Of a stretch of 64,000 nucleotides of DNA, positions 1-64,000 are shown piece by piece (position 1 is the first letter of the stretch; each line of letters begins with the position of its first letter). The DNA comes from Coriobacteriia bacterium (lineage in GTDB: Bacteria; Actinomycetota; Coriobacteriia; WRKU01; WQUG01): contig WRFR01000005.1 in NCBI GenBank assembly GCA_009778715.1, forward strand, positions 1,761-65,760, read 5' to 3'. The position numbers and the translations under genes were made by a program. Under the pieces are notes generated by a model. That model did no database searches. It had not been told where the DNA came from and worked only from the letters and a program-made list of their open reading frames with translations.

Positions 1-248
1 TGGCGCTAGAGGGTGTTGACTACCGGAAGCATTCCGGTGTGATTTCCCACTTTCAGATGCATTACGTGAAAACAGGCGTTTTCAGTAGCGAACTTTCCCG
101 GATTGTTACCAGCGCAAGTCTTGTCCGCAATGCCAGTGATTATGAAGACTTTTTTGTAGCGTCGCGGCAAGAAGCGCAAGCGCAGATCGAAGGAGCCGCG
201 CAACTTCTTGACGCCATTGGAGCATTCATCCTGAAAGCTTCTTCTTAG
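1..248 (+). CDS. HEPN-domain-like protein, C-terminal fragment (5' end lies outside the window)
   Basis: The reading frame is open from base 3 with no upstream stop. The C-terminus (…VRNASDYEDFFVASRQEAQAQIEGAAQLLDAIGAFI) resembles the alpha-helical end of HEPN domains. Confidence 0.3.
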   Translation, partial: ALEGVDYRKHSGVISHFQMHYVKTGVFSSELSRIVTSASLVRNASDYEDFFVASRQEAQAQIEGAAQLLDAIGAFILKASS

Positions 249-868
249 CGCAGGCCGTATTTTTTTCGAACACGGGTGAGCGCACCTTCGAGCATCGGGC
301 CGAACAGCGCGAGAAAGACAGCGGTCGAGGCGGCGAAGATAGCATTGAAGGGAACGCCTGCCACATAGATGGGCCAGGCAGTCTGCCAGTTGAGGTTCTG
401 GGTGAAGAGCAGCGCTGACGAGGTGTCAACGATCAGTCCATAGAGCACAAACGTTGCGACGCCGCCGACTGCCGCGACCAGCCAGCGGTTGCGGGGCAGG
501 CGGTTCTTGGCAAAGAGCGCGCCAGCCAGGCAACCGACCAGGCCAAAAGCGAGCATCTGCCAGGGCGTCCAGGGCCCCTGGCCAAAGATGAAGTTCGAGG
601 CAAGCGCGGTCAATGCCCCGATGGTGAAACCGTTGCGGGCTCCCAGCGCGATGCCCGCGACGATAACGACGGCCATCACGGGTTTGACTTGTGGCACCAT
701 AAAAAACGCGGCGCGACTGGCCACGGCGAGCGCTACCAGTACGGCGACCAATACCAGCTCGCGCGTACGGGGGCGGCGCCTTTCGAAGTCCAGGGCGAAC
801 AAACCCAGGGCCAAGGCTACCAGGATCAGGCTGACGACGTAGTAATGTCGGGTAAAAAAGGCGATCAT
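245..868 (-). CDS. ECF transporter S (substrate-capture) component, probable corrinoid-specific (CbrT-like)
   Basis: A 207-aa polytopic membrane protein of ~6 TM helices is encoded directly downstream of ecfA/ecfT in the same operon. That operon is preceded by a cobalamin riboswitch. Confidence 0.55.
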   Translation of the reverse strand: MIAFFTRHYYVVSLILVALALGLFALDFERRRPRTRELVLVAVLVALAVASRAAFFMVPQVKPVMAVVIVAGIALGARNGFTIGALTALASNFIFGQGPWTPWQMLAFGLVGCLAGALFAKNRLPRNRWLVAAVGGVATFVLYGLIVDTSSALLFTQNLNWQTAWPIYVAGVPFNAIFAASTAVFLALFGPMLEGALTRVRKKYGLR

Positions 869-2553
869 TCGGGCGTACCCGGGCTCAGGGCCGCGATGAT
901 ATCGCTGGTCGTGATCGCATCAGGCGCCAGCCCCCGACTGATGCGGCGGGCAGCGGTAGTGTAGTACGTCATGTTCGCGAAAAACGGACGCGGCGGGGCG
1001 CTGGCAGTGATCTCTCCGTTGAAGCACAGGCAACAACGGTCAGCATGGCGCGCGCAGAACTCAATATCATGCGATACCATGACCACGGACAGGCCCTCCG
1101 CTGCGATCAGGGTGTGGAGGAGCTTGGCGAAACGTTGTTTGAAGATTGCATCCATGCCCTTGGTCGGCTCATCGAGCAACAGGAGTCTCGGGCGCGCGAG
1201 CAAGACGTCGGCCAGGGCGATGCGCTGGGCCTCGCCCCCGCTCACGTCGAAGGGGTGGCGGTCGAGCAGCCCGGTAATCTCGCACTGGTCGATAACGTCG
1301 CTGAGGCGCTGGGCGCGCTCGGTGGCGCTGCCGCTTGCAAGTGGCAGCATCGCGGTAAGCTCTTCGCGCACGGTCTTGTGTGTGAACAGCAGGCGCGGAT
1401 CCTGTGGGAGCAAGGCGATGCCGCCCGTCCCGGTACCGCCGACGAGCATGTGTTGGTCGCGTTTGACGCGGCCGCGATAGGGCTTCAGCAGGCCGGCGAT
1501 GATGTTGAGTGTGGTGGTCTTGCCCGTGGCGTTGCTACCGACGATCGCCGTGAGTTCGCCCGGGTAGATGTCAAGATTGAGACCACGCAGAACGTCGGGC
1601 GCGTTGCGCTCATAGCGAAACCAGACTTCATGCAGCGACAACAGGGGTTTGGCTGAGGCGTCGAGCTCCCGCGGCGCAACGATCGGAGCCTCCTCCGCTA
1701 CAGAGCGACTGGAAAGCTTCTCCTGTAAGTACGCGCGTCCGGCACGGACGGTAGTGGGAGCAGGGGTAACTCCGATGGCACGTTCGCCCTCCAGCGCAGA
1801 GAACAAGCGGATCGGCGTCGGGAGCGCGGCGAACATCGGGCTGTGTGCTGCAAGCAGATCGGCGCCGATGTGTTCCGGCGTCGCATCGGCGATCAGGCGC
1901 CCGCTCTCCAATACAAGCACACGATCTGCCAGAGGGACGACCTCCTCCAGGCGTTGCTCGGAGACGATGATGGTCGTGCCGATCTCGTCGTTGATTTTCT
2001 TGCACGTTGTCAGAAAGTTGGCGGCAGCGATCGGGTCGAGCTGGGAGGTCGGCTCGTCACAGAGGAGCAGCGCGGGACGGCTTGCCATGATGGCGGCGAG
2101 GTTCAGAAGTTGCTTCTGGCCGCCGGAAAGCACATTGCATGCGCAGCCAAACCACTCTTGAATGCCGAAGAAACTCGCTATTTCTGCGACGCGCAGGCGG
2201 ATCTCATCGGAGGCTACGCCCAGGTTCTCCAGCCCGAAGGCGAGCTCGTGGTAGACCTGGTCGGTGACGATCTGACTGTCAGGATCCTGCAGGATGAAGC
2301 CGATGTGGCTGGCGCTCTCGCGGGCCGGAAGTTCATCAAGCAGGCGGCCGGCGAGGCGGATCTGCCCTTCGCGCTCACCTGCCGGAGCCAGCGCCGGCTT
2401 GAGCTGGCGCAGCAACGTTGTTTTGCCACAGCCGGACGGGCCGCAGAGTACCACGAATGACCCGGCGTCAATGTCCAGGCACAGATCGCTCAGCGCAGGG
2501 GCCGTTGCATCGGGGTAGCTGAAACTCAGATGGTCGAGCGCGAGATACGCCAT
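865..2553 (-). CDS. ecfA: ECF transporter ATPase, fused EcfA-EcfA' (two ABC ATP-binding cassettes)
   Basis: There are two Walker A motifs (GPSGCGKTT and GSNATGKTT), two LSGGQ-like signatures (LSGGQKQ and VSGGEAQ) and two Walker B motifs (LLLCDEP and LLLLDEP). Length is 562 aa. Confidence 0.85.
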   Translation of the reverse strand: MAYLALDHLSFSYPDATAPALSDLCLDIDAGSFVVLCGPSGCGKTTLLRQLKPALAPAGEREGQIRLAGRLLDELPARESASHIGFILQDPDSQIVTDQVYHELAFGLENLGVASDEIRLRVAEIASFFGIQEWFGCACNVLSGGQKQLLNLAAIMASRPALLLCDEPTSQLDPIAAANFLTTCKKINDEIGTTIIVSEQRLEEVVPLADRVLVLESGRLIADATPEHIGADLLAAHSPMFAALPTPIRLFSALEGERAIGVTPAPTTVRAGRAYLQEKLSSRSVAEEAPIVAPRELDASAKPLLSLHEVWFRYERNAPDVLRGLNLDIYPGELTAIVGSNATGKTTTLNIIAGLLKPYRGRVKRDQHMLVGGTGTGGIALLPQDPRLLFTHKTVREELTAMLPLASGSATERAQRLSDVIDQCEITGLLDRHPFDVSGGEAQRIALADVLLARPRLLLLDEPTKGMDAIFKQRFAKLLHTLIAAEGLSVVMVSHDIEFCARHADRCCLCFNGEITASAPPRPFFANMTYYTTAARRISRGLAPDAITTSDIIAALSPGTPE

Positions 2554-3503
2554 GCGACCTCCTCCTGCAATTCGAAAAGGACTGGCAATAAGCAGAGCAG
2601 GCCGAACGCGCCGTAGGCGCAGGCTATCAGCAGATTGCGAGCGTTGGCGGGCAGGCCAGCAGCGCCAAGGTTCAGCTGGAGACTCGGCAGGTACTGCGCT
2701 GACACGACGCCGGAGGTCAGCGCGACAATGACCACCGCCGCGCAGGTAAGGATCAGCGCCAGGGCGCCGGCGTCACGCGCAGTGAACCGGAACGGGCGGT
2801 AAGCGCTGCGCCCCGGGAGCCCATAGCCGCGCGCGTGCATCGAATCTGCTGTGTCGAGCGCGGATTCCAGCGCCCAGCTGGTCAGTATCGACAGGACGGC
2901 GAAGCTGTTGCGCAAGCGGTTGAGCAGATTAGCTGCGTGACAAACACCCCAGGGGTATTTGTCACCACCAGGGGAGTCTGTCACGCTCGCGGAATTCCGC
3001 CCCAGGCCACGCTGGGCGGCCGTGATTGCCTTGAGCTGGCGCAGGTAGCGGGGCACGAAGCGCAGCGCCATCGAGACGGTCAGCGCCAGCGATGGGATGA
3101 TACGCCCAAACACCGCAAGGAACTTCTCTGTAGTGACGACTACGTTGTAGCAGGTAAACCACAGCAGCATCGCAACCAGCATGCAGGCCAGCGCGGCGCC
3201 ATAGAGGAGCGCCTCGCGTGTCACGGGATTACCACCAATCTGTCCGATGATCGTAACGCCCTGGTGATTGAACAGCGGGTTGATTGCAGCAGCGATCAGT
3301 GCCAGCGGCACGAGTCCGGCAAGAAGCCGCAAGGTGCTGCGTCCGCCGCGGAGTTGCAGGCACAATACCAGCGCGCCCAGAACAGAGCAGGCCAACAGGA
3401 CGGGGTGCGGCACGAAGACCGACACGCCGATGACCAGCACGAAGTAACCGATGCTGACTGCTGGGTGCAAGGAGGCGAAGCCACCTGAGTGATCAGCGGG
3501 CAC
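2526..3503 (-). CDS. ecfT: ECF transporter transmembrane T component (EcfT/CbiQ family)
   Basis: It is a polytopic membrane protein immediately upstream of ecfA in the same operon, which is the typical EcfT position, and it has an Arg-rich coupling region. Confidence 0.7.
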   Translation of the reverse strand: MPADHSGGFASLHPAVSIGYFVLVIGVSVFVPHPVLLACSVLGALVLCLQLRGGRSTLRLLAGLVPLALIAAAINPLFNHQGVTIIGQIGGNPVTREALLYGAALACMLVAMLLWFTCYNVVVTTEKFLAVFGRIIPSLALTVSMALRFVPRYLRQLKAITAAQRGLGRNSASVTDSPGGDKYPWGVCHAANLLNRLRNSFAVLSILTSWALESALDTADSMHARGYGLPGRSAYRPFRFTARDAGALALILTCAAVVIVALTSGVVSAQYLPSLQLNLGAAGLPANARNLLIACAYGAFGLLCLLPVLFELQEEVAWRISRSTI

Positions 3504-4305
3504 CGCTTGCCCCTACGTCAGCGCCTCCGTTGCAGGTATAGCGGAAAGCGACCACATCGCCTGCTTTTAGAACATACTTGCTGCAGCCGGTGCTCGTGTA
3601 GGTGCCGTTGACGCTATAGACCCAGCCCGAGCGCGGGCCGCAGTCGAACTCATTGAGGTTGCCGATGCCCTTGATGTAGGCGCTGCCGTAACCGGGCATC
3701 TGCGAATACTCCAGCGAGACACCAGCAGCTTTGCACGCACGCTGCAGAACGGAGAAGACGGTATCGCCCTCTTGCAGAGTTACACTCTGCTTGCCAAGTA
3801 TGACGCCGCTTGAGGGGACGATCGACTTCTTGCTCGCTTTCAAGTTGCCCATGTTGGAGAGCACGGTGCGACAGCTGGCAGAGATCGAGACGGTCGCGGG
3901 TTTCGGGACCGGCGCTGGCGCGGGCGCCGGGGTGGTTTTGTTCGGTTTCGTGGCGCCGCCGCCTGAGCTGTTAGAACCTGAGGCCCCAGGCGCAGAAGAG
4001 GAGGAGTTCGACGTGCCACCCGACGCGCTGCCCGCCGAGCCGACAGAAGAACCTTTGGGGCTGGCTGCAGCAGAGCCAGCCTTGTTCGTTCCTGGACCTG
4101 CCTGTGTTGAAGTACCTGTTATGCCCAGGCCCGACGCGCTCTCTGAAGACTCGTTTGAGGTCCCGTTCTCCTGGGCAAGCGTTTTGCTGGCTGTGCTGTC
4201 TGGCGTCTTATAGTGCTGCGCCAAAGCCAGCCCGATAGCAGTGGCCCCGCACAGGACCACTGCCACGCAGCTTACGATGAGTATGAGTTTTGTGCGCTGC
4301 TTCAT
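3493..4305 (-). CDS. DUF4430 (transcobalamin-like C-terminal domain) surface protein with an N-terminal membrane anchor and a Ser/Gly-rich linker
   Basis: It has a signal/anchor helix and then a low-complexity S/G/A-rich region. The C-terminal ~90 aa carry DUF4430-type motifs (GDTVFSVL…GYGSAYIKGIGNLNEF…GWVYSVNG…LKAGDVV). The gene sits in a riboswitch-controlled ECF operon. Confidence 0.65.
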   Translation of the reverse strand: MKQRTKLILIVSCVAVVLCGATAIGLALAQHYKTPDSTASKTLAQENGTSNESSESASGLGITGTSTQAGPGTNKAGSAAASPKGSSVGSAGSASGGTSNSSSSAPGASGSNSSGGGATKPNKTTPAPAPAPVPKPATVSISASCRTVLSNMGNLKASKKSIVPSSGVILGKQSVTLQEGDTVFSVLQRACKAAGVSLEYSQMPGYGSAYIKGIGNLNEFDCGPRSGWVYSVNGTYTSTGCSKYVLKAGDVVAFRYTCNGGADVGASGAR

Positions 4306-5597
4306 CAGAGCGCCTGCTGCTTAGAGCGTCTCTGGGAAACGTAAAGTACGACCGCTGATCCCATGAGCACCGTTGTGGCTGCTATCAGCTGGAGCTGCTC
4401 TGAAGCTTCTCCAGCAGCGGGTAGAGCAGTCGTGGCCTTTGTGGTCTTCGTGGTCGCCGCGTTGGTTGTCGCGGGTGTTTTCGCGGGCGTCTTCTTTTTT
4501 TGCTCGGCGGCCGGTTTTTCCTTGCTTTCGTCGGCCGCTGCGCTCTTATAGGGCTGCAAAGTGACGTCGCTCATGTCGTAAAGGCGGTTGGCGCCGGTCA
4601 GCGAACGCCACAGCGAGGCCAGCGCGTACAGCCCTTGCTCCGTAGCCATGCCGTCGGGCGCCGGATCGCCCAGGTTGTTCACGAACGCCTGAGTGCCCGA
4701 CCCCGCGTCAATCAGGAAACTGGTGAGCGAATCGTAGAGGCCAACCCCTGTTTTCACGAATCTGGGGTCATCGAGCGCAATGCCCTGGCTGTTCAGCGCA
4801 ACTAGTGCCTGCGCGCTGCTCTCAGATGCAGGTACGGGTGACCATTCGCTCAGCAGGCCGCCGGTCGCATTCTGGATCAAACTGAGCGCGCCAAGGGCAG
4901 CGCTGACGGCATCGTCGACTGCGGTGGTCCCGGCATACGGGGCCAGAGCGGTAAGCGCCATGCTGGTCAGGTCAGGATCGGGCTGCGTTGCTCCCCAGCC
5001 CCAGTTCCAGCCACCGCTGGCAAGCTGCTCGGTAAGTATCGCGTCGACGAGTGCGGGGCGCGTGGTCTGGGCGCCGGCTGCCCCAGCCTTGAGCTTTGGT
5101 ACTGCGTAGGTGTGGCTGTCGAGCGCGAGCAAGGCGTAGATACTACCGCTGACGCCCTGGGCGGTGATGTCATCGAGGTTGGCGAGCGGGGCTGTCAGGT
5201 CGATGCCATTAAAGTCCGTCACGTCAACGCCGATGCTGGTCAGGGCGAGGATGACACGGTCATAGTCGGTGACTGTGCTGCCTAATGAGTTCCCCTTACT
5301 TTTGAGGTACTTTTCCAGGTTATCCAGATACTGCTGCTTCAAGGCGGCGGTCAGCTTGCCCGCGCGGGCAAGTGCCATGATGGTCCATTCGTCGCCGTAG
5401 TTCGCTCCCCGTTTTGAGAGCTGAGCGACCTCATAGGCGGACACCTTATCGATGACGCCTTTCACCTGTGAGGCGCTGGGTGAAGTGCCGGCGCCGAAAG
5501 CCGTGGCTGGCAGGCAGACAGCCAGCAACAAGGCCAGGATCAGCGCCAGGCGCCCTCTCTTGTTTCTTGTTTTGTTGGATGTTTTTACGTGTTGCAT
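4305..5597 (-). CDS. Cell-surface alpha/alpha-toroid (prenyltransferase/squalene-oxidase-repeat-like) protein with a C-terminal LPAAG sorting-signal-like anchor
   Basis: It has a signal peptide (…LAVCLPATAFGA) and repeated aromatic/Gly motifs typical of alpha6/alpha6 barrel repeats (SGGWNWGWGATQPDPDLTSMALTALAPY). The C-terminus is LPAAG followed by a hydrophobic helix and RRSK. I moved the start to Met24 at 5597, which has an AAAGGAAG RBS, because the longer ORF overlaps the riboswitch B12 box. Confidence 0.55.
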   Translation of the reverse strand: MQHVKTSNKTRNKRGRLALILALLLAVCLPATAFGAGTSPSASQVKGVIDKVSAYEVAQLSKRGANYGDEWTIMALARAGKLTAALKQQYLDNLEKYLKSKGNSLGSTVTDYDRVILALTSIGVDVTDFNGIDLTAPLANLDDITAQGVSGSIYALLALDSHTYAVPKLKAGAAGAQTTRPALVDAILTEQLASGGWNWGWGATQPDPDLTSMALTALAPYAGTTAVDDAVSAALGALSLIQNATGGLLSEWSPVPASESSAQALVALNSQGIALDDPRFVKTGVGLYDSLTSFLIDAGSGTQAFVNNLGDPAPDGMATEQGLYALASLWRSLTGANRLYDMSDVTLQPYKSAAADESKEKPAAEQKKKTPAKTPATTNAATTKTTKATTALPAAGEASEQLQLIAATTVLMGSAVVLYVSQRRSKQQAL

Positions 5598-5812
5598 GTC
5601 GCTTCCTTTCTTCTTTAACCCAAGAACATTGCGCGTGATAAGCAGAGGGTAAGTCTCCTGGCTCATGCCTGTTGTGGGCGCCTTCCCATCGCTCCACTAC
5701 AGAGTCGACAGTGGCGTTCTGCCCGATTTTGATGGCATTTACAGTTGTGGTTTGCAGCTCCGGTCTCACACCGAATTCCTTGTTACTACCTGTTGGTAAC
5801 CATCTGCTTGTA
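5598..5812 (-). ncRNA. Cobalamin (B12) riboswitch in the leader of the ECF/DUF4430 operon
   Basis: The minus strand reads …AAGGAATTCGGTGTGAGACCGGAGCTGCAAACCACAACTGTAA…GCCACTG…GGGAAGGC…GAGCCAGGAGAC. That matches the conserved GGTGA/ACCGG, GCTGC…CAACTGTAA, GCCACTG, GGGAAGGC and B12-box (AGCCAGGAGAC) blocks of the cobalamin riboswitch consensus, directly 5' of the RBS. Confidence 0.8.
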
Positions 5813-6049
5813 TCCAGTTTTCAATCTCGCTCGGTCTTCTTTGCGAGTCCTTTTCCATCCTACCGCATCCGCGCTCCCGCGTGTCAAGGTTTATCGCATA
5901 CCTGAGTGTGTTTGTTTGGTTCTGTGTTAAAATCACAAGGGCGTGAAATCAATTTTGAGCAATTGAACGATGTTTTGCGCGCTACATTCCTCAATAGTAA
6001 CAACAGACGCTGTTTCTGAATATTTCAGAGTTGACGTTTAAGGAGACTC

Positions 6050-6754
6050 ATGAAGGGCAAATGGCAAACTATAATGGGCGGAGTAATGGCGTTTTTGACC
6101 TGCAGCTTTGCAGTGTGGCGCTTTTTTGTGTCGAGCCGAACGATCGAAAGCCTCATGACGAATCTGATTGCTATTTGCGGGACGATAGTATCTCTTTTAG
6201 TTCTCCTGGTAGCTATAAAGGCTATTGTACATAATATGCACGACCATGATTTTGCAACCACCTTAGGTAACGAACTGAATAGTTGGGGAAAACAGTATTA
6301 TCCGCTGGTTTTCGTGGATGAAAAGAATAGATATGAACCAGGGGAGAATGGGATAGATACTGATGGAGCACGTTACCGGATGCTCACAGAGCATCGCCAC
6401 ATATTACGAAGAGGGGAAAGACCGGATCACGACAGCTCAGTAATCTTTTTTGATTTACCACCAACGTACAATGAAGGTGACAAAGTCCTCTTTTATCTGC
6501 GCAAAAGTATGTTTAAAGATGTCACTCGAGCGAATCATGAGGATCCAGAACAAACGATCGCAAAACTTTCTAAGGATTTTGCTAATGCCATTTCATCTGA
6601 ATTTTCTGATTTTATTAAAGCTCATGGCTATCCCGAAGGGACGGATGACCGGGTTACAGTAATCTTCAATCGGAATCTACATACGCCTGATGACGCACGC
6701 CTACTCGTGAAGCTTCTCAGCTATGTAACGATTTTATATCTGGCAGTCGCGTAA
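6050..6754 (+). CDS. hypothetical membrane-anchored protein in a low-GC island
   Basis: The ORF is 234 aa with an AGGAG RBS and two N-terminal hydrophobic helices. It is AT-rich relative to its surroundings, and I recognise no family. Confidence 0.4.
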   Translation: MKGKWQTIMGGVMAFLTCSFAVWRFFVSSRTIESLMTNLIAICGTIVSLLVLLVAIKAIVHNMHDHDFATTLGNELNSWGKQYYPLVFVDEKNRYEPGENGIDTDGARYRMLTEHRHILRRGERPDHDSSVIFFDLPPTYNEGDKVLFYLRKSMFKDVTRANHEDPEQTIAKLSKDFANAISSEFSDFIKAHGYPEGTDDRVTVIFNRNLHTPDDARLLVKLLSYVTILYLAVA

Positions 6755-6761
6755 AGTTAGA

Positions 6762-8066
6762 TCAGAGCATTGATGCCAGGTAAATAGGGAGGTAGGTCAC
6801 AGATTCGGCTTGCTCAATATTCGTCTCCGCTAAGACCAGGGCTTCAGAGATGTCGAACTCCTTTACGGCCAGAGCATTGTTCAACGCGGCATGCGACTTA
6901 TATCCGGCGCCTGATTTCACTTCAAGCGCGATGATTGCGCCATCCTTTCGCTCGATGACAAAATCCAGTTCGCCGATCTTCTTGTTGGTGTAATATCGCA
7001 AGGTGTAGCCGTGCGCTACCAATTCTTGCGCGACGAAGTTCTCATAAATGCCGCCAAGCTGTTTTGCTGGTTTGCCGCTTAGCAGCCCTAGCAGAGACTC
7101 TTTGGGAAATTGACTTGCCAGAAGCCCAACGTCGGAAAGGAATAGTTTAAAAAGACGATGATTTTCTGAGAGTAATAGCGGACTTATCGGCGCCCGTACG
7201 TTGTAGGTTGCCAATGCCACATTTGCCCGGGTGAGCCAGAGGAACTCATCCTGTATTTGCGAGTATCGTTTTACGTTTTCAATCGAGCTAAGTCTGAAAC
7301 GCCTGTTCTGTGCTAAGAGCTCACTGGGAATAAGGTCGAAAATGCTTTTGATGACCAGGCGTCGATCTTTGGGCGCGTACTTACTGATATCACGTGCGTA
7401 GTATTTCAGAATGCCTTCTTGTACGACACGAACCTGATCAATGGAGTTGGTCTCGAAGAAGGCTACAACCGCATCGGGCATGCCTCCGACCAGCAGATAG
7501 CGGTGGAAAAGCGCTAAAAGGCGCTCGTGCAAATAGTCGGGGAGCGCCTCGTTGTGCGCGCGGCAGTCTTGTGCGAGTTGGGTCGATTCTTCACCAAACC
7601 CTGCGGCCCAACAGAACTCTTCGAAGTCCAAGGGATACATTAACACCTCGGTTACATAGCCAACAGGCTGCGATCTGATGTCTTCCAACTCCACTCCGAG
7701 CATCGAACCAGAGAGGATGTAATCATAGTCTCCTGTGTCGACCAGGAACTTGATGAGCGTCATGATCTCGGGGCACTCTTGTACTTCGTCAATAAATATT
7801 ACGGTTCTTCCGGGTTCCAGGAGTGTTGGGGAAGCGACCGACATTCTGAGCATGAGATCTTCGGCACTTGACGCTTCTCTAAATGAATCTCGTGCTTCCA
7901 TGTTCTCGACAAGGTTAAACTCGATGACATTCTCGTAATTCTTTTTTGCAAACTCCCGGATAAGAAAGGTCTTTCCTACTTGCCGTGCTCCCGCTACAAG
8001 CAAAGCTTGTTTCGTTTTATTCTGTTTCCAGAATTCAAAACGTTTGAGTGCTTTACGACAAAGCAT
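6762..8066 (-). CDS. AAA+ ATPase with C-terminal DUF4143 domain (COG1373 family)
   Basis: It has a Walker A motif (GARQVGKT) and a Walker B motif (IFIDEVQ), and is 434 aa. It is a paralog of the 57397..58755 gene. Confidence 0.75.
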   Translation of the reverse strand: MLCRKALKRFEFWKQNKTKQALLVAGARQVGKTFLIREFAKKNYENVIEFNLVENMEARDSFREASSAEDLMLRMSVASPTLLEPGRTVIFIDEVQECPEIMTLIKFLVDTGDYDYILSGSMLGVELEDIRSQPVGYVTEVLMYPLDFEEFCWAAGFGEESTQLAQDCRAHNEALPDYLHERLLALFHRYLLVGGMPDAVVAFFETNSIDQVRVVQEGILKYYARDISKYAPKDRRLVIKSIFDLIPSELLAQNRRFRLSSIENVKRYSQIQDEFLWLTRANVALATYNVRAPISPLLLSENHRLFKLFLSDVGLLASQFPKESLLGLLSGKPAKQLGGIYENFVAQELVAHGYTLRYYTNKKIGELDFVIERKDGAIIALEVKSGAGYKSHAALNNALAVKEFDISEALVLAETNIEQAESVTYLPIYLASML

Positions 8067-8104
8067 AGTGCGCGCCTCTTCTAATCATCAAATGCTGCTT
8101 TTGC

Positions 8105-8228
8105 ACTTATCCATAATTCTAAAACCTATATTACTACACTTTTCCGGAATTTGAAATAGGCAATTTGAACACTTTTCCATAATTTCAAACAGACAATTAC
8201 TACACTTTTCCGGAATTTGCAGGTAAAA
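8105..8228. repeat. Three to four contiguous imperfect 33-bp tandem repeats upstream of the DUF4143 ATPase start
   Basis: The units are ATTACTACACTTTTCCGGAATTTGAAATAGGCA, ATTTGAACACTTTTCCATAATTTCAAACAGACA and ATTACTACACTTTTCCGGAATTTGCAGGTAAAA, with no spacers. A 24-bp perfect repeat occurs at 8130-8153 and again at 8196-8219. Each unit contains the palindrome TTCCGGAA. Confidence 0.7.
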
Positions 8229-8254
8229 TGACGCTATCGCCTGCCTGTAGTCCG

Positions 8255-9424
8255 CTAATTCAGTACGCGGACGGCCAGCACGCCATCGATCGATGAGAGC
8301 TGAGCGAGCACGGCGTCAGGCAAGGCGCCGTCGATATCTACCAGGGTGTAGGCGATCTCACCGCGTGATTTGTTAAGCAGGTCAGAGATATTGATGCTGG
8401 CGTCGGCCAGCACGGTCGTGACCTGTCCCACCATATTTGGAACGTTGCGGTTGGCGATGCAGACCCGCGTGGTTCCTGGCGCGCGCGTCAACTCGGCGGC
8501 GGGGAAGTTCACGCTGTTGCGGATCACGCCGTTTTCCAGATAGGCGCGCAGTTCGTCAGCTGCCATGCGGGCGCAGTTCTCTTCGGCTTCTGCCGTCGAG
8601 GCGCCCAGGTGCGGCAGGGTGACCACGCGGTCATGCTTGTTAAGCGCAGGGCTAGGAAAATCGCAGACGTAGCCGCGCAGGCGGTCCTCGTCCAGGGCCG
8701 CGACCAGCGCTTCTTCGTCAACGATGGGCGCGCGCGCGAAGTTGATGAGCACCGCGTCGGGCTGCATCAGAGCGAGCTGCTCGGCGCCGATCATGCCGGT
8801 CGTTGCCGGCAGGAGGGGAACGTGCACCGTGATGATGTCACTTTTGCTCAGGAGCAGGTCAAGGTCGGTCGTGCGGTTGACCTCAGGCGACAGTTTCAGC
8901 GCGTTCTCAACGGAGAGAAGGGGATCGTAACCGTAGACCTTCATCCCGAGTGCATTAGCGGCGTTAGCAACCTCGACGCCGATAGCACCCAGGCCGATCA
9001 CGCCCAGGCTGCGCCCAGGCAGCTCAAAGCCCACGTAGGTTTTTTTGCCCGCTTCGACCGCTTTTGACATCTCGCTGTCAGTGCCCTCAAGACGATGCGC
9101 AAAAGCGGCGGCTGGAACGATGTTTCGCGCGGCCAAGAACAGCGCTGCCATGACAAGCTCCTTGACCGCGTTGGCGTTGGCGCCTGGCGTATTGAAGACG
9201 GGGATGCCGCGCTCGCTGCAGGCGGCCACCGGGATGTTGTTCGTGCCTGCGCCTGCGCGCGCGATGGCGCACACGCTTGTGGGAATGGCGTCCGGGTCCA
9301 GTACCGCGCTTCGGACGAGCAGGGCGTCAGGGTCGGCCATCTCTGGCCCGACTTCATACAGATCACCAGGCAGGCGGCTCAGCCCAACTTCGCTGATGGC
9401 GTTGAGTGTTTTGATGCGTAACAT
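8255..9424 (-). CDS. serA: D-3-phosphoglycerate dehydrogenase
   Basis: It has a D-isomer 2-hydroxyacid dehydrogenase NAD-binding motif (GVIGLGAIG) and catalytic region, plus a C-terminal ACT-like regulatory domain. It is adjacent to serC. Confidence 0.8.
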   Translation of the reverse strand: MLRIKTLNAISEVGLSRLPGDLYEVGPEMADPDALLVRSAVLDPDAIPTSVCAIARAGAGTNNIPVAACSERGIPVFNTPGANANAVKELVMAALFLAARNIVPAAAFAHRLEGTDSEMSKAVEAGKKTYVGFELPGRSLGVIGLGAIGVEVANAANALGMKVYGYDPLLSVENALKLSPEVNRTTDLDLLLSKSDIITVHVPLLPATTGMIGAEQLALMQPDAVLINFARAPIVDEEALVAALDEDRLRGYVCDFPSPALNKHDRVVTLPHLGASTAEAEENCARMAADELRAYLENGVIRNSVNFPAAELTRAPGTTRVCIANRNVPNMVGQVTTVLADASINISDLLNKSRGEIAYTLVDIDGALPDAVLAQLSSIDGVLAVRVLN

Positions 9425-9480
9425 GGATTCGGTTCCTCTCGTATCTTATGACAAAGGGTCAGGTACTTTGTCATATCCTG

Positions 9481-10563
9481 TCAGCAGTGTTCGGCTTCGA
9501 AGGCTGCCATGAACTCGACCAACGCCTCGACGCCCGCCAGCTCCATCGCGTTGTAGATGCTTGCGCGGATACCGCCGACCGAGCGATGCCCCTTCAGGCC
9601 GGTCAGGCCAGCTGCGGTTGCCTCAGAAACGAAGGCGCCCGTCAGCTCCGGATCGCTCAGCGTGAAGACAACATTCATCCGGCTGCGCGCATCCAGCGCG
9701 ACGGGGTTATGGTAGAGGTCCGACGTGTCGATAGCGCCGTAGAGCGCGTCGGCTTTGGCCTGGTTGCGTGCGGCTATCGCCTCAAGCCCGTCTTGCCGCT
9801 GGATCCACTCAAGGGTCAGGCCGAGCAGGTAGATACCGAAGGTCGGCGGGGTGTTGAGCATCGAATCGCTCGCGGCCATCTTCGTGTAATTGAAAACATC
9901 GGGCGTTTCCGGGCGCGCTTGATCGAGCAGATCATCACGCACGAGAACCAGCGTCAGTCCTGCAGGCCCCATGTTCTTTTGTGCGCCGGCATAGATCAGC
10001 CCGAAGCGGCTCACCTCAAGGGGAGCGGACAGGATCGAAGAGGAAAAGTCCGCGACCAGGGGCGCCGTGCCAGGATCAGGGATGTAGCCGAACTCGACGC
10101 CACCGATGGTCTCGTTGGGGGTGTAGTGCAGGTAGCGCGCCGCCGGATCGATGGTGAAGCTGCCGGGGGAAGGCACGGTGGTGTAGTTGCTGGCAGCCTC
10201 GTCAGCAGCGACCTGGACCTGCAGGCCCTGCGCTTGTGCGGCCTTCAGCGCTTTGCCCGACCACTGGCCGGTGTTTAAGAGCGCGATCGTCTCGCCTGGT
10301 GCGGTCAGGTTCATTGGCACAGCAGCGAACTGCCCGGTGGCGCCTCCCTGCAGAAACAACACTCGGTAGTTATCCGGTACGCCCAGGAGGCTGCGGAGCA
10401 GCTCTTCTGCGTGCGCGGAGCAGGCGACGAAGTCCTTGCCCCGGTGCGAAACTTCCAGCACCGACATGCCGCTGCCCTGCCAGTCGCAGAGTTCAGCTTG
10501 AGCTTGCTCCAGTACTTCAAGGGGGATGGCGGCTGGTCCGGCTGAGAAGTTATATACGCGCAT
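9481..10563 (-). CDS. serC: phosphoserine aminotransferase
   Basis: It is 360 aa with class-V aminotransferase features typical of SerC (…FSAGPAAIP…, a PLP-lysine region), and is adjacent to serA. Confidence 0.8.
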   Translation of the reverse strand: MRVYNFSAGPAAIPLEVLEQAQAELCDWQGSGMSVLEVSHRGKDFVACSAHAEELLRSLLGVPDNYRVLFLQGGATGQFAAVPMNLTAPGETIALLNTGQWSGKALKAAQAQGLQVQVAADEAASNYTTVPSPGSFTIDPAARYLHYTPNETIGGVEFGYIPDPGTAPLVADFSSSILSAPLEVSRFGLIYAGAQKNMGPAGLTLVLVRDDLLDQARPETPDVFNYTKMAASDSMLNTPPTFGIYLLGLTLEWIQRQDGLEAIAARNQAKADALYGAIDTSDLYHNPVALDARSRMNVVFTLSDPELTGAFVSEATAAGLTGLKGHRSVGGIRASIYNAMELAGVEALVEFMAAFEAEHC

Positions 10564-10725
10564 AACGGATTCTCATTTCTTTTGTTTGGTCGGATGACAG
10601 GGGGTGTGCACAACTTTGAGTACACCGCAACGAAGAAGCAAGTATAGCATGGAAGAGCAGGCCACTCGCATATTTCCGGGGGATTTCCTCAGATGCTACG
10701 GTTGCAGCTTGTCAGGTCCGCTCCC

Positions 10726-12372
10726 TTACTTTTTCACGAACTTCTCGGTCACTTCAAAGCGCCCGAGGTATTTGCCGAGCATCAGGTGGATCTGTGCGTT
10801 GTAGGCGCCCAAACTGAGGTAAACAAGCGTCGTGATCGGCAAAAGTATCCATTGCAGCAGCATCGTGAGGCTGTAGCTTTTTGGGTAGCGGTCAGGACGC
10901 GGGGGCAAGAGCGTCAAAGCGGTGAGCATCGTGACGATCAGGCCGATGGTCGCCACGCGGCTGACCAGCGTGATAGCTTGCGGCACCTGCAGGATCCGCA
11001 AGCTGTGCAGCGCGGTAGTGGAGAGCAGCCAGGGCAGGCAGCCGCCGAGCGTAATGACGACCGGGATCGCCGCCCAGGTGAAAGTATTGTTCACGAGCCG
11101 CATCCAGCGCGCGAACAGCGGCCAGAAGCGGACGGTTCGCTTGCGTGAGAAGAGATGGCTTGCCACGAAGGCAATGTCAGCGGCGCCGTAGGCCCAACGG
11201 CGGGTCTGGATGAACTGTGAACGCAAGGTGCGCCAGTAGGTCTTCGATAGCACGACATCCTGCCCGATGCTGATCCTGAGCGACACCATGCGGTAGTGGC
11301 CGCTGAAATACAGGTAGCTGCGCCAGAATTGGTGGGCGTCCTCCACGATCGTGCGCGTCGAGAGGAAGTTCATCCCGATCAGCGCCTCCATGCCCTGGGC
11401 GTGCGAGGCGGCGTTGCGCAGCGCGTAGGTGCGCTGCGACAGGATCATGTTCCAGAGCGAGTTGCTGGTCGCGATGACGCGCATCGGCGCTGGCGCGTCC
11501 CAGATGTTGTTCGTGAACAGGCAGATCGGCTGGAAGGAGACCTGCTGGCGATCCGGTGTCGTGATCCAGGCGTAGGAGAGGTAGGAGAAATACTTGGGCT
11601 CAGGGCGGTTGTCGCTGTCGAGCTCCGTCATGATCACGTTGCGCGCGGGGATTTGCTTCTCTCGCAGGTAGCCAGCAAGCTGGCGGCCCGAATGGCTGAG
11701 GTTGGGCCCCTTGCCGATCACCTCACCTGGGATGTCGGCGGGGTGGCCATAGAACAGGAGGTCAAAGAACGTGCCAGCAAAGTTCTCCTTGATCAGACGC
11801 CGTGTCGCCAAAGAGGCCTCTGCCGCGCGCTCCTCATAAGCGATCGTCACGATCAGGCGCTTGGGGTCGTAGTCATTATCCAGCAGTGACTGCAGCGTTG
11901 GGCCCAGGGTGTCATAGGACTCATCCACCATACAGATGACCACGGCATGATAGAGCTCCGAGGGTTTAGGATACTGCTCGGGGAGTCGGTTGATCTCCTG
12001 CAAGTTGAGCACATGCTGGTGGAGCCCGTACTGACGAGAGTAAAGGTCATCTGCTCGTTTCTCAGCAGAGAGAGCGGGATCTTCGAGTTCCTCAAGCCAG
12101 CTTGCCCAGTCGACGTTACGTGACTGCCCATAGACGATGCGTCCTTGTATCGTACGAAAGGCCAGCATCAGCGAGCGAATAAAGGTGATGCTGACGATGA
12201 CCAGCACATAGATCGAGGCCCAGAGGGGAGAGACAAAAAACAACACGATCAGAAGCACCACGGCCGCGATGCTCAAGGCGCCAGGAAGTATCTCGAAAGC
12301 ACGGTAAAGCTTGCTGCGCTTTCCTAAGGGAATCTCGATATCTGTCATGGATAATAGCCTATCCGATTTCAT
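10726..12372 (-). CDS. membrane-embedded processive family-2 glycosyltransferase (cellulose/chitin-synthase-like)
   Basis: There are multiple TM helices flanking a cytoplasmic domain that carries the QxxRW signature (QTRRW) and an ED motif (VEDAHQFW). Confidence 0.55.
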   Translation of the reverse strand: MKSDRLLSMTDIEIPLGKRSKLYRAFEILPGALSIAAVVLLIVLFFVSPLWASIYVLVIVSITFIRSLMLAFRTIQGRIVYGQSRNVDWASWLEELEDPALSAEKRADDLYSRQYGLHQHVLNLQEINRLPEQYPKPSELYHAVVICMVDESYDTLGPTLQSLLDNDYDPKRLIVTIAYEERAAEASLATRRLIKENFAGTFFDLLFYGHPADIPGEVIGKGPNLSHSGRQLAGYLREKQIPARNVIMTELDSDNRPEPKYFSYLSYAWITTPDRQQVSFQPICLFTNNIWDAPAPMRVIATSNSLWNMILSQRTYALRNAASHAQGMEALIGMNFLSTRTIVEDAHQFWRSYLYFSGHYRMVSLRISIGQDVVLSKTYWRTLRSQFIQTRRWAYGAADIAFVASHLFSRKRTVRFWPLFARWMRLVNNTFTWAAIPVVITLGGCLPWLLSTTALHSLRILQVPQAITLVSRVATIGLIVTMLTALTLLPPRPDRYPKSYSLTMLLQWILLPITTLVYLSLGAYNAQIHLMLGKYLGRFEVTEKFVKK

Positions 12373-12462
12373 AACAATGTAGCTAAATCTCCAGATGTAG
12401 ACACCGTTTTGAAAAGATATCCGACGATCGATATATCTGCAGGTTAGGGGCGGGGGGTAACT

Positions 12463-14127
12463 CTACAGTTGGGCGGTGAAGAGCTGCTTGATGTTCATGA
12501 CCACGTCGCTGCTGTCGGCGTTGACGCAATAAGCCTCATTCATCGAGGACAACTCTTTAAGCGAATCGATGTCGTTGTTGTAGCCGATCGTATAGATCGG
12601 GATCTTCAAGCCGCTGACGATTCCCTTGATCTGACTCATGCTCAGGCCATCGTTTTGCTGGCCATCGCTGAGCAGGAAGACCCGCAGTTTGGCGTCGGAA
12701 AGCCCCAGCGCAGTTTGCTTTTTGACCAACATATTCATGGCTGCAACCAACGCGCTGTTCGTGGCGGTATTGCCGCGCGCTTGCAGGTCGCCCACAGCGC
12801 CACAGAACAGGGAATGCGTCGCGGGGGTAAACTTATCGATTGGCATATCGACGGTGATATCGTTTGCCGAACTGTAGCTGACCAGCCCCACGTAATAGTT
12901 CTCGTTAATATAGTTGGCGCCGTTTAAGAGCGAGTCCTTCAGTTGGTTGAGCGGTTCGCCCTCCATGCTGCCGCTGCGATCGATCACGAAGACCGACAGA
13001 ACCGGTTTGCCCGCGTCCTTGTTCTGCTTCCAGAAGTCGAGTGCCTTATACAGCTCAGCGCCGGTGTACTCGTTTTTGACTCCGCCGTAGCCGTTCGTGG
13101 GATTGAAGCCAAGGCTGGTGGCTTCCTGCTGGGCGGCGCTGGTCGAGCAGAAATCAGCGAAGGCCTTCAGGGTCTGCTTCTGCGCAGCAGTCGACTTGTC
13201 AAAGGCGTAGAGTGGGCTGTTGTGCAGAACTCCGCAGGGCGTAAATACCCAGTCCTTCAGCGTGGGGTCGGACTGCCAAGCCTGGTATTCGGTGATGATA
13301 GCGTCTGCTAAGCCCTTACTGGCCACTTGGACCATCTCGGCTGTGGTCGGGCTGGTGGGCGGCACCTTGTCGGCGAAACGCTGCATCTGTGCCTGCGCCT
13401 TGTCGCTGAAGGGGTTAGTCGGGTCAAAGGCGCGCAGCTCCTGGGTCATGATATTGAGCCCGGTACTACTGACGTTCGGGTCAGTATGAGCAAGCTTCAG
13501 GTCACCAGCCAGGACGGCTTTGACGACGTTATCGATCGTGACCGGACTCCCGTACTTCTTGACGTAGCTTTGGTAGACGTTCTTTTTCATGAGGATGCCG
13601 GCTTCATTGCCCGTGAGTTTTTGCGAGATAGTGTCGAGGTTGACGCCCTTGGACTGCAGCATCGCTCCCCAGAGTTCATTAGCGGGAGTGTAGGCTCCTG
13701 GTACATACTTGCCGCTCGTAATATAGCCCATGGCCGAGCCGGATGCGATGGGGCGAACCGACACAGACATGTTGCTGTGCGCACGGTTGAAAGCCTTGGC
13801 TTCGATGTCCAGCCAGCCGCTCCCGTCAACGATAGATTTCTCGGTCGAGGCGAAGATCTCGACATTATTGCTGCTGCCGCCTTTAATGCTCAGGGGGTAC
13901 TTCTGGTTGATATTTGGCAACTCGTCGATCGATCCGCTGGTGCCGACCCAGCTGTTGTCCGGATCATGGCTGACGGTCTTGGTCTTGACTTTGCTCTTGA
14001 CCAGGGCGTCAAGTTTCTCCTGGGCCTGCTTCTGGGTCAGGTTGCTCTCTGATGTTCCGGCGCCGCTACAGCCGGCCAGGACTGCAATGAGTACGAATGC
14101 GAGCGCTATTGATATAAAACGCTTCAT
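12463..14127 (-). CDS. lipoprotein with C-terminal von Willebrand factor A (vWA) domain
   Basis: It has a lipobox (LAGCSG) after the signal peptide. The vWA MIDAS motif is DRSGSM. I moved the start to Met23 (MKRFISIALAF…). Confidence 0.65.
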   Translation of the reverse strand: MKRFISIALAFVLIAVLAGCSGAGTSESNLTQKQAQEKLDALVKSKVKTKTVSHDPDNSWVGTSGSIDELPNINQKYPLSIKGGSSNNVEIFASTEKSIVDGSGWLDIEAKAFNRAHSNMSVSVRPIASGSAMGYITSGKYVPGAYTPANELWGAMLQSKGVNLDTISQKLTGNEAGILMKKNVYQSYVKKYGSPVTIDNVVKAVLAGDLKLAHTDPNVSSTGLNIMTQELRAFDPTNPFSDKAQAQMQRFADKVPPTSPTTAEMVQVASKGLADAIITEYQAWQSDPTLKDWVFTPCGVLHNSPLYAFDKSTAAQKQTLKAFADFCSTSAAQQEATSLGFNPTNGYGGVKNEYTGAELYKALDFWKQNKDAGKPVLSVFVIDRSGSMEGEPLNQLKDSLLNGANYINENYYVGLVSYSSANDITVDMPIDKFTPATHSLFCGAVGDLQARGNTATNSALVAAMNMLVKKQTALGLSDAKLRVFLLSDGQQNDGLSMSQIKGIVSGLKIPIYTIGYNNDIDSLKELSSMNEAYCVNADSSDVVMNIKQLFTAQL

Positions 14128-14873
14128 AATGTTGGTTCTCCTTCTTTGGCTGAAGTGCTTTGGGCAACCATGCCGCGCAATACTTTCAGCCATGAATCAA
14201 GCTCTACTGAGCTGCCGCCCGCGGTGTCGCCACTGATAAGATCGGCAACGTGGCCGAGTGCCTCTTTGGTCTCGTCGAGCAGTTTCTGATTCTTGGCTTG
14301 CTGGGTTTTGATCAGCTTTTTTAGTTCGTCGTAGTGGGCGCTGTTGGGCTGATCGCTCTGATCGCAAGCGATACCACGGACGATGACCGCGCGCAGGTTG
14401 GCGCAGATGATCTTTTCGACTGACCCGAGCAGCTCGACAACGCTTGACCACTCGTCTTCGGTCTTGCTGATGCGCAGGATCTCACCCAGCTGCGCCTTGC
14501 GCCGGTCCATGCTGTCCAGCTGTTCCAGGCAGGCGTCCAGCTCGCCTACCAGCAAGGGGTGAAGCTTCTTCAGGCGCTCCAGCTCGCTGCGGATCGCTTC
14601 AGGCGTCTCTTTGCCCTCGGCGAGCAGGGCGGTGCGCTTACCTTCTGACAGGCGCGCCGCTTGGCGCCGGATGATCGGCACAGCTCCTGCCGCCGCGGTA
14701 ATGAGTCCAACGCCCATAAGAACGTAGGCGACGATCGGCGCTGTGTTTGCTGCGATGATACCCTGGTTGACGATGATCGCGACTCGGAAGACGTTTGCCG
14801 CAGTAAGTCCTAAGCCGCCGACTACAAGAGCGCCGAGCCCGCCGATCAAGAGACCTTTACCGTTACTACGCAT
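14124..14873 (-). CDS. XpaC-like (5-bromo-4-chloroindolyl phosphate hydrolysis family) membrane protein
   Basis: It has two N-terminal TM helices and then a coiled-coil-rich soluble domain. It sits directly downstream of a telA homolog, the same arrangement as yaaN-xpaC in Bacillus. Confidence 0.4.
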   Translation of the reverse strand: MRSNGKGLLIGGLGALVVGGLGLTAANVFRVAIIVNQGIIAANTAPIVAYVLMGVGLITAAAGAVPIIRRQAARLSEGKRTALLAEGKETPEAIRSELERLKKLHPLLVGELDACLEQLDSMDRRKAQLGEILRISKTEDEWSSVVELLGSVEKIICANLRAVIVRGIACDQSDQPNSAHYDELKKLIKTQQAKNQKLLDETKEALGHVADLISGDTAGGSSVELDSWLKVLRGMVAQSTSAKEGEPTL

Positions 14874-14933
14874 ACAAACACCTCCTCCTTTGCCTGCTGC
14901 GCATAAGCGCAGTCGTGCTTCATCAACGCGCGT

Positions 14934-16025
14934 TTACTTGCTGATCTCAAGCAGCTTGTTCTTGAGCTCGCCCTCGATGGCCTGGAGCCTGACTTCAGCG
15001 GCCTGGCGCTGCTCGCGGCCTTCCTTCTGGATCGCCAGCACTTCATCGAGCGTGGTCATGAGATCCTGGTTGGTCTGCTCGAGCGTCTCGACTTCAACGA
15101 TGCCGCGCTCCGAGGCTTTCGCGGCCTCGATGGAGCCCGCTTTCAGTTGGGCCGAATTACGTTTGAGCAGCTCGTTGGTGGTCTCGTCGACCTCTGCCTG
15201 CGCCTTTTCAGCCTCAGCCTGGTTAAAGAGGCTCTTTGCGAGGACCAGCTGCTGCTTCCACAGCGGGATCGTGTTGTTGATCGTAGAGTTGATCTTGTTG
15301 ACCATCGCCGTATCGGCGCCTTGGATCAGCCGTATCTGGGGCGCTGTCTGGATAGAGATGGTACGAGTCAGCTGCAGGTCATAGAGCCGTTTCTCGAACA
15401 GGTTGATCGCTTCGCTTAACCGGTAGGATTTTTCCGCGTCGGCCTGATCGCCGCTCTCTGACGCTTTCGCCTGGAGCGCGATAAGATCCGCGTGGCCTTT
15501 CTCCAGAGCCTGTTTGCCCGCGAGGATATAGAGCGTCAGGTCCTGATAGTACTTCAGGTTCTCGTCATACATGGTATCAAGCATCGTGACATCTGCCTGG
15601 AGCTCCATCTCATGGCCCTTGAGCTTTGCCACGACCTGGTCGACGCTGGATTCGATGGCGGTATAGCGCGCCTGGATCTTTGTAATACTGGCGCCCGCTT
15701 TCTTGAACAGGCCCATGATGCCCTTGGCCTCGTTAGGGTTAAAGCCTTTCAGATCCACCATCAAGTTGGTGATCAGACCGCCGACCTCGCCCATATCCTT
15801 GCCGCGGACTTTGCCCAGGGCGGATTCTGTAAACGATGACATGCGTTGCTGTGCGCCGGCGCCATAGGTCTGGATGGCGTTGGTGTCAAACGTGATGGCC
15901 TGCGCCCGTTGATCGACCAGAGCTTGTTGCTCGGGAGTAAGATCGGGCTTGCTGTCGTCTTTTACCAGATCAGTCACCTCTGGCTGTTGGGTTTCTTCTT
16001 GTGGCATATCCATGATCGCATCCAT
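14934..16025 (-). CDS. telA: TelA-like toxic anion resistance family protein
   Basis: It is a ~360 aa all-helical protein with TelA-like conserved stretches (KLKGHEMELQADVTMLDTMYDENLKYYQDL). The start was reassigned to the ATG that has an AAAGGAG RBS. Confidence 0.7.
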   Translation of the reverse strand: MDAIMDMPQEETQQPEVTDLVKDDSKPDLTPEQQALVDQRAQAITFDTNAIQTYGAGAQQRMSSFTESALGKVRGKDMGEVGGLITNLMVDLKGFNPNEAKGIMGLFKKAGASITKIQARYTAIESSVDQVVAKLKGHEMELQADVTMLDTMYDENLKYYQDLTLYILAGKQALEKGHADLIALQAKASESGDQADAEKSYRLSEAINLFEKRLYDLQLTRTISIQTAPQIRLIQGADTAMVNKINSTINNTIPLWKQQLVLAKSLFNQAEAEKAQAEVDETTNELLKRNSAQLKAGSIEAAKASERGIVEVETLEQTNQDLMTTLDEVLAIQKEGREQRQAAEVRLQAIEGELKNKLLEISK

Positions 16026-16232
16026 GTTGATAGCTCCTTTCAAACACCGAATTGTAGGCTCCTGCGCAGCGGAAAGCAAATGTTGCGCACTAAAGTTTCA
16101 TAGTGTTTGTATCATACACGATGATGCGGTCGACCGTCTGCCATGAGACCAGGCGATGGCGGACAATAGCGCAGTGACAAAAGGACCCCGGGGATCCTTT
16201 TGTCATGTGAGCAAATCGATGCCGTTTGCCAC

Positions 16233-17255
16233 TCAGGCGGCTTTGTTGCGCAGGGCGCGGCTGGCGGTGCTGACGGTGTCAACGACCAGCGCAAAGCAGA
16301 TGATGAAGAAGAGCCCGACGCCCAGATGGGGCGCCCACGCAGCGAGCTGCGCTGAGCCGTTGCCGACCAGGAGCTTGCTGAGGTAGCTCAGAAAAGCCGG
16401 ATTCATGATTGCGGGGCTCAGGAACACCACGGCGGTGCAGGCAAGGATCAGGATGTTCGCGATCAGGGTTGCGAGCGCTACGCGCACCGAGTACTGGCCC
16501 TCGATGAGCATGACAGTTTGTTTTGCGATCCCCAGGATCGCCCAAAGGAGTATCAGCGGCCAGAAACTCCGAATGACAGAGGTTGCAAACACGGGAATCC
16601 ATGTGCCGCTCTCGAGCCAGACGCTGATGATTTGCGGAAAACCCAGGAAAACGATCAAGAGGACAGCCGACCAGAACATGCCGACGATCGGGACGATCAG
16701 TTTGATTTCGGCGCGCTTCTGGGGCACGGGCCGCAGTCGTGAGAAAAAGTCATCCTGGGGAGTGAGGCCGACGTGGAGGCGCTGCATGATCGCGAAGATG
16801 ATCGTCAGTATTGCGAAGGCCCAGAATGCGCCGCCTATCGCGCCGCCGATGGTCTGCCCAAAGAGCTGGCCCGCCAATATCAGGGGATTGGTTGCCGGTT
16901 TTGTGTTGACCAGCGCCGAGATCGCGCCTGAAATTGCGACGACTGCGGTAATGACCGGCAGCAGGAAGCGCAGGATCCGCTTATAGAGAATGAAGTAGCC
17001 GCCGCTGATAAGCGCTCCATTTTCGTCCCCGCTGTATTTGGCCGCGAGCTCTTCTGGTGTGCCGAGCTCGGTCAGAACGACGCGGATATCTTTTTCTGTG
17101 GGCGTGATGGCGCCGCAGCGCTCCGTCAGCATGTCTGCGATCAGGCTGTCGAGTTCCTTTTCTACGTCAGCCCGCATTTTCTCGGGCAGGTAGCGGGTGA
17201 CCGCGTAGATATAGCGCGTGATCAGGTCGTCGTGCTCGTTACTCATAGCTTTCAA
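16233..17255 (-). CDS. PadR-associated membrane protein (DUF1700-like N-terminal domain plus polytopic membrane domain)
   Basis: It overlaps the stop of the upstream PadR gene. It has a soluble N-terminus (…ITRYIYAVTRYLPEKMRADVEKELDSLI…) followed by several TM helices. Confidence 0.4.
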   Translation of the reverse strand: MKAMSNEHDDLITRYIYAVTRYLPEKMRADVEKELDSLIADMLTERCGAITPTEKDIRVVLTELGTPEELAAKYSGDENGALISGGYFILYKRILRFLLPVITAVVAISGAISALVNTKPATNPLILAGQLFGQTIGGAIGGAFWAFAILTIIFAIMQRLHVGLTPQDDFFSRLRPVPQKRAEIKLIVPIVGMFWSAVLLIVFLGFPQIISVWLESGTWIPVFATSVIRSFWPLILLWAILGIAKQTVMLIEGQYSVRVALATLIANILILACTAVVFLSPAIMNPAFLSYLSKLLVGNGSAQLAAWAPHLGVGLFFIICFALVVDTVSTASRALRNKAA

Positions 17256-17599
17256 TCCTCCAAAAGGTTGTTCATATTGGCTGTCATAGTCTGCCAGTGC
17301 GCTTTCAGAGCGGACAGAACTTCGACGCCCAGGCTGGTCGCGTGGTAGTACTTACGCGGCTTGGCGCCCTCTGTGTTCCAGGTGCTTATCAGGAGCCCCT
17401 GGCTTTCGAGTCGGCGCAACAAGGGGTAGAGCGTGTTGGCCTCGATCGCGATGCCGGTATCAGCCAGCTCGGCGATCAGGTTATAGCCGTAGGTCGATTC
17501 CTGCAACTTAGCCAGCACACAGAGGATCACCATCCCCCGGCGCAACTCCAGCAGAAAGCCCGATACGATCTCGTCTTTGTTCATGTACCCTCTTTCCAC
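17252..17599 (-). CDS. PadR family transcriptional regulator
   Basis: It is 115 aa with a PadR winged-helix signature (…YGYNLIAEL…ANTLYPLLRRLESQGLI…). Confidence 0.8.
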   Translation of the reverse strand: MERGYMNKDEIVSGFLLELRRGMVILCVLAKLQESTYGYNLIAELADTGIAIEANTLYPLLRRLESQGLLISTWNTEGAKPRKYYHATSLGVEVLSALKAHWQTMTANMNNLLED

Positions 17600-17867
17600 A
17601 CGTTATTGCTGATTACGGTATATAGTGTAGCACACACTATAAAGTGAAAGTCAAGGGGAGGACGGGCAGAAAGTCAAAGACAGACGATAGATGCAAGAAG
17701 AGTTATGGATATTTCATCGTTATATTTTCTTTTCTTACATCGTTTCCCCAGCTCAGAGCAATGAGAGAACTTTTGGCGCCGCTTCAGGCAAGACGGTAGT
17801 AAGAAAGCGGTAAGTATCGCCTGTTATGGTTGCGACGTGGTTAAAGACAAAATTTTATTGGATTGTT

Positions 17868-17887
17868 ATTACTACTTATGAGTAGTA
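17868..17887. promoter_or_regulatory. inverted repeat TTACTAC-N6-GTAGTAA immediately upstream of higB (candidate antitoxin operator)
   Basis: This is a perfect 7-bp inverted repeat, 18 bp upstream of the higB ATG and overlapping the promoter/RBS region. Confidence 0.4.
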
Positions 17888-17904
17888 AACTAGAGGAGAA
17901 GCCG

Positions 17905-18270
17905 ATGTATGAAATTGAGTATTACACTCGGGCTAATGGGGAACAACCAGTTCAAGTGTATCTTGACAGCCTGAATACGAAGCTCGAAGCGAAGACAGCT
18001 TATATGATCGATTTGCTTGAAAGAAACGGTGCCGCGCTGAGAGAACCCGACTCTAAACATCTTGAAGATGGCATCTTTGAGTTACGGACTAAATTCGGGA
18101 GCGATTCAGGGCGGGTGCTGTTTTTCTTTTTTGTTGAGAAGAGAATTGTTCTGACGCATGGGTTCCTGAAGAAAATAAACAAGACGCCCCGAAGAGAAAT
18201 CGCCAAAGCAAAGCGTTTTCGTAGCGATTATCTGGAGCGTATGGGAGGAGAGCAAAATGGCAAAAAGTGA
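17905..18270 (+). CDS. higB: type II toxin, HigB/RelE-ParE superfamily (Gp49/DUF891-like)
   Basis: It is 121 aa and its stop overlaps the start of a short XRE HTH gene. The toxin-first order is typical of HigBA. The motifs are EYYTRANGEQPVQVYL… and …GRVLFFFFVEKRIVLTHGFLKK. An AGAGGAG RBS precedes the ATG at 17905. Confidence 0.65.
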   Translation: MYEIEYYTRANGEQPVQVYLDSLNTKLEAKTAYMIDLLERNGAALREPDSKHLEDGIFELRTKFGSDSGRVLFFFFVEKRIVLTHGFLKKINKTPRREIAKAKRFRSDYLERMGGEQNGKK

Positions 18271-18547
18271 ATTCAGAAAATATCTTGAAGAGCAGATGAA
18301 GGATCCGGAGTTCAGGGAGGCCTGGGACGAAGCTGATACTGAATATCATATGCAATGGGCTTTGATCAACGCGCGCAAAGAACGCGATATGACCCAACAG
18401 CAGCTTGCCGAGGCAACCGGAATGGACCAGCGGGTCATCAGCCGCATCGAATCAGGGAACAGCAACGCAACACTTAAAACGCTCATGCGCCTCGCGAAAG
18501 GCCTCGACAAGACACTACGGATCGAGTTTGTTGAGAAAACCAGCTGA
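18257..18547 (+). CDS. higA: HigA-type antitoxin, XRE-family HTH protein
   Basis: The HTH is QQQLAEATGMDQRVISRIESG. It is 96 aa and translationally coupled to the upstream toxin. Confidence 0.7.
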   Translation: MAKSEFRKYLEEQMKDPEFREAWDEADTEYHMQWALINARKERDMTQQQLAEATGMDQRVISRIESGNSNATLKTLMRLAKGLDKTLRIEFVEKTS

Positions 18548-18765
18548 ATGGCGACCGCAGCCCGTGCAGGCCTCGGCGTCAAAGGCAAGAGTGGTAACGT
18601 TCTTCAGATAGGCGAGTGGCATGGTGTTCTCTCCAACTTCTCAGATCAGGTGATAGAACAGAGTCAAAAGCGCCCCGATGACGCCGGAGCCAAAGCTGGA
18701 AGACGCCTTACATCCTTTAGGATTTGCACGATCAGGTGAGGTGAGGCAAACGGTTGCCAGAGCAA

Positions 18766-20388
18766 TCAGTGTTCCGGTTTCCTGGCTGTCTCGCGTACCA
18801 GAGCGCCTTTTTGGTTGTAGCGGTAGTTATACGATGTTGACGTGATAGTTAACCAGTTCGGAGGCTTGCTTTCAGGAGAAGAGTCAGGAGAAGAGTCAGA
18901 ACCGTCAAGAAGATCGTAAGGGGGGCTCAGCGGTATGCCTTCCGATTCACCTTCTGTTGGTGCGCGGGAACCCTTCGCCAGCATCAAAAGGACCTCTTCA
19001 AAGTGGCTTTTAGGCATGGTGCTGGTGTCTTCTTCAACAGAAATACCCACTTCATCATCTTGATAGTTGTCCATGATAATACTTGGGTCAAAAGTTCCGA
19101 CAGTATACCTGATGCCGAGAATGAGCGCCTGGTTTGGATGCCGCGCTGCCCAGACCTTGGCTTCGGCGATCTTGCCATCAGCGAACTTTCGGGCCTGTTG
19201 TTTGAGTTTAGCAGAGCTATCAGAGTCAGTTTGCGGGATGATCAGCGTGTTGACGAGCAAGTTGTCGGAGATTTTTTCGGACCGGTATGTTGTCATGCCG
19301 AATTCTTGGGCGGGACTACAGAATACAAAATTCGCAAGCGGTCCGGGGCCTTTTGTGTAAAGATTGACGCGAGATTTAAAGCGCTTGTAGATCGCGATCG
19401 ACTGGTAGTAGGTGGGCATTTCTATCTCGATGTTTCCGCCTGCAACTGTTGTGTAAATAGAGCTCCGGTCAAACGTAAAAGGGATATCAGGGTTAGCTTT
19501 AAACGCCTGGATGACTTTGAGCAGATCTTCGTCATCATCGGACAGGGGTTCCTGGATACCATCCGGGAACTCGGGGTCTATTTGTTTGCCGGCAGCGTTA
19601 AAGTTACCAGTCGACTTTGTGTCAGTCAGGGTTGACCCATAGCAGTCCGCAATGATCTGGTTCAGGTTGGTTCCGGCGATAAACAGGTCGCTGAATTTGA
19701 TCTGGTTGCCGGTATCGAGGCGAAGATTCAGCACCTGGTTTTTTGAATAAGTGAAATTTCCATAGTCCCATTCGGTACCGCTGCACGAGATTACATCCCC
19801 ATAATTGGCTACTATCCTGAAATCAATGTCATCAGGCGCCGCTCCATTTTCGCTCTTTAGGGCTTTACCAAGCTTCAAGGCTGTATCACAGATCGTCTGG
19901 TTGATTTTGGCTTCGACAGTCCTGTTACGCAGCCCGGAGATCTGATCGTAAGTGACTTTTGTCGGATACTTTTGATTGCCGGCATACTCCGTAAAAAGGG
20001 TTTCGGACTTTTGGCTGATATCAATGTTATTGTCTGCGTACATCTCGCTCAAGCTTTTGATCTGAAATGCACTCTCGTTGGGAAACGTCAGAATCTTTAA
20101 GGGCTCTTCTTTCTTAGCGACCGTAGATGTCGTGTCTTCGCTCGCCAGAATTATCTGGGTTGCTGCTTCTTTGGTCAGGGCGGTTGCCGAAGACTTCTGG
20201 CGGTTGTGCTGGGCAATTAAAACAGAGGTTATTCCTGACAAGAAAACCGCAATGATCAGCGTGATCAGCGCGAGTTTTCTCGCTAAGCTCCAGGAAGACG
20301 TCTTCATATTCTCAGGGCTCTGGTCTTCGCTGGTGGCGTCTTTGCTATCAGTTAGCAGCTGCTCCTTGTCCTTATCTGAGCGGGACAT
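18766..20388 (-). CDS. membrane-anchored extracellular protein with RsiV-like DUF4163/DUF3298-type region
   Basis: It has a single N-terminal TM helix. The segment …KVTYDQISGLRNRTVEAKINQTI… resembles the start of DUF4163. It has an acidic Ser/Asp-rich C-terminus and low GC. The start was set at Met7, which has a GGGAGG RBS. Confidence 0.35.
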   Translation of the reverse strand: MSRSDKDKEQLLTDSKDATSEDQSPENMKTSSWSLARKLALITLIIAVFLSGITSVLIAQHNRQKSSATALTKEAATQIILASEDTTSTVAKKEEPLKILTFPNESAFQIKSLSEMYADNNIDISQKSETLFTEYAGNQKYPTKVTYDQISGLRNRTVEAKINQTICDTALKLGKALKSENGAAPDDIDFRIVANYGDVISCSGTEWDYGNFTYSKNQVLNLRLDTGNQIKFSDLFIAGTNLNQIIADCYGSTLTDTKSTGNFNAAGKQIDPEFPDGIQEPLSDDDEDLLKVIQAFKANPDIPFTFDRSSIYTTVAGGNIEIEMPTYYQSIAIYKRFKSRVNLYTKGPGPLANFVFCSPAQEFGMTTYRSEKISDNLLVNTLIIPQTDSDSSAKLKQQARKFADGKIAEAKVWAARHPNQALILGIRYTVGTFDPSIIMDNYQDDEVGISVEEDTSTMPKSHFEEVLLMLAKGSRAPTEGESEGIPLSPPYDLLDGSDSSPDSSPESKPPNWLTITSTSYNYRYNQKGALVRETARKPEH

Positions 20389-21358
20389 AATCCGCCTCCC
20401 GGGCAACTCGCTGGCCTCGATCGGACAGCATTGCCTTTTTCAGCGCGCGCGTCAGGCTGCCCTTTTGCGCGGCTGCATTGATCACGATATAGTAGGCGGT
20501 GCGCAAGGGGTAACGAGCAGACTTGATATTGTCAGTAGTGGGCGAAACACCATTGATCTTCAGCAGCTTGATGTTGTTTGCTGTAGCGGCGTCAACGTCG
20601 TGATAGATCGTCGTAGCGTAATAGTAATAGGAGTAGCAGATGCCCTGGTCGTTACTGTTGCCATCATAATTTGCTACAGTGTTGATGGCGCCGCTCATGG
20701 TGCCTTCTACGTGCAAGGGCGCGCTTGTGAGCGGCTTGCCCTTCATGACCAGGTCGAGCATCCCGGTCTGAGAGCCGGAGTTTACGGGTCGCTGATAGGC
20801 CGTGATGGGCTCATCGTTACCGCCGACCTGCTTCCAATTGGTGATCTTGCCTTGATAGATATCCTGGACTTGCGTGATGGTCAAACTGTCAACCGGGTTG
20901 TTTTGGTTGACGAAGAAGACGAAGCCCTCGTTGACGACTGGGGTCACTTCAAGCTTTATCCCCGCTTTCTGAGCGCGTGCCAGTTCGTCTTTTGAGGGGC
21001 TGGTGACCAGGATCAAATCGACTTGGCCTTTGATAAGCCGGGAATAGGCCTCGTCGGTCTGAGTAAAGCCGAGTTTTGTTTCATCGATGCTCTGGTCGCC
21101 GGTAAAGTTTTTCATGAAGGCGAGCGCCAAGGGCTGCGTGACCGTGCTGGCGTCAACTTTCGGGTAGTTCTCGGCTGTCAAGAGGACTGTTTTGCTTGCT
21201 GGCTTTGCTGGTAGTGCCGGCTTGAAGAACCAGCTCTGGGTGAAATAAGCATATGCAGCTACACAACCTGCAACAACTATGATCAGTGCTGCAATCATAA
21301 TGAATATCGGTAGGGCTTTTGGCTTTTGCTCCACGGTGGTGAGTCCTCTCATCCACAT
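20372..21358 (-). CDS. membrane-anchored PstS-like periplasmic-binding-protein (PBP_like_2) domain protein
   Basis: An N-terminal TM anchor is followed by a domain with PstS-family-like motifs (…TAYQRPVNSGSQTGMLD…, …ITNWKQVGG…). It is co-operonic with the downstream gene. Confidence 0.5.
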   Translation of the reverse strand: MWMRGLTTVEQKPKALPIFIMIAALIIVVAGCVAAYAYFTQSWFFKPALPAKPASKTVLLTAENYPKVDASTVTQPLALAFMKNFTGDQSIDETKLGFTQTDEAYSRLIKGQVDLILVTSPSKDELARAQKAGIKLEVTPVVNEGFVFFVNQNNPVDSLTITQVQDIYQGKITNWKQVGGNDEPITAYQRPVNSGSQTGMLDLVMKGKPLTSAPLHVEGTMSGAINTVANYDGNSNDQGICYSYYYYATTIYHDVDAATANNIKLLKINGVSPTTDNIKSARYPLRTAYYIVINAAAQKGSLTRALKKAMLSDRGQRVAREADYVPLR

Positions 21359-21473
21359 TCTCCCAAGCCTAAGTATAGCATCTGGCTTTATTCAGCTGAA
21401 TGGGTAGTGTGAATGAGTGACGGCTCCAGACTCCAGATGCAGATACCGCATTGAAAAGTGAGGGCCTCTTTTG

Positions 21474-21698
21474 CTAGAGGTCCCTGAACAATTCTTCCAG
21501 CGTCATACCAAGGCCCTCGGCGATCTGTGCCAACTTCCCAAGAGTCACGCTGTGCCTGCCGAGCTCAATAGCGGCGTAGTAGGTCCGATCCATATCGATA
21601 CGGTAAGCGAACTTCTCTTGGCTTAAGCCCGTACGCTCTTGCCGCAGCTTCTTCAGATGTTGGCCCAACTTCAATTCGATAGTACTTGTGTCATCCAT
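21474..21698 (-). CDS. XRE-family helix-turn-helix transcriptional regulator
   Basis: The HTH is LKKLRQERTGLSQEKFAYRIDMDRTYYAAIELG. The start was chosen at MDDTST…; the longer ORF adds an implausible hydrophobic extension. Confidence 0.6.
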   Translation of the reverse strand: MDDTSTIELKLGQHLKKLRQERTGLSQEKFAYRIDMDRTYYAAIELGRHSVTLGKLAQIAEGLGMTLEELFRDL

Positions 21699-21800
21699 AC
21701 ACTCAAGTGTGCTAAGATGTGCTATATATAACAACGGAATATATCCCACTGTATATATCAAGAACATATGAAGTGGGATCAAGAGAAGGAGGATACAACG

Positions 21801-22685
21801 ATGCAATTGAGGAAACTGATAGGAGCCGTATTAGCTCTGGTGATGGCACTCTCGCTGGTAGCTGCGCCAGCCTTTGCCGCCAGCTCTAGTACCGAAACTA
21901 CAGCGCAAGCTGCCACTTCCACATCTGTGCCAAAACAGTTGGCGCCAGCATCAACTAGTGGTGCGACTAGCCCAATATCAATCAAGCTCGGACAATGGAA
22001 TGGAAATGCCACGGGAAACCTTACTTACGGCAATTTTTCCATGAAAGTTGGTGAGCAAATTACTATGCGCTGTAGCACTAGTACTTTGCCGAGTGGGGTT
22101 CATCTTAAGAATGGAATTCTCTCATCATCTGACACTTCTATCGTTTCCGTTGCCGGTAGTGACTGGATCATTACCGCCCTTAAGCCTGGTGTCGTGGCCT
22201 TGACGGCTACCGTTACTTTCAGCGATGGCTCCATAGAGACTGATACAGTTACCGTAACCGTAACTGGCGCAACCAAGCCAGCAGCTCTCTGGTCTAACAG
22301 CTTAAGTTCCTTTACACTCGGCAATAAGTCCACTTTAATCTTTATTGTGAAGAAGAACTTCAGCCTGTTCTCTGGTGTCGTCAAAGTGGATGGTAAGACT
22401 ATTAAGCAAAGTAAGGACTATACCGCCAAGAGTGGTTCGACTGAGATCACCTTGCTTAACTCTTACCTGAACAGTTTATCGGCAGGCAAGCACACTCTGA
22501 CCGTTTCCTTCACTGATGGAACTAAGATCGATACTACTTTCAAGGTGAAAGCCACCCCGCTCAGCACCCTGCCGCCAACGGGCGACAGCAGTAGCCTGGC
22601 CGCCGTGTCTCTCGGCGTATTGCTTCTGGCTGTTGGCGGAACCATCTTGCTGACAACGCGCCGTCGCGATCTGCTCGACCAGTAA
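21801..22685 (+). CDS. LPXTG-anchored cell-wall surface protein with Ig-like (Big_2-type) repeats
   Basis: It has a signal peptide after a GGAGG RBS. The C-terminus is LPPTG followed by a hydrophobic helix and an RRRD tail, which is a sortase sorting signal. Confidence 0.7.
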   Translation: MQLRKLIGAVLALVMALSLVAAPAFAASSSTETTAQAATSTSVPKQLAPASTSGATSPISIKLGQWNGNATGNLTYGNFSMKVGEQITMRCSTSTLPSGVHLKNGILSSSDTSIVSVAGSDWIITALKPGVVALTATVTFSDGSIETDTVTVTVTGATKPAALWSNSLSSFTLGNKSTLIFIVKKNFSLFSGVVKVDGKTIKQSKDYTAKSGSTEITLLNSYLNSLSAGKHTLTVSFTDGTKIDTTFKVKATPLSTLPPTGDSSSLAAVSLGVLLLAVGGTILLTTRRRDLLDQ

Positions 22686-22697
22686 CTTATCTCTCAA

Positions 22698-22737
22698 ACA
22701 AACATCGGGCGCGAACTAACCACTCGCGCCCGATGTT
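22698..22737. terminator. bidirectional intrinsic terminator hairpin between the surface-protein gene and the tRNA cluster
   Basis: AAACATCGGGCGCG and CGCGCCCGATGTTT form a 14-bp perfect stem around an 11-nt loop. On the minus strand it is followed by TTTGTTTGAG, downstream of tRNA-Val. Confidence 0.55.
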
Positions 22738-22818
22738 TATGTCTATAGCCTAGCACCAGACTACGCTGGCGGGTTTCTTGGGGGTGGAACGCAGGTAGGC
22801 GGCGTTTAGACAAGTCTG

Positions 22819-22896
22819 GTGGTGGGCGATACAGGATTTGAACCTGTGACCTTGACCTTGTAAGGGTCCTGCGCTCCCGCTGCGCCAATCGCCCAC
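22819..22896 (-). tRNA. tRNA-Val (anticodon TAC), with encoded CCA
   Basis: The reverse complement reads GTGGGCGATTGGCGCAGCGGGAGCGCAGGACCCTTACAAGGTC…GGTTCAAATCCTGTATCGCCCACCA. This gives a cloverleaf with anticodon loop CTTACAA. Confidence 0.8.
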
Positions 22897-22958
22897 GTTC
22901 CTAAAACGTGCACCGGAGAGCCGCGCTGGTCGTGCGAGTTGCCCTCCGAAGAGAAAGC

Positions 22959-23036
22959 TGGTGCCCCCGACGGAATTCGAATCCGTGTTGCCGCCTTGAA
23001 AGGGCGGTGACCTTGGCCTCTAGTCGACGGGGGCGC
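22959..23036 (-). tRNA. tRNA-Glu (anticodon TTC), with encoded CCA
   Basis: The reverse complement reads GCGCCCCCGTCGACTAGAGG…CCGCCCTTTCAAGGCGG…GGATTCGAATCCGTCGGGGGCACCA. The anticodon loop is CTTTCAA. Confidence 0.8.
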
Positions 23037-23038
23037 TT

Positions 23039-23114
23039 TGGTGCGCCATGTAGGAATCGAACCTACGACCTTAGGATTAAAAGTCCTCTGCTCTGCCAAC
23101 TGAGCTAATGGCGC
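23039..23114 (-). tRNA. tRNA-Lys (anticodon TTT), with encoded CCA
   Basis: The reverse complement reads GCGCCATTAGCTCAGTTGGCAGAGCAGAGGACTTTTAATCCTAAGGTCGTAGGTTCGATTCCTACATGGCGCACCA. The anticodon loop is CTTTTAA. Confidence 0.8.
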
Positions 23115-23215
23115 ATCATCCCTTCTGCGCCACAAGGTATGTTGGCGTCTACCCCATAACACAGCGGATTATTAGTTTATCGGGTTAAAGAGGTAACTTC
23201 AAGTATAATGAGCAC

Positions 23216-24289
23216 ATGCCAGCTACGTTGACCACATTCATCGCACGTTACGGGGTCGCTATCCTGTATTTTGCCAGTTTTCTGCTGGTGGGCGTTTTGC
23301 TTGACCAGGCATTGGGAGCGTTCCTGCGTTCTCCGATCCTGCGTAACCTTAACCGCTTTTTCTCTGCGGTGATCCGCAGTTTTCGAGGCATCCTGAGCCT
23401 TGCTTTGGGATTGACAGGGTTCTGGCTTGCCTTTAATCACCTTAACAAAACCTTACAGAATAAGTTTCCCGGTGTGGTATTACAGATCTCCACCGTACTG
23501 ACACTTTTGCTCGTCACGATCTTTCTGGCGCGCTTGATAGGGCGTTTCATCGGTTTTTACACTGCCAGTGACAATACGCGCATCTCTTCAAGCAGCATCT
23601 TCACAAATTTGGTCAAGGCGATAATCTACATCGTTGGCGTGGCGGTCATCTTAAGCCAGTTAGGCGTATCACTGACGCCGCTTATCACCACACTCGGTAT
23701 CGGAGGTGTGGCCATCGGCTTGGCCCTGCAGCCGACGCTCGGCAACCTCTTTGCGGGCATTCAGATCGTGACTTCGCATCAAATCGAGCCAGGAGACTTC
23801 GTGCGCCTGGCCTCTGGTGACGAGGGCACAGTCGAGGATGTGACCTGGTCGAACACGACGATTCGCAAGATCACGAGCGAGCTGATCGTGGTGCCGAACT
23901 CAGTGCTTGGCCAGGAGCCGGTCATCAACTTCAGCCGCAACAATCACCAGCATGTACTGGTGATCCCGGGCATGGTCGTTGCTGATACTGACGTGCTGCA
24001 TCTTGAGCGAGTCGTGCGTGAGGTTGCCAATGAGATCATGTTCAGCTCACATTACACCTACAAAGGGGCGACGCCTAACTTCCGTCTGACGGCTACCACG
24101 GCAGGCGGCATCAGCTTCAACACGATCTTGCCGATCATCAGCTATCGCAGTGAGCCCGTGGTCAGGTCGGAGTTCCTGGAACACCTGGTCGAACGTTTTA
24201 CCGCTGAGCATATTGAGCTGGCCCGCCCGCTGATACCGATGCCTCAGACGCTACCAGCGTCAACGACGCCACCTATTCAACAACCGTAA
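23216..24289 (+). CDS. mscS: small-conductance mechanosensitive channel (MscS family)
   Basis: TM helices are followed by the conserved MscS pore and beta-domain region (…LGVSLTPLITTLGIGGVAIGLALQPTLGNLFAGIQIV…FVRLASGDEGTVEDV…). Confidence 0.8.
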   Translation: MPATLTTFIARYGVAILYFASFLLVGVLLDQALGAFLRSPILRNLNRFFSAVIRSFRGILSLALGLTGFWLAFNHLNKTLQNKFPGVVLQISTVLTLLLVTIFLARLIGRFIGFYTASDNTRISSSSIFTNLVKAIIYIVGVAVILSQLGVSLTPLITTLGIGGVAIGLALQPTLGNLFAGIQIVTSHQIEPGDFVRLASGDEGTVEDVTWSNTTIRKITSELIVVPNSVLGQEPVINFSRNNHQHVLVIPGMVVADTDVLHLERVVREVANEIMFSSHYTYKGATPNFRLTATTAGGISFNTILPIISYRSEPVVRSEFLEHLVERFTAEHIELARPLIPMPQTLPASTTPPIQQP

Positions 24290-25603
24290 CTATAACGCCT
24301 CTATGCGGTCAAAGATCGGACCTGTGCGGCCCAGGAAAGCCCAGGGGTCACAGATCTTTGCCAGCGCCTCAGCGTCCAGGGGGCAGCGCTCATCGGCGAC
24401 CAGGCGCTCCGGGAAGCTTGCTCCCTCGCGCGCTTGCTGGATATCGGCCCAGACCGCCATGGCGTTATCCTGCACGATATCGTAAGCGTCCTCGCGCAGC
24501 ATGCCGGTATCAACCAGCGCCAAAAGCACGCGTGATGAGTAGATCAGCCCGCGCGTGCGGTTCAGGTTAGCGAGCATGCTCTCCGGGTAAAGCACGAGCC
24601 CATCCAGGATCCAAAGGAGCTTATCAAGCATGTAGTCGAGCGCTGTGGTCGAGTCCGCAAGCACGACGCGCTCGGCGCCGGAGTGTGAGATGTCGCGCTC
24701 GTGCCAGAGCGCCACGTCGTCGAAGCCGACCTGCGCGTTGGCCTTGACCACGCGTGCCAGGCCGCAGACGCGTTCGCTGGTGATGGGATTGCGCTTGTGC
24801 GGCATCGCGCTGCTGCCCTTCTGACCGGCGGTAAACGGCTCTTCGGCTTCCAGCGTGTCGGTCTTTTGCAGCGCGCGGACCTCGGTGGCGATCTCTTCGG
24901 CGGTGGCAGCGATCGTGGCAAGCGTGGCCAGGTAGAACGCGTGACGGTCGCGCGCGATGACCTGGGTCGAGAGCGGGTCGGGGGCAAGCCCCAGCGCGGC
25001 GCAGACATGCGTCTCGACGCTCGGATCGATGTTGCTGTAGGTGCCCACCGCGCCCGAGATTGCGCCCACGGCGCACTGCTTGCGCACGAGTGCCAGGCGC
25101 TCGCGTCCGCGGGCCAGGGCAAAGGCCCAGCGTCCGAACTTCATGCCAAAGAGCATGGGCTCGGCGTGGATGCCATGGGTGCGTCCCACGCAGAGCATGT
25201 CGCGCGTTTCAAGTGCGCGCCGCTTGCAGACCTTGATCAGCGCCTGCAGGTCCGCGTCGATCAGGTCGGCGGCCTGCGTCATCTGCAGGCAGAGCGCCGT
25301 GTCGCCGAGGTCTGAGCTCGTCATGCCGTAATGGACCCACTTGCTGGGGTCGCCGATATGCTCGGCCATATTGGTGAGAAACGCAATGACGTCATGGTTC
25401 AGGGTCGCCTCAAGCTCGTCGACCCGCTCATCCTCAAATCCCGCCTTTGCGCGGATCTGCGCGGCCTCTTCGGCGGTGATACCGACCTCTGGCAGCTTCG
25501 CCTGCGCTTCACAGGCAAGTACCTCGATCTCTTTCCAGATGTCGTATTTGTTATGCAGCGTCCAGATGGCGCCCATATCGTGCCGGGTATATCTCTCGAT
25601 CAT
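24290..25603 (-). CDS. purB: adenylosuccinate lyase
   Basis: It is 437 aa, of the fumarate-lyase superfamily, with PurB-specific motifs (…SSAMPHKRNP…, ERYTRHDMGAIW…). Confidence 0.85.
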   Translation of the reverse strand: MIERYTRHDMGAIWTLHNKYDIWKEIEVLACEAQAKLPEVGITAEEAAQIRAKAGFEDERVDELEATLNHDVIAFLTNMAEHIGDPSKWVHYGMTSSDLGDTALCLQMTQAADLIDADLQALIKVCKRRALETRDMLCVGRTHGIHAEPMLFGMKFGRWAFALARGRERLALVRKQCAVGAISGAVGTYSNIDPSVETHVCAALGLAPDPLSTQVIARDRHAFYLATLATIAATAEEIATEVRALQKTDTLEAEEPFTAGQKGSSAMPHKRNPITSERVCGLARVVKANAQVGFDDVALWHERDISHSGAERVVLADSTTALDYMLDKLLWILDGLVLYPESMLANLNRTRGLIYSSRVLLALVDTGMLREDAYDIVQDNAMAVWADIQQAREGASFPERLVADERCPLDAEALAKICDPWAFLGRTGPIFDRIEAL

Positions 25604-26550
25604 TTTTCACTCTCCTCGCTCTCGCCGCTTCTGAGTCCTAAGGCATCCTCCAGGCGCTCCAACATCGACTCGCCATGCAACGGGGCGATGGGATCGACGG
25701 TCTCATAGACGATGCCGAGGGCAGGACCCACATGCGCGCCGACAACGGGACCGATCGGGATCACCCGCACAGGAAAGCCAACTAAAGGCTCAATAACATT
25801 CTTACAGAACTCAGCCGCCTCTTTTTCTTCGGCGATAAAGTGGACGCAAATGTTGAGGAGCCCTCCGCTCGCTTTGATATCAGCCACCAACTTCTCTTCG
25901 ATCGTTTTCAGCGCCTTGGGAAAAGTCCGTACTTTAGCGTAGGTGGTGGTGATCGCGTTATCGACCGTAAGCACGGGGTTGAGTTTCAGCAGGCCACCCA
26001 AAAGCGCCGATGCGTGGCCGATGCGTCCGCCGCGCTCAAGATAGGTCAGGGTCTGCGGGGTGAAGAGAAAGCGGCTGCGGGCCTTGCTTGCCTCTGCCGC
26101 CGCGGCGCACTCGGCGAGCGTGCCGCCTTCCTGGGCGCACAGGGCTGCCGCCTCTGCGGCAAAACCTTCCTCCATGCAGGGCGACTCGCCATCGACCACA
26201 TCGATGCGTCCACGCAGAGCCGGATCCTCGGTCATCAGTTGCTCGGCCACCATTGTAAAGGTCGCGACCACGCCGGAGAATGTGCCCGGTAAAAACACGC
26301 CAAGCACGTCGTAGCCCTCGTCAAGGATGTTTACGATGTGTGCGCGCATCTCTTCAGGAGAAGGCAGGGATGTGGTGGGTATATAGTCGACTGAGGCCAG
26401 GCGAGCGTAGAAGTCGTTGTAGTCGATATCCATCTCGGGCGTTTGACGATCTCCCTCGACCAGTATCATCGAAAACATCCGAATATCAAGGCGCTGCCGA
26501 TCTTCGGCGGGGATGTATGAGGCAGAATCAGTCAGTACGCGTACGGTCAC
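25600..26550 (-). CDS. DegV family fatty-acid-binding protein
   Basis: It has the DegV/EDD fold signature (…LTDSASYIP…, …TTSLPSPEE…, GGTLAECAAAAE…); it is a tandem paralog of the next gene. Confidence 0.75.
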   Translation of the reverse strand: MTVRVLTDSASYIPAEDRQRLDIRMFSMILVEGDRQTPEMDIDYNDFYARLASVDYIPTTSLPSPEEMRAHIVNILDEGYDVLGVFLPGTFSGVVATFTMVAEQLMTEDPALRGRIDVVDGESPCMEEGFAAEAAALCAQEGGTLAECAAAAEASKARSRFLFTPQTLTYLERGGRIGHASALLGGLLKLNPVLTVDNAITTTYAKVRTFPKALKTIEEKLVADIKASGGLLNICVHFIAEEKEAAEFCKNVIEPLVGFPVRVIPIGPVVGAHVGPALGIVYETVDPIAPLHGESMLERLEDALGLRSGESEESEK

Positions 26551-27584
26551 GGGGTCTCCTTTGGGCGGGGGTTGTCGGGTCCGGGGTTTCCAGCTGGAGT
26601 ACTTCCGTTCTCACTCTCACGACGCCCCAGCAATCCGGAGAAGTCGGGCAGGTGAACGTCACTCAGGCGATCCCGCATCGAGGCGCCACCGTGAAGCGGC
26701 GCGATGGGGTTGATGGTCTCATAGACCAGGCCGATGGCCGGGCCGACATTGGCTCCGACGACCGGGCTGGCCGGGACGAGCTTCACAGCGAAGCCGACCA
26801 GCGGCTCGATGACGTTCTTACAAAAGGCGGCCGCCTCCTGGGATTCTACGATGAAGTGAACGCAGACGTTCTTCAGGCCTCCGCTTGCGTTGACGTCTGC
26901 CAGGAACTTGTCCTTGATGGCCATGAGCGCCTTCGGGTACGTACGGACTTTGGAGAAGGTCGTCGCAAGCGCGTCCTCAATGGTCAGCACTGGGACGAGC
27001 TTCAGCACGCTGCCCAACAGAGCCGAGGCGCGCCCGATACGCCCGCCGCGCTCGAGGTAGGACAGGCCGCGTGGAGCAAAGATGAAGCGGGTGCGCAGCT
27101 TGGTAGCCTCGGCAGCGGCGACGCACTCGGCAAGCGTGCCTCCGTCGCGCGCGCACTGGGCGGCCGCGAGCACCGCGTAACCTTGCTGCATGCAGACCGA
27201 ACATGAGTCGACGAGCGCGATGCGATCGGCAAGTTCAGGGTTCTTGGCGATCAGGTGCTCTGCGGTCAGGACGACCTGGGCGCCCGTGCCCGATAAGGTC
27301 TCTGGTATAAATACGGCCAGCACGTCGTCGCCAGCGTCCAGGATGCGGATGAACTCCTCATGCAGAAGCGCTGGCGTTGGTTGCGTGGTAGTCGGCAGGT
27401 AATCGACCTGGGCCAGATGCTCATAGAATTCATCAAGATCCATGCCAAGCTCAGGAATCGCGCGATCCCCGTCGACGATCACCATCGAGACTACCTGGAT
27501 GCCGTAGGCATCGACGTCCTCTTGGGGGATGCAGGAAGCGGAATCCGTTAACAGGCGTACGGCCACATATTCTCCTCTTGACAA
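26547..27584 (-). CDS. DegV family fatty-acid-binding protein (tandem paralog)
   Basis: Its motif order matches the neighbouring DegV gene (LLTDSASCIP…, TTTQPTPAL…, GGTLAECVAAAE…). Confidence 0.75.
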   Translation of the reverse strand: MSRGEYVAVRLLTDSASCIPQEDVDAYGIQVVSMVIVDGDRAIPELGMDLDEFYEHLAQVDYLPTTTQPTPALLHEEFIRILDAGDDVLAVFIPETLSGTGAQVVLTAEHLIAKNPELADRIALVDSCSVCMQQGYAVLAAAQCARDGGTLAECVAAAEATKLRTRFIFAPRGLSYLERGGRIGRASALLGSVLKLVPVLTIEDALATTFSKVRTYPKALMAIKDKFLADVNASGGLKNVCVHFIVESQEAAAFCKNVIEPLVGFAVKLVPASPVVGANVGPAIGLVYETINPIAPLHGGASMRDRLSDVHLPDFSGLLGRRESENGSTPAGNPGPDNPRPKETP

Positions 27585-27837
27585 GGGCGATCAAGTTCCG
27601 GGCGTCTGCCTTCAGCGCACTGGCCCCTTAGGACGGCGCCTTGATCGCAAGCGATAACGTATGTTCTTCGCGTTATGTATCATACAATATACGCTTTGCA
27701 TCCGCAGGTTGCTTTACGTAAAGCGCACAACAGTTGTTACATGCAGAGGGCTTCTGAGAGGCGCCCGTTACACTGATATATTGATATATTGCTACGAAGA
27801 TCACAATCGATTTATTTATTACCGAGGAGGCAAAGAA

Positions 27838-29028
27838 ATGGCGCACGTACGCTCATTGTTTTTCACGGGTGCTGCTTCAGAGAGCGAAGCCAAGGCGCAG
27901 GCGGCAAAGGCGGCGGGTCACCCGTCAAGCCTGATCTGGAACATCACGAACCGCTGCAACCTGAAGTGCAGTCACTGCTATATGGCGGCCGACGCTCACA
28001 TCCTGCCGGACCAGCTGTCCGACGAGGAGACCCTTGAGCTGGTCGATCGCATGAACGCGGCGGGCTGCCCGGTCGTCTTTTTGTCCGGCGGCGAACCCAT
28101 GCTGCGTAAGAACTTCTGGGAGATACTGGAGCGTGTTCACAGCTACGGTATCAAGCCGACGATATCGACCAATTGCACACTGGTGACCGAGGAAAACGCT
28201 GGCCGCCTCAAGGAAAATGGCGTGAAGTGGATCGCGACCTCGCTGTATGGCACGCGCGAATATCATGACGAGCTGACCCAGGTGCCGGGCACCTATGACA
28301 AGGTCATGAACGCGGTGCGCATCCTGCGCGCCAACGACATCGGCGTCGTGCTCAAGACCGCCATCACCGTCAACAACTGGGATTCGATCTATGACATGAT
28401 CCAGACCGCCAAGGACGAAGGCGTCGGCATCTTCTATATCTGCGACCTTATCACGAGCGGGCGCAGCGAGGGCGAGGAAGCCCTGCGTATCAGCAAGGAC
28501 CAGTGGCGCGAGCTCTGTGATTTCATCGTCTCTGACATGCTTGATCCAGAGAGCAAGATGGAGTACGACATCGGCGCGATCCCCTCGACGATCCCCTATA
28601 TCGCCGAGCAGTTCATCAAGCGTGGCGTCGATGTTGAGAAAGGGCTGCATCGCCTGTCACTCTTTTCTGCCTGCCCGGTGGGGCAGGGCCACATGGCCAT
28701 CAACAGCGAGGGCAACATCATGCCCTGCCAGTTCAGCCAGGAGTGGACCGTGGGCAACATTCGCGACATGAGCATCGAGGACGCCACCAAGCTGTTGCGC
28801 ACTTTTGGCGAGCAGCCGAGCCAGGGGCAGTGTGCTCCCGAAAACTGCGCCTACACCCACATCTGCCGTGGTTGCCGGGTCAAGGCCTGGATGCGCACCG
28901 GCGCCGAGAACGGTGGCAATGCGTTTTCCGAGGACTTCAGCTGCATCCTGGACAAAGCAACAGGAGAGCGCGACGTCGATCTGGCAGCAGCAGGCGTTGC
29001 TCCCTGCCAGGGGAGTTGCAGCCTTTAA
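27838..29028 (+). CDS. radical SAM/SPASM-domain protein, NirJ/AhbC/AhbD-like (possible alternative heme-biosynthesis enzyme)
   Basis: CNLKCSHC is the CX3CX2C motif within …SLIWNITNRCNLKCSHCYM…, and GGEP is the SAM-binding motif. It has a Cys-rich C-terminal SPASM/twitch region (…CPVGQGHMAINSEGNIMPCQ…CAPENCAYTHICRGCRV…). The start was set at the ATG with a GAGGAGG RBS (MAHVRS…). Confidence 0.65.
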   Translation: MAHVRSLFFTGAASESEAKAQAAKAAGHPSSLIWNITNRCNLKCSHCYMAADAHILPDQLSDEETLELVDRMNAAGCPVVFLSGGEPMLRKNFWEILERVHSYGIKPTISTNCTLVTEENAGRLKENGVKWIATSLYGTREYHDELTQVPGTYDKVMNAVRILRANDIGVVLKTAITVNNWDSIYDMIQTAKDEGVGIFYICDLITSGRSEGEEALRISKDQWRELCDFIVSDMLDPESKMEYDIGAIPSTIPYIAEQFIKRGVDVEKGLHRLSLFSACPVGQGHMAINSEGNIMPCQFSQEWTVGNIRDMSIEDATKLLRTFGEQPSQGQCAPENCAYTHICRGCRVKAWMRTGAENGGNAFSEDFSCILDKATGERDVDLAAAGVAPCQGSCSL

Positions 29029-29203
29029 AAGAGCGTGTCATTGCGAGAAGCGCGTAGCGCGACGTGGCAATCCAGTAATCTTTGAGAATGCGCTGTTACT
29101 TACGTTGTTGCTTGCATTCTTGAGGTATCGGTATCTAGCGATGAAGCGCTGGATATGCTAGTATCATAAGTCCGCTGCATGTAAATGCGGTGTCCGCGTA
29201 CGC

Positions 29204-29280
29204 GGGGGTATAGCTCAGCTGGTTAGAGCGCTGGCCTGTCAAGCCAGAGGTCGCGAGTTCAAGTCTCGTTACTCCCGCCA
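29204..29280 (+). tRNA. tRNA-Asp (anticodon GTC), with encoded CCA
   Basis: The sequence is GGGGGTATAGCTCAGCTGGTTAGAGCGCTGGCCTGTCAAGCCAGAGGTCGCGAGTTCAAGTCTCGTTACTCCCGCCA. A hairpin (GCAGACA-GTT-TGTCTGC) follows. Confidence 0.85.
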
Positions 29281-29331
29281 TTTCCGCCCTCATCTCCGCA
29301 GGCAGACAGTTTGTCTGCACAAGTACCACTT

Positions 29332-30966
29332 TCAGAGCAGGTCGAGCGTTGCCAGGATGTCGCGCTGGGCCTCGGTGAGAGCAGCATAGTTGATCTGCGG
29401 CGCTGGCGTGCACGGCGGCGCGGCGCTGGCCGGTCCGGATGGCGTGGATGGCGCGGTGAAGGGCAGCGTCCTGATCTGCTCAAGCATCTGTCGCCAGTTG
29501 ACTTTCCTGATGCCCTCCTGGGCTTGTTTTTTGTTGAGCAGCATACAGCGCAGGTAGGTTGCCAGAAAGCAAATGAAAAGGCGTCCATCGCGCAGAGCAC
29601 GATTTTGCTGGTCAATGCGTGAGAACACCGAGATTCGCTGCACCTGGGCAAATACATCTTCCAGAAGGTGACGTTTTCGGTAGAGTATGGGGATAAACCA
29701 AGTTTGCAGCTCGGGGTCATTTGAGATATACGCCGACCAGCCTGCGATCTTCAGCACCTGCTCAAGCTCTGCGGCGCTCAGCCCCCGGGCAAAGGCTGCG
29801 CGTTCTGCCAGGGCATAATCCGCTGAGCTGAAATAGGTATGCAGGAACAGGTCAATTCCCGCTATCGTGATCGGGCGCCGTGCGCCGTACGCGTCCTCCT
29901 CTGCCAGCCAGTGCGCTGGCGTGCAGACCTCCTGCCGAAAGTCAGGCAAGCAAATGCGCGCGCTCTGGTTAAGCTCCGATGAAAGCGGCGCGACAAAACG
30001 CGGCGTTTGCCGGTTGATACATTTAAGGTTTTCAGAGGTAACAAACTCCCGGTTAAAGGTATAGCCGATCTCTTTGATCCCGAATTTATGGCTGTTCTTC
30101 ATGACTGAGCTCAGTGAGGCCTGCCTATGCCCTTTTCTGAGCGGGAAGCGGTTATAGAAAAGCGGCATACCGGTATCCCTGCCGAGGAACATCCAGACAT
30201 CGGTTTCCGGATAGCTTGCGTTAAAGCAGGCGTAGGCGTCCTCGTCGCGCTGCTGCGCCCAGCAGGTAAAAAACTCCATCTGGCGCTCGTTGGTAAGCGA
30301 AGTCAGGAGTTTGTGCATCTGGGCCCGGTAAGGGAACAGGATATGTTTTAAGGAGCCCCTGAATTCATAAATGTCGCCGGTGTCGTCGATCAGTTGCAGT
30401 ATGCCTTCAAACGCGGCGCAGGCAGCGCAGGTCAGCAGGAGTTGCCAATCTTCGCCAAATGCCTTCTGGAGACAGGTATCCAGATGGTTGCGTTCGGTCA
30501 ATACCTCGAGAAGGTAGTTTGGGCCAAAGGCCTGGTTGCGGGCGGCGCGGGGGAGCAGGCGCTGATGGTCCGCGGGATCCCCGAAAATCTCATAGTAGCG
30601 CGCATTGGGGAGCAATCTGCCCGTCGATGGGTCCTCTTTGCCGATCAGCACTGTCTCGCTGGTAGGTGCTCCCTTGGCATTGCGATAAGCGCGCACAGTG
30701 TAGTAGACATAGCGCGTCTCTTTGGGGCCTTTGCGGAATATGATGTTTTGCCCGGGGAGGTCAACGAGCGTCGGTGTGCCAGGTGCTGGCGCGGTCGGCG
30801 TTGACGTGTCCGGTGTTGGTGTACCCGGCGTCAGTGCGCCAGGAGCTTGTGTATCAATGGAAAGAGAAAGGGGTTTCATACCAGGGCTTTCACTCGTATT
30901 GCTTACCAATCGATAGTAGCAAACCCTGGAAATAACTTTAGAATTTCTGTATATGATATCACACAT
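29332..30966 (-). CDS. hypothetical protein, possibly an IS1634-family-like transposase
   Basis: It is 544 aa. The N-terminal segment …ETRYVYYTVRAYRNAKGAPTSETVLIGKEDPSTGRLL… resembles the conserved N-terminus of IS1634-type transposases. It lies right after tRNA-Asp, and a 10-bp direct repeat ATCTCCGCAG flanks the segment at 29292 and 31092. I found no clear terminal inverted repeats. Confidence 0.3.
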   Translation of the reverse strand: MCDIIYRNSKVISRVCYYRLVSNTSESPGMKPLSLSIDTQAPGALTPGTPTPDTSTPTAPAPGTPTLVDLPGQNIIFRKGPKETRYVYYTVRAYRNAKGAPTSETVLIGKEDPSTGRLLPNARYYEIFGDPADHQRLLPRAARNQAFGPNYLLEVLTERNHLDTCLQKAFGEDWQLLLTCAACAAFEGILQLIDDTGDIYEFRGSLKHILFPYRAQMHKLLTSLTNERQMEFFTCWAQQRDEDAYACFNASYPETDVWMFLGRDTGMPLFYNRFPLRKGHRQASLSSVMKNSHKFGIKEIGYTFNREFVTSENLKCINRQTPRFVAPLSSELNQSARICLPDFRQEVCTPAHWLAEEDAYGARRPITIAGIDLFLHTYFSSADYALAERAAFARGLSAAELEQVLKIAGWSAYISNDPELQTWFIPILYRKRHLLEDVFAQVQRISVFSRIDQQNRALRDGRLFICFLATYLRCMLLNKKQAQEGIRKVNWRQMLEQIRTLPFTAPSTPSGPASAAPPCTPAPQINYAALTEAQRDILATLDLL

Positions 30967-31161
30967 TTACCACAAAATTCATTCTATTATCATAGTGCGC
31001 TTCGCCTGATTTCCTGTGCCCGCACAAGAGTTGAGAAGGGTTTCAGGCGAGGCGTCTACCAGATAGTATGCCCGTTATGATCGCCGCAGAAATCTCCGCA
31101 GAAAGGGGGTGAAAAGATGAGGCCACGTAATGGGCTATTTCCCAATAAGAAAGGAATCCCT

Positions 31162-32847
31162 ATGAAAAAAATCCCTATGAAAGAATCTCTCTTACCTTTA
31201 TGCGCAACTCTGATGATGGCGCTGCTGCTCGTCTTTGCTTTTGCCGCGAGCGCTGTCGCAAAGTATGCCGGATACGCAACCGATGGTTCTCTGGCCTCTC
31301 CTGCAGGCACGCCCTCGACGACGCCAGGCTATCTGTCCTGGGGCGGAGCAGCCGGGCTTATGGAGGCAAACGGCGTCGCGGAAGGCCTGCGGGGCTCTGC
31401 GCATGGCGGTTATCTTACAACGACGACCAAGTGTGTGGTCTGTCACAGTGTTCATCGCGCTATCGGCGGCGCGGCAGTTGGCGAAATAAGCAACCAGTTT
31501 CTGACGAGCGGTGGCGCCGCCTGTGTCCAATGTCATACAACCTGGGGCGCGACTCCGACCACCTCCCTCATTGAGTGGGCAAGTCCTGCGCAAGGCGGCG
31601 CGGGTCCGCACAGCAGCAGCCATGTGACTGGCAGCCAAAACGGAGGCTGCGGTAACTGCCATCGCGGAGGTATCCACGGCGCCGGCAACTCCCGGTATTG
31701 GGGAATGAACGCCTTTTTGTTGGGCAACGCCAATGACGATCAGATCGATGAAGAGCTTCCTTTGCAGACCGCTCGCGCGCAGGAGGGTGGTAGGGCGCTG
31801 GTCAGCGATGGCACAGCAGGCGATCATACTGATTGGTTTGTTAACGGCGGCACTTTTGCGCCCGGTAATGGGTCGATGCCGACTGACTTTACCCGTAGCG
31901 CTGACATTGCGATCTTTGCGGCAGCCAAGTCGTTGGTGACCGGCTACACCTGTGGGCAGTCAGGGTGCCACCGCAATTCTGCCTTTGCCAATCTGACCTG
32001 GGGGCAGACCTATAGTCGCGCACAGCTCGGCGGCGTTACGCCCCAATTCATGACGACGGGCCACAGCAGTGTCCCCGGAGCAAATAACGCAACGGGTTCG
32101 GGCTCTGATTCGGCGGGTTGCGCTCCCTGTCATGCGGGCACGGTTGCCGGAGGCTACCGGTATATGGGCTATGGCGCCGCGAACTATTATCAGGTCGATG
32201 GCTCTGATCCTAATCATTCGGCCCGCGCTTTTGGTTGCGACCAATGTCACGACATGATCGGTGTAGCAACGAATTCAACGGCGTTTCCGCATGGGAACCG
32301 GGCCATCCAGGTCTATCAGTGGGAAGGCCCCGCGGGCGCTGCGATCGATGAGATCACTCAGACGACTTTGGCGGTACCTTCGGGCAACATCTGGATGTAT
32401 CAAGGCAATATGGCTGCTATCGAGCAAGGCACGGGTACGCCAGCCTCTCCGGGGCTGGCCTGGGAAGACGGTACCTGGGGCCAGACTATCGGCCCTGATC
32501 GCAGCACGAAGATGCTTGATCCCAACATCACCGTGGTCCAGGGGGCCGTCGGCCCCGGCGCCCAAGGCGGTCCGGGCCAGGTCACTGATGGGGTCTGTAT
32601 GAAATGCCATGTTTCCTTTGACGCTGCGTCAGTGGCGGCGGCAGAAGCGGCAACCAGCTTACCGGTGAACTATCTGCGTATCAGCGGAGGGCACCATGGA
32701 GGCTGGGGAGCTCATCCTGCTTCAGGCAATACGGCGTATGGCGTAGGCCTTGCGCAGATCAACCCCTACAACGGCATGGATGCTGGCGGAACTGATCCGC
32801 AACCCTCCGGCACTGCGGGCGCGCGTCTGCTGTACCTCTGGAGATAA
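31162..32847 (+). CDS. secreted multiheme c-type cytochrome (6 CXXCH + 1 CX4CH)
   Basis: It has a signal peptide (MKKIPMKESLLPLCATLMMALLLVFAFAASAVA). The heme-binding motifs are CVVCH, CVQCH, CGNCH, CAPCH, CDQCH and CMKCH, plus CGQSGCH. The protein is Gly-rich. Confidence 0.7.
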   Translation: MKKIPMKESLLPLCATLMMALLLVFAFAASAVAKYAGYATDGSLASPAGTPSTTPGYLSWGGAAGLMEANGVAEGLRGSAHGGYLTTTTKCVVCHSVHRAIGGAAVGEISNQFLTSGGAACVQCHTTWGATPTTSLIEWASPAQGGAGPHSSSHVTGSQNGGCGNCHRGGIHGAGNSRYWGMNAFLLGNANDDQIDEELPLQTARAQEGGRALVSDGTAGDHTDWFVNGGTFAPGNGSMPTDFTRSADIAIFAAAKSLVTGYTCGQSGCHRNSAFANLTWGQTYSRAQLGGVTPQFMTTGHSSVPGANNATGSGSDSAGCAPCHAGTVAGGYRYMGYGAANYYQVDGSDPNHSARAFGCDQCHDMIGVATNSTAFPHGNRAIQVYQWEGPAGAAIDEITQTTLAVPSGNIWMYQGNMAAIEQGTGTPASPGLAWEDGTWGQTIGPDRSTKMLDPNITVVQGAVGPGAQGGPGQVTDGVCMKCHVSFDAASVAAAEAATSLPVNYLRISGGHHGGWGAHPASGNTAYGVGLAQINPYNGMDAGGTDPQPSGTAGARLLYLWR

Positions 32848-33038
32848 AGAGCTTTTCCTCCTTCATATAGCCCCGATCGAGGCAAGGGGCGGCAGAGAGA
32901 AGTGGCCGGCCGAAAGACCGGTCACTTCTCGTTTGTTTTTTTGATTCGCTTCGCTCTCTTTGCAGGCGGTCGCATTGAAATCCGCTCCCCTGTCTGCTTG
33001 CGGTATTATCGAAAACGGCGAAACGAAAGAGGTGTAAG

Positions 33039-34280
33039 GTGGCAGTGATCCCTGATTTTGATTTGAAAGTGCGAGCGTATGCCGAGCTAATGGTGAAGCG
33101 GGGGGTCAACCTGCAGCCGGGCCAGCTGCTGATGCTTTCTGCGCCGGTTGAGGCGGCTGGTTTCGCGCACACGGTGATGGAGGTTGCCTGGGAGGCAGGC
33201 GCCAAAGACGTGCTGGTGCGTTGGGGCGATAACACAGGTGGCGAGCTGCGCCTGCGCCACGCCGCGATCGAGGTGCTGCGCGACATCCCAGCCTGGTTGG
33301 CGGCATCCTACAATGACTATGCCACTGAGGGCTGTGTCTTTCTGGCGCTCGATACGGAGTTCCCGCCACCCGCGGGGCTTGACCCGGAGAAGATGAGCGC
33401 TTCACGTATCGCGCGCATGCAGGCAACCGAGCCTTTTACTGAGGCGCGCATGCAGGGTGTGGTGCGCTGGTGCATCGGCTCGGTGGCAACTGCCGAGTGG
33501 GCCTCGCTCGTTTATCCGGAGCTGGGGGCAGGCGAGGGGCTTGCGGCCTTGTGGCACGACGTGCTCTTCTGCACGCGCTGCCTTGAGGATAATCCGCTGG
33601 CTGCCTGGGATGCTCATATCGCGCGCAACAACGCCTACCGCGACAAGCTCAACGCCGCGGGATTTGTGGAGTTGCGCTTTACGTCCGGGCTGGGCACCGA
33701 CCTGCGGGTTGGCCTGCCGGGCGGCTATTACTTTGCGGGCAGCCAGGAGACCGACAGCCACGGCGATCCCTACATCGCCAACATGCCGAGCGAGGAGATA
33801 TTTTCCGCGCCCCATCGCGAGCGCGTGGACGGTGTGGTAGTCGCGAGCAAGCCGCTCTTCTATAACAACACGCTGATCGAGGGCCTACGCTTTACCTTTA
33901 AAGCAGGCAAGGTGGTCGACTTTTCAGCGGACACGGGCGCTGAGGTCATCGAGAAACTGCTTGCGACCGACAGCGGGTCTGCGCGCCTTGGCGAGGTGGC
34001 CCTGGTGCCAGCCGAGTCACTCATCGCGCGCACGGGCAAACTTTTTTACACGACGCTTTATGATGAGAACGCGGCCTGCCACCTGGCGCTGGGGGCAAGC
34101 TACCCTGAGTCGATCTCTGGTGGCCTGGAGATGAGCAAGGAGGAGCTTGAAGCAGCCGGCATGAACCAGTCGCTCGAGCACGTGGATTTCATGTTCGGCA
34201 CGCCAGACCTGCAGGTCACCGGCGTGGATGCAGCAGGAATTGAAACTCCGGTATTTACGCAGGGAACCTGGGCGCTCTGA
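33039..34280 (+). CDS. aminopeptidase, M29 family (AmpS/PepS-like)
   Basis: It is 413 aa. The N-terminal …DLKVRAYAELMVKRGVNLQPGQ… and overall architecture are typical of thermophilic-metalloprotease M29 aminopeptidases. It has a GTG start. Confidence 0.65.
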   Translation: MAVIPDFDLKVRAYAELMVKRGVNLQPGQLLMLSAPVEAAGFAHTVMEVAWEAGAKDVLVRWGDNTGGELRLRHAAIEVLRDIPAWLAASYNDYATEGCVFLALDTEFPPPAGLDPEKMSASRIARMQATEPFTEARMQGVVRWCIGSVATAEWASLVYPELGAGEGLAALWHDVLFCTRCLEDNPLAAWDAHIARNNAYRDKLNAAGFVELRFTSGLGTDLRVGLPGGYYFAGSQETDSHGDPYIANMPSEEIFSAPHRERVDGVVVASKPLFYNNTLIEGLRFTFKAGKVVDFSADTGAEVIEKLLATDSGSARLGEVALVPAESLIARTGKLFYTTLYDENAACHLALGASYPESISGGLEMSKEELEAAGMNQSLEHVDFMFGTPDLQVTGVDAAGIETPVFTQGTWAL

Positions 34281-34378
34281 TAGGATAGACTTACAGCGTT
34301 TTATGCAAGGAGCGCTGCAGGGGAGCTCGAAGGGGAGCTTTTAGAGGGACCTTATAGAGAAAAGGAAGAGGAGCGGCC

Positions 34379-35308
34379 ATGAGAACTCGTGTAGAGATGA
34401 AAACTGTAGCAAGGGAGAACTTCCGTCGTTGTACCGGCGTGTTCGTAGCTGCGGCAGCGATACTGATCGTTCTAGGGGGCGGCTATGGTGGCATCACCGC
34501 CAGTAACAATGTGCGTAATTTGTATACGGAGAACCATCAGAATCTGACGGTTCAGACTACAGGATTGTCTGCGCAACAAACCGCGGACCTCAATCAGTTT
34601 GTAAATCAGTTTGCTCAATCAGGAGCGCTTACGGCCACGGCAGCGGTAATCTCTCTGATCGTATCGTTGGTAGCGCTTGCGCTTGCTATCGTTGAAATGA
34701 TCCTACAGATAGGCTTCAGCCATATGGCTTTGATCACCAGTGCAGGGGGCACTCCGAAGTTCGGTGACTTCTTTGTCCCGTTCAAGCGTTTTGGCCGCTG
34801 GTTTGGTTTCTCCTTGATGATGGGGTTGCGGATATTTCTCTGGATGCTTTTGTTCTTTATTCCGGGGATCATCGCTATCTACCGTTATAGCGCGGCAACT
34901 TATCTGATGCTTGAAGATCCCAATATGGGGATCAACGAGTCGCTGAGGAAGTCTGGCGAGCTGATGCGCGGGTACAAAGGAAAGCTCTTTGTTTTGGACC
35001 TCAGCTTCATCCTGTGGATACTTCTGACCGCCATCACGTTTGGCTTGGTCGGGTTGTATCTGAGGCCCTATACGGAGCTGACTCGCGTGCAGTTCTATTA
35101 TGACTTGCGTCGGGAGCATCCCGTTGAGGGACTGCCGCCCACAATGGCCTTCGCAGCCGCGACACCACAGCCAGTCGCTCCGGTTCCACCGATTGCGTCG
35201 CAACCTGTACCACCGGCGCCACCAGTTCCACCTGTACCACCAGCTCAGCCAGCCGCTCCTGTGCCTCCGGTACCACCGACCCAACCGACGCCGCCGGCAG
35301 GGTTATAA
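34379..35308 (+). CDS. DUF975-family integral membrane protein with a Pro-rich C-terminal tail
   Basis: The conserved core is …IPGIIAIYRYSAATYLMLEDPNMGINESLRKSGELMRGYKGKLFVLDLSF… between TM helices. The C-terminus carries (PVPP)n repeats. Confidence 0.5.
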   Translation: MRTRVEMKTVARENFRRCTGVFVAAAAILIVLGGGYGGITASNNVRNLYTENHQNLTVQTTGLSAQQTADLNQFVNQFAQSGALTATAAVISLIVSLVALALAIVEMILQIGFSHMALITSAGGTPKFGDFFVPFKRFGRWFGFSLMMGLRIFLWMLLFFIPGIIAIYRYSAATYLMLEDPNMGINESLRKSGELMRGYKGKLFVLDLSFILWILLTAITFGLVGLYLRPYTELTRVQFYYDLRREHPVEGLPPTMAFAAATPQPVAPVPPIASQPVPPAPPVPPVPPAQPAAPVPPVPPTQPTPPAGL

Positions 35309-35340
35309 GAGCAGGACAGCGACAGCGCAACAGGGGCCAG

Positions 35341-36162
35341 ATGGCGATGAGGTCTCGCATAGAGGTAAAAACGGCGGCGAAGCAAAACTTCGCGCGCTGC
35401 AGTAGGGTGTTTCTTATGGCGGGCGCTCTTCTGGTCATAGCAGGCCTTATTGCGGGGCTCCCGACCGACTTTATTACGACGCCCACGGCGACCAACCAAC
35501 AGCTGCTCGATGTGCAAAATGAGATGTCCAGCGTGCTCGCGAAAGGAAACTCAGCGACTCTGCAGGAGACCAATCGGGCACTCAATGACTTTCTGAGCCT
35601 CTATGGGGGGCTTAAGAATATCACTACTGCAGGCTATCTGGCTGTTCTGTCGCTGCTCCTTTCGCTGGGGGTCTCAGTTCTGCAAGTGGGTTTAAGTCAT
35701 ATCGCTCTGATCGCCAGCGCGGGCGGCGAACCGAAGACGTCACAGATATTTGAGTCGCTCAAATCCTTTGGGCGCTGGCTGAGCCTTTTTGTCATGATCT
35801 TCATTCGTACGATACTGTGGGCCTGCTTATTTATCATCCCGGGGATCGTGGCTGCTTACCGCTATCGCCAGGCTGTTTACCTGATGCTCGAAGATCCTGG
35901 GATGGGGATCAATAAAGCGCTGAAGCTCTCCAGGGAGTTGATGCGGGGCTACAAAGGACGGCTTTTCGTATTAGACATCAGCTTTCTCCCTTGGCTCGTT
36001 CTGTCGGTCATTACCTTTGGCCTGGCCGAGCTGTTCGTGATTCCCTATCGGGAGCTGACGTATGTTCAGTTCTATCGTGACCTGCGAATGGAGCATCCCG
36101 TTGAAGGCCTGTTGGCTAAAGTGAGCGTGGTTACGCCACCACCAGCCTCGCCTGTAGCGTAA
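35341..36162 (+). CDS. DUF975-family integral membrane protein (tandem paralog)
   Basis: It has the same core (…IPGIVAAYRYRQAVYLMLEDPGMGINKALKLSRELMRGYKGRLFVLDISF…). Confidence 0.5.
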   Translation: MAMRSRIEVKTAAKQNFARCSRVFLMAGALLVIAGLIAGLPTDFITTPTATNQQLLDVQNEMSSVLAKGNSATLQETNRALNDFLSLYGGLKNITTAGYLAVLSLLLSLGVSVLQVGLSHIALIASAGGEPKTSQIFESLKSFGRWLSLFVMIFIRTILWACLFIIPGIVAAYRYRQAVYLMLEDPGMGINKALKLSRELMRGYKGRLFVLDISFLPWLVLSVITFGLAELFVIPYRELTYVQFYRDLRMEHPVEGLLAKVSVVTPPPASPVA

Positions 36163-36188
36163 CTGCCAGCTCTATCTTCTTCGCCTGT

Positions 36189-36719
36189 TCAGCTTTGAGC
36201 GTGCCGTAACTCCAGATTCAGCAGGAGTTTTTTCCGCCACAGTCCCCCTCCGTAGCCGCCGAGCGAACCATCGGCTGCGATGACGCGGTGACAGGGAACA
36301 ATGATGCTGATCGGGTTGTGGTGATTGGCGCCCCCGACAGCACGCGCCGCGCGGGGTCGGCCTACGATCTGCGCTAATTCACGATAGCTGACGGTCTCCC
36401 CATAGCTGATGTCCTGGAGGCCGCGCCAGACTTCCTGCTGAAACACCGTGCCAGAAGTCAGGTCGAGGGGCAGGTCGAAACTGCGGCGCGTACCTTTCAG
36501 GTATTCGCGGATCTCACGCTCAGCAAGGTCCAGGATGGCCGATGCGGCGGGGAGACAGGAGGGATCGCTCTCCCGTTGCGCTACTGCTGATAACGGCGAT
36601 GGTTCTGGCCGTGTCGCCGTCTTATCAACGAACTCAAGGCCGACCAGCGACTCGGTGGTCGCGGCAAGTTCGATCTCTCCCAGTTCTGTGGAAAACCTTC
36701 GGTGGAAAACCTCCTGCAT
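36189..36719 (-). CDS. ogt: methylated-DNA-protein-cysteine methyltransferase
   Basis: The active site is PCHRV (…IIVPCHRVIAADGSLGGYGGG…). The start was set at the internal Met, giving 177 aa. Confidence 0.85.
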   Translation of the reverse strand: MQEVFHRRFSTELGEIELAATTESLVGLEFVDKTATRPEPSPLSAVAQRESDPSCLPAASAILDLAEREIREYLKGTRRSFDLPLDLTSGTVFQQEVWRGLQDISYGETVSYRELAQIVGRPRAARAVGGANHHNPISIIVPCHRVIAADGSLGGYGGGLWRKKLLLNLELRHAQS

Positions 36720-36869
36720 GATCTCTCCATATCTTTTTTTCACGTCTTTGAACTCCTGCTCTATGCTACACCACCCTTTATTTTCAGGAGAGGTAAGAAG
36801 GCGGTAAGGGGATGGTAAGAGCTTCCTGCTACGGTGAAAGCCGCAATGGTTCAAAGAAAGGAAGCTTTT

Positions 36870-37568
36870 ATGTCGAATCGCCAGCGGATGTTGATAGCTT
36901 TGGCCTGTGCTGTCGTTGCGGCTGTTCTGCTTGGCTTGTTCCTGCAGCGCAGCGCGACCGCGGCCGAGCGCAACCAGCGCGCGCTGCTGGCGCGTTACGG
37001 TGGGCAGACCACCGAGGTTCTGGTAGCGCGCAAGGACCTGGCAGCGGGTACGGTCGTAAGCAGCGGACTGGTGGAAGTCAAGTCATGGCCGGTGACACTG
37101 CTGCCTGAAGGGACGCTTTTGGCGCGGGATCGCGAGGCGATCATCGGTAAGCGCACGACGGCTTGGGTCGCTCAAGGGGAGCCGTTGGTGCGCAAGCGGG
37201 TGCTGCAGGCCGCAGCCCGGCTTGACGCGTTGGCGGAAGGATTCAGCGCGGTCACCATCTCGACTGACGTCGTCCATGCATTGGGCGGTGAGGTCTCCTG
37301 TGGTATGCGGGTCACGCTTATGGGGGCGCCCGTCGCCGGCGCCGTCACCCCGATCGCCACTAACATCGAAGTCCTGTCATCAAGCGCCTCTGCGCGTGAC
37401 ACCAAGACAGAGTCCTCCTCATCAAGCGCAGGGCTTTTTGGGACGGGGGGCTCATCAGATATCACCTGGGTCACTCTGGCGGTGCCAACATCGCAAGCCG
37501 CCCAGATCATCACGGCGGCTCAGTCGGGCAAGCTCTGGCTGGTGCTGCGAAGCGAAGGAGTGCGCTGA
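36870..37568 (+). CDS. cpaB: Flp pilus assembly protein CpaB/RcpC (SAF-domain)
   Basis: It has an N-terminal TM helix and a periplasmic SAF-like domain, and is the first gene of the tad cluster. Confidence 0.55.
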   Translation: MSNRQRMLIALACAVVAAVLLGLFLQRSATAAERNQRALLARYGGQTTEVLVARKDLAAGTVVSSGLVEVKSWPVTLLPEGTLLARDREAIIGKRTTAWVAQGEPLVRKRVLQAAARLDALAEGFSAVTISTDVVHALGGEVSCGMRVTLMGAPVAGAVTPIATNIEVLSSSASARDTKTESSSSSAGLFGTGGSSDITWVTLAVPTSQAAQIITAAQSGKLWLVLRSEGVR

Positions 37569-38800
37569 TGCTTGACACCTTGGCTCTGGTCAGTTCAAAT
37601 CCACTCTGTCCGCTTGACCTGAGCCGGGCTGCCCAGGATACGCTGGCACGCGCGGTGCAGACCTTTGCAACAGGCGAGGAGTGCCTGAAGGCGCTCGCTT
37701 ACCAGGAGCAGGGGGATTCGTGCGTGGTATTAGTCGATGACACCATCTCTGACCTGGCTCCCCTGAATCTGATCGATGCGCTCAGGCGGGAGCATCCAAA
37801 GATCTCGAGCATTCTGATGGCAGATGACCTCAACCCGGAGATGGTTTCGCGGGCCATGCTTGCAGGCGCCCGGGCGACCCTGCCAACGGGAGCCTCAGAG
37901 CTTGATCTGGCAGAAGTCCTCCGGCTTCTTGCACGGGCTTCACAGGCAGCAGCCGGGAAGGGCGGATCAGAGATCAGCGCTGACGCTTCAGCGCAACGCG
38001 GGACGATCGCGGTGGTATTTGGCGCCCGGGGTGGCGCGGGAAAGTCGACTCTGTCCGCGCTTTTAGCGCTGCTGGCAGCTCAGGCTGATCTTGACGTGGC
38101 GCTTGTTGATTTTGACATTCAGTTTGGGGATATGGGGTTCTTGTTTGGGAGTGATCCTGGCTACACCCTGATCGATCTGGCTGTTGCGTTGGAGCAGGGA
38201 AACCGCCAGAGCCGCAATTTCAGCGAGCAGGTCGAAGCGGGCGTCAACCTGTATGCTCCGATGCCGTCGTCTCAACAAGCAGATGACATCGCTGGCCAGG
38301 CGCGGCGCTTGCTTAACGCCATCGCTGCCGAACATGAACTCGTGATCGTTAACACGGGCGCTTTCCAGGCGCTGCTTCACGCGGAGCTGCTTGATACGGC
38401 AGATGTCGCTGTCTGCGTACTTGACCAGACCCTGGTCGGGGCATGGGCGACTCACCGGCTTCGGGAGATTTGTGTCGGATTGGGCATACCTCCAGTCCGC
38501 CTGCGCTATGTGGTCGACCGTGCCCGTTCGGGAGGGGGATACCGGCCTTCAATAGATGAGATCAGCACGATACTTGAGGGGGTCGCGCTGCGTACGATCG
38601 ATGATGGCGGCCTCAAGTTGTCCCAGATCCTGGACGCAGGAGACTTTGGCGCGCTTATCCAGAAGAGCCGCGGCGCCTTTGCCGCACAGATCAGCCTCAT
38701 CTTAGATGACATTGCGTTGGCGACGGGCCTTGACCTTAACTCCCTGCCGCATATGCGCAGCGCATTGCGCCGTGAGGCGAAGGGAAGGTTACGGAAATGA
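37568..38800 (+). CDS. tadZ: TadZ/CpaE: receiver-like N-terminal domain plus ParA/MinD-type ATPase
   Basis: It has a deviant Walker A motif (GARGGAGKST). The N-terminus is response-regulator-like. It is translationally coupled to tadA. Confidence 0.65.
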   Translation: MLDTLALVSSNPLCPLDLSRAAQDTLARAVQTFATGEECLKALAYQEQGDSCVVLVDDTISDLAPLNLIDALRREHPKISSILMADDLNPEMVSRAMLAGARATLPTGASELDLAEVLRLLARASQAAAGKGGSEISADASAQRGTIAVVFGARGGAGKSTLSALLALLAAQADLDVALVDFDIQFGDMGFLFGSDPGYTLIDLAVALEQGNRQSRNFSEQVEAGVNLYAPMPSSQQADDIAGQARRLLNAIAAEHELVIVNTGAFQALLHAELLDTADVAVCVLDQTLVGAWATHRLREICVGLGIPPVRLRYVVDRARSGGGYRPSIDEISTILEGVALRTIDDGGLKLSQILDAGDFGALIQKSRGAFAAQISLILDDIALATGLDLNSLPHMRSALRREAKGRLRK

Positions 38801-40131
38801 TCAGCTCGCCACCTCAGAGCGCCGTCCGGCTCTCGTCTGCGCAGCACCTGCGGCGTACGTTGAAAGCGCAGCTCTATGATGAGCTTGCGCCCTCTCAGGT
38901 CGTGGCGTTGATCGAACGTGACGGAGATCTTGCCCGCAAGGAGCTGGCAGATCGGCTGCGACAGGTGATCAACCGGCAAACGGGATGGGGCGCGGGTAGT
39001 GGTGATCATAAAGAGCTGATCGATGAGGTTCTGGCAGAGGTGATGGGGTTTGGTCCGCTTGATACCCTGCTGCGTGATCCCAGCATAACTGAGGTCATGG
39101 TCAATGGGCCAGATCGGATATTTTTTGAGCGTGCGGGCAAGCTCTACCGGGCGCAGATGCGCTTCGATGATGAGGAGCAGGTGCGCGCGGTGATCGAGCG
39201 CATTATCGCGCCCTTGGGACGCCGGATCGACGAACAGAACCCCTTGGTCAACGGGCGCTTGCCGGCGGGCCATCGCGTTCATGCCGTCATTCCCCCGCTG
39301 GCCCTTGATGGTCCGATCCTGACGATCCGCAAGTTTCGTGAGCGGATCTATACGCTTGAAGAGCTTGCGGCTGATGCGTCGCTGCCGCCGTTATTGGTTC
39401 CGCTTCTGCAATGGGCCGTTCTTGCGCGACAAAACATCGCGGTCAGTGGAGGAACGGGAAGCGGTAAGACGACCTTTCTTAATGCGTTGTCCCTGATCAT
39501 CCCTCCTGGTGAGCGCATCATCACGATCGAAGACAACGCTGAGTTGAGCTTCAGCCATCATCCTCACGTGGTACGCCTGGAGGCGCGCCCGGCCAATCTT
39601 GAGGGCGCTGGCGCGATCACGATCCGGGACCTGGTCATCAACAGCCTGCGCATGCGTCCTGACCGCATCATCGTCGGCGAAGTTCGTGGTGATGAGGCCC
39701 TTGAGATGTTGCAGGCTATGACGACCGGGCATGACGGGTCGCTGACTACTTTGCACGCGAACACGCCGCGCGAGGTGATTTCACGCCTGGTCACGATGGT
39801 CAATTATGGGGCGCCCTTACCCCTGGCAGCCGTTCAGGTCCAGATCGCTTCCGCTCTCGACCTGATCGTGCATCTGGGAAGGCTTTCGGGCGGGCATCGT
39901 CAGGTGCTTGAGCTCTGTGAGGTAGGGGGTGTGGCAGATGGTGAAGTCTGCCTGCGTCGCCTCGCGCACTTTCAGCAGACGGGTGTCGCTGCCAACGGGC
40001 GCCCGGAAGGTGACTGGATCGTTGACGGGCAGCCAAAGTTTTTCGAGCAGGTACAGGCGCGTGGGATCGCGAGCGCAGAAGCGCTGGAGGAATGGATGGA
40101 CAAGAGCAGGGCGGGGCAGAGCAATGGTTGA
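38797..40131 (+). CDS. tadA: TadA/CpaF secretion ATPase (type II/IV secretion ATPase family)
   Basis: Walker A is GGTGSGKTT. The Asp/His boxes are …ITIEDNAEL… and …RPDRIIVGEVRGDEALEMLQAMTTGHDGSLTTLHAN. Confidence 0.85.
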   Translation: MISSPPQSAVRLSSAQHLRRTLKAQLYDELAPSQVVALIERDGDLARKELADRLRQVINRQTGWGAGSGDHKELIDEVLAEVMGFGPLDTLLRDPSITEVMVNGPDRIFFERAGKLYRAQMRFDDEEQVRAVIERIIAPLGRRIDEQNPLVNGRLPAGHRVHAVIPPLALDGPILTIRKFRERIYTLEELAADASLPPLLVPLLQWAVLARQNIAVSGGTGSGKTTFLNALSLIIPPGERIITIEDNAELSFSHHPHVVRLEARPANLEGAGAITIRDLVINSLRMRPDRIIVGEVRGDEALEMLQAMTTGHDGSLTTLHANTPREVISRLVTMVNYGAPLPLAAVQVQIASALDLIVHLGRLSGGHRQVLELCEVGGVADGEVCLRRLAHFQQTGVAANGRPEGDWIVDGQPKFFEQVQARGIASAEALEEWMDKSRAGQSNG

Positions 40132-40876
40132 CCTCCTGCTTAAAAGCGTGCTGTTGGTTTTTGTGGGCACTGCGGCCTATCTTGTCTGCCGCGCCGCTCT
40201 CGAGTGGAGCGTGCAGTTGCGGCGCCTTCGCCGGGCGCAAGGTGCGATAACCGGCTCTGTGGCGCCGTTATGGAAGTCTTTGCGGGTCACCGCACTGGTG
40301 ACAGTAATCCTGGAGAGGTTGCGCCGTCCGGCTGAGATCGGCCGGATGCAGGAAGCTCTGCCCAAGTTGCTGGACCAGTTGGCGCAAACCTTACGTGCGG
40401 GTCTGTCTTTGCCTCAGGCGATCATGCGGGTAGAGGAGCAACCTGATGACGCGCTGTCAGTCCTCCTGCATGCGCTGAGTGTGGATCTGTCCCTTGGATA
40501 CAGCGTCAGTGAGAGCCTGGAACGCTTCCAGGCAAAAGTCCCCCTGCCTGAGTTGCGCATGATCGCCCTGGCTTTGGAGCTGACGTCTCGCACCGGAGGA
40601 AATATCGCTGAGCTCCTGGAGCGCAGCGCGGACCTGCAAAGGCAGTCTCTGCAGATGTTTCGTGCGCTCCGGGCGCAGACGGCTCAGGGACGGATGTCGG
40701 TGCGTCTGGTGGTCGTGATCCCGCTGGCCCTGGTTGCCGTGATGGCGGTCGCCTTGCCTGATTATATCGGATCGTTTATTTCTTCCGGCTTAGGGCTTGC
40801 TCTGGCCGCGCTTGCTTGTGTTCTTCTGAGCGTCGGGTTTATCGGTGTTCGCCGGGTGGTCAACATTGAAATCTGA
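40124..40876 (+). CDS. tadB: TadB (type II secretion system F domain membrane protein)
   Basis: It is polytopic with a T2SS-F-like cytoplasmic domain. Its start overlaps the tadA stop (ATGGTTGA). Confidence 0.6.
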   Translation: MVDLLLKSVLLVFVGTAAYLVCRAALEWSVQLRRLRRAQGAITGSVAPLWKSLRVTALVTVILERLRRPAEIGRMQEALPKLLDQLAQTLRAGLSLPQAIMRVEEQPDDALSVLLHALSVDLSLGYSVSESLERFQAKVPLPELRMIALALELTSRTGGNIAELLERSADLQRQSLQMFRALRAQTAQGRMSVRLVVVIPLALVAVMAVALPDYIGSFISSGLGLALAALACVLLSVGFIGVRRVVNIEI

Positions 40877-41594
40877 CGTGCTATTGATAGTGGGAGTACC
40901 GGTGGTAGCGCTGGCTGGCGCAGTCGGTGTGGGGATGATCGTCCGGGTCATCCTGGATGGCTTGTACCCGAGCCGACGCCTGGGTAGCGTCCGCGCCCGT
41001 GAATTAGGGCTGGACGGGGCCGCTCTTGCTCCCGTGCAACGCGTACTGAAGAGCGTCGGGCTTAGAGCTATTGCCGACACGCGTCGCCTGCTTCCGCAGT
41101 TCTTTGCCTGGCGTCAGACGCGCCAGGACCAGCGCCGTGCGCAGCGTTGCGCGCGCGAATTGCCGGACATGATCGATATCCTGACGCTGGGGCTCCAGGC
41201 TGGGCTTTCGTTTGATGCGGCGTTAAGCGCGTATGTGGAGCGTTTTGATACCGTGCTTGCCCAGGAGCTGAAGAGCATGCAACACAGCTATCAGCTGGGC
41301 CTTTGCAGTCGGCGCCAGGCATTGCACAAACTGTGCGATCGGGTTCCCGATGATGCGGTCATGCGTTTTATCGCCGTGGTAAGCGAGGCGCTTGACCTGG
41401 GAACACCGTTGCTACCGACGTTTGGGACGCTCAGTTTCGAACTACGGCGCTACCAGAAGCTGAAGCTTGAAGAACAGATCGCCCGCGCACCGGTCAAACT
41501 CCTGGTCCCTCTTGGGCTGTGTGTCTTGCCAGCGGTGTTGATCCTGTTGATGGGGCCGGTATTGCTCCAGATGATCGCAGGCCTGCACTTGTAG
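40845..41594 (+). CDS. tadC: TadC (type II secretion system F domain membrane protein)
   Basis: It is a paralog of TadB, directly downstream. Confidence 0.55.
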   Translation: MFAGWSTLKSDVLLIVGVPVVALAGAVGVGMIVRVILDGLYPSRRLGSVRARELGLDGAALAPVQRVLKSVGLRAIADTRRLLPQFFAWRQTRQDQRRAQRCARELPDMIDILTLGLQAGLSFDAALSAYVERFDTVLAQELKSMQHSYQLGLCSRRQALHKLCDRVPDDAVMRFIAVVSEALDLGTPLLPTFGTLSFELRRYQKLKLEEQIARAPVKLLVPLGLCVLPAVLILLMGPVLLQMIAGLHL

Positions 41595-41673
41595 GAGTAC
41601 GAGTTGGCTGGGATAAGAGCGAATGGGAAAACGTGTAGAGAGAGCGAAATCGCTGTCGAGAAAGGAGAAGGTC

Positions 41674-41961
41674 ATGAAACTGACAAGGACCAACAGAAGC
41701 GAGGGGAGCACTACTTTGGCAAGGCGTGCCGGTTCATACGTGCGGGCGGCCGGGATGTTTGCCGCGCAGGTGACAGCGGGACCGAGACCCCGGCCCCGAC
41801 CCTGTCCGGCGCTTCAAGATGAGAGTGGGCAGGGGGTTGCTGAATACGTCATCATCCTGGCAGTCATTGTGGTTGCGGCTATCATCCTGGCAGTCGCTTT
41901 CCATGAACAACTGGCTGCCGTATGGCAAAGCGTGACCAGCCAGTTGGGAGATCTTGCCTGA
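41674..41961 (+). CDS. flp: Flp/Fap family pilin
   Basis: The Flp motif G-XXXX-EY is GQGVAEYVIILAVIVVAAIILAV, followed by a hydrophobic helix. An AAAGGAGAAG RBS is present. Confidence 0.6.
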   Translation: MKLTRTNRSEGSTTLARRAGSYVRAAGMFAAQVTAGPRPRPRPCPALQDESGQGVAEYVIILAVIVVAAIILAVAFHEQLAAVWQSVTSQLGDLA

Positions 41962-42200
41962 TGAACCGTATTGTTCATGCGTGCCGTGCTTCGGAGAGCG
42001 GACAGGCGGCGACGGAGTATGTGGTGGCGCTGACTTTGGTGATCGTCATCGTGATCGCGCTGGGCGGCCTGGTACAGTACTACCGCAGCAGCAATCAGGG
42101 GAGCCGCCCGGTGGCGCGTACGCTGCAGGGCGCTCCCTATACGCTGGGTTCTCCGGCAGCAGGAGGCCTGCAGGGAGTCGCCGATGCGCTCATGCACTGA
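41961..42200 (+). CDS. flp: Flp/Fap family pilin (second copy)
   Basis: The motif is GQAATEYVVALTLVIVIVIALGGL. Its start overlaps the stop of the first pilin (TGATG). Confidence 0.6.
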   Translation: MNRIVHACRASESGQAATEYVVALTLVIVIVIALGGLVQYYRSSNQGSRPVARTLQGAPYTLGSPAAGGLQGVADALMH

Positions 42201-42285
42201 AAGAAGCGCCTGTCCGGCTCTGGTTTTGGTGAGTGGGCGGTCGCGGCTCGCAGATCCGCGCTTCAGTGGTCTGCCTGTTGTACAT

Positions 42286-42777
42286 GTGCTGAAAAGCGAA
42301 GATGGACAGGCACTCGCTGAAGCCCCGATCATCATCGTGACGCTCTGTGTGCTCGCGCTGATCTTGTTTCAGCCTATCGTGACGCTTTATACGAAGATGG
42401 TGCTGGGCTCGGCTGCGGCCAGCCTGTGCCGTGTGGTGGCGACCGATAGCGCGTCATCGGGCTTAAGCGGGGATGCGTCGGCCAGTGCGCGCTTGTTGCA
42501 GACGTACGCGGAAGGCAAGATCGCCGGGCTGCCCCGAGGGTCGGCGTTCCAGGTCCCCGGTTCGTTGCGCCTGGAAGTGACGGGGGATGCTCACAGCGCC
42601 CAGGTAAGTGTGCGCCTTTCATTGGATCAGAAGGCGTTGCCGCTTCTGGGGCTTTTGGTGGGCGCGGGGCGCAACAACACCGTGAAGATATCTGCCGAAG
42701 CTCACAGTGTTGGCGCTCTGGTTGGCTCAGATCAGAGCGCGACGTATGAATATCCGCCTCTGGGGCAGGTTCCCTGA
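42286..42777 (+). CDS. tadE: TadE-like pseudopilin
   Basis: It has a TadE-type N-terminal hydrophobic segment (EAPIIIVTLCVLALILFQPIV). It probably starts with GTG; the longer ORF overlaps flp. Confidence 0.45.
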   Translation: MLKSEDGQALAEAPIIIVTLCVLALILFQPIVTLYTKMVLGSAAASLCRVVATDSASSGLSGDASASARLLQTYAEGKIAGLPRGSAFQVPGSLRLEVTGDAHSAQVSVRLSLDQKALPLLGLLVGAGRNNTVKISAEAHSVGALVGSDQSATYEYPPLGQVP

Positions 42778-42796
42778 TGAAAGGAAAGGCCTTATC

Positions 42797-44917
42797 ATGA
42801 CGCCACGTATCGCCTGGTTTAAAAACGAGCGGGGATCGACCAGCCTGGCGGTCGTACTCGCGATCATACTGTCGCTGGTGCTGGTAGCCGGCAGCTTGCA
42901 GTGGTATTGGACGAACTCCTCATCAGAGGATATCCAGTTGTTGGCGGACAGCGGAGCTTTAGCCGCAGCGGATACGCAAAGCAAGATCATGCAGTCCATC
43001 CAGATTCTGGACGCTTTACTGTTGACCGCTAACCTCTTTGGGCTCGTACTGCACTGTGTTGTGGTCGTTGCGGGGGTGGTCACGGTGGTGACCGAGGGTT
43101 CTGGCGCTGAATTCTTTGAGAAAGCGGTCGATTTCGATAGAAGCTTCTGTGAAAAGCGTAAAACTTTTGCTCAAGATATCTATAAGTTGGCTCAGGGGCT
43201 CAATGAAGCAGCGCCTTACCTGGTGATGGCACGCAGTGGGTATGCGATCCAGCAGACCGCCAGCAGCATCAAGTCCTTTTCTGGTGGAAGCTACGCGGGG
43301 GTCGCTGTGCCGTTTCCCTTCAAAGGCGAAGTTGAGCTGACGGGATACTCTGAGGGCGAGGATAAACTGCTTACAGATGTCGAAGAAGCTCATGACACAA
43401 ACGAGCAAGATGCCACTGAAGCCCAGGCGGCACAGAAGGAGGCAGACGACGCGCGCGCTGAGTGTTTCCGCTTAGACGTCTATAAAGCGGCTGGTACCTC
43501 GGAGTTTTCCTGGGATCCCTCCTATGCCTATGATGATTTCAAGCAGGGTTTCAGCGGCCTGGTGTCTGATCCGACACCGACGCCACCAGCGCTGACGCCG
43601 ATCGATGACAATGCGAACACGCGCGCTACCTTGCAGGTAAACTATGAGAAAAATTATCTCGAGATTCGTACCCAACTTCAGACCGCAGTACCCGGGGTGA
43701 TAGGAACCGCTCACCCGGCATCCGATGACTACCCAGCCACTGACCTGGACAAGGATACGCTCTTGCAGCGCTGGCTTGGCGAGCAAGTCTTTGTGCTGGT
43801 GACGCCTGCCGGACAGCGGCGCGCCTATCATCACAGCACCGATTGTTTTGGCTTGGCCGGCGCCCAGGGCACGCCAGAGCAGGTCCGCCTGGAAACGTTG
43901 ATAGGGGCAAGCGAGCATCCGCCGTGTACGATCTGTATGCCCACCGATTGGCGCGCGCTGCAGCAGTGGGAACAAAAGCTCCAACCGTTTATCACGCAGT
44001 GGAACGCTGAGGCCGCTGCCTTGCGCCGCTACCGGCGCGCGCGCGAAAAGCTTTCAGAGAAAGAGGATTCGATCCGTGAGACCAGCACTTCAGCGATCGG
44101 GAAGGTGCTCGAACATGCTGGGTCTTACTTGTTAGGCGGACGGTTGCGCTATCGCAGCAGTGGCGCGCGCGGGTTTGTCTGCGTGGTCGTCAATACGCAG
44201 GAGCGCGGCCTGCCTGCGTTTACGCTCCCGCCGCTGACGAATGCGCAGGGAAGCCGCCTGGCTCCTCAGGTGGCACTGTCCGGCGCGAAGCTTCTTCCTT
44301 CTGCAGCGCTCAAAACTCTGCCATCGCTTCTCTCACAAAGCGGAGATCAAGCGCACGGCACGGGGGACAGCGGACTGGGAGGAGCGACGCGCGCTTTGCT
44401 CGGCGCTGACGATCCGGGCGGAGGCGGAAGCAGCAGTGGAGTGTTCTCGTTCGTGCTTTCGCTGTGGGGCAGCTGTCTGGATGTTTATGGGCGTGGGGCC
44501 AATGGCCTGGGCGATCAGCTAGCCGGATTGCCGTTTGGTCTTGATGGGGTAGTAAAGCCAGCGTTTGACAAGCTCCTGGCTGTGGCGCAGGCAAGCCCGC
44601 CAGACTTACGGTATCCGCAACCAATTCTGGTGGATACGGCGGCGGTGGGAAGCCCTGATGCCGAGGGATTTGAGGGGGGATTTGTGTCTGCATTGCGGGC
44701 AGCAAAACAAGGCTTCGCGAAGCTGGGGAGCAGTGAACTACTGGCAACGATCAAAGAACTGACCAGCGGGGCGGGAGATGTGCCCGACTTGGGGGATCTG
44801 GTGAAGGCTGTGGAGGCCAAAGTACTGGGCGTCGATCTGGGTCTGCCATTTGGCGAGCAAGCAAAAACCTGGTTGCCGGACGTACGCCGTCAGCTTGAGG
44901 AGATAGGAAGCCTGTGA
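42797..44917 (+). CDS. large TadG-like pilus-associated protein (Tad_N pseudopilin-like N-terminus, ~700 aa)
   Basis: It has an N-terminal TadE/TadG-like segment (RGSTSLAVVLAIILSLVLVAG) and an AAAGGAAAGG RBS before the ATG at 42797. It also has a long Gly-rich C-terminal region. Confidence 0.45.
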   Translation: MTPRIAWFKNERGSTSLAVVLAIILSLVLVAGSLQWYWTNSSSEDIQLLADSGALAAADTQSKIMQSIQILDALLLTANLFGLVLHCVVVVAGVVTVVTEGSGAEFFEKAVDFDRSFCEKRKTFAQDIYKLAQGLNEAAPYLVMARSGYAIQQTASSIKSFSGGSYAGVAVPFPFKGEVELTGYSEGEDKLLTDVEEAHDTNEQDATEAQAAQKEADDARAECFRLDVYKAAGTSEFSWDPSYAYDDFKQGFSGLVSDPTPTPPALTPIDDNANTRATLQVNYEKNYLEIRTQLQTAVPGVIGTAHPASDDYPATDLDKDTLLQRWLGEQVFVLVTPAGQRRAYHHSTDCFGLAGAQGTPEQVRLETLIGASEHPPCTICMPTDWRALQQWEQKLQPFITQWNAEAAALRRYRRAREKLSEKEDSIRETSTSAIGKVLEHAGSYLLGGRLRYRSSGARGFVCVVVNTQERGLPAFTLPPLTNAQGSRLAPQVALSGAKLLPSAALKTLPSLLSQSGDQAHGTGDSGLGGATRALLGADDPGGGGSSSGVFSFVLSLWGSCLDVYGRGANGLGDQLAGLPFGLDGVVKPAFDKLLAVAQASPPDLRYPQPILVDTAAVGSPDAEGFEGGFVSALRAAKQGFAKLGSSELLATIKELTSGAGDVPDLGDLVKAVEAKVLGVDLGLPFGEQAKTWLPDVRRQLEEIGSL

Positions 44918-45333
44918 TGGGGGTACTGAGGAATGAGGCAGGACAGATGGTACCCGAGCTGGTGCTGGTGATCCCTGCGTTTGCAATAGCGATCGTGTTG
45001 ATCGTCAACGTGCTCTCGTTTGTGAGCGAGTGCGCGCGCTTCGACCGTGTGGCTGATGAGGTCGCACGCGTGGCGGCAGCCAACCAGCGCTCCCCGTCAG
45101 AAGCAGGCCAGCTCCTGCAGGAATCCCTGGGTTATCAGAATGGCAAGCGGGGACCGTTTTCTTCGCAGGCCAAGGCTCAGGTCGAGGGCGTGCCCGGACT
45201 GCATGACCTGAGGTTGACATTTACGTTGAGCTATCGGGTGTTCGCTTCTTCCTCTGGGGCTGGGGGATTGGGTACCTGGAAACGCAGTAAGACGGTAGTG
45301 GTTCCCTACTGCCAGCCACTGTCGGAGCTCTGA
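44914..45333 (+). CDS. TadE-like pseudopilin
   Basis: It has an N-terminal TadE-like helix (ELVLVIPAFAIAIVLIVNV) and is 139 aa. Confidence 0.5.
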   Translation: MMGVLRNEAGQMVPELVLVIPAFAIAIVLIVNVLSFVSECARFDRVADEVARVAAANQRSPSEAGQLLQESLGYQNGKRGPFSSQAKAQVEGVPGLHDLRLTFTLSYRVFASSSGAGGLGTWKRSKTVVVPYCQPLSEL

Positions 45334-45338
45334 GCCAG

Positions 45339-45692
45339 ATGCTCATGCGCTTGCGTTTTGCAGTCACCCCCTCTGCCCGGATGCAGGGGATGCTCGGGCT
45401 GCCCGCTGAGGCAGGGCAGGAAGACGAGGTGTTCCTGATCGCACCCTGCCGACGGATCCATACGGTCGGAATGCGTTTCGCGATTGATGTCGCCTGGGTC
45501 GCAGCGGATGGCCAGGTACTCAGAGTCGTGCGTGGCCTTGCGCCAGGTCGACTGTCACGCGGTTGTCCCCAGGCAGTCGCGGTACTTGAGCGGCGTGCCT
45601 GCGCAGGCGGCTGGCTACAACCTGGACAGCAGGTCGAGCTTGGTGTGAAAGATGATGCGCGCAGGTCTTTGTGGCTGGTACCTCCACTGTAG
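45339..45692 (+). CDS. DUF192 domain protein (COG1430)
   Basis: It has the DUF192 signature …CRRIHTVGMRFAIDVAWVAADGQVLRV…. Confidence 0.5.
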   Translation: MLMRLRFAVTPSARMQGMLGLPAEAGQEDEVFLIAPCRRIHTVGMRFAIDVAWVAADGQVLRVVRGLAPGRLSRGCPQAVAVLERRACAGGWLQPGQQVELGVKDDARRSLWLVPPL

Positions 45693-45761
45693 GGTGCTGG
45701 CCTGGAGGGCCAAGCGGCTGTGATATTCAAAAGATGCCTGGAGGAAGAAAGGATGTTGAAA

Positions 45762-46418
45762 ATGAAGCGTTGCCCAATCTGTGGAGCGCATGCGGTCGAG
45801 TCGGCCGGCACGTGCTTTCAATGCTTGTACCACTTCGATACGCTCTCAACTGAGGATGTGAGCAAACTGGGACTGCCGGTGCCTCAACGTGCTGTTATGC
45901 AGCGTAAGGCAGGCGCCGAAAGCAGTGGCGCATCCGCCTCGGTTGCGGTACTGGAGAGACCAGAACCCGCTCCGCGCCCCTTGATGAGATGGGATGTGTT
46001 GTTAGATGAGGGGACCGCGGCCCCCACAACAGCATCGCCAGCTTCCTTATCTCCGGCAGGTTCTGCACCGGCGGAAACACCAGCTGCCACGCCTTCTCCG
46101 ATCCTGATACCTGCGCCATCGCCGGCCCGTTGTTTTGCGGCCGAATTGCGCTTTGGCACAGCGCCGCCTCACACGATCAAAACGCATAAAGGTTCGCTTT
46201 ATGTGGGGCGCGCCATATTCAACGATCTGGTCATAGACGATGAGTGCATCATGCGTCGCCATGCGCATATCTATCGTTTGGAGCAAGGCGTGTTTATGGA
46301 GCTGCTCGGTACGAGCTCGAGCGCAACCGTCAATGGCAAACAGGCTAACCATATCAGCCTCATCTGCGACGGAGACGTCATAAGCCTTGGCCCCTGCGAC
46401 GCGATCATCCACTGCTAG
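45762..46418 (+). CDS. zinc-ribbon plus FHA-domain protein
   Basis: The N-terminal zinc ribbon is CPICG…CFQC. A Pro/Ala-rich linker follows, then a C-terminal FHA domain (…GSLYVGRAIFNDLVIDDECIMRRHAHIYRLEQGVFMELLGTSSSATVNGKQ…). Confidence 0.6.
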   Translation: MKRCPICGAHAVESAGTCFQCLYHFDTLSTEDVSKLGLPVPQRAVMQRKAGAESSGASASVAVLERPEPAPRPLMRWDVLLDEGTAAPTTASPASLSPAGSAPAETPAATPSPILIPAPSPARCFAAELRFGTAPPHTIKTHKGSLYVGRAIFNDLVIDDECIMRRHAHIYRLEQGVFMELLGTSSSATVNGKQANHISLICDGDVISLGPCDAIIHC

Positions 46419-46467
46419 GAAGGTATCCCGACAGGGTCGCTACCTGCTTATTAAAGGAGATAGCGCC

Positions 46468-46596
46468 ATGGATGGATATACGCTTGAAATGCTTTTGCTG
46501 CTTTTGGTAATGCTTGACGCAAAAGCAACCGACCCCCGCCAGTTGCGAATACAACTGACGAAGGCCGGAAGCATCATCGTTACGTTCAAGCTGTGA
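46468..46596 (+). CDS. possible small hydrophobic peptide (42 aa)
   Basis: It has an AAAGGAGA RBS 7 nt upstream of the ATG. The product is MDGYTLEMLLLLLVMLDAKATDPRQLRIQLTKAGSIIVTFKL. A hairpin follows it. Confidence 0.25.
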   Translation: MDGYTLEMLLLLLVMLDAKATDPRQLRIQLTKAGSIIVTFKL

Positions 46597-46615
46597 GCAA
46601 AGACTGACGATGAAC

Positions 46616-46653
46616 AGTTGCGGGGTGCTGGCACTTTCCAGTGCCTCGCAACT
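46616..46653 (+). terminator. nested GC-rich hairpin downstream of the tad/FHA operon
   Basis: AGTTGCG…CGCAACT is the outer stem and GGCACT-TTCC-AGTGCC the inner hairpin. The downstream T-tract is weak. Confidence 0.35.
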
Positions 46654-46817
46654 AAGTTGTTTCATGATAGCACAGTAATAAGACATACAAAGCGCTCAAA
46701 CGAAAGTATCTGCTCCGATGGCCTTGACTCCAGACCTCTATTGTATTATTGTATTAGGTAGCTAGTACAATAAAGCATTGAGAGCCAACCAGGGAAACAC
46801 GGAAGGAGGCGAAGACG

Positions 46818-47204
46818 ATGATCCAGTTCACAGCGAGCAGTCCAATTTACACACAGATCAGCGAGCGCATCGGCATGCAGATCATGACTGCTGAATATCC
46901 AGCGGGTTCAGATCTGCCATCTGTGCGCGATCTGGCAGCTGACTTTGGAGTTAATCCCAACACGATGCAGCGCGCGTTATCTGATCTCGAGAGTCGAGGG
47001 CTTATCGATACGCATCGCACGGCGGGCCGTACGGTGACCGAAGACCAGCAGGCAATTGATCAGGCAAAGCAACAGCTTGTGAAGCGGCGTGCTGAAGAGT
47101 TCATCGAAAGCCTGAAAGTCTTCGGATACAGTACTGACGACCTGGCTGACATCATACGTCACAGCCACGAGGAAGGTGAGCGCAATGAGCATACTGGAAG
47201 TTAA
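46818..47204 (+). CDS. GntR-family (YtrA-subfamily) transcriptional regulator
   Basis: The GntR HTH is …LPSVRDLAADFGVNPNTMQRALSDLESRGLI… It is short at 128 aa and is followed by an ABC ATPase and permease. Confidence 0.75.
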   Translation: MIQFTASSPIYTQISERIGMQIMTAEYPAGSDLPSVRDLAADFGVNPNTMQRALSDLESRGLIDTHRTAGRTVTEDQQAIDQAKQQLVKRRAEEFIESLKVFGYSTDDLADIIRHSHEEGERNEHTGS

Positions 47205-47889
47205 GGAGCTAACAAAACGCTATACGAAAAGTGGTCCCGCAGTGCTTGGCAATGTTAGCATCACACTGGAAGCGGGAAAGATCGTTGGGCTTCTCGGTCC
47301 TAACGGGAGCGGCAAGACGACGCTCATTAAGATCATCTGCGGGTTGCTCACCTGCTCTGAGGGCCAGGTTCTGGTTGAGGGTAAGGCGCCGGGTAGAGAG
47401 ACCAAAAAGATCGTAGCTTATCTGCCTGATACCTCCTATCTTTCAGACTGGATGCGAGTTGACCAGGTACTTGAGTTCTTTACGGACTTCTATGCAGACT
47501 TTGATAAAGCGCGCGCGCTTAAGATGCTGAGCTTGCTTCAGATCGATCCTAAAAGCCGACTCAAATCACTGTCGAAGGGTACCAAAGAGAAGGTCCAGTT
47601 GATCCTCGTGATGAGTCGCGATGCCAAGCTTTATGTGCTCGATGAGCCAATCGGCGGTGTCGATCCGGCGGCACGTGACTACATCCTCAAAACAATCATC
47701 ACCAATTATTCTCCGGATGCGACCGTGCTCATTGCTACCCATCTGATCGCTGATATCGAGTCGGTGCTTGACGAGGTTATTTTTGTCAATCAGGGCGTAG
47801 TGGTCCTGCAAGACACGGTGGATCATATCCGCGAGGAACGCGGGCAGTCAGTTGACGAGATGTTCCGGGAGGTGTTTGCAGCATGTTAG
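47185..47889 (+). CDS. ABC transporter ATP-binding protein
   Basis: Walker A is GPNGSGKTT, the signature is LSKGTKEK and Walker B is LYVLDEP. Confidence 0.8.
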   Translation: MSILEVKELTKRYTKSGPAVLGNVSITLEAGKIVGLLGPNGSGKTTLIKIICGLLTCSEGQVLVEGKAPGRETKKIVAYLPDTSYLSDWMRVDQVLEFFTDFYADFDKARALKMLSLLQIDPKSRLKSLSKGTKEKVQLILVMSRDAKLYVLDEPIGGVDPAARDYILKTIITNYSPDATVLIATHLIADIESVLDEVIFVNQGVVVLQDTVDHIREERGQSVDEMFREVFAAC

Positions 47890-48623
47890 GTAAGCTGATC
47901 AAATATGAATTCAAAGCAACAGCGCGCTGGTTTTTGCCGGCGTTCGGAGTGGCCTTGCTGTTCGGCCTTGTGGGCTTGGTTGCCCAAGTAGCGATCGCAG
48001 GCCGGCCAGATTGGTGGGTGGTCATTTCGACGGTCCTCTACGGCGCTCTGATTTTGGCCTTTTTAACGTTTCCCTTGATAATGAGCATCTGGCATTTTAA
48101 TCATGACTTGCTCACAGATAGGGGCTATTTAATGTTCACGTTACCCGTGACTGCAGCGCAGCTCCTTTGGACAAAGGTTATCGTTGCAACAGTTTGGCAA
48201 GTACTCTCTGTTGTGGTTGCTTTGGTGTCAACTTCTCTGGTTGCTGTGGGGTCCGATGGGCAACTTCCTTTGATCTGGCGTTTGATCGCAGAGTCAGATC
48301 CGCGTTCAGAAGTCATACTTCTGGTGATCCTGATAGTGTTTGGGGTATTTGGCAGCGTCTTGATGTATTTTACTTCCTTGGCTTTCGGGCAGCTGTTCAA
48401 CAAACATCGGATTGCTGCCGCTCTGGGTGCTTCATTGGTACTCTATATGGTGACGCATATCATCGCGGTCTTTGCTCTAATTACGAGCGAGCCCATTAAC
48501 AAGCTGTTCACTGGCAGGTCAGACACAACCTTTTTGCCAATGGTCGCATTAATGATTCTCTATAACGTTGGCTACTTCTTGGTGACGCGGAATCTACTTA
48601 CGAAGAAGCTCAATCTGGTGTAG
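47883..48623 (+). CDS. ABC-2-type transporter permease (6 TM)
   Basis: It is a polytopic membrane protein translationally coupled to the ATPase. Confidence 0.5.
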   Translation: MLGKLIKYEFKATARWFLPAFGVALLFGLVGLVAQVAIAGRPDWWVVISTVLYGALILAFLTFPLIMSIWHFNHDLLTDRGYLMFTLPVTAAQLLWTKVIVATVWQVLSVVVALVSTSLVAVGSDGQLPLIWRLIAESDPRSEVILLVILIVFGVFGSVLMYFTSLAFGQLFNKHRIAAALGASLVLYMVTHIIAVFALITSEPINKLFTGRSDTTFLPMVALMILYNVGYFLVTRNLLTKKLNLV

Positions 48624-48711
48624 CTTTCTGGCAATGGTTATTACTGCGGAGGAGGCGGCATGTCAGAAATGACGCGCCGCCTCCCTGAGCTCGATAGAGG
48701 ACGATGTGTGC

Positions 48712-49251
48712 TTATACTCCCTGAGCCCATTCGAGTATTGGATCAAGTTGGTCTTTGCTCATCCAGTCAAGAACCGCCGGGCTATCCGGAGAATACGCTT
48801 CAAGTAGGGCGCGCTCCCAACCGACCAGCTCGTCTGGGGGCTTTTTCTCTAGTTGTGTTTTGATCACCCCGCAGAGCTTGCGATCAGGCCAGGTCATGCC
48901 CTTTTCATCCAGGCGACCTCGCAAGTAAAAGAACGGAAGCTCTGTCAACTCCGGCGCCAGGGCATGCTGACGAACTTTCTCGACAGCGTTTTCTTCATAG
49001 GGTGAAGCGCCGACCGCAAAGACCGCGACCTGCTTGTCCCGTAGCTGCGGGTAGTTCTTTTTGAGCCACTGGGCGCCTCTGATTCCCGAGGCAAAAACGC
49101 TTCCGCCGAGGATGATCCGATCATAGTCAGCAAGTTGCGAGACCTTGAGCGTTCCGGTTTCCGCCAGCTCTGCGCCCAGCTCATCAGCCAGCCATTGAGC
49201 GTACTTAAGGGCCGATCCATACTTTGATTTGTACAGGATTATTGTTTTCAT
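48712..49251 (-). CDS. flavodoxin-family protein
   Basis: The N-terminus is MKTIILYKSKYGSA… and it has a flavodoxin-like fold signature. It is 179 aa. Confidence 0.6.
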   Translation of the reverse strand: MKTIILYKSKYGSALKYAQWLADELGAELAETGTLKVSQLADYDRIILGGSVFASGIRGAQWLKKNYPQLRDKQVAVFAVGASPYEENAVEKVRQHALAPELTELPFFYLRGRLDEKGMTWPDRKLCGVIKTQLEKKPPDELVGWERALLEAYSPDSPAVLDWMSKDQLDPILEWAQGV

Positions 49252-49265
49252 CAGGGCTCCTTTTG

Positions 49266-49727
49266 TCAGGCTTCGGTTGTTGCGGCAATGGCGTCAAGGT
49301 TGTGCAGCAGCCGTGTTATCGTGCGCCGCGTGGCCGTGATGTCTGCGGAGCTGATCCCGTCGAACAGCGCGCTTACAAAAGCATTACCCGCTTTTGAGAT
49401 CCGCTCCATGGTTGCCTGCCCCTCATCGGTCATGAAAATCGCGTAGCTTCTTTTGTCAGTCTCTGCTTGCCGGATTTCCAGGTAGCCCTGCTGGGACAGC
49501 TCGCGCAGAAGCTTCATTGTGTTTTGACGCGTGCTTCCGTGTTGCCGCGCGATTTCGGTCACCGAGCTTCCCACAGGCATCTCGCGGACTATCAGCAAAA
49601 TCAGCCATTGTTTAAACGTAATGACGCCAGTAACGCTATTGCCGACCATTTGCAGGTGGTTCGCAAGCATTGGGGTAGCGCCAAACACGTAGCGCCGATC
49701 GCTCTCAGGCTCTCTCATTTTTGGCAT
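49266..49727 (-). CDS. MarR family transcriptional regulator
   Basis: It has a winged-helix MarR core (…SVTEIARQHGSTRQNTMKLLRELSQQGYLEIRQ…DKRSYAIFMTDEG…). Confidence 0.75.
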   Translation of the reverse strand: MPKMREPESDRRYVFGATPMLANHLQMVGNSVTGVITFKQWLILLIVREMPVGSSVTEIARQHGSTRQNTMKLLRELSQQGYLEIRQAETDKRSYAIFMTDEGQATMERISKAGNAFVSALFDGISSADITATRRTITRLLHNLDAIAATTEA

Positions 49728-50022
49728 AAGCGGTGTTCCTCGCTTTCATAGGCAACTAGTTGCCTATTACTATACGCAACCAATTGCCTATTGTCAAATA
49801 ATTATAAGAAGACAGACTGGGATGGAGCCATTTTGTCATTTGGCCTCTATGACAGCCTTCTTTCCATGGTTGTGTCCCGATTCTTCAGTCTGAGTAAGCT
49901 CTTGTTGTTACTTACCAAACTTTTACACTACCCTGCCGTCAGATTTTACAGCTTCATTTCACAATTAATTTAGCTGGAAACAACTGATTTGTTACTAAGA
50001 AGAACGAGGATAAGGAGCAAGA

Positions 50023-51084
50023 ATGCACAAGCATAGTTTACTCAAAGCGATCGTGGCGATCATGGTGATGGCCGTGATGGTAGCCAGTTTGATCGGATGT
50101 AGTTCGAAGACAACGGGTAATTCGAACACTTCAAGCACCACGTCCGGCGGCAAGATCACCGTCGTGTGGTACCCCAATGAATCGGCGGCAGATTTCGCGC
50201 CGGCAAGAGATGCTATTGCAAAGTATATCAAGCAGGCCACTGGCAAAGACGTCGTGAATATGACGACGACTGACTACACCGTGGCAATCGAAGCCATCGA
50301 CAGCGGCAAGGCACAAATAGCCTACATGGGCGCGCAAGGTTACGTACAGGCGCATGAGCAGAATTCTGCGGTACTGCCATTATTCACTTACTCGGGGCCG
50401 TCGGGTACGCTGTCCGACGCGCTCTATTACAGCAGGCTCTGCGTTAACGCTGCCGATGCCAGCCAGTATGAGTCGAACGGAACCTATTCGATCCAGAACA
50501 TTGCGGGCAAGAAGATATCGTTTGTGTCACAGAGTTCCACGTCCGGCTGGGCTATTCCGACCAGCGCGATTATAGGCAACTTCAAAAAAGATCCCAAGTG
50601 GAGCAATCTGGTGGTGAACGACCTGGCTCAGGGCGGACCCAACAAGCTGTTCTCGACTGTTCTGTTCGGGAATTCTCATCAGGGTGCCGCGGTCAATCTA
50701 CTGACGGGGAAGTGCGACGTTGCTGCATTTGACGATGACGATCTGACTCCATACGTACAGCTTGATTCCGGCACGGCGAACACGCCGGGCGCTGTTTATG
50801 AGATCGCAAAGGGCGCCTCGGCCCCTTTTGATACCTTGACGGGCAAGAAATTCACGGTCATTGGGGCATATCCAGTCCTCAATGAGCCTTTTGTGTACAA
50901 CTCGAAGAGCCTGAGTTCAAGTGATGCGGACAAAATACTGAATGTCATGACCTCAGACACGGTATCAAACGACACGCTGATCTTTGACCCCAACGGGAAA
51001 GGCCTGCTGAGCAAGACCAAGGATGAGCACTTCATCAAAGTCACTGACGAGTGGTATCAACCCATCCGCGATCTGGGAGTGTAG
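50023..51084 (+). CDS. phnD: phosphonate ABC transporter substrate-binding lipoprotein
   Basis: It has a lipobox (LIGCSS) and a PhnD/SsuA-family binding domain. It is the first gene of the phn-like operon. Confidence 0.75.
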   Translation: MHKHSLLKAIVAIMVMAVMVASLIGCSSKTTGNSNTSSTTSGGKITVVWYPNESAADFAPARDAIAKYIKQATGKDVVNMTTTDYTVAIEAIDSGKAQIAYMGAQGYVQAHEQNSAVLPLFTYSGPSGTLSDALYYSRLCVNAADASQYESNGTYSIQNIAGKKISFVSQSSTSGWAIPTSAIIGNFKKDPKWSNLVVNDLAQGGPNKLFSTVLFGNSHQGAAVNLLTGKCDVAAFDDDDLTPYVQLDSGTANTPGAVYEIAKGASAPFDTLTGKKFTVIGAYPVLNEPFVYNSKSLSSSDADKILNVMTSDTVSNDTLIFDPNGKGLLSKTKDEHFIKVTDEWYQPIRDLGV

Positions 51085-51090
51085 ACAAAC

Positions 51091-51930
51091 ATGAGTTTGC
51101 CAGGATCTGAAATACTGAACATCAAAAACCTCAGCAAAGTCTATAGCAAAAATGATGCCAAGGCCCTCAACGATGTCTCGCTGACCATTAACAGTGGTGA
51201 GTTCGTATCAGTGATTGGGCCTTCGGGCGCCGGAAAATCTACGCTTCTGCGTTGCATCAACCGTATGGTTGATGCAACGCAGGGTGAGGTCATTTTTGAC
51301 GGGCAGAACATTACCACGATCAAAGGCAAGGCGCTGCGCAGGGTCAGGACCAGTATCGGCATGATATTCCAAAACTATAACCTGGTCGAGCGGCTGAGTG
51401 TTCTTGAGAATGTGTTACATGGAAGGCTCGGGCATAAGTCAACTTTTGCCGGGTCCCTGGGACTTTATACCGAAGCTGAGAAAAAGGACGCATTCGACAT
51501 TCTCGATACCCTCGGTCTGATAAAGCATGCCTATAAACGATGCGACGAGCTGTCCGGAGGTCAGAAGCAGCGGGTCGGCATCGCCCGAGCCTTGATGCAG
51601 AATCCCAAATTGATTCTCTGTGACGAGCCTATCGCGTCATTGGATCCAAACTCTTCCAAGGTGATCATGGACCATCTGCTCCAGATCAATGAGACGATGG
51701 GCATTACCTGTATTGTGAATTTGCACCAGGTCGATTTTGCTCTTCGATACGCAGGCAGGATCATTGGGATAAATGAGGGCACGGTTATTTATGATGGTTC
51801 GTCTCAGGCTATTGACGAGCAACACTTGGCCGATATTTACCGGTCCGACCAGGAGGACCCGCCGCACCAGTCGGCACAAGCGACTTATATCAACGAGGTA
51901 GTGGCGTTTGAGATGGTCGCCCATGCCTGA
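51091..51930 (+). CDS. phnC: phosphonate ABC transporter ATP-binding protein
   Basis: Walker A is GPSGAGKST, the signature is LSGGQKQR and Walker B is LILCDEP. Confidence 0.85.
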   Translation: MSLPGSEILNIKNLSKVYSKNDAKALNDVSLTINSGEFVSVIGPSGAGKSTLLRCINRMVDATQGEVIFDGQNITTIKGKALRRVRTSIGMIFQNYNLVERLSVLENVLHGRLGHKSTFAGSLGLYTEAEKKDAFDILDTLGLIKHAYKRCDELSGGQKQRVGIARALMQNPKLILCDEPIASLDPNSSKVIMDHLLQINETMGITCIVNLHQVDFALRYAGRIIGINEGTVIYDGSSQAIDEQHLADIYRSDQEDPPHQSAQATYINEVVAFEMVAHA

Positions 51931-52741
51931 CAAGAGCACGGGCAGTGATAAGGACAAAGGCATCACGATACTGGGTAGGCGAAAGATAAGTATCGGCTTT
52001 GTCATTCTGGTCTTGCTGATACTTATGGAACTTGCGAGCCGGGCAACGGATTTCAGCATCGCAAACGGACTCGCTTCGATACCGACGGCGTTCGTTTGGA
52101 TGGGGACCCACCTGCTGCCGACGACGCAATCTTTCTCTAACCTTCCCACTATCTTAAGTGCGCTTTGGCAAACGATCCTGATGGCGCTGGCCGCCACCGT
52201 ACTGGCTGCTATCTGCGCGCTCTTCTTCTCGCTTATGGGAGCGCGGACTGTCTCACCTAACGCGATCATTGCCCGGGCGACCAGGATAGTAGCTGCGTTC
52301 TTTCGCAATATCCCAGATGTGGTTTGGACGATCATTCTGCTATTCTCATTTGGTCAGAATATGCTGACCGGGATCATCACTCTGTTTTTCACGACCTTTG
52401 GTATGCTCACCCGTTATTTTGTTGAAGTGATCGATGAGGTCTGCGAAGAGAGCGCGGAGGCGCTCAGCGCAACGGGCGCCAGCTTTTTCCAGATATTTGC
52501 CCAAGGGATCTACCCCTCGACCATACCTGAGGTCATCAACTGGACCCTGTTCATGGTGGAAACGAACATCAGGGATGCAACGCTGATCGGCATATTGACT
52601 GCTACTGGCATCGGATACGTGTTCAACTTGTTCTATACACGCATGGATTTCGCTTCCTGTGGCTTGGTTATCATTTCGCTGGCAGTAATTATCATTAGCT
52701 TGGAGCTGACGTCGGGTCGGATAAAGCGGGTAGTTGTATGA
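51908..52741 (+). CDS. phnE: phosphonate ABC transporter permease
   Basis: It has a PhnE-type permease core and TM helices. Confidence 0.75.
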   Translation: MRWSPMPDKSTGSDKDKGITILGRRKISIGFVILVLLILMELASRATDFSIANGLASIPTAFVWMGTHLLPTTQSFSNLPTILSALWQTILMALAATVLAAICALFFSLMGARTVSPNAIIARATRIVAAFFRNIPDVVWTIILLFSFGQNMLTGIITLFFTTFGMLTRYFVEVIDEVCEESAEALSATGASFFQIFAQGIYPSTIPEVINWTLFMVETNIRDATLIGILTATGIGYVFNLFYTRMDFASCGLVIISLAVIIISLELTSGRIKRVVV

Positions 52742-53610
52742 GCGCGCAGGTAGAAGTGCAACTGCCGAGCGCGAGTTCGCGCGGTATCGATCACTATATC
52801 GAAAAGACGCGCGGGAACAAGATCAAGATCGCGTCCCGACATAAGAGTAATACTGTGATCAAGATCACGATAATGGTCTTAATCTTATTGACCATTTATG
52901 CCTTCTTTGTTTTTGATTATCAGGGGATCAACATCGGACAGGCGATTTTGAGTGCGCTTCATTCGTTCAAGGTCGTCTTTTTGCAACCAAAAGCCACGAC
53001 TTATAGCATAGGGACCTTGGCAGAGGCGCTGCTGCTGTCGGTCTGCATGAGCTTTCTCTGTACGGCGCTGGGTGCCTTTGTCGCGCTCTTTGGGTCTTTG
53101 GTCTGCGCACACAACATCACCAAGGGTCTGATCAATACCGTGGCCCGGAGTCTGGTCTCGATCATTCGCGCGATACCGAACATCATCTGGGTGTTGCTTT
53201 TTGTGGTGTCAGCGGGGCTTGGCAGTGTGGCTGCAATCATTGGTCTGACGTTTCACAGCGCCGCCTACCTTACCAAGGCCTACGCGGACGCGATCGAACA
53301 AGCCGACGTCGGAGCGATCGAAGCGCTCAGGTCAAACGGTGCAGGTTTTATCCAGATATTGACCCAGGGCATTTATCCTTCGGTATTCACGTACCTGCTC
53401 TCTTGGACGTTCTTCAGGCTGGAGGTCAATTTTGTGAATGTGATCGCCGTTGGCGCGGCAGCGGGCGGCGGCGGGATCGGCTATAATCTGTTCGTTTCCG
53501 GGAACTTCTATATGGATTTGCATCAGACGGGGCTTATCACCTATGTCATCCTGATATCCGTTATCATCTTCGAGCAGATCTCGACTAGCATCAAATCAAG
53601 AGTGAAATGA
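52738..53610 (+). CDS. phnE: phosphonate ABC transporter permease (second copy)
   Basis: It is a paralogous PhnE permease, translationally coupled to the first. Confidence 0.75.
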   Translation: MSAQVEVQLPSASSRGIDHYIEKTRGNKIKIASRHKSNTVIKITIMVLILLTIYAFFVFDYQGINIGQAILSALHSFKVVFLQPKATTYSIGTLAEALLLSVCMSFLCTALGAFVALFGSLVCAHNITKGLINTVARSLVSIIRAIPNIIWVLLFVVSAGLGSVAAIIGLTFHSAAYLTKAYADAIEQADVGAIEALRSNGAGFIQILTQGIYPSVFTYLLSWTFFRLEVNFVNVIAVGAAAGGGGIGYNLFVSGNFYMDLHQTGLITYVILISVIIFEQISTSIKSRVK

Positions 53611-53653
53611 CCACTCGAAATCCGTGATCCTATGAGTAAAGAGGAGATTTAAA

Positions 53654-55498
53654 ATGATTAAAGCTGTTGTTTTTGACTGGGCAGGCACTATGGTCGACTA
53701 TGGTTGCATGGCGCCGGTAAAGGGTTTCATCGAAGGGTTCCGCAGTATTGGCTACGAGATCTCTGATGAGATGGCGCGCAAACCCATGGGAATCGCAAAG
53801 CTTGATCATACAAGGGCCATCGCTGCGATGATCGCCGAGCCGATCACTGAGGAGCAGATACTCGAGGCTTATCGGATCTTTGAGGAGACGATGTTCGCTG
53901 ACATAGAACAGTACTGCGACGTCCTGCCTTACGTGATAGAGGCAGTTGCCATGCTCAAACGGCAGGGGATACATGTTGGTTCGACGACGGGCTATACCGA
54001 CAAAATGATGGAAAAGGTCATCCCGGCGGCGGCGAGGCAGGGTTATACCCCCGACCTTTGTGTTACGCCCGACCAGGTCGCCAAAGGCAGGCCGTATCCC
54101 TACATGATGTGGCAAAATCTTATGCACTTCAACCTGACTGATCCCCGCGAAGTGATCAAGGTCGGTGACACTGTGGCCGATATCGAGGAGGGCAAAGCGG
54201 CTGATTGCTGGACTGTCGGCGTGATCATGGGGTCCTCTGACCTGGGTTTGACGCGTGATGAGGTCGCAGTCTTATCAGATGAGGAGTTGAAAAGCCGCAA
54301 GGCGGCGGTGCGCGCGCGCTATTATCAGGCTGGCGCAGATTACATCATCGGTGATATGAGCAGCCTCGCCAACGTGGTGGCCGATATTAACCGCCGTCTT
54401 GAACTCAGTGCGTCGCATAAGTTGCTGACTCCGGGGCCCCTCACTACGCGATCCAGCGTGAAGCGAGCCATGCTCACCGACCATTGCACCTGGGATGACG
54501 AGTACAAAGCAATCACGACCTCGGTCATGGACGATATCACGCATATTTCTGCTAATGATAGCTATGCGACTGTGCTGCTCCAGGGCAGCGGGTCGTATGC
54601 CGTTGAGGCGATGATCAACTGCCTGGTGGCGCCGGATGAGAAGATCCTGTTTTTAGTCAACGGCGAATATGGCAAGCGCATGCTGACCATCGCTGAGGAT
54701 TCTCACAGGGATTATGACTCGCTGGTTTTTGATGTGACGCGACCGGTAGAGCTGGAGGCAATCGAGCAGAAGCTTAAGGCGGACGCTGCCATTGATGTGG
54801 TCATCTTTGTCCACTGCGAGACCACGACCGGGGTACTCAACCCGCTGGAGGCGCTGGCGAAGCTCGCCAAGTCTTATGGTAAAAAGGTGTTGGTGGATGC
54901 GATGTCGAGCTTTGCTGCCTATGAGATTGATATGTTGAACCTGGATATCGATGCTTTGGCCGCCAGTTCAAATAAGTGCCTGGAAGGGCTGCCGGGCCTG
55001 TCCTTCGTTATCGCGAAGAAATCGCTTCTTGAAGCGAGCGAAGGAAACTCTCTGTCTCACAGCCTAGATCTCAATGACCAGTATCAGGGGTTGTATGCGG
55101 GCGGTGGGAAATTTCGCTTTACCTCCCCGACCAACATCCTGCTCGCGTTGCGGCAGGCGATCGACGAATATGGCAAAGAGGGGGGCTTGCCCGCACGACG
55201 GGCACGCTACCAGAAGAATCATGACGTACTGGTACGAGGCCTTGAAGAACTTGGCCTGCACTCTCTGGTTGATCCGGAGTATCAGTCCTACATCATCACG
55301 ACCTTTGATCTCGATGGCTTTGACTTTGCGGATCTCTACGCGATCCTGAAATCAAAGGGCTTCATTATCTATCCGGGCAAACTGACCTCCACGCCCACCT
55401 TCAGGCTGGGAAACATCGGCGACGTCTACCCCGAGGACATGGAGGCGCTGGTGAAAGCAATCGCCGGACAGATGGAGGATCTCTCACGAAAAGGGTGA
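53654..55498 (+). CDS. phnXW: bifunctional phosphonoacetaldehyde hydrolase (PhnX) / 2-aminoethylphosphonate-pyruvate transaminase (PhnW) fusion
   Basis: The N-terminal HAD motif is VVFDWAGTMVDYG, as in phosphonatase. The C-terminal ~360 aa form a class-V aminotransferase domain. The gene follows phnDCEE. Confidence 0.75.
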   Translation: MIKAVVFDWAGTMVDYGCMAPVKGFIEGFRSIGYEISDEMARKPMGIAKLDHTRAIAAMIAEPITEEQILEAYRIFEETMFADIEQYCDVLPYVIEAVAMLKRQGIHVGSTTGYTDKMMEKVIPAAARQGYTPDLCVTPDQVAKGRPYPYMMWQNLMHFNLTDPREVIKVGDTVADIEEGKAADCWTVGVIMGSSDLGLTRDEVAVLSDEELKSRKAAVRARYYQAGADYIIGDMSSLANVVADINRRLELSASHKLLTPGPLTTRSSVKRAMLTDHCTWDDEYKAITTSVMDDITHISANDSYATVLLQGSGSYAVEAMINCLVAPDEKILFLVNGEYGKRMLTIAEDSHRDYDSLVFDVTRPVELEAIEQKLKADAAIDVVIFVHCETTTGVLNPLEALAKLAKSYGKKVLVDAMSSFAAYEIDMLNLDIDALAASSNKCLEGLPGLSFVIAKKSLLEASEGNSLSHSLDLNDQYQGLYAGGGKFRFTSPTNILLALRQAIDEYGKEGGLPARRARYQKNHDVLVRGLEELGLHSLVDPEYQSYIITTFDLDGFDFADLYAILKSKGFIIYPGKLTSTPTFRLGNIGDVYPEDMEALVKAIAGQMEDLSRKG

Positions 55499-55561
55499 TA
55501 CTACTCTACTGATAAGTCCTCGTTATTAAAAAGTGTGGTATTGCTTCACAAATCTCGATGG

Positions 55562-55733
55562 GAGGAGCGATAATGCTCGAGGATTTTCAATCACTGGTAC
55601 AGGTAATTAATGCTGGCAGCTTCCGGGGCGTTATTTCCTGGGCCTTATGTATGGCGTATTATATTCGATGAGGGCGTCATTCTTGGCGCCATCGGTTACG
55701 GCGCTGAGAGACTCTTTTGCGTAGTCAATTCCA
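55562..55733 (+). pseudogene. remnant of a duplicated membrane-protein gene pair (5' end of a 56814-like gene joined to the 3' end of a 56246-like gene)
   Basis: Bases 55551-55601 (GGAGCGATAATGCTCGAGGATTTTCAATCACTGGTACAGG) are ~85% identical to the RBS and start of the 56814 gene. Bases 55662-55733 encode …GVILGAIGYGAERLF…, homologous to the C-terminus of the 56246 product (…GILLGAIGYGAKRLF…). The two pieces are in different frames. Confidence 0.45.
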
Positions 55734-55789
55734 GGAATGGATAGCGCGTCTCAGGCGGTTGCCAGACAAGATGAGGAGATGAGCGGCGT

Positions 55790-56185
55790 ATGAAGTTTTG
55801 GGTTCGTTGGCTTATTACGGCGATCGCGGTGGCATTCACGGTTTGGATCATGCCGGATCATTGGATGCACATTGACCCTAACAGTTCTTCGATTCTCGCT
55901 TTAGCAGTCATCTCGGTGATCCTTGCTTTCTTGAATGTGTTCATCAGACCCATGCTGAAGTTCTTTTCCTGCGGCCTCATGGTAGTTACGCTGGGACTCT
56001 TTTCGTTTGTGATCAATGCACTTCTCCTGTTATGTGCCGCATGGATCAGCCGACTGTTCGGCATCGGTTTTTATGTGAATGGTTTCTGGCCCGCTTTCTG
56101 GGGTGGCCTTATCATTTCGTTCGTGACTGCTGTCCTGAGTCTCTTTGTCAAGGACGATGATCATTCTGAAATCCGTACGCTCTGA
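55790..56185 (+). CDS. 4-TM membrane protein resembling the 'phage holin family' (Phage_holin_4_2-like)
   Basis: It is 131 aa with four hydrophobic helices and a charged C-terminal tail (KDDDHSEIRTL). Confidence 0.4.
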   Translation: MKFWVRWLITAIAVAFTVWIMPDHWMHIDPNSSSILALAVISVILAFLNVFIRPMLKFFSCGLMVVTLGLFSFVINALLLLCAAWISRLFGIGFYVNGFWPAFWGGLIISFVTAVLSLFVKDDDHSEIRTL

Positions 56186-56260
56186 GAAGCACACAGAATT
56201 ACTACAAGAATTGTTCGACAAGCGCGTTGCAGCTTAGGCGAGTAATTGAAAGGCGAGAGC

Positions 56261-56665
56261 ATGGCAGAGGGCAAAAAGAAAGCTCCGTTGGTCAGACTCA
56301 TTATTCCGGCGCTCCTTGCCGGGATTCTCTACGGGTTACTCTTTTTCCTGCGTGGGTTTTTCTTTTTTGATAAGGGACTCTGGATGACTATCACCTTATT
56401 TTGTGCTGGGGCAGTAGCTGTGTTGATGTTTGGCGCTGTGAGCAAGTCAATCGGGGTCACCATCCTACGCGGCTTTCTTTTCGGTTTTATCGCGATGATC
56501 ATCCTGCACTTGATGCTCTGGGTGTTTAATGATGCTGGCAGTTTTGGAGACGTTTTTTCCTGGGGTCTTATGTATAGCATAGTGTTTTCGATAGCGGGCA
56601 TTCTTCTTGGCGCCATCGGCTATGGAGCGAAGCGCCTTTTCAGTCTCTTCCAAAAGCAAAGATAG
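56261..56665 (+). CDS. hypothetical small polytopic membrane protein
   Basis: It is ~134 aa with 4 TM helices and an RBS. It is a paralog of the fragment at 55662-55733. Confidence 0.4.
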   Translation: MAEGKKKAPLVRLIIPALLAGILYGLLFFLRGFFFFDKGLWMTITLFCAGAVAVLMFGAVSKSIGVTILRGFLFGFIAMIILHLMLWVFNDAGSFGDVFSWGLMYSIVFSIAGILLGAIGYGAKRLFSLFQKQR

Positions 56666-56813
56666 ACTTGCTATGGCTAAACGATTTGCATCTCTCTACC
56701 TCTTTTGCGAGGACGAGTTTAGTTTGAATCCAACAACAGAGACATTCAGATTGAACCAGTGATAAGTGCCGACACTCTGATAGTTTTGCAGGACCCGGCT
56801 GACAGGAGCGATA

Positions 56814-57395
56814 ATGCTTGAGAATTTCCAATCACCGGCACGGGCGATCTTTTTCGGAAACCTCCTGCTTGTGCTTTGTTGCGTGTTTTATCTGGCCTGG
56901 TGGTTTCTGGCTTTTCGTGTTAATAACCCCATAAAAGGCATACAGAGCGGATGGCTTCTCATACCGGCGGCCGTTGCGGGCCTGTCCGCAGTGGTCTTGA
57001 CGATCCAGGGAATTACTGCGACAAAAGCCGAATCCGCGCTGGTCCCGTCTCACGTCTTTCTGTGGGGCGGCGCCATCGCGTTCGTGATCCTGGCGGTGAT
57101 TACCGTGGTTGTGTTCAAGCGCCAGATGACTTCGGAACTGCTGCTCTTTGTTTTTTGGGGCGCGTTAGCCCTGGCGGAGGTAAACGTGCTATACGGATCA
57201 CAACAACTATCATCTGTTGCCGCCCTGGTGCTGACTCTCATCGTTGTCCTTGTTGTAGCTGCAAGCCTAGTCTGCTACGTGCTGTTTTACCGCCTGGAGC
57301 CCAGGCTGGCTTTCTGGGATGGAGCGATCCCGCTCCTGCTGATAGCGCTCACCATGGCCGCGCTATCAGTTTGCCTGGTCGCACACTTAAGGTGA
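56814..57395 (+). CDS. hypothetical polytopic membrane protein
   Basis: It is 193 aa with 5-6 TM helices. Its start region is duplicated at 55551-55601. Confidence 0.4.
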   Translation: MLENFQSPARAIFFGNLLLVLCCVFYLAWWFLAFRVNNPIKGIQSGWLLIPAAVAGLSAVVLTIQGITATKAESALVPSHVFLWGGAIAFVILAVITVVVFKRQMTSELLLFVFWGALALAEVNVLYGSQQLSSVAALVLTLIVVLVVAASLVCYVLFYRLEPRLAFWDGAIPLLLIALTMAALSVCLVAHLR

Positions 57396-57396
57396 A

Positions 57397-58755
57397 TCAA
57401 ACATTCGAAATGTCCTCGTCAGCAATGACCCGCTCCAATAGGGCGGGTAGGCTCTCTACCGCATAAAGTGGTACATCTATTGTAATGCTCCCGTCTTTAT
57501 TGTGGTTGACCTTATAATCCGCCAGAGAGAAGCGAATTGATACCGCGGGAGAGAATTTTTCCTGGAACACTTTCAGGCTCTTCGCTTTAAGATTGATCCC
57601 GGGCTTGACCTCAATAGGGAGGACTCCTGCAGGCGGCGCCGACTGGATCACAAAGTCAAGTTCAGCGTTTCCTGCGCTATTACTCCAATAATAGAGATCC
57701 GAGGGCCAGGTAGCAGTCAACTCCTGGGCAACATACTGTTCGGTCAGGGCTCCTTTACTCTTGTCGAACAGCTCAGTCCCATCAAGCAGGATCCGTTCAT
57801 CAATTCCAGAATGACATGAGAGAAGCCCTACATCATGCAAGAACAGCTTGAATGCCGTTGGGTCTTCGAACATCTTAAGGGGGTAGGTCGCCTGTGTGAG
57901 ATTATTTGCCCGGTACACTATGCCTATGTCATGCAACCACATGATACCCAGCTCGTAGTCACGACCGCGGGCGCCCTTTTTTATCTGGCCGTATACGAAT
58001 TTCTTGTTCTCTTTGGCGAGCTGGCGTGGAATGCTGTCAAGAAGCCATCTGATGCGGGGCACTTCTTTTGCCGGGGCATGTTTTGATAGGTCATTATCAT
58101 AAGTTTCGAAGATTGCTTCTTGCAGTGACCTGACTTCAGCAAAATCCTGTCGTGCCGCATAAGCTGCAACAACCTCTGGCATGCCGCCGACCAGAAAGTA
58201 ACGCTTGAGATAATCGTGCAAGGTCGAATTGAAGGCTTTCATGGAGAGTAAGCTGAGGTCTTGGAGCGGGGCAATAAAGCGGTCCTCACCCACGGCCTGC
58301 AAATATTCGTAAAAGGTCAGTGGATAGAGTCGCAGTGTGTTGACTTGGCCTACTGGAAAGGAAGTTCCCTGATGAAGCGCAATACCCATATGCGAGCCAG
58401 CACACATAAGATGGTACTCAGGAGCTTGTTCATTAAAATATTTGAGAGAGGTCAAGGCGCGCGGAACTTCCTGGACCTCATCAAAGATCAGGAGCGTCTT
58501 ACCGGGTTCTATGGCATGGCCCATATAAAGCTCGAGTTCAGGGAGAAGCGCATCAGGGGAAATGTTCCCGCTGAAGAGCGTCCGCATCCGTTCGTTTTTC
58601 GTGAAGTCTATATAGGCAGTGTTCTGATACGCGCTGTCCCCGAATTCCTTCATCAACCAGGTCTTGCCAACCTGGCGAGCTCCGGTGAGGAGAAGAGGTT
58701 TTCTCCGTGGGTTCTGCTTCCAAAGCGATAGATCATCGAGAGCATGGCGTTTCAT
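57397..58755 (-). CDS. AAA+ ATPase with C-terminal DUF4143 domain (COG1373 family), second copy
   Basis: Walker A is GARQVGKT and Walker B is LIFDEVQ. The start was set at MKRHALDD…, which has a GAAAGG RBS. Confidence 0.75.
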   Translation of the reverse strand: MKRHALDDLSLWKQNPRRKPLLLTGARQVGKTWLMKEFGDSAYQNTAYIDFTKNERMRTLFSGNISPDALLPELELYMGHAIEPGKTLLIFDEVQEVPRALTSLKYFNEQAPEYHLMCAGSHMGIALHQGTSFPVGQVNTLRLYPLTFYEYLQAVGEDRFIAPLQDLSLLSMKAFNSTLHDYLKRYFLVGGMPEVVAAYAARQDFAEVRSLQEAIFETYDNDLSKHAPAKEVPRIRWLLDSIPRQLAKENKKFVYGQIKKGARGRDYELGIMWLHDIGIVYRANNLTQATYPLKMFEDPTAFKLFLHDVGLLSCHSGIDERILLDGTELFDKSKGALTEQYVAQELTATWPSDLYYWSNSAGNAELDFVIQSAPPAGVLPIEVKPGINLKAKSLKVFQEKFSPAVSIRFSLADYKVNHNKDGSITIDVPLYAVESLPALLERVIADEDISNV

Positions 58756-58825
58756 AGCATAAGGCCTTTCTTTTCTCATATCGCTGTCTTGATCCTGTCT
58801 ACGATAACACATTTCAATGAAAATA

Positions 58826-58889
58826 TGTGGGATTTTGGCAATTATTCAATTGAATAATGTGGTGTTCTGGCAATTATTTGATTGAAAGT
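58826..58889. repeat. two tandem 32-bp imperfect repeats upstream of the second DUF4143 ATPase
   Basis: The units are TGTGGGATTTTGGCAATTATTCAATTGAATAA and TGTGGTGTTCTGGCAATTATTTGATTGAAAGT. They contain the palindrome TTCAATTGAA. Confidence 0.6.
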
Positions 58890-58919
58890 TCTTTCCTGTA
58901 CGGGATCTCTTGCTGTTGA

Positions 58920-59456
58920 CTACTTGCTGCCAGGCTTTGACGCGGTGATGAGGTAGAGGGAGTTGGGCGAGCCCGGCACTACACAGACGGTCGGCTCAGT
59001 AAAACCTGCTCGCGCAAGATAGCCGCGCAGCTCATCAGGGGCTGTGAAGTTACCCCTGTCAATCGCCTGAGCGAGCCCGCTCCAGAATCGGGAATGGAGT
59101 AGACCATCCAGGAGGGGGTCGCCAATGATCAGGCGCCCGCCGTCTTTCAGTACGCGAAACGCTTCCTGCAGTCCTTCCTGCTTGCTCTGCCAATGATGCA
59201 GGGAGAGGCTGGCGGTAACAACATCAAATGAGCTGTCCCCAAAAGGCAGCGATTCCGCCTTGCCGGGGATGAACGTGATGTTATGCCTGGTGTGTATCGG
59301 GCGATAGGTATCCACAGCAGTGAGAGTTGTCCGGGGCAATGAAGCAGCAAGTGCCTGAGTAAGCACCCCAGAACCAGAACCGATGTCCAGCAAGGTGCCC
59401 GGGTTGGGCTGTAGTGACAAGACGGCTTCCAATATTGATTGGTGTATTGGTCTCAT
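58920..59456 (-). CDS. class I SAM-dependent methyltransferase (Methyltransf_11-like)
   Basis: Motif I is LLDIGSGSGVLT and the post-I acidic residue lies in …TAVD…; a …LKDGGRLII… motif is also present. It is 178 aa. Confidence 0.7.
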   Translation of the reverse strand: MRPIHQSILEAVLSLQPNPGTLLDIGSGSGVLTQALAASLPRTTLTAVDTYRPIHTRHNITFIPGKAESLPFGDSSFDVVTASLSLHHWQSKQEGLQEAFRVLKDGGRLIIGDPLLDGLLHSRFWSGLAQAIDRGNFTAPDELRGYLARAGFTEPTVCVVPGSPNSLYLITASKPGSK

Positions 59457-59465
59457 CGTGCATCT

Positions 59466-60344
59466 TTAGTTTCTGGATAGCTCGTCTGCTCTTTTTGGAC
59501 GTTTGTCAAAGATTGCACTAAAAAGCGTTCGGATGGCGTGCATAGTGTCAGCGAAACTAATGTTAGCAGCGTAGTCGTATTTCTTCTGGTATCTTGCCCA
59601 ATGTTTTTGAATCGTATCGTTTGACTCGATATCACCTAAAATCAAGTTAGCATCTTTGAGCAAAGCGCTCGTGCCTCTATCAGCAGACGTGTTATCGTAG
59701 GCCTCTTTCAAAACGGAGTAGTCGATTTTTGTTGAGTATATATCACTGAGCGCGAAAAGATCATAGTAATCGCGCATACGCGTATTGGCGACGCCGCGTG
59801 ACAGTAAGGTTTCCAGTTTCTCTGCCAGAATTGTTTCCAGATTATAAGCCAACAATGAGATTTCTCGATCTTCAAAAAGCAGGCCATATTGATAGGACAT
59901 TTCGCGTGGAGTAATAACGTCATCAGTTGAAACGTCAATCCTCAAAGGTATCCTCATTGAATCGAGATGAGCCTCAAGAGTAATCCGAACTCCAGGGTAG
60001 TCCATCTCATCCATGATGGTTGCTGTTCTTTGTACCTCAAAAGCCATATTGTCATTTACCGGTATTGTGGCGATTTCTCTGATGATATCAGCAATCGTAT
60101 CTTCTGACAGAGGGAGGCCTTTGACGGTAGTGTCGATGTCAAAGGTTGACCTGTTGTCCAGACCGATCATGGAAGTGACCAGTACGTCTCCCTTAACTAT
60201 TATTTTGTCGTGATACTGAGACTGCGAAAGACGTTCAAGAAACCTCTCCATCGCATATGCGCGAATGATCATCTGCGCTTTGGCAGAATCCCCACCGGAA
60301 AGATTGCGTACCAACGCTTTGAGTTGCATAGAGGTTTGTATCAT
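59466..60344 (-). CDS. abiEii: AbiEii/AbiGii-family nucleotidyltransferase toxin (type IV TA / abortive infection)
   Basis: It has the DUF1814 nucleotidyltransferase signature (…GDVLVTSMIGLDNRSTFDIDTTV…). It is translationally coupled to the upstream abiEi. Confidence 0.7.
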   Translation of the reverse strand: MIQTSMQLKALVRNLSGGDSAKAQMIIRAYAMERFLERLSQSQYHDKIIVKGDVLVTSMIGLDNRSTFDIDTTVKGLPLSEDTIADIIREIATIPVNDNMAFEVQRTATIMDEMDYPGVRITLEAHLDSMRIPLRIDVSTDDVITPREMSYQYGLLFEDREISLLAYNLETILAEKLETLLSRGVANTRMRDYYDLFALSDIYSTKIDYSVLKEAYDNTSADRGTSALLKDANLILGDIESNDTIQKHWARYQKKYDYAANISFADTMHAIRTLFSAIFDKRPKRADELSRN

Positions 60345-60937
60345 TACAAAACGGCCTCCAGATAGTTCTGAACAATTCGGTCAAGAGAAAACTGTTTTGC
60401 GTAGCGCATAAGCAGCGGTATATTCTTATCTTTTCGCCTCAGATATTCTCTGGCAGCAGTCTGCAAGTCCTGGGTATCTCCCGAATTCCTCTTGCGAAAA
60501 AGATCGCAGATCGTTCTCTCTGCATTATAGGTTCTCACGGTATGGCCAGCTGGCGTGATGGCACTGGTAAGACCGAGTTCAAAAAGGTCGGGTTTGACTT
60601 TATGCACCCGTACTCCTTCACTGGTGAGAAGGGTCGCTCTGCTTCCTGCAGGCAGGGTAACGACATATCTGATTGGTCCACGTTCAGCAAGACCTAAGAG
60701 GTAGGCCGCAGCCTCATGTGAAAATACTGCCTGAGGATAACGATGCTGAATAATGAACATCCCATCATTCCAGGCATCAGGTGATCGATAAAAGCCGTGA
60801 GCAACGCGTTCGAGTTTGTGCTGCCGCACGTACTCGCCCAAATAGGTACGCGAGATTCCCAGAGAGACAACATCTGCAGTCCTCAAATAACCGTTGTTCT
60901 CTTTCAATAACGTATCTAGTTGCTCTCGTTTGCCCAC
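60344..60937 (-). CDS. abiEi: AbiEi-family antitoxin/transcriptional regulator
   Basis: It has an N-terminal AbiEi_4-like domain (…LLKENNGYLRTADVVSLGISRTYLGEYVRQHKLERVAHGFYR…) and a C-terminal domain. It lies upstream of abiEii. Confidence 0.7.
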   Translation of the reverse strand: MGKREQLDTLLKENNGYLRTADVVSLGISRTYLGEYVRQHKLERVAHGFYRSPDAWNDGMFIIQHRYPQAVFSHEAAAYLLGLAERGPIRYVVTLPAGSRATLLTSEGVRVHKVKPDLFELGLTSAITPAGHTVRTYNAERTICDLFRKRNSGDTQDLQTAAREYLRRKDKNIPLLMRYAKQFSLDRIVQNYLEAVL

Positions 60938-61125
60938 AGCACACCACCTTACATTTGTACCCTAATGATAGATGAAAAGAGTATATTTGTAAAGTATGGG
61001 ATACGCATAGAGAACCATGTTAATTCTCTGATACTTTTGCTAGGGTTTTGGCAGTTCCGAGAACAAACGAGACTACGAATAACATCACTGTAAAGTGATC
61101 AGGGCTGAGAAAATTTATTATCTTA

Positions 61126-61154
61126 TTGACAAAATGTAATGTTCTCATTACAAT
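61126..61154 (+). promoter_or_regulatory. sigma70-like promoter (TTGACA-17-TACAAT) with an embedded operator-like inverted repeat TGTAATG-N4-CATTACA
   Basis: The -35 element TTGACA is at 61126-61131 and the -10 element TACAAT at 61149-61154. The palindrome spans 61135-61152, upstream of the XRE gene. Confidence 0.45.
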
Positions 61155-61198
61155 ATTGATGTAATTAAGTCATTACTTTTTGGAATGGGGGTGCGACA

Positions 61199-61411
61199 TT
61201 GATTAAGAATCGGATCAAGGTTCTGAGAGCAGAACGCGACTGGACACAGGCTGACTTGGCTGAAAGAGCGGGGATCTCTCGTCAGGCAGTGATATCCATC
61301 GAAAAATATAAATACACTCCTTCACTGGAGCTGGCCTTCAGGATTGCTGAAGTCTTCAATGTTCCCATTCAGGGAGTTTTCAATTATGAGGAAGGCGAAA
61401 TCGATGGCTAA
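61199..61411 (+). CDS. short XRE-family HTH transcriptional regulator
   Basis: It is 70 aa with a TTG start and carries the HTH LRAERDWTQADLAERAGISRQAVISIEKYKYTPSLELAFRIAEVFNVPIQGVF. Confidence 0.75.
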   Translation: MIKNRIKVLRAERDWTQADLAERAGISRQAVISIEKYKYTPSLELAFRIAEVFNVPIQGVFNYEEGEIDG

Positions 61412-61726
61412 ACAAGTGATCTCGATGCTTATTTCTGTTGCTGCTCTTGTAATCATCTTAGGGCTCTCTTTTGGAAGAGAAAGAAGAATGCAGAGTATCA
61501 AGAGGATGAGCGCTGGCAGACTGTTCAGGAGGAAGCAAGTAACGTGGCGAATACTGTTGTCTTTATCGCTTTGCCATTATTGATAATTGGAGCTACGATT
61601 GCCGGGCTTGTTAATATCCAGATCACCATACCTTTAAGCCTTGTTGCTACATGCGGTATATTCTTTTTTGGCCTCCGCGATGCAGCGGAGTTCTTTGCTC
61701 TTAATTACTTCGACAAACAGTATTAG
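61404..61726 (+). pseudogene. small membrane-protein gene downstream of the XRE regulator, split into two frames (possible frameshift or two tiny genes)
   Basis: ORF 61404..61583 encodes MAKQVISMLISVAALVIILGLSF… and then a nonsense-looking tail. ORF 61544..61726, in the +2 frame, encodes a clean 2-TM peptide. The two overlap by 40 nt. Confidence 0.3.
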
Positions 61727-61974
61727 TGCGGAGTATCTGGCAGAATAAAAGTCAAAAGGACTTCTCTAAAACAAGATGGTGCGGGTGGCGGTAAAAGCAC
61801 CAGAGCCAGCGTTAATGATTATCTGCTGATCCCACCTTGCGCACATGGCGTTTGCGCTCATTGTTGATATGAGAGTCCCCACTACGAGTGATTAAATTCG
61901 GACGAAGCTGATTTGACTCGTGCGCATGAAGTCAGCCCCCATACCCCCAGGTGCCTTTAAGTTTGGCGCTATCT

Positions 61975-63288
61975 TTATGCGTCTTGGTCGAAAGAGATAT
62001 TCCTTTTTCTATAAAGGCTGAAGCCGCGCCTCTGCTCGACTTCTTCCAGCACTTGAGTGAGCGAAAGAGATCGCAAGTATTCTTGATCAAACAGGACATC
62101 TTCTGGGTCAATGAGTACACGGGGCCGCCATTTTTTTCCGTAACGCGCGAAGTTTACCCGCCGGTTCTCGCTCAGTGAAACCGGAATAGTATAGCTAGCA
62201 TCAGACGTGGCGATCTTGATCGCCTGTACTGAGCAAAAATACCCACCGCCTTGACTTACCGGGCGAGGAGCAAGGATGACTTCTGTTTCGTGAACATCTT
62301 TATAAGGGATCGTTATCGTGCGCCCCTGATAGGTAAGAGAGACAGAATCATCGTCGAACACCGCACTACCCTCATAATTAATAAATCGAAGCAGGAGCTT
62401 TTGAACACTGAACATGATAACAAGCGAAAAACCGATACCGATCGCAACATAAGCAAGGAAAACTGCAATCATCCAATACGATGAAGATCCGCCCACAACT
62501 TTTACTTGAATGAATGCAAGGAGAAAAGGCGTAATGCCGCCGATCACTACGCCAGCTATCATCCCATATTTCCAGAGCGGTCCCTGATGTTCATTACCAT
62601 ATTGAAATGGCAGGCTTGTTCTGGTTGGCATACTATCAGAGGAAAAGGCCAGAGGCGTCGCCTTGTTTTCAGGGATTGCTTCCAATAGCTCATATTTAAA
62701 TGGCGCCCATATGCTGGTGCTGATCTTGGCGAGTATTGCCTGGATTTCAGACTTTGGCAATCCCGGCCAGGAGATCAGCCCCCAGCGTTTTCCCGTTTGG
62801 TCAAATCCATCCAGCCTAAAGAGCCCGCTGTACGCATCATAGGGAGTGATGTCGAGTTTTTCCAGATAAGCCAAAGGGAAGGATATCGACCTTGTGGTTA
62901 CACTGCCGTTTTGCAAGGTGATGGTCTCTGTGCGATTCGCTTCTGAGCTGCGGAGTCGATAGGCTCTTTTAGTCTCAGGATTATAGACTCTGAGGAGTCT
63001 GAATGGCCAGGAAAGCCCGACCAACGCCAAGGTTACGATCAGCACTATGGGTACCGCAATAAGCATTGGAAGCGTCCGCCATTCGGTCACCATTCCAGCG
63101 GCAATAAAAAAGGCGCTGAAAAACGCCAGAAAGGACAGGACAAACAACCAGGCGTTTCGTTTGGCATATTGAGGGAGTAATGCTATTAGGGGAACGGCGT
63201 AGTGAACTTTGAGCTCCCATCCAAAAGGAGCATCGGTATAGGTCCACTCGCCTGACTTGAGCTTTGTTTTGTCTGCCCGTCGCGTCAT
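61975..63288 (-). CDS. hypothetical membrane protein with internal duplication (two TM-hairpin + soluble-domain modules)
   Basis: It is 437 aa with TM pairs at ~50-100 and ~245-295, each followed by a ~120-aa soluble segment. It has low GC. Confidence 0.4.
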   Translation of the reverse strand: MTRRADKTKLKSGEWTYTDAPFGWELKVHYAVPLIALLPQYAKRNAWLFVLSFLAFFSAFFIAAGMVTEWRTLPMLIAVPIVLIVTLALVGLSWPFRLLRVYNPETKRAYRLRSSEANRTETITLQNGSVTTRSISFPLAYLEKLDITPYDAYSGLFRLDGFDQTGKRWGLISWPGLPKSEIQAILAKISTSIWAPFKYELLEAIPENKATPLAFSSDSMPTRTSLPFQYGNEHQGPLWKYGMIAGVVIGGITPFLLAFIQVKVVGGSSSYWMIAVFLAYVAIGIGFSLVIMFSVQKLLLRFINYEGSAVFDDDSVSLTYQGRTITIPYKDVHETEVILAPRPVSQGGGYFCSVQAIKIATSDASYTIPVSLSENRRVNFARYGKKWRPRVLIDPEDVLFDQEYLRSLSLTQVLEEVEQRRGFSLYRKRNISFDQDA

Positions 63289-63490
63289 TTATCTCACATT
63301 CATCAAATTGGCTAACAATCATTATGCCGACAGAATAAGTATACCCACAATAACTTGCACGCCAACTTGCGCAGCGCAAGTATGCCAGTCAAAAGATGTT
63401 CGGTAGTAAAAATGCACAGCAAGTATTAGTAAATTTTACTTTTATAATAAAATTTGCTAATATATACTAAAGATTGGAGGACGAACGGTA

Positions 63491-64000
63491 TGGATCTTAC
63501 TGCAGTATTCAACCTGCCCGTAAAGAACATGGGAGCGATCGACCTTACAGGTCTTCCGCGTTTTTACGAAACTGATTTCGACATTGAGCGTATTCAGATC
63601 GGATTAACCGATTGTGTTATCATTGCGCCCAAAAGCATAGTCAATTTGCCTACGATTACAAAGATGGTTCAAACTCTTGAAGCTCGCGTTGATCTTCCCT
63701 GTGTAATCTCAACATCAAAGTTGAGCGACTATCAAAAAAAACAATTCAGAGAGCTGAATATCGCCTATATTATCTCGCCTCACAATCTTTACATTCCCTT
63801 TATCGGGCTTGAGATTCGACAAGCAAAGCGACAAAAAGAAAATATCACAAGTCTCTCCTGGCAAGCGCAATATACCGCACTTCATATCATTGATGGAAGT
63901 TGGCTGGGCTTTAGCGCCAGTGACATTGCGCAAGAAATGAAAAGGAGTCTGCCTAGTATCAGTAACTATCTGAAAGATATCGAGGCAACGGTATCGCAAG
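63491..64000 (+). CDS. hypothetical protein, 3'-partial (runs off the window end)
   Basis: A GGAGG RBS is 8 nt before the ATG at 63491, and the frame is open to the window end (MDLTAVFNLPVKNMGAIDL…). The C-terminal part (…GFSASDIAQEMKRSLPSISNYLKDIEA) is HTH-like. Confidence 0.4.

Follow-up and report, generated by a model that had tools for sequence, protein, structure and literature searches.

We consider it likely that a five-gene operon from a Gram-positive Coriobacteriia bacterium encodes a B12-repressed, dedicated (group I) ECF importer of corrinoids along with two accessory surface proteins, and that these two proteins probably catch B12. The operon is located in a 64,000-nucleotide stretch of contig WRFR01000005.1, hereafter called the window, where a cobalamin riboswitch is followed on the minus strand by five co-directional genes (g1 to g5) running from position 5597 down to position 245. 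The analyses reported herein establish the RNA, the order and coupling of the genes, the folds and family assignments of the proteins, and that the cluster is conserved. What an earlier first-pass annotation of this DNA had observed is confirmed, and its interpretation of the two surface proteins is partly supported.

A Cobalamin Riboswitch Precedes Five Overlapping Genes

The aptamer occupies positions 5631-5819 on the minus strand. A covariance search, which the first-pass annotation had proposed as a check, matches this region to the Rfam cobalamin riboswitch model RF00174 along all of its 189 positions (1-189). With 88.2 bits and E = 3.6e-21, the match lies far above the gathering score, which is 31.5, and it was reproduced when the whole window was scanned. 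It takes in the B12 box, with GCCACUG and AGCCAGGAGAC aligned to the model. The riboswitch had previously been placed at 5598-5812. The element itself stands, but nucleotides 5598-5630 are a linker and not part of the aptamer.

Reading of the sequence assigns positions 5595-5630 (minus strand) to this expression-platform linker and the start codon of g1. The 33 nt between the aptamer and the start codon contain the ribosome-binding site, with the Shine-Dalgarno sequence GAAAGGAAG at 5602-5610 (21-29 nt past the aptamer) and the g1 ATG at 5595-5597. No terminator-like site was found on the minus strand in the leader region. Because the linker is too short for a terminator, we infer that the operon is controlled at the level of translation, with the riboswitch predicted to act on g1 in this manner. 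Minimum free energy folding of the leader was uninformative (z-score of 0.37), and the expression platform was defined without it. A scan for sigma-70 promoters upstream of the operon gave no match; a TTGACA at 5882-5887, separated by a 19-nt spacer from TAGGAT, is promoter-like and merely suggestive. We rejected a longer open reading frame for g1 that reaches 5666, which overlaps the aptamer, and two public gene calls start at the ATG of the 430-amino-acid protein.

Overlaps are present at all four gene junctions, successively as TGATG, a GTG within the g2 stop region, 28 nt, and ATGA. This arrangement, together with the position of the aptamer 33 nt upstream, bears out the proposal of a riboswitch-controlled five-gene operon, and the presence of overlaps throughout indicates a single, tightly coupled unit.

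The Last Three Genes Encode a Dedicated ECF Module

The gene g3 (2526-3503, minus strand) codes for the T component, EcfT, as assigned by its orthologue profile. Translation may begin with the GTG at 3503 or 11 residues farther downstream. Searches of g3 against Pfam yielded no match, the CbiQ model included. As a single sequence, the protein matches the EcfT chain 5d3m_D with an E value of 4e-4, and the orthologue profile matches EcfT chains with an E value of 1.1e-16. Its AQRGLG and HARGYG segments align to both Arg-containing coupling-helix motifs of 5d3m_D. The adjoining g4 (865-2553, minus strand) encodes a fused EcfA-EcfA' ATPase of 562 amino acids with two ABC domains. Pfam ABC_tran matches it in two stretches (177 bits), the NCBIfam models ECF_ATPase_1 and ECF_ATPase_2 score 300 and 273 bits, respectively, and the cbiO subfamily model is also passed.

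The final gene, g5 (245-868, minus strand), encodes an S component of 207 amino acids that scores above the Pfam cut-offs for ECF-ribofla_trS and ECF_trnsprt. A phmmer search recovered 6fnp_A (CbrT) at an E value of 8e-10 as the sole S component matched. With the orthologue profile, CbrT is matched at 3.8e-18, whereas the next-best matches fall in the range of 1e-5 (2.3e-5 for 4hzu_S, which is HmpT-like, and 3.6e-5 for RibU, 3p5n). By sequence comparison, g5 is thus specifically CbrT-like, and S components with other specificities are more distant from it than the characterized CbrT. These matches agree with the earlier proposal of a corrinoid importer.

The identities that the first-pass annotation had given to these three genes (EcfT, an EcfA-EcfA' fusion, and an S component) are upheld by Pfam and NCBIfam models and by the orthologue profiles. 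A T component with two Arg motifs, two ATPase domains, and an S component are all encoded in the same operon, which is the composition of a group I ECF transporter. From the riboswitch and this homology, the substrate of the transporter is predicted to be a corrinoid.

The First Two Genes Encode a Putatively Wall-Anchored Toroid and a Membrane-Tethered SLBB Protein

The product of g1 (4305-5597, minus strand), defined by its open reading frame and by family and fold assignment, is a secreted, putatively wall-anchored alpha/alpha-toroid protein of 430 amino acids. A signal peptide (residues 1-35) is followed by the toroid (about residues 40-350; nt 4548-5480), a K/T/A/P-rich linker, and a putative sorting region at residues 392-430 that comprises LPAAG (nt 4410-4424), a hydrophobic segment, and a basic RRSK tail. 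Ala replaces the Thr of the LPXTG motif, and at 19.9 the region falls just short of the Pfam LPXTG cut-off of 20. In close orthologues, the corresponding motif reads LPTTG, LANTG, LADTG, or IPPTG.

In both sequence and structure, the toroid is matched best by class II terpene cyclases and by sugar epimerases. Its fold resembles terpene-cyclase-type toroids more closely than it does the alpha domain of transcobalamin. No sequence-profile membership in Pfam PF01122, the transcobalamin alpha domain, was found for g1, and hhalign comparison of the toroid with an alignment of TCN2 that is shallow and restricted to mammals gave nonsignificant E values of 0.35 and 0.17. The human TCN2 query scores 394 bits with PF01122 and is 98-100% identical to UniRef human entries. 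Single-sequence searches of g1 and g2 against the PDB returned no match.

Given these matches, one might ask whether the toroid is an extracellular enzyme, such as a terpenoid cyclase, a prenyltransferase, or a glycan-active toroid enzyme, that the operon has simply recruited. Such a role would suit its QW-like repeats (QLASGGW) and the large number of polar residues that do not vary. However, the residues aligned to the DxDD site read D207-P-D209-L-T, wherein the third Asp is missing and the position is variable across the family, and the D-x-x-T-A pattern of g1 is also present in noncatalytic repeats of terpene cyclases. The signal peptide contains the only Cys, which leaves the mature protein with no Cys and one His and hence unable to form the Asp/Cys/His zinc site of prenyltransferases. 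We therefore rejected g1 both as an intact class II terpene cyclase (DPDL instead of DxDD) and as a protein prenyltransferase beta subunit (no Cys to serve as zinc ligand), and so the intact active site that would have spoken against the first-pass interpretation is not present. Furthermore, the protein is predicted to be secreted and wall-anchored, far from isoprenoid diphosphates, and in dozens of species its family belongs to a transporter operon under B12 control. An enzymatic role for the toroid is consequently very hard to credit.

The product of g2 (3493-4305, minus strand) is a membrane-tethered DUF4430/SLBB protein of 270 amino acids. An N-terminal transmembrane helix (residues 3-27) is joined by a disordered Ser/Gly/Ala/Thr/Pro-rich linker of about 104 amino acids (nt 3904-4215) to a beta-grasp domain (residues 135-262; nt 3520-3903). 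The match to the Pfam DUF4430 model (PF14478) reaches 64.5 bits (cut-off, 23.8), and this score and the transmembrane helix substantiate the previous assignment of a membrane-anchored DUF4430 protein. The domain has the beta-grasp core that characterizes the transcobalamin-like SLBB clade, in which a beta-hairpin insertion follows the helix. The transcobalamin-type beta domain, a member of this Pfam family, is the top structural match. The hhalign comparison of this domain with TCN2 is weak (E of about 0.03-0.04 with the shallow, mammal-only alignment) and in the right register. A profile of full-length g2 matched only low-complexity or coiled segments in the PDB.

The Gene Cluster Is Conserved and Frequently Linked to Cobalamin Riboswitches

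Our survey set comprised 79 species loci with a homologue of the g1 toroid. ECF T and A genes lie on the same strand as the toroid gene in 47 of these, and ECF genes are found alongside in 40 of the 57 loci whose sequence continues downstream for 6 kb or more. A gene of the g2 type (DUF4430) is present within 3.5 kb at 41 of the 47 ECF loci. For the riboswitch census, a regex prescreen was followed by Rfam analysis of all 47 ECF loci. This revealed a same-strand RF00174 match upstream at 22 of the 47 and a match nearby in four more; at 25 loci, some of them on contigs that end a short distance upstream, no same-strand upstream riboswitch reached the Rfam gathering score. The cluster occurs in many Clostridia and some Coriobacteriia; the operon described here is its minimal form, in which the parts are cleanly separated.

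These statistics bear on a different reading of the operon, namely that it imports heme (an iron-tetrapyrrole), as proposed for lsa1836-1840 of Lactobacillus sakei on the basis of docking and physiological data for a system with the same five components (bioRxiv 10.1101/864751). We judge this quite improbable. In addition to the cobalamin riboswitches on the present operon and on the 22 homologous operons, the S component is CbrT-like, and in ECF-CbrT hemin is no competitor of cobalamin (PMC5997447). Moreover, no heme-related genes are located within 10 kb on either side of the operon. Indeed, the frequency of riboswitches makes the L. sakei "heme" system worth re-examining for corrinoid transport.

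Relatives also carry fusions of the toroid and DUF4430, in both domain orders, at the same kind of loci. In the fusions available among the retrieved proteins, the SLBB domain precedes the toroid, which is opposite to the order in transcobalamin. The fusions favor the proposal of the first-pass annotation that g1 and g2 constitute a B12 binder split into two polypeptides. However, a toroid-linked SLBB domain occurs together with a separate g2-type SLBB protein at 14 of the 47 loci. Because the toroid of relatives often has its own DUF4430 domain beside a g2-type protein, g2 is not simply the missing half of g1, and arrangements other than a g1-g2 pair are possible.

A Possible Route for Corrinoid Capture and Hand-Off

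For the corrinoid importer that we favor, the following sequence of events can be envisioned. When intracellular cobalamin is high, the riboswitch would fold and mask the ribosome-binding site, thereby turning off the coupled five-gene operon. When B12 is scarce, the sortase-anchored toroid would be displayed on the peptidoglycan, and the SLBB/DUF4430 domain would be held at the membrane on its flexible tether of about 100 residues. The beta-grasp domain of g2 may then bind a corrinoid, by itself or in a clamp with the toroid like that of transcobalamin and intrinsic factor, and could pass it to the CbrT-like S component, which would import it with EcfT and the fused EcfA-A' ATPase.

As a tentative elaboration, to which we give somewhat less than even weight, the g1 toroid and the tethered SLBB domain might form a ligand-induced, two-chain clamp, wherein the SLBB domain swings on its tether and ferries the corrinoid from the peptidoglycan to CbrT. 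When the alpha and beta fragments of intrinsic factor are separated, they reassemble around cobalamin, and the proposed clamp resembles this behavior. If true, the operon would represent a Gram-positive corrinoid relay and a living, split relative of the ancestor behind the transcobalamin-type carriers of animals.

It is also conceivable, but in our view unlikely, that the importer operates without such a clamp. The tethered SLBB domain would then be the sole binder and shuttle, and the toroid would serve separately as a wall-bound corrinoid reservoir, in selecting the type of cobamide, or in binding another ligand. Sequence does not link the toroid to PF01122, and its structure lies nearer to other toroid families; the 14 loci with both SLBB types suggest that g2 has a function of its own. 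In addition, the study behind PDB entry 5no0 reportedly found that the isolated beta domain of transcobalamin binds cobalamin by itself. Conversely, the recurrent fusion of toroid and SLBB in a single chain, the adjacency and translational coupling of g1 and g2, and their co-occurrence at 41 of the 47 ECF loci all argue for a joint function.

Competition for corrinoids shapes gut communities, and to our knowledge experimental work on surface capture of B12 has been carried out almost exclusively in Bacteroidota. In a passage on Gram-positive Firmicutes, a 2026 review calls extracellular cobamide capture by BtuH/BtuJ homologues "entirely uncharacterized" (PMC13616437). Our literature search found no bacterial toroid/SLBB pair with reported binding or transport data, the present system included. 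With every domain present as a small, expressible protein of its own, the operon would offer a convenient test system. The type of system is already known: the idea of B12 scavenging dates from 2007 (PMC1796856) and the modeling of a split transcobalamin from the L. sakei preprint (10.1101/864751).

Comparison with Known Systems

The BtuG, BtuH, and BtuJ proteins of Bacteroides are surface corrinoid-binding lipoproteins that are encoded beside a transporter, feed BtuB, and belong to riboswitch-controlled systems. As far as we know, the folds, the outer-membrane, TonB-dependent architecture, and the phylum are all unrelated. In that surface binders adjoin a transporter gene, the present operon is a functional analogue of these capture systems (PMC8941943, PMC13616437, bioRxiv 10.1101/2025.07.01.662609).

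Closer to the importer itself is ECF-CbrT of Lactobacillus delbrueckii (PDB 6FNP), which has been shown to accept cobalamin and cobinamide as substrates (Santos et al. 2018, PMC5997447). The S component and EcfT are homologous to g5 and g3, and both systems use ECF-type ATPases. However, CbrT relies on a shared general module (group II) and is encoded in an nrdJ-cbrS-cbrT-pduO cluster, whereas the present operon carries a dedicated module with fused ATPases, riboswitch control, and two added surface proteins. The report on ECF-CbrT describes no toroid or DUF4430 partners and mentions no riboswitch; where it treats earlier predictions, it credits that of CbrTUV to Rodionov et al. 2009.

The surface proteins have their nearest precedent in the transcobalamin-like SLBB proteins for which Burroughs, Balaji, Iyer, and Aravind predicted B12 scavenging in 2007 (PMC1796856). 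Those proteins share the SLBB domain family, the association with toroids, Gram-positive anchors, and ABC/ECF-type (CbiO/CbiQ-like) neighbors. That study relied on computation alone, came before the ECF/CbrT concept, and dealt mainly with fused proteins. In the present system, the toroid and SLBB domain are separate chains with different predicted anchors (peptidoglycan versus membrane), and the link to riboswitches is quantified.

The L. sakei lsa1836-1840 operon, described in the 2019 preprint as an "ECF-like heme transporter," corresponds to the present one in its described parts: an S component, a fused A-A' ATPase, a T component, and secreted beta-like and alpha-like proteins modeled as a heterodimer on haptocorrin and transcobalamin. 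It differs in that heme is claimed as the substrate and no riboswitch is mentioned. That preprint is the sole experimental paper on a homologous-looking operon, and it argues for heme. Finally, eukaryotic transcobalamin, intrinsic factor, and haptocorrin share with the present system a beta domain of the same Pfam family and an alpha/alpha-toroid partner, although their PF01122 alpha domain has no detectable sequence homology to g1. The eukaryotic carriers are single, soluble polypeptides recognized by receptors, whereas the system described here is divided between two chains with predicted anchors and is joined to an ECF importer.

A Cobalamin Riboswitch Precedes Five Overlapping Genes

The first-pass annotation placed a cobalamin riboswitch on the minus strand of the window, followed by five minus-strand genes. 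A search with RF00174 located the aptamer at 5631-5819 (minus strand) with the whole model covered (88.2 bits against a gathering score of 31.5, E 3.6e-21), and an Rfam scan of the whole window found the match again. The coordinates and gene list of that annotation are likewise correct. The genes encode a putatively wall-anchored alpha/alpha toroid of 430 amino acids (4305-5597), a DUF4430/SLBB protein of 270 amino acids (3493-4305), EcfT (2526-3503), a fused EcfA-EcfA′ ATPase (865-2553), and an S component (245-868). All junctions overlap: the toroid and SLBB genes meet in TGATG, the GTG start of the EcfT gene lies within the end of the SLBB gene, the EcfT and ATPase genes share 28 nucleotides preceded by GGAGG, and the ATPase and S component genes meet in ATGA.

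Only 33 nucleotides separate the aptamer from the ATG of the toroid gene (5595-5597, minus strand). This start, which yields the 430-amino-acid protein, is used by two public gene calls (identical contigs); a longer reading frame from 5666 extends into the aptamer. A Shine-Dalgarno sequence, GAAAGGAAG, can be read at 5602-5610 (minus strand), and a search between the aptamer and the ATG found no terminator-like hairpin. Given these features of the short linker, we infer that the riboswitch controls translation initiation rather than attenuation.

Between the riboswitch and a serA-like gene, positions 5820-8066 have a GC content of 43-49%, compared with 61-64% for the operon and 62.6% for the next gene. 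This stretch, which carries a predicted membrane protein of 234 amino acids with no Pfam match (6050-6754, plus strand) and an AAA_14/DUF4143 ATPase (6762-8066, minus strand), looks like a recent insertion. At the other end, a HEPN and nucleotidyltransferase (MNT-like) toxin-antitoxin pair (39-248, plus strand, and past the left edge; 15350-16265 of locus L001) is convergent with the operon. The 3′ end of the HEPN gene overlaps the stop of the S component gene by 4 nucleotides, so there is no room for a terminator. Elsewhere in the window lie three clustered tRNA genes (22823-23114, minus strand) and, about 6 kb on, one more (29204-29277, plus strand).

The Transporter Genes Resemble ECF-CbrT

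The proposed identities of the last three genes as EcfT, an EcfA-EcfA′ fusion, and an S component were upheld. The 562-amino-acid ATPase has two ABC_tran domains in Pfam and scores about 300 and 273 bits against two ECF-ATPase equivalogs. A Pfam search of the EcfT protein returned no match; the protein aligns with Lactobacillus delbrueckii EcfT across both Arg-containing coupling-helix motifs, and a profile of 18 orthologues matches three EcfT structures (E 1e-16 to 3e-13). The S component passes Pfam S-component models, and the sole S component that it matched among all PDB chains is 6FNP chain A (E 8e-10). A profile of 18 orthologues gave E 3.8e-18 for CbrT, the B12 S component of L. delbrueckii, with an HmpT-like chain and RibU next at about 1e-5. 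The 6FNP structure is ECF-CbrT, for which import of cobalamin and cobinamide has been proven biochemically (PMC5997447). These family matches therefore identify the product of the three genes as an ECF transporter of group I, with its own dedicated module and an S component of the CbrT type.

Two Surface Proteins with Different Predicted Anchors

The SLBB protein matches Pfam DUF4430 with 64.5 bits (cut-off 23.8). In its AF2 model, residues 3-27 form an N-terminal transmembrane helix and residues 135-262 a confidently folded domain (pLDDT above 90); the roughly 100 residues that link them are disordered, with a composition dominated by Ser, Gly, Ala, Thr, and Pro. Because aligned Clostridia orthologues begin with either a transmembrane helix or a lipobox-like GC motif, the family is predicted to be membrane-tethered. 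A human transcobalamin (TCN2) sequence, validated with PF01122 (394 bits) and by 98-100% identity to UniRef human entries, is also matched above cut-off by the DUF4430 model at residues 352-424. The suggestion that the transcobalamin beta domain has its bacterial counterpart in DUF4430 is correct, a correspondence that originates with Burroughs et al. 2007 (PMC1796856).

In the extracellular SLBB domain, four cysteines (145, 222, 241, and 258; window 3520-3903) show complete or almost complete conservation among 32 homologues; they could pair as disulfides or, by analogy with the BtuM cysteine, could provide a cobalt ligand. Many homologues of the SLBB protein (P0126, P0128, P0131, P0137, and others) reach about 450 amino acids, with a FecR domain (PF04773) N-terminal to DUF4430.

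In the toroid protein, a signal peptide and the toroid are followed by a stalk of some 40 residues, rich in Lys, Thr, Ala, and Pro, and then by LPAAG, a hydrophobic stretch, and the tail RRSK. Where it carries LPAAG, its nearest orthologues carry LPTTG, LANTG, LADTG, or IPPTG, and more distant relatives are anchored by SLH domains or plain transmembrane segments. Thus, the sequence features mark it as a probable cell-wall or surface protein.

Pfam found no domain in this protein except a borderline LPXTG anchor. Weak Prenyltrans or SQHop_cyclase matches occur in many homologues, and the family profile matches the repeat units of class II terpene cyclases (drimenyl diphosphate synthase, for example, at E 9e-12). 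An hhalign comparison with TCN2 was not significant (E 0.35 with the single sequence, 0.17 with a 23-sequence mammalian alignment). Comparison with eukaryotic carriers gave 18.1 for haptocorrin, 18.0 for intrinsic factor, and 17.7 for transcobalamin. The toroid and the carrier alpha domain share a common fold class, from which the carriers are not singled out.

The toroid is unlikely to act as an enzyme, given its missing catalytic motifs and extracellular location. Neither a true cyclase nor a true prenyltransferase with an intact active site was found: in place of the cyclase DxDD motif the sequence is D-P-D-L-T, the final Asp of the motif varies across the family, and the mature protein has no Cys and one His only, which excludes a zinc site.

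Conservation and Riboswitch Linkage

Scanning one genome for each GTDB species yielded 490 toroid relatives, of which the best 79 loci were examined. These are mainly from Clostridia (Oscillospiraceae, Lachnospiraceae, Ruminococcus, Christensenella, and Anaerovorax), plus three records assigned to Coriobacteriia, Actinomycetes, and Ellagibacter. Among the 79, the nearest two toroids are 64% and 60% identical to that of the window; one belongs to a Coriobacteriia MAG whose five proteins are all 61-83% identical to those of the window. The DNA of the window thus probably comes from a member of the Coriobacteriia. Same-strand ECF T and A genes accompany the toroid at 47 of the 79 loci (40 of the 57 whose sequence continues downstream for 6 kb or more). 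A separate DUF4430 gene lies within 3.5 kb at 41 of these 47 ECF loci, and an extra DUF4430 domain is fused to the toroid or encoded just upstream at 18. Single polypeptides combine toroid and DUF4430 in both orders, including surface proteins of 1,200-2,300 residues that head the operon.

In Clostridia, giant DUF4430 and toroid proteins of 1,382-2,319 amino acids often come first, between the riboswitch and the toroid gene (L027 1600-7992; L031 610-6555; L038 3246-10202; L074 4899-9044). A second EcfT-like gene follows the S gene at 10 of the 47 loci (L005 13173-14045; L007, L016, L025, L033, L034, L038, L056, L075, and L076), and in many of these the separate DUF4430 gene is upstream of the toroid gene, not downstream.

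Rfam analysis of all 47 ECF loci found RF00174 upstream of the cluster and on the same strand as the operon, directly before the first co-directional gene, at 22; at three others a divergent riboswitch is adjacent, and at one a riboswitch precedes an additional DUF4430 gene. Among the loci with no match, several are truncated upstream. A genome is estimated to hold only a handful of cobalamin riboswitches, and thus their enrichment here links the entire cluster to corrinoid homeostasis. At L008, a second cobalamin riboswitch (15905-16077) lies 3′ of the S gene, directly before a stand-alone DUF4430 gene (16598-16960). An Anaerovorax MAG carries three tandem same-strand aptamers (L068 6214-6398, 6684-6907, and 7469-7692) upstream of its toroid-DUF4430-ECF operon.

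A Proposed Route for Corrinoid Capture

We propose that B12 represses the operon through its riboswitch and that, because the gene junctions overlap, the five translationally coupled proteins would be co-expressed stoichiometrically. The SLBB domain would capture external corrinoid, either unaided or clamped onto the toroid, as suggested by SLBB homology to the B12-contacting transcobalamin domain, recurrent toroid-SLBB fusions, and operon context. The corrinoid would then pass to the CbrT-type component for ATP-driven import, by homology to ECF-CbrT. The different anchoring of the two proteins suggests a relay across the wall, with the toroid fixed in peptidoglycan and the SLBB domain on a membrane tether that may be long enough to reach it. 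A weaker variant, in which binding falls to the SLBB domain and the toroid serves some other function, draws on the many relatives that have both a toroid-attached SLBB domain and a separate SLBB protein; we consider it unlikely.

Relation to Known Systems

The operon architecture is identical to that of Lactobacillus sakei lsa1836-1840, whose authors modelled both secreted proteins as a transcobalamin-like alpha/beta heterodimer, whereas the substrate claimed there is heme (bioRxiv 10.1101/864751). Heme import by this family is argued against by the cobalamin riboswitch in the window and at 22 related loci, by the CbrT-like S component, and by the failure of hemin to compete in ECF-CbrT (PMC5997447). 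The surface proteins more likely serve corrinoid uptake, and SLBB/toroid proteins beside CbiO/CbiQ-like genes have been predicted as B12 scavengers (PMC1796856, 2007). Our literature searches turned up no experiment showing that a bacterial member binds corrinoid, and a 2026 review (PMC13616437) describes the capture of extracellular cobamides by BtuH/BtuJ homologues of Gram-positive Firmicutes as uncharacterised.

The riboswitch, the ECF-CbrT transporter type (PMC5997447, 2018), the transcobalamin-like SLBB/toroid proteins, and the B12-scavenging prediction are already known, and the split alpha/beta reading was published for heme in 2019. This analysis adds a compact split example from an actinobacterial lineage and quantifies conservation and riboswitch linkage, with the structural models showing a beta half that is truly transcobalamin-like and an alpha half that matches at the level of fold only.
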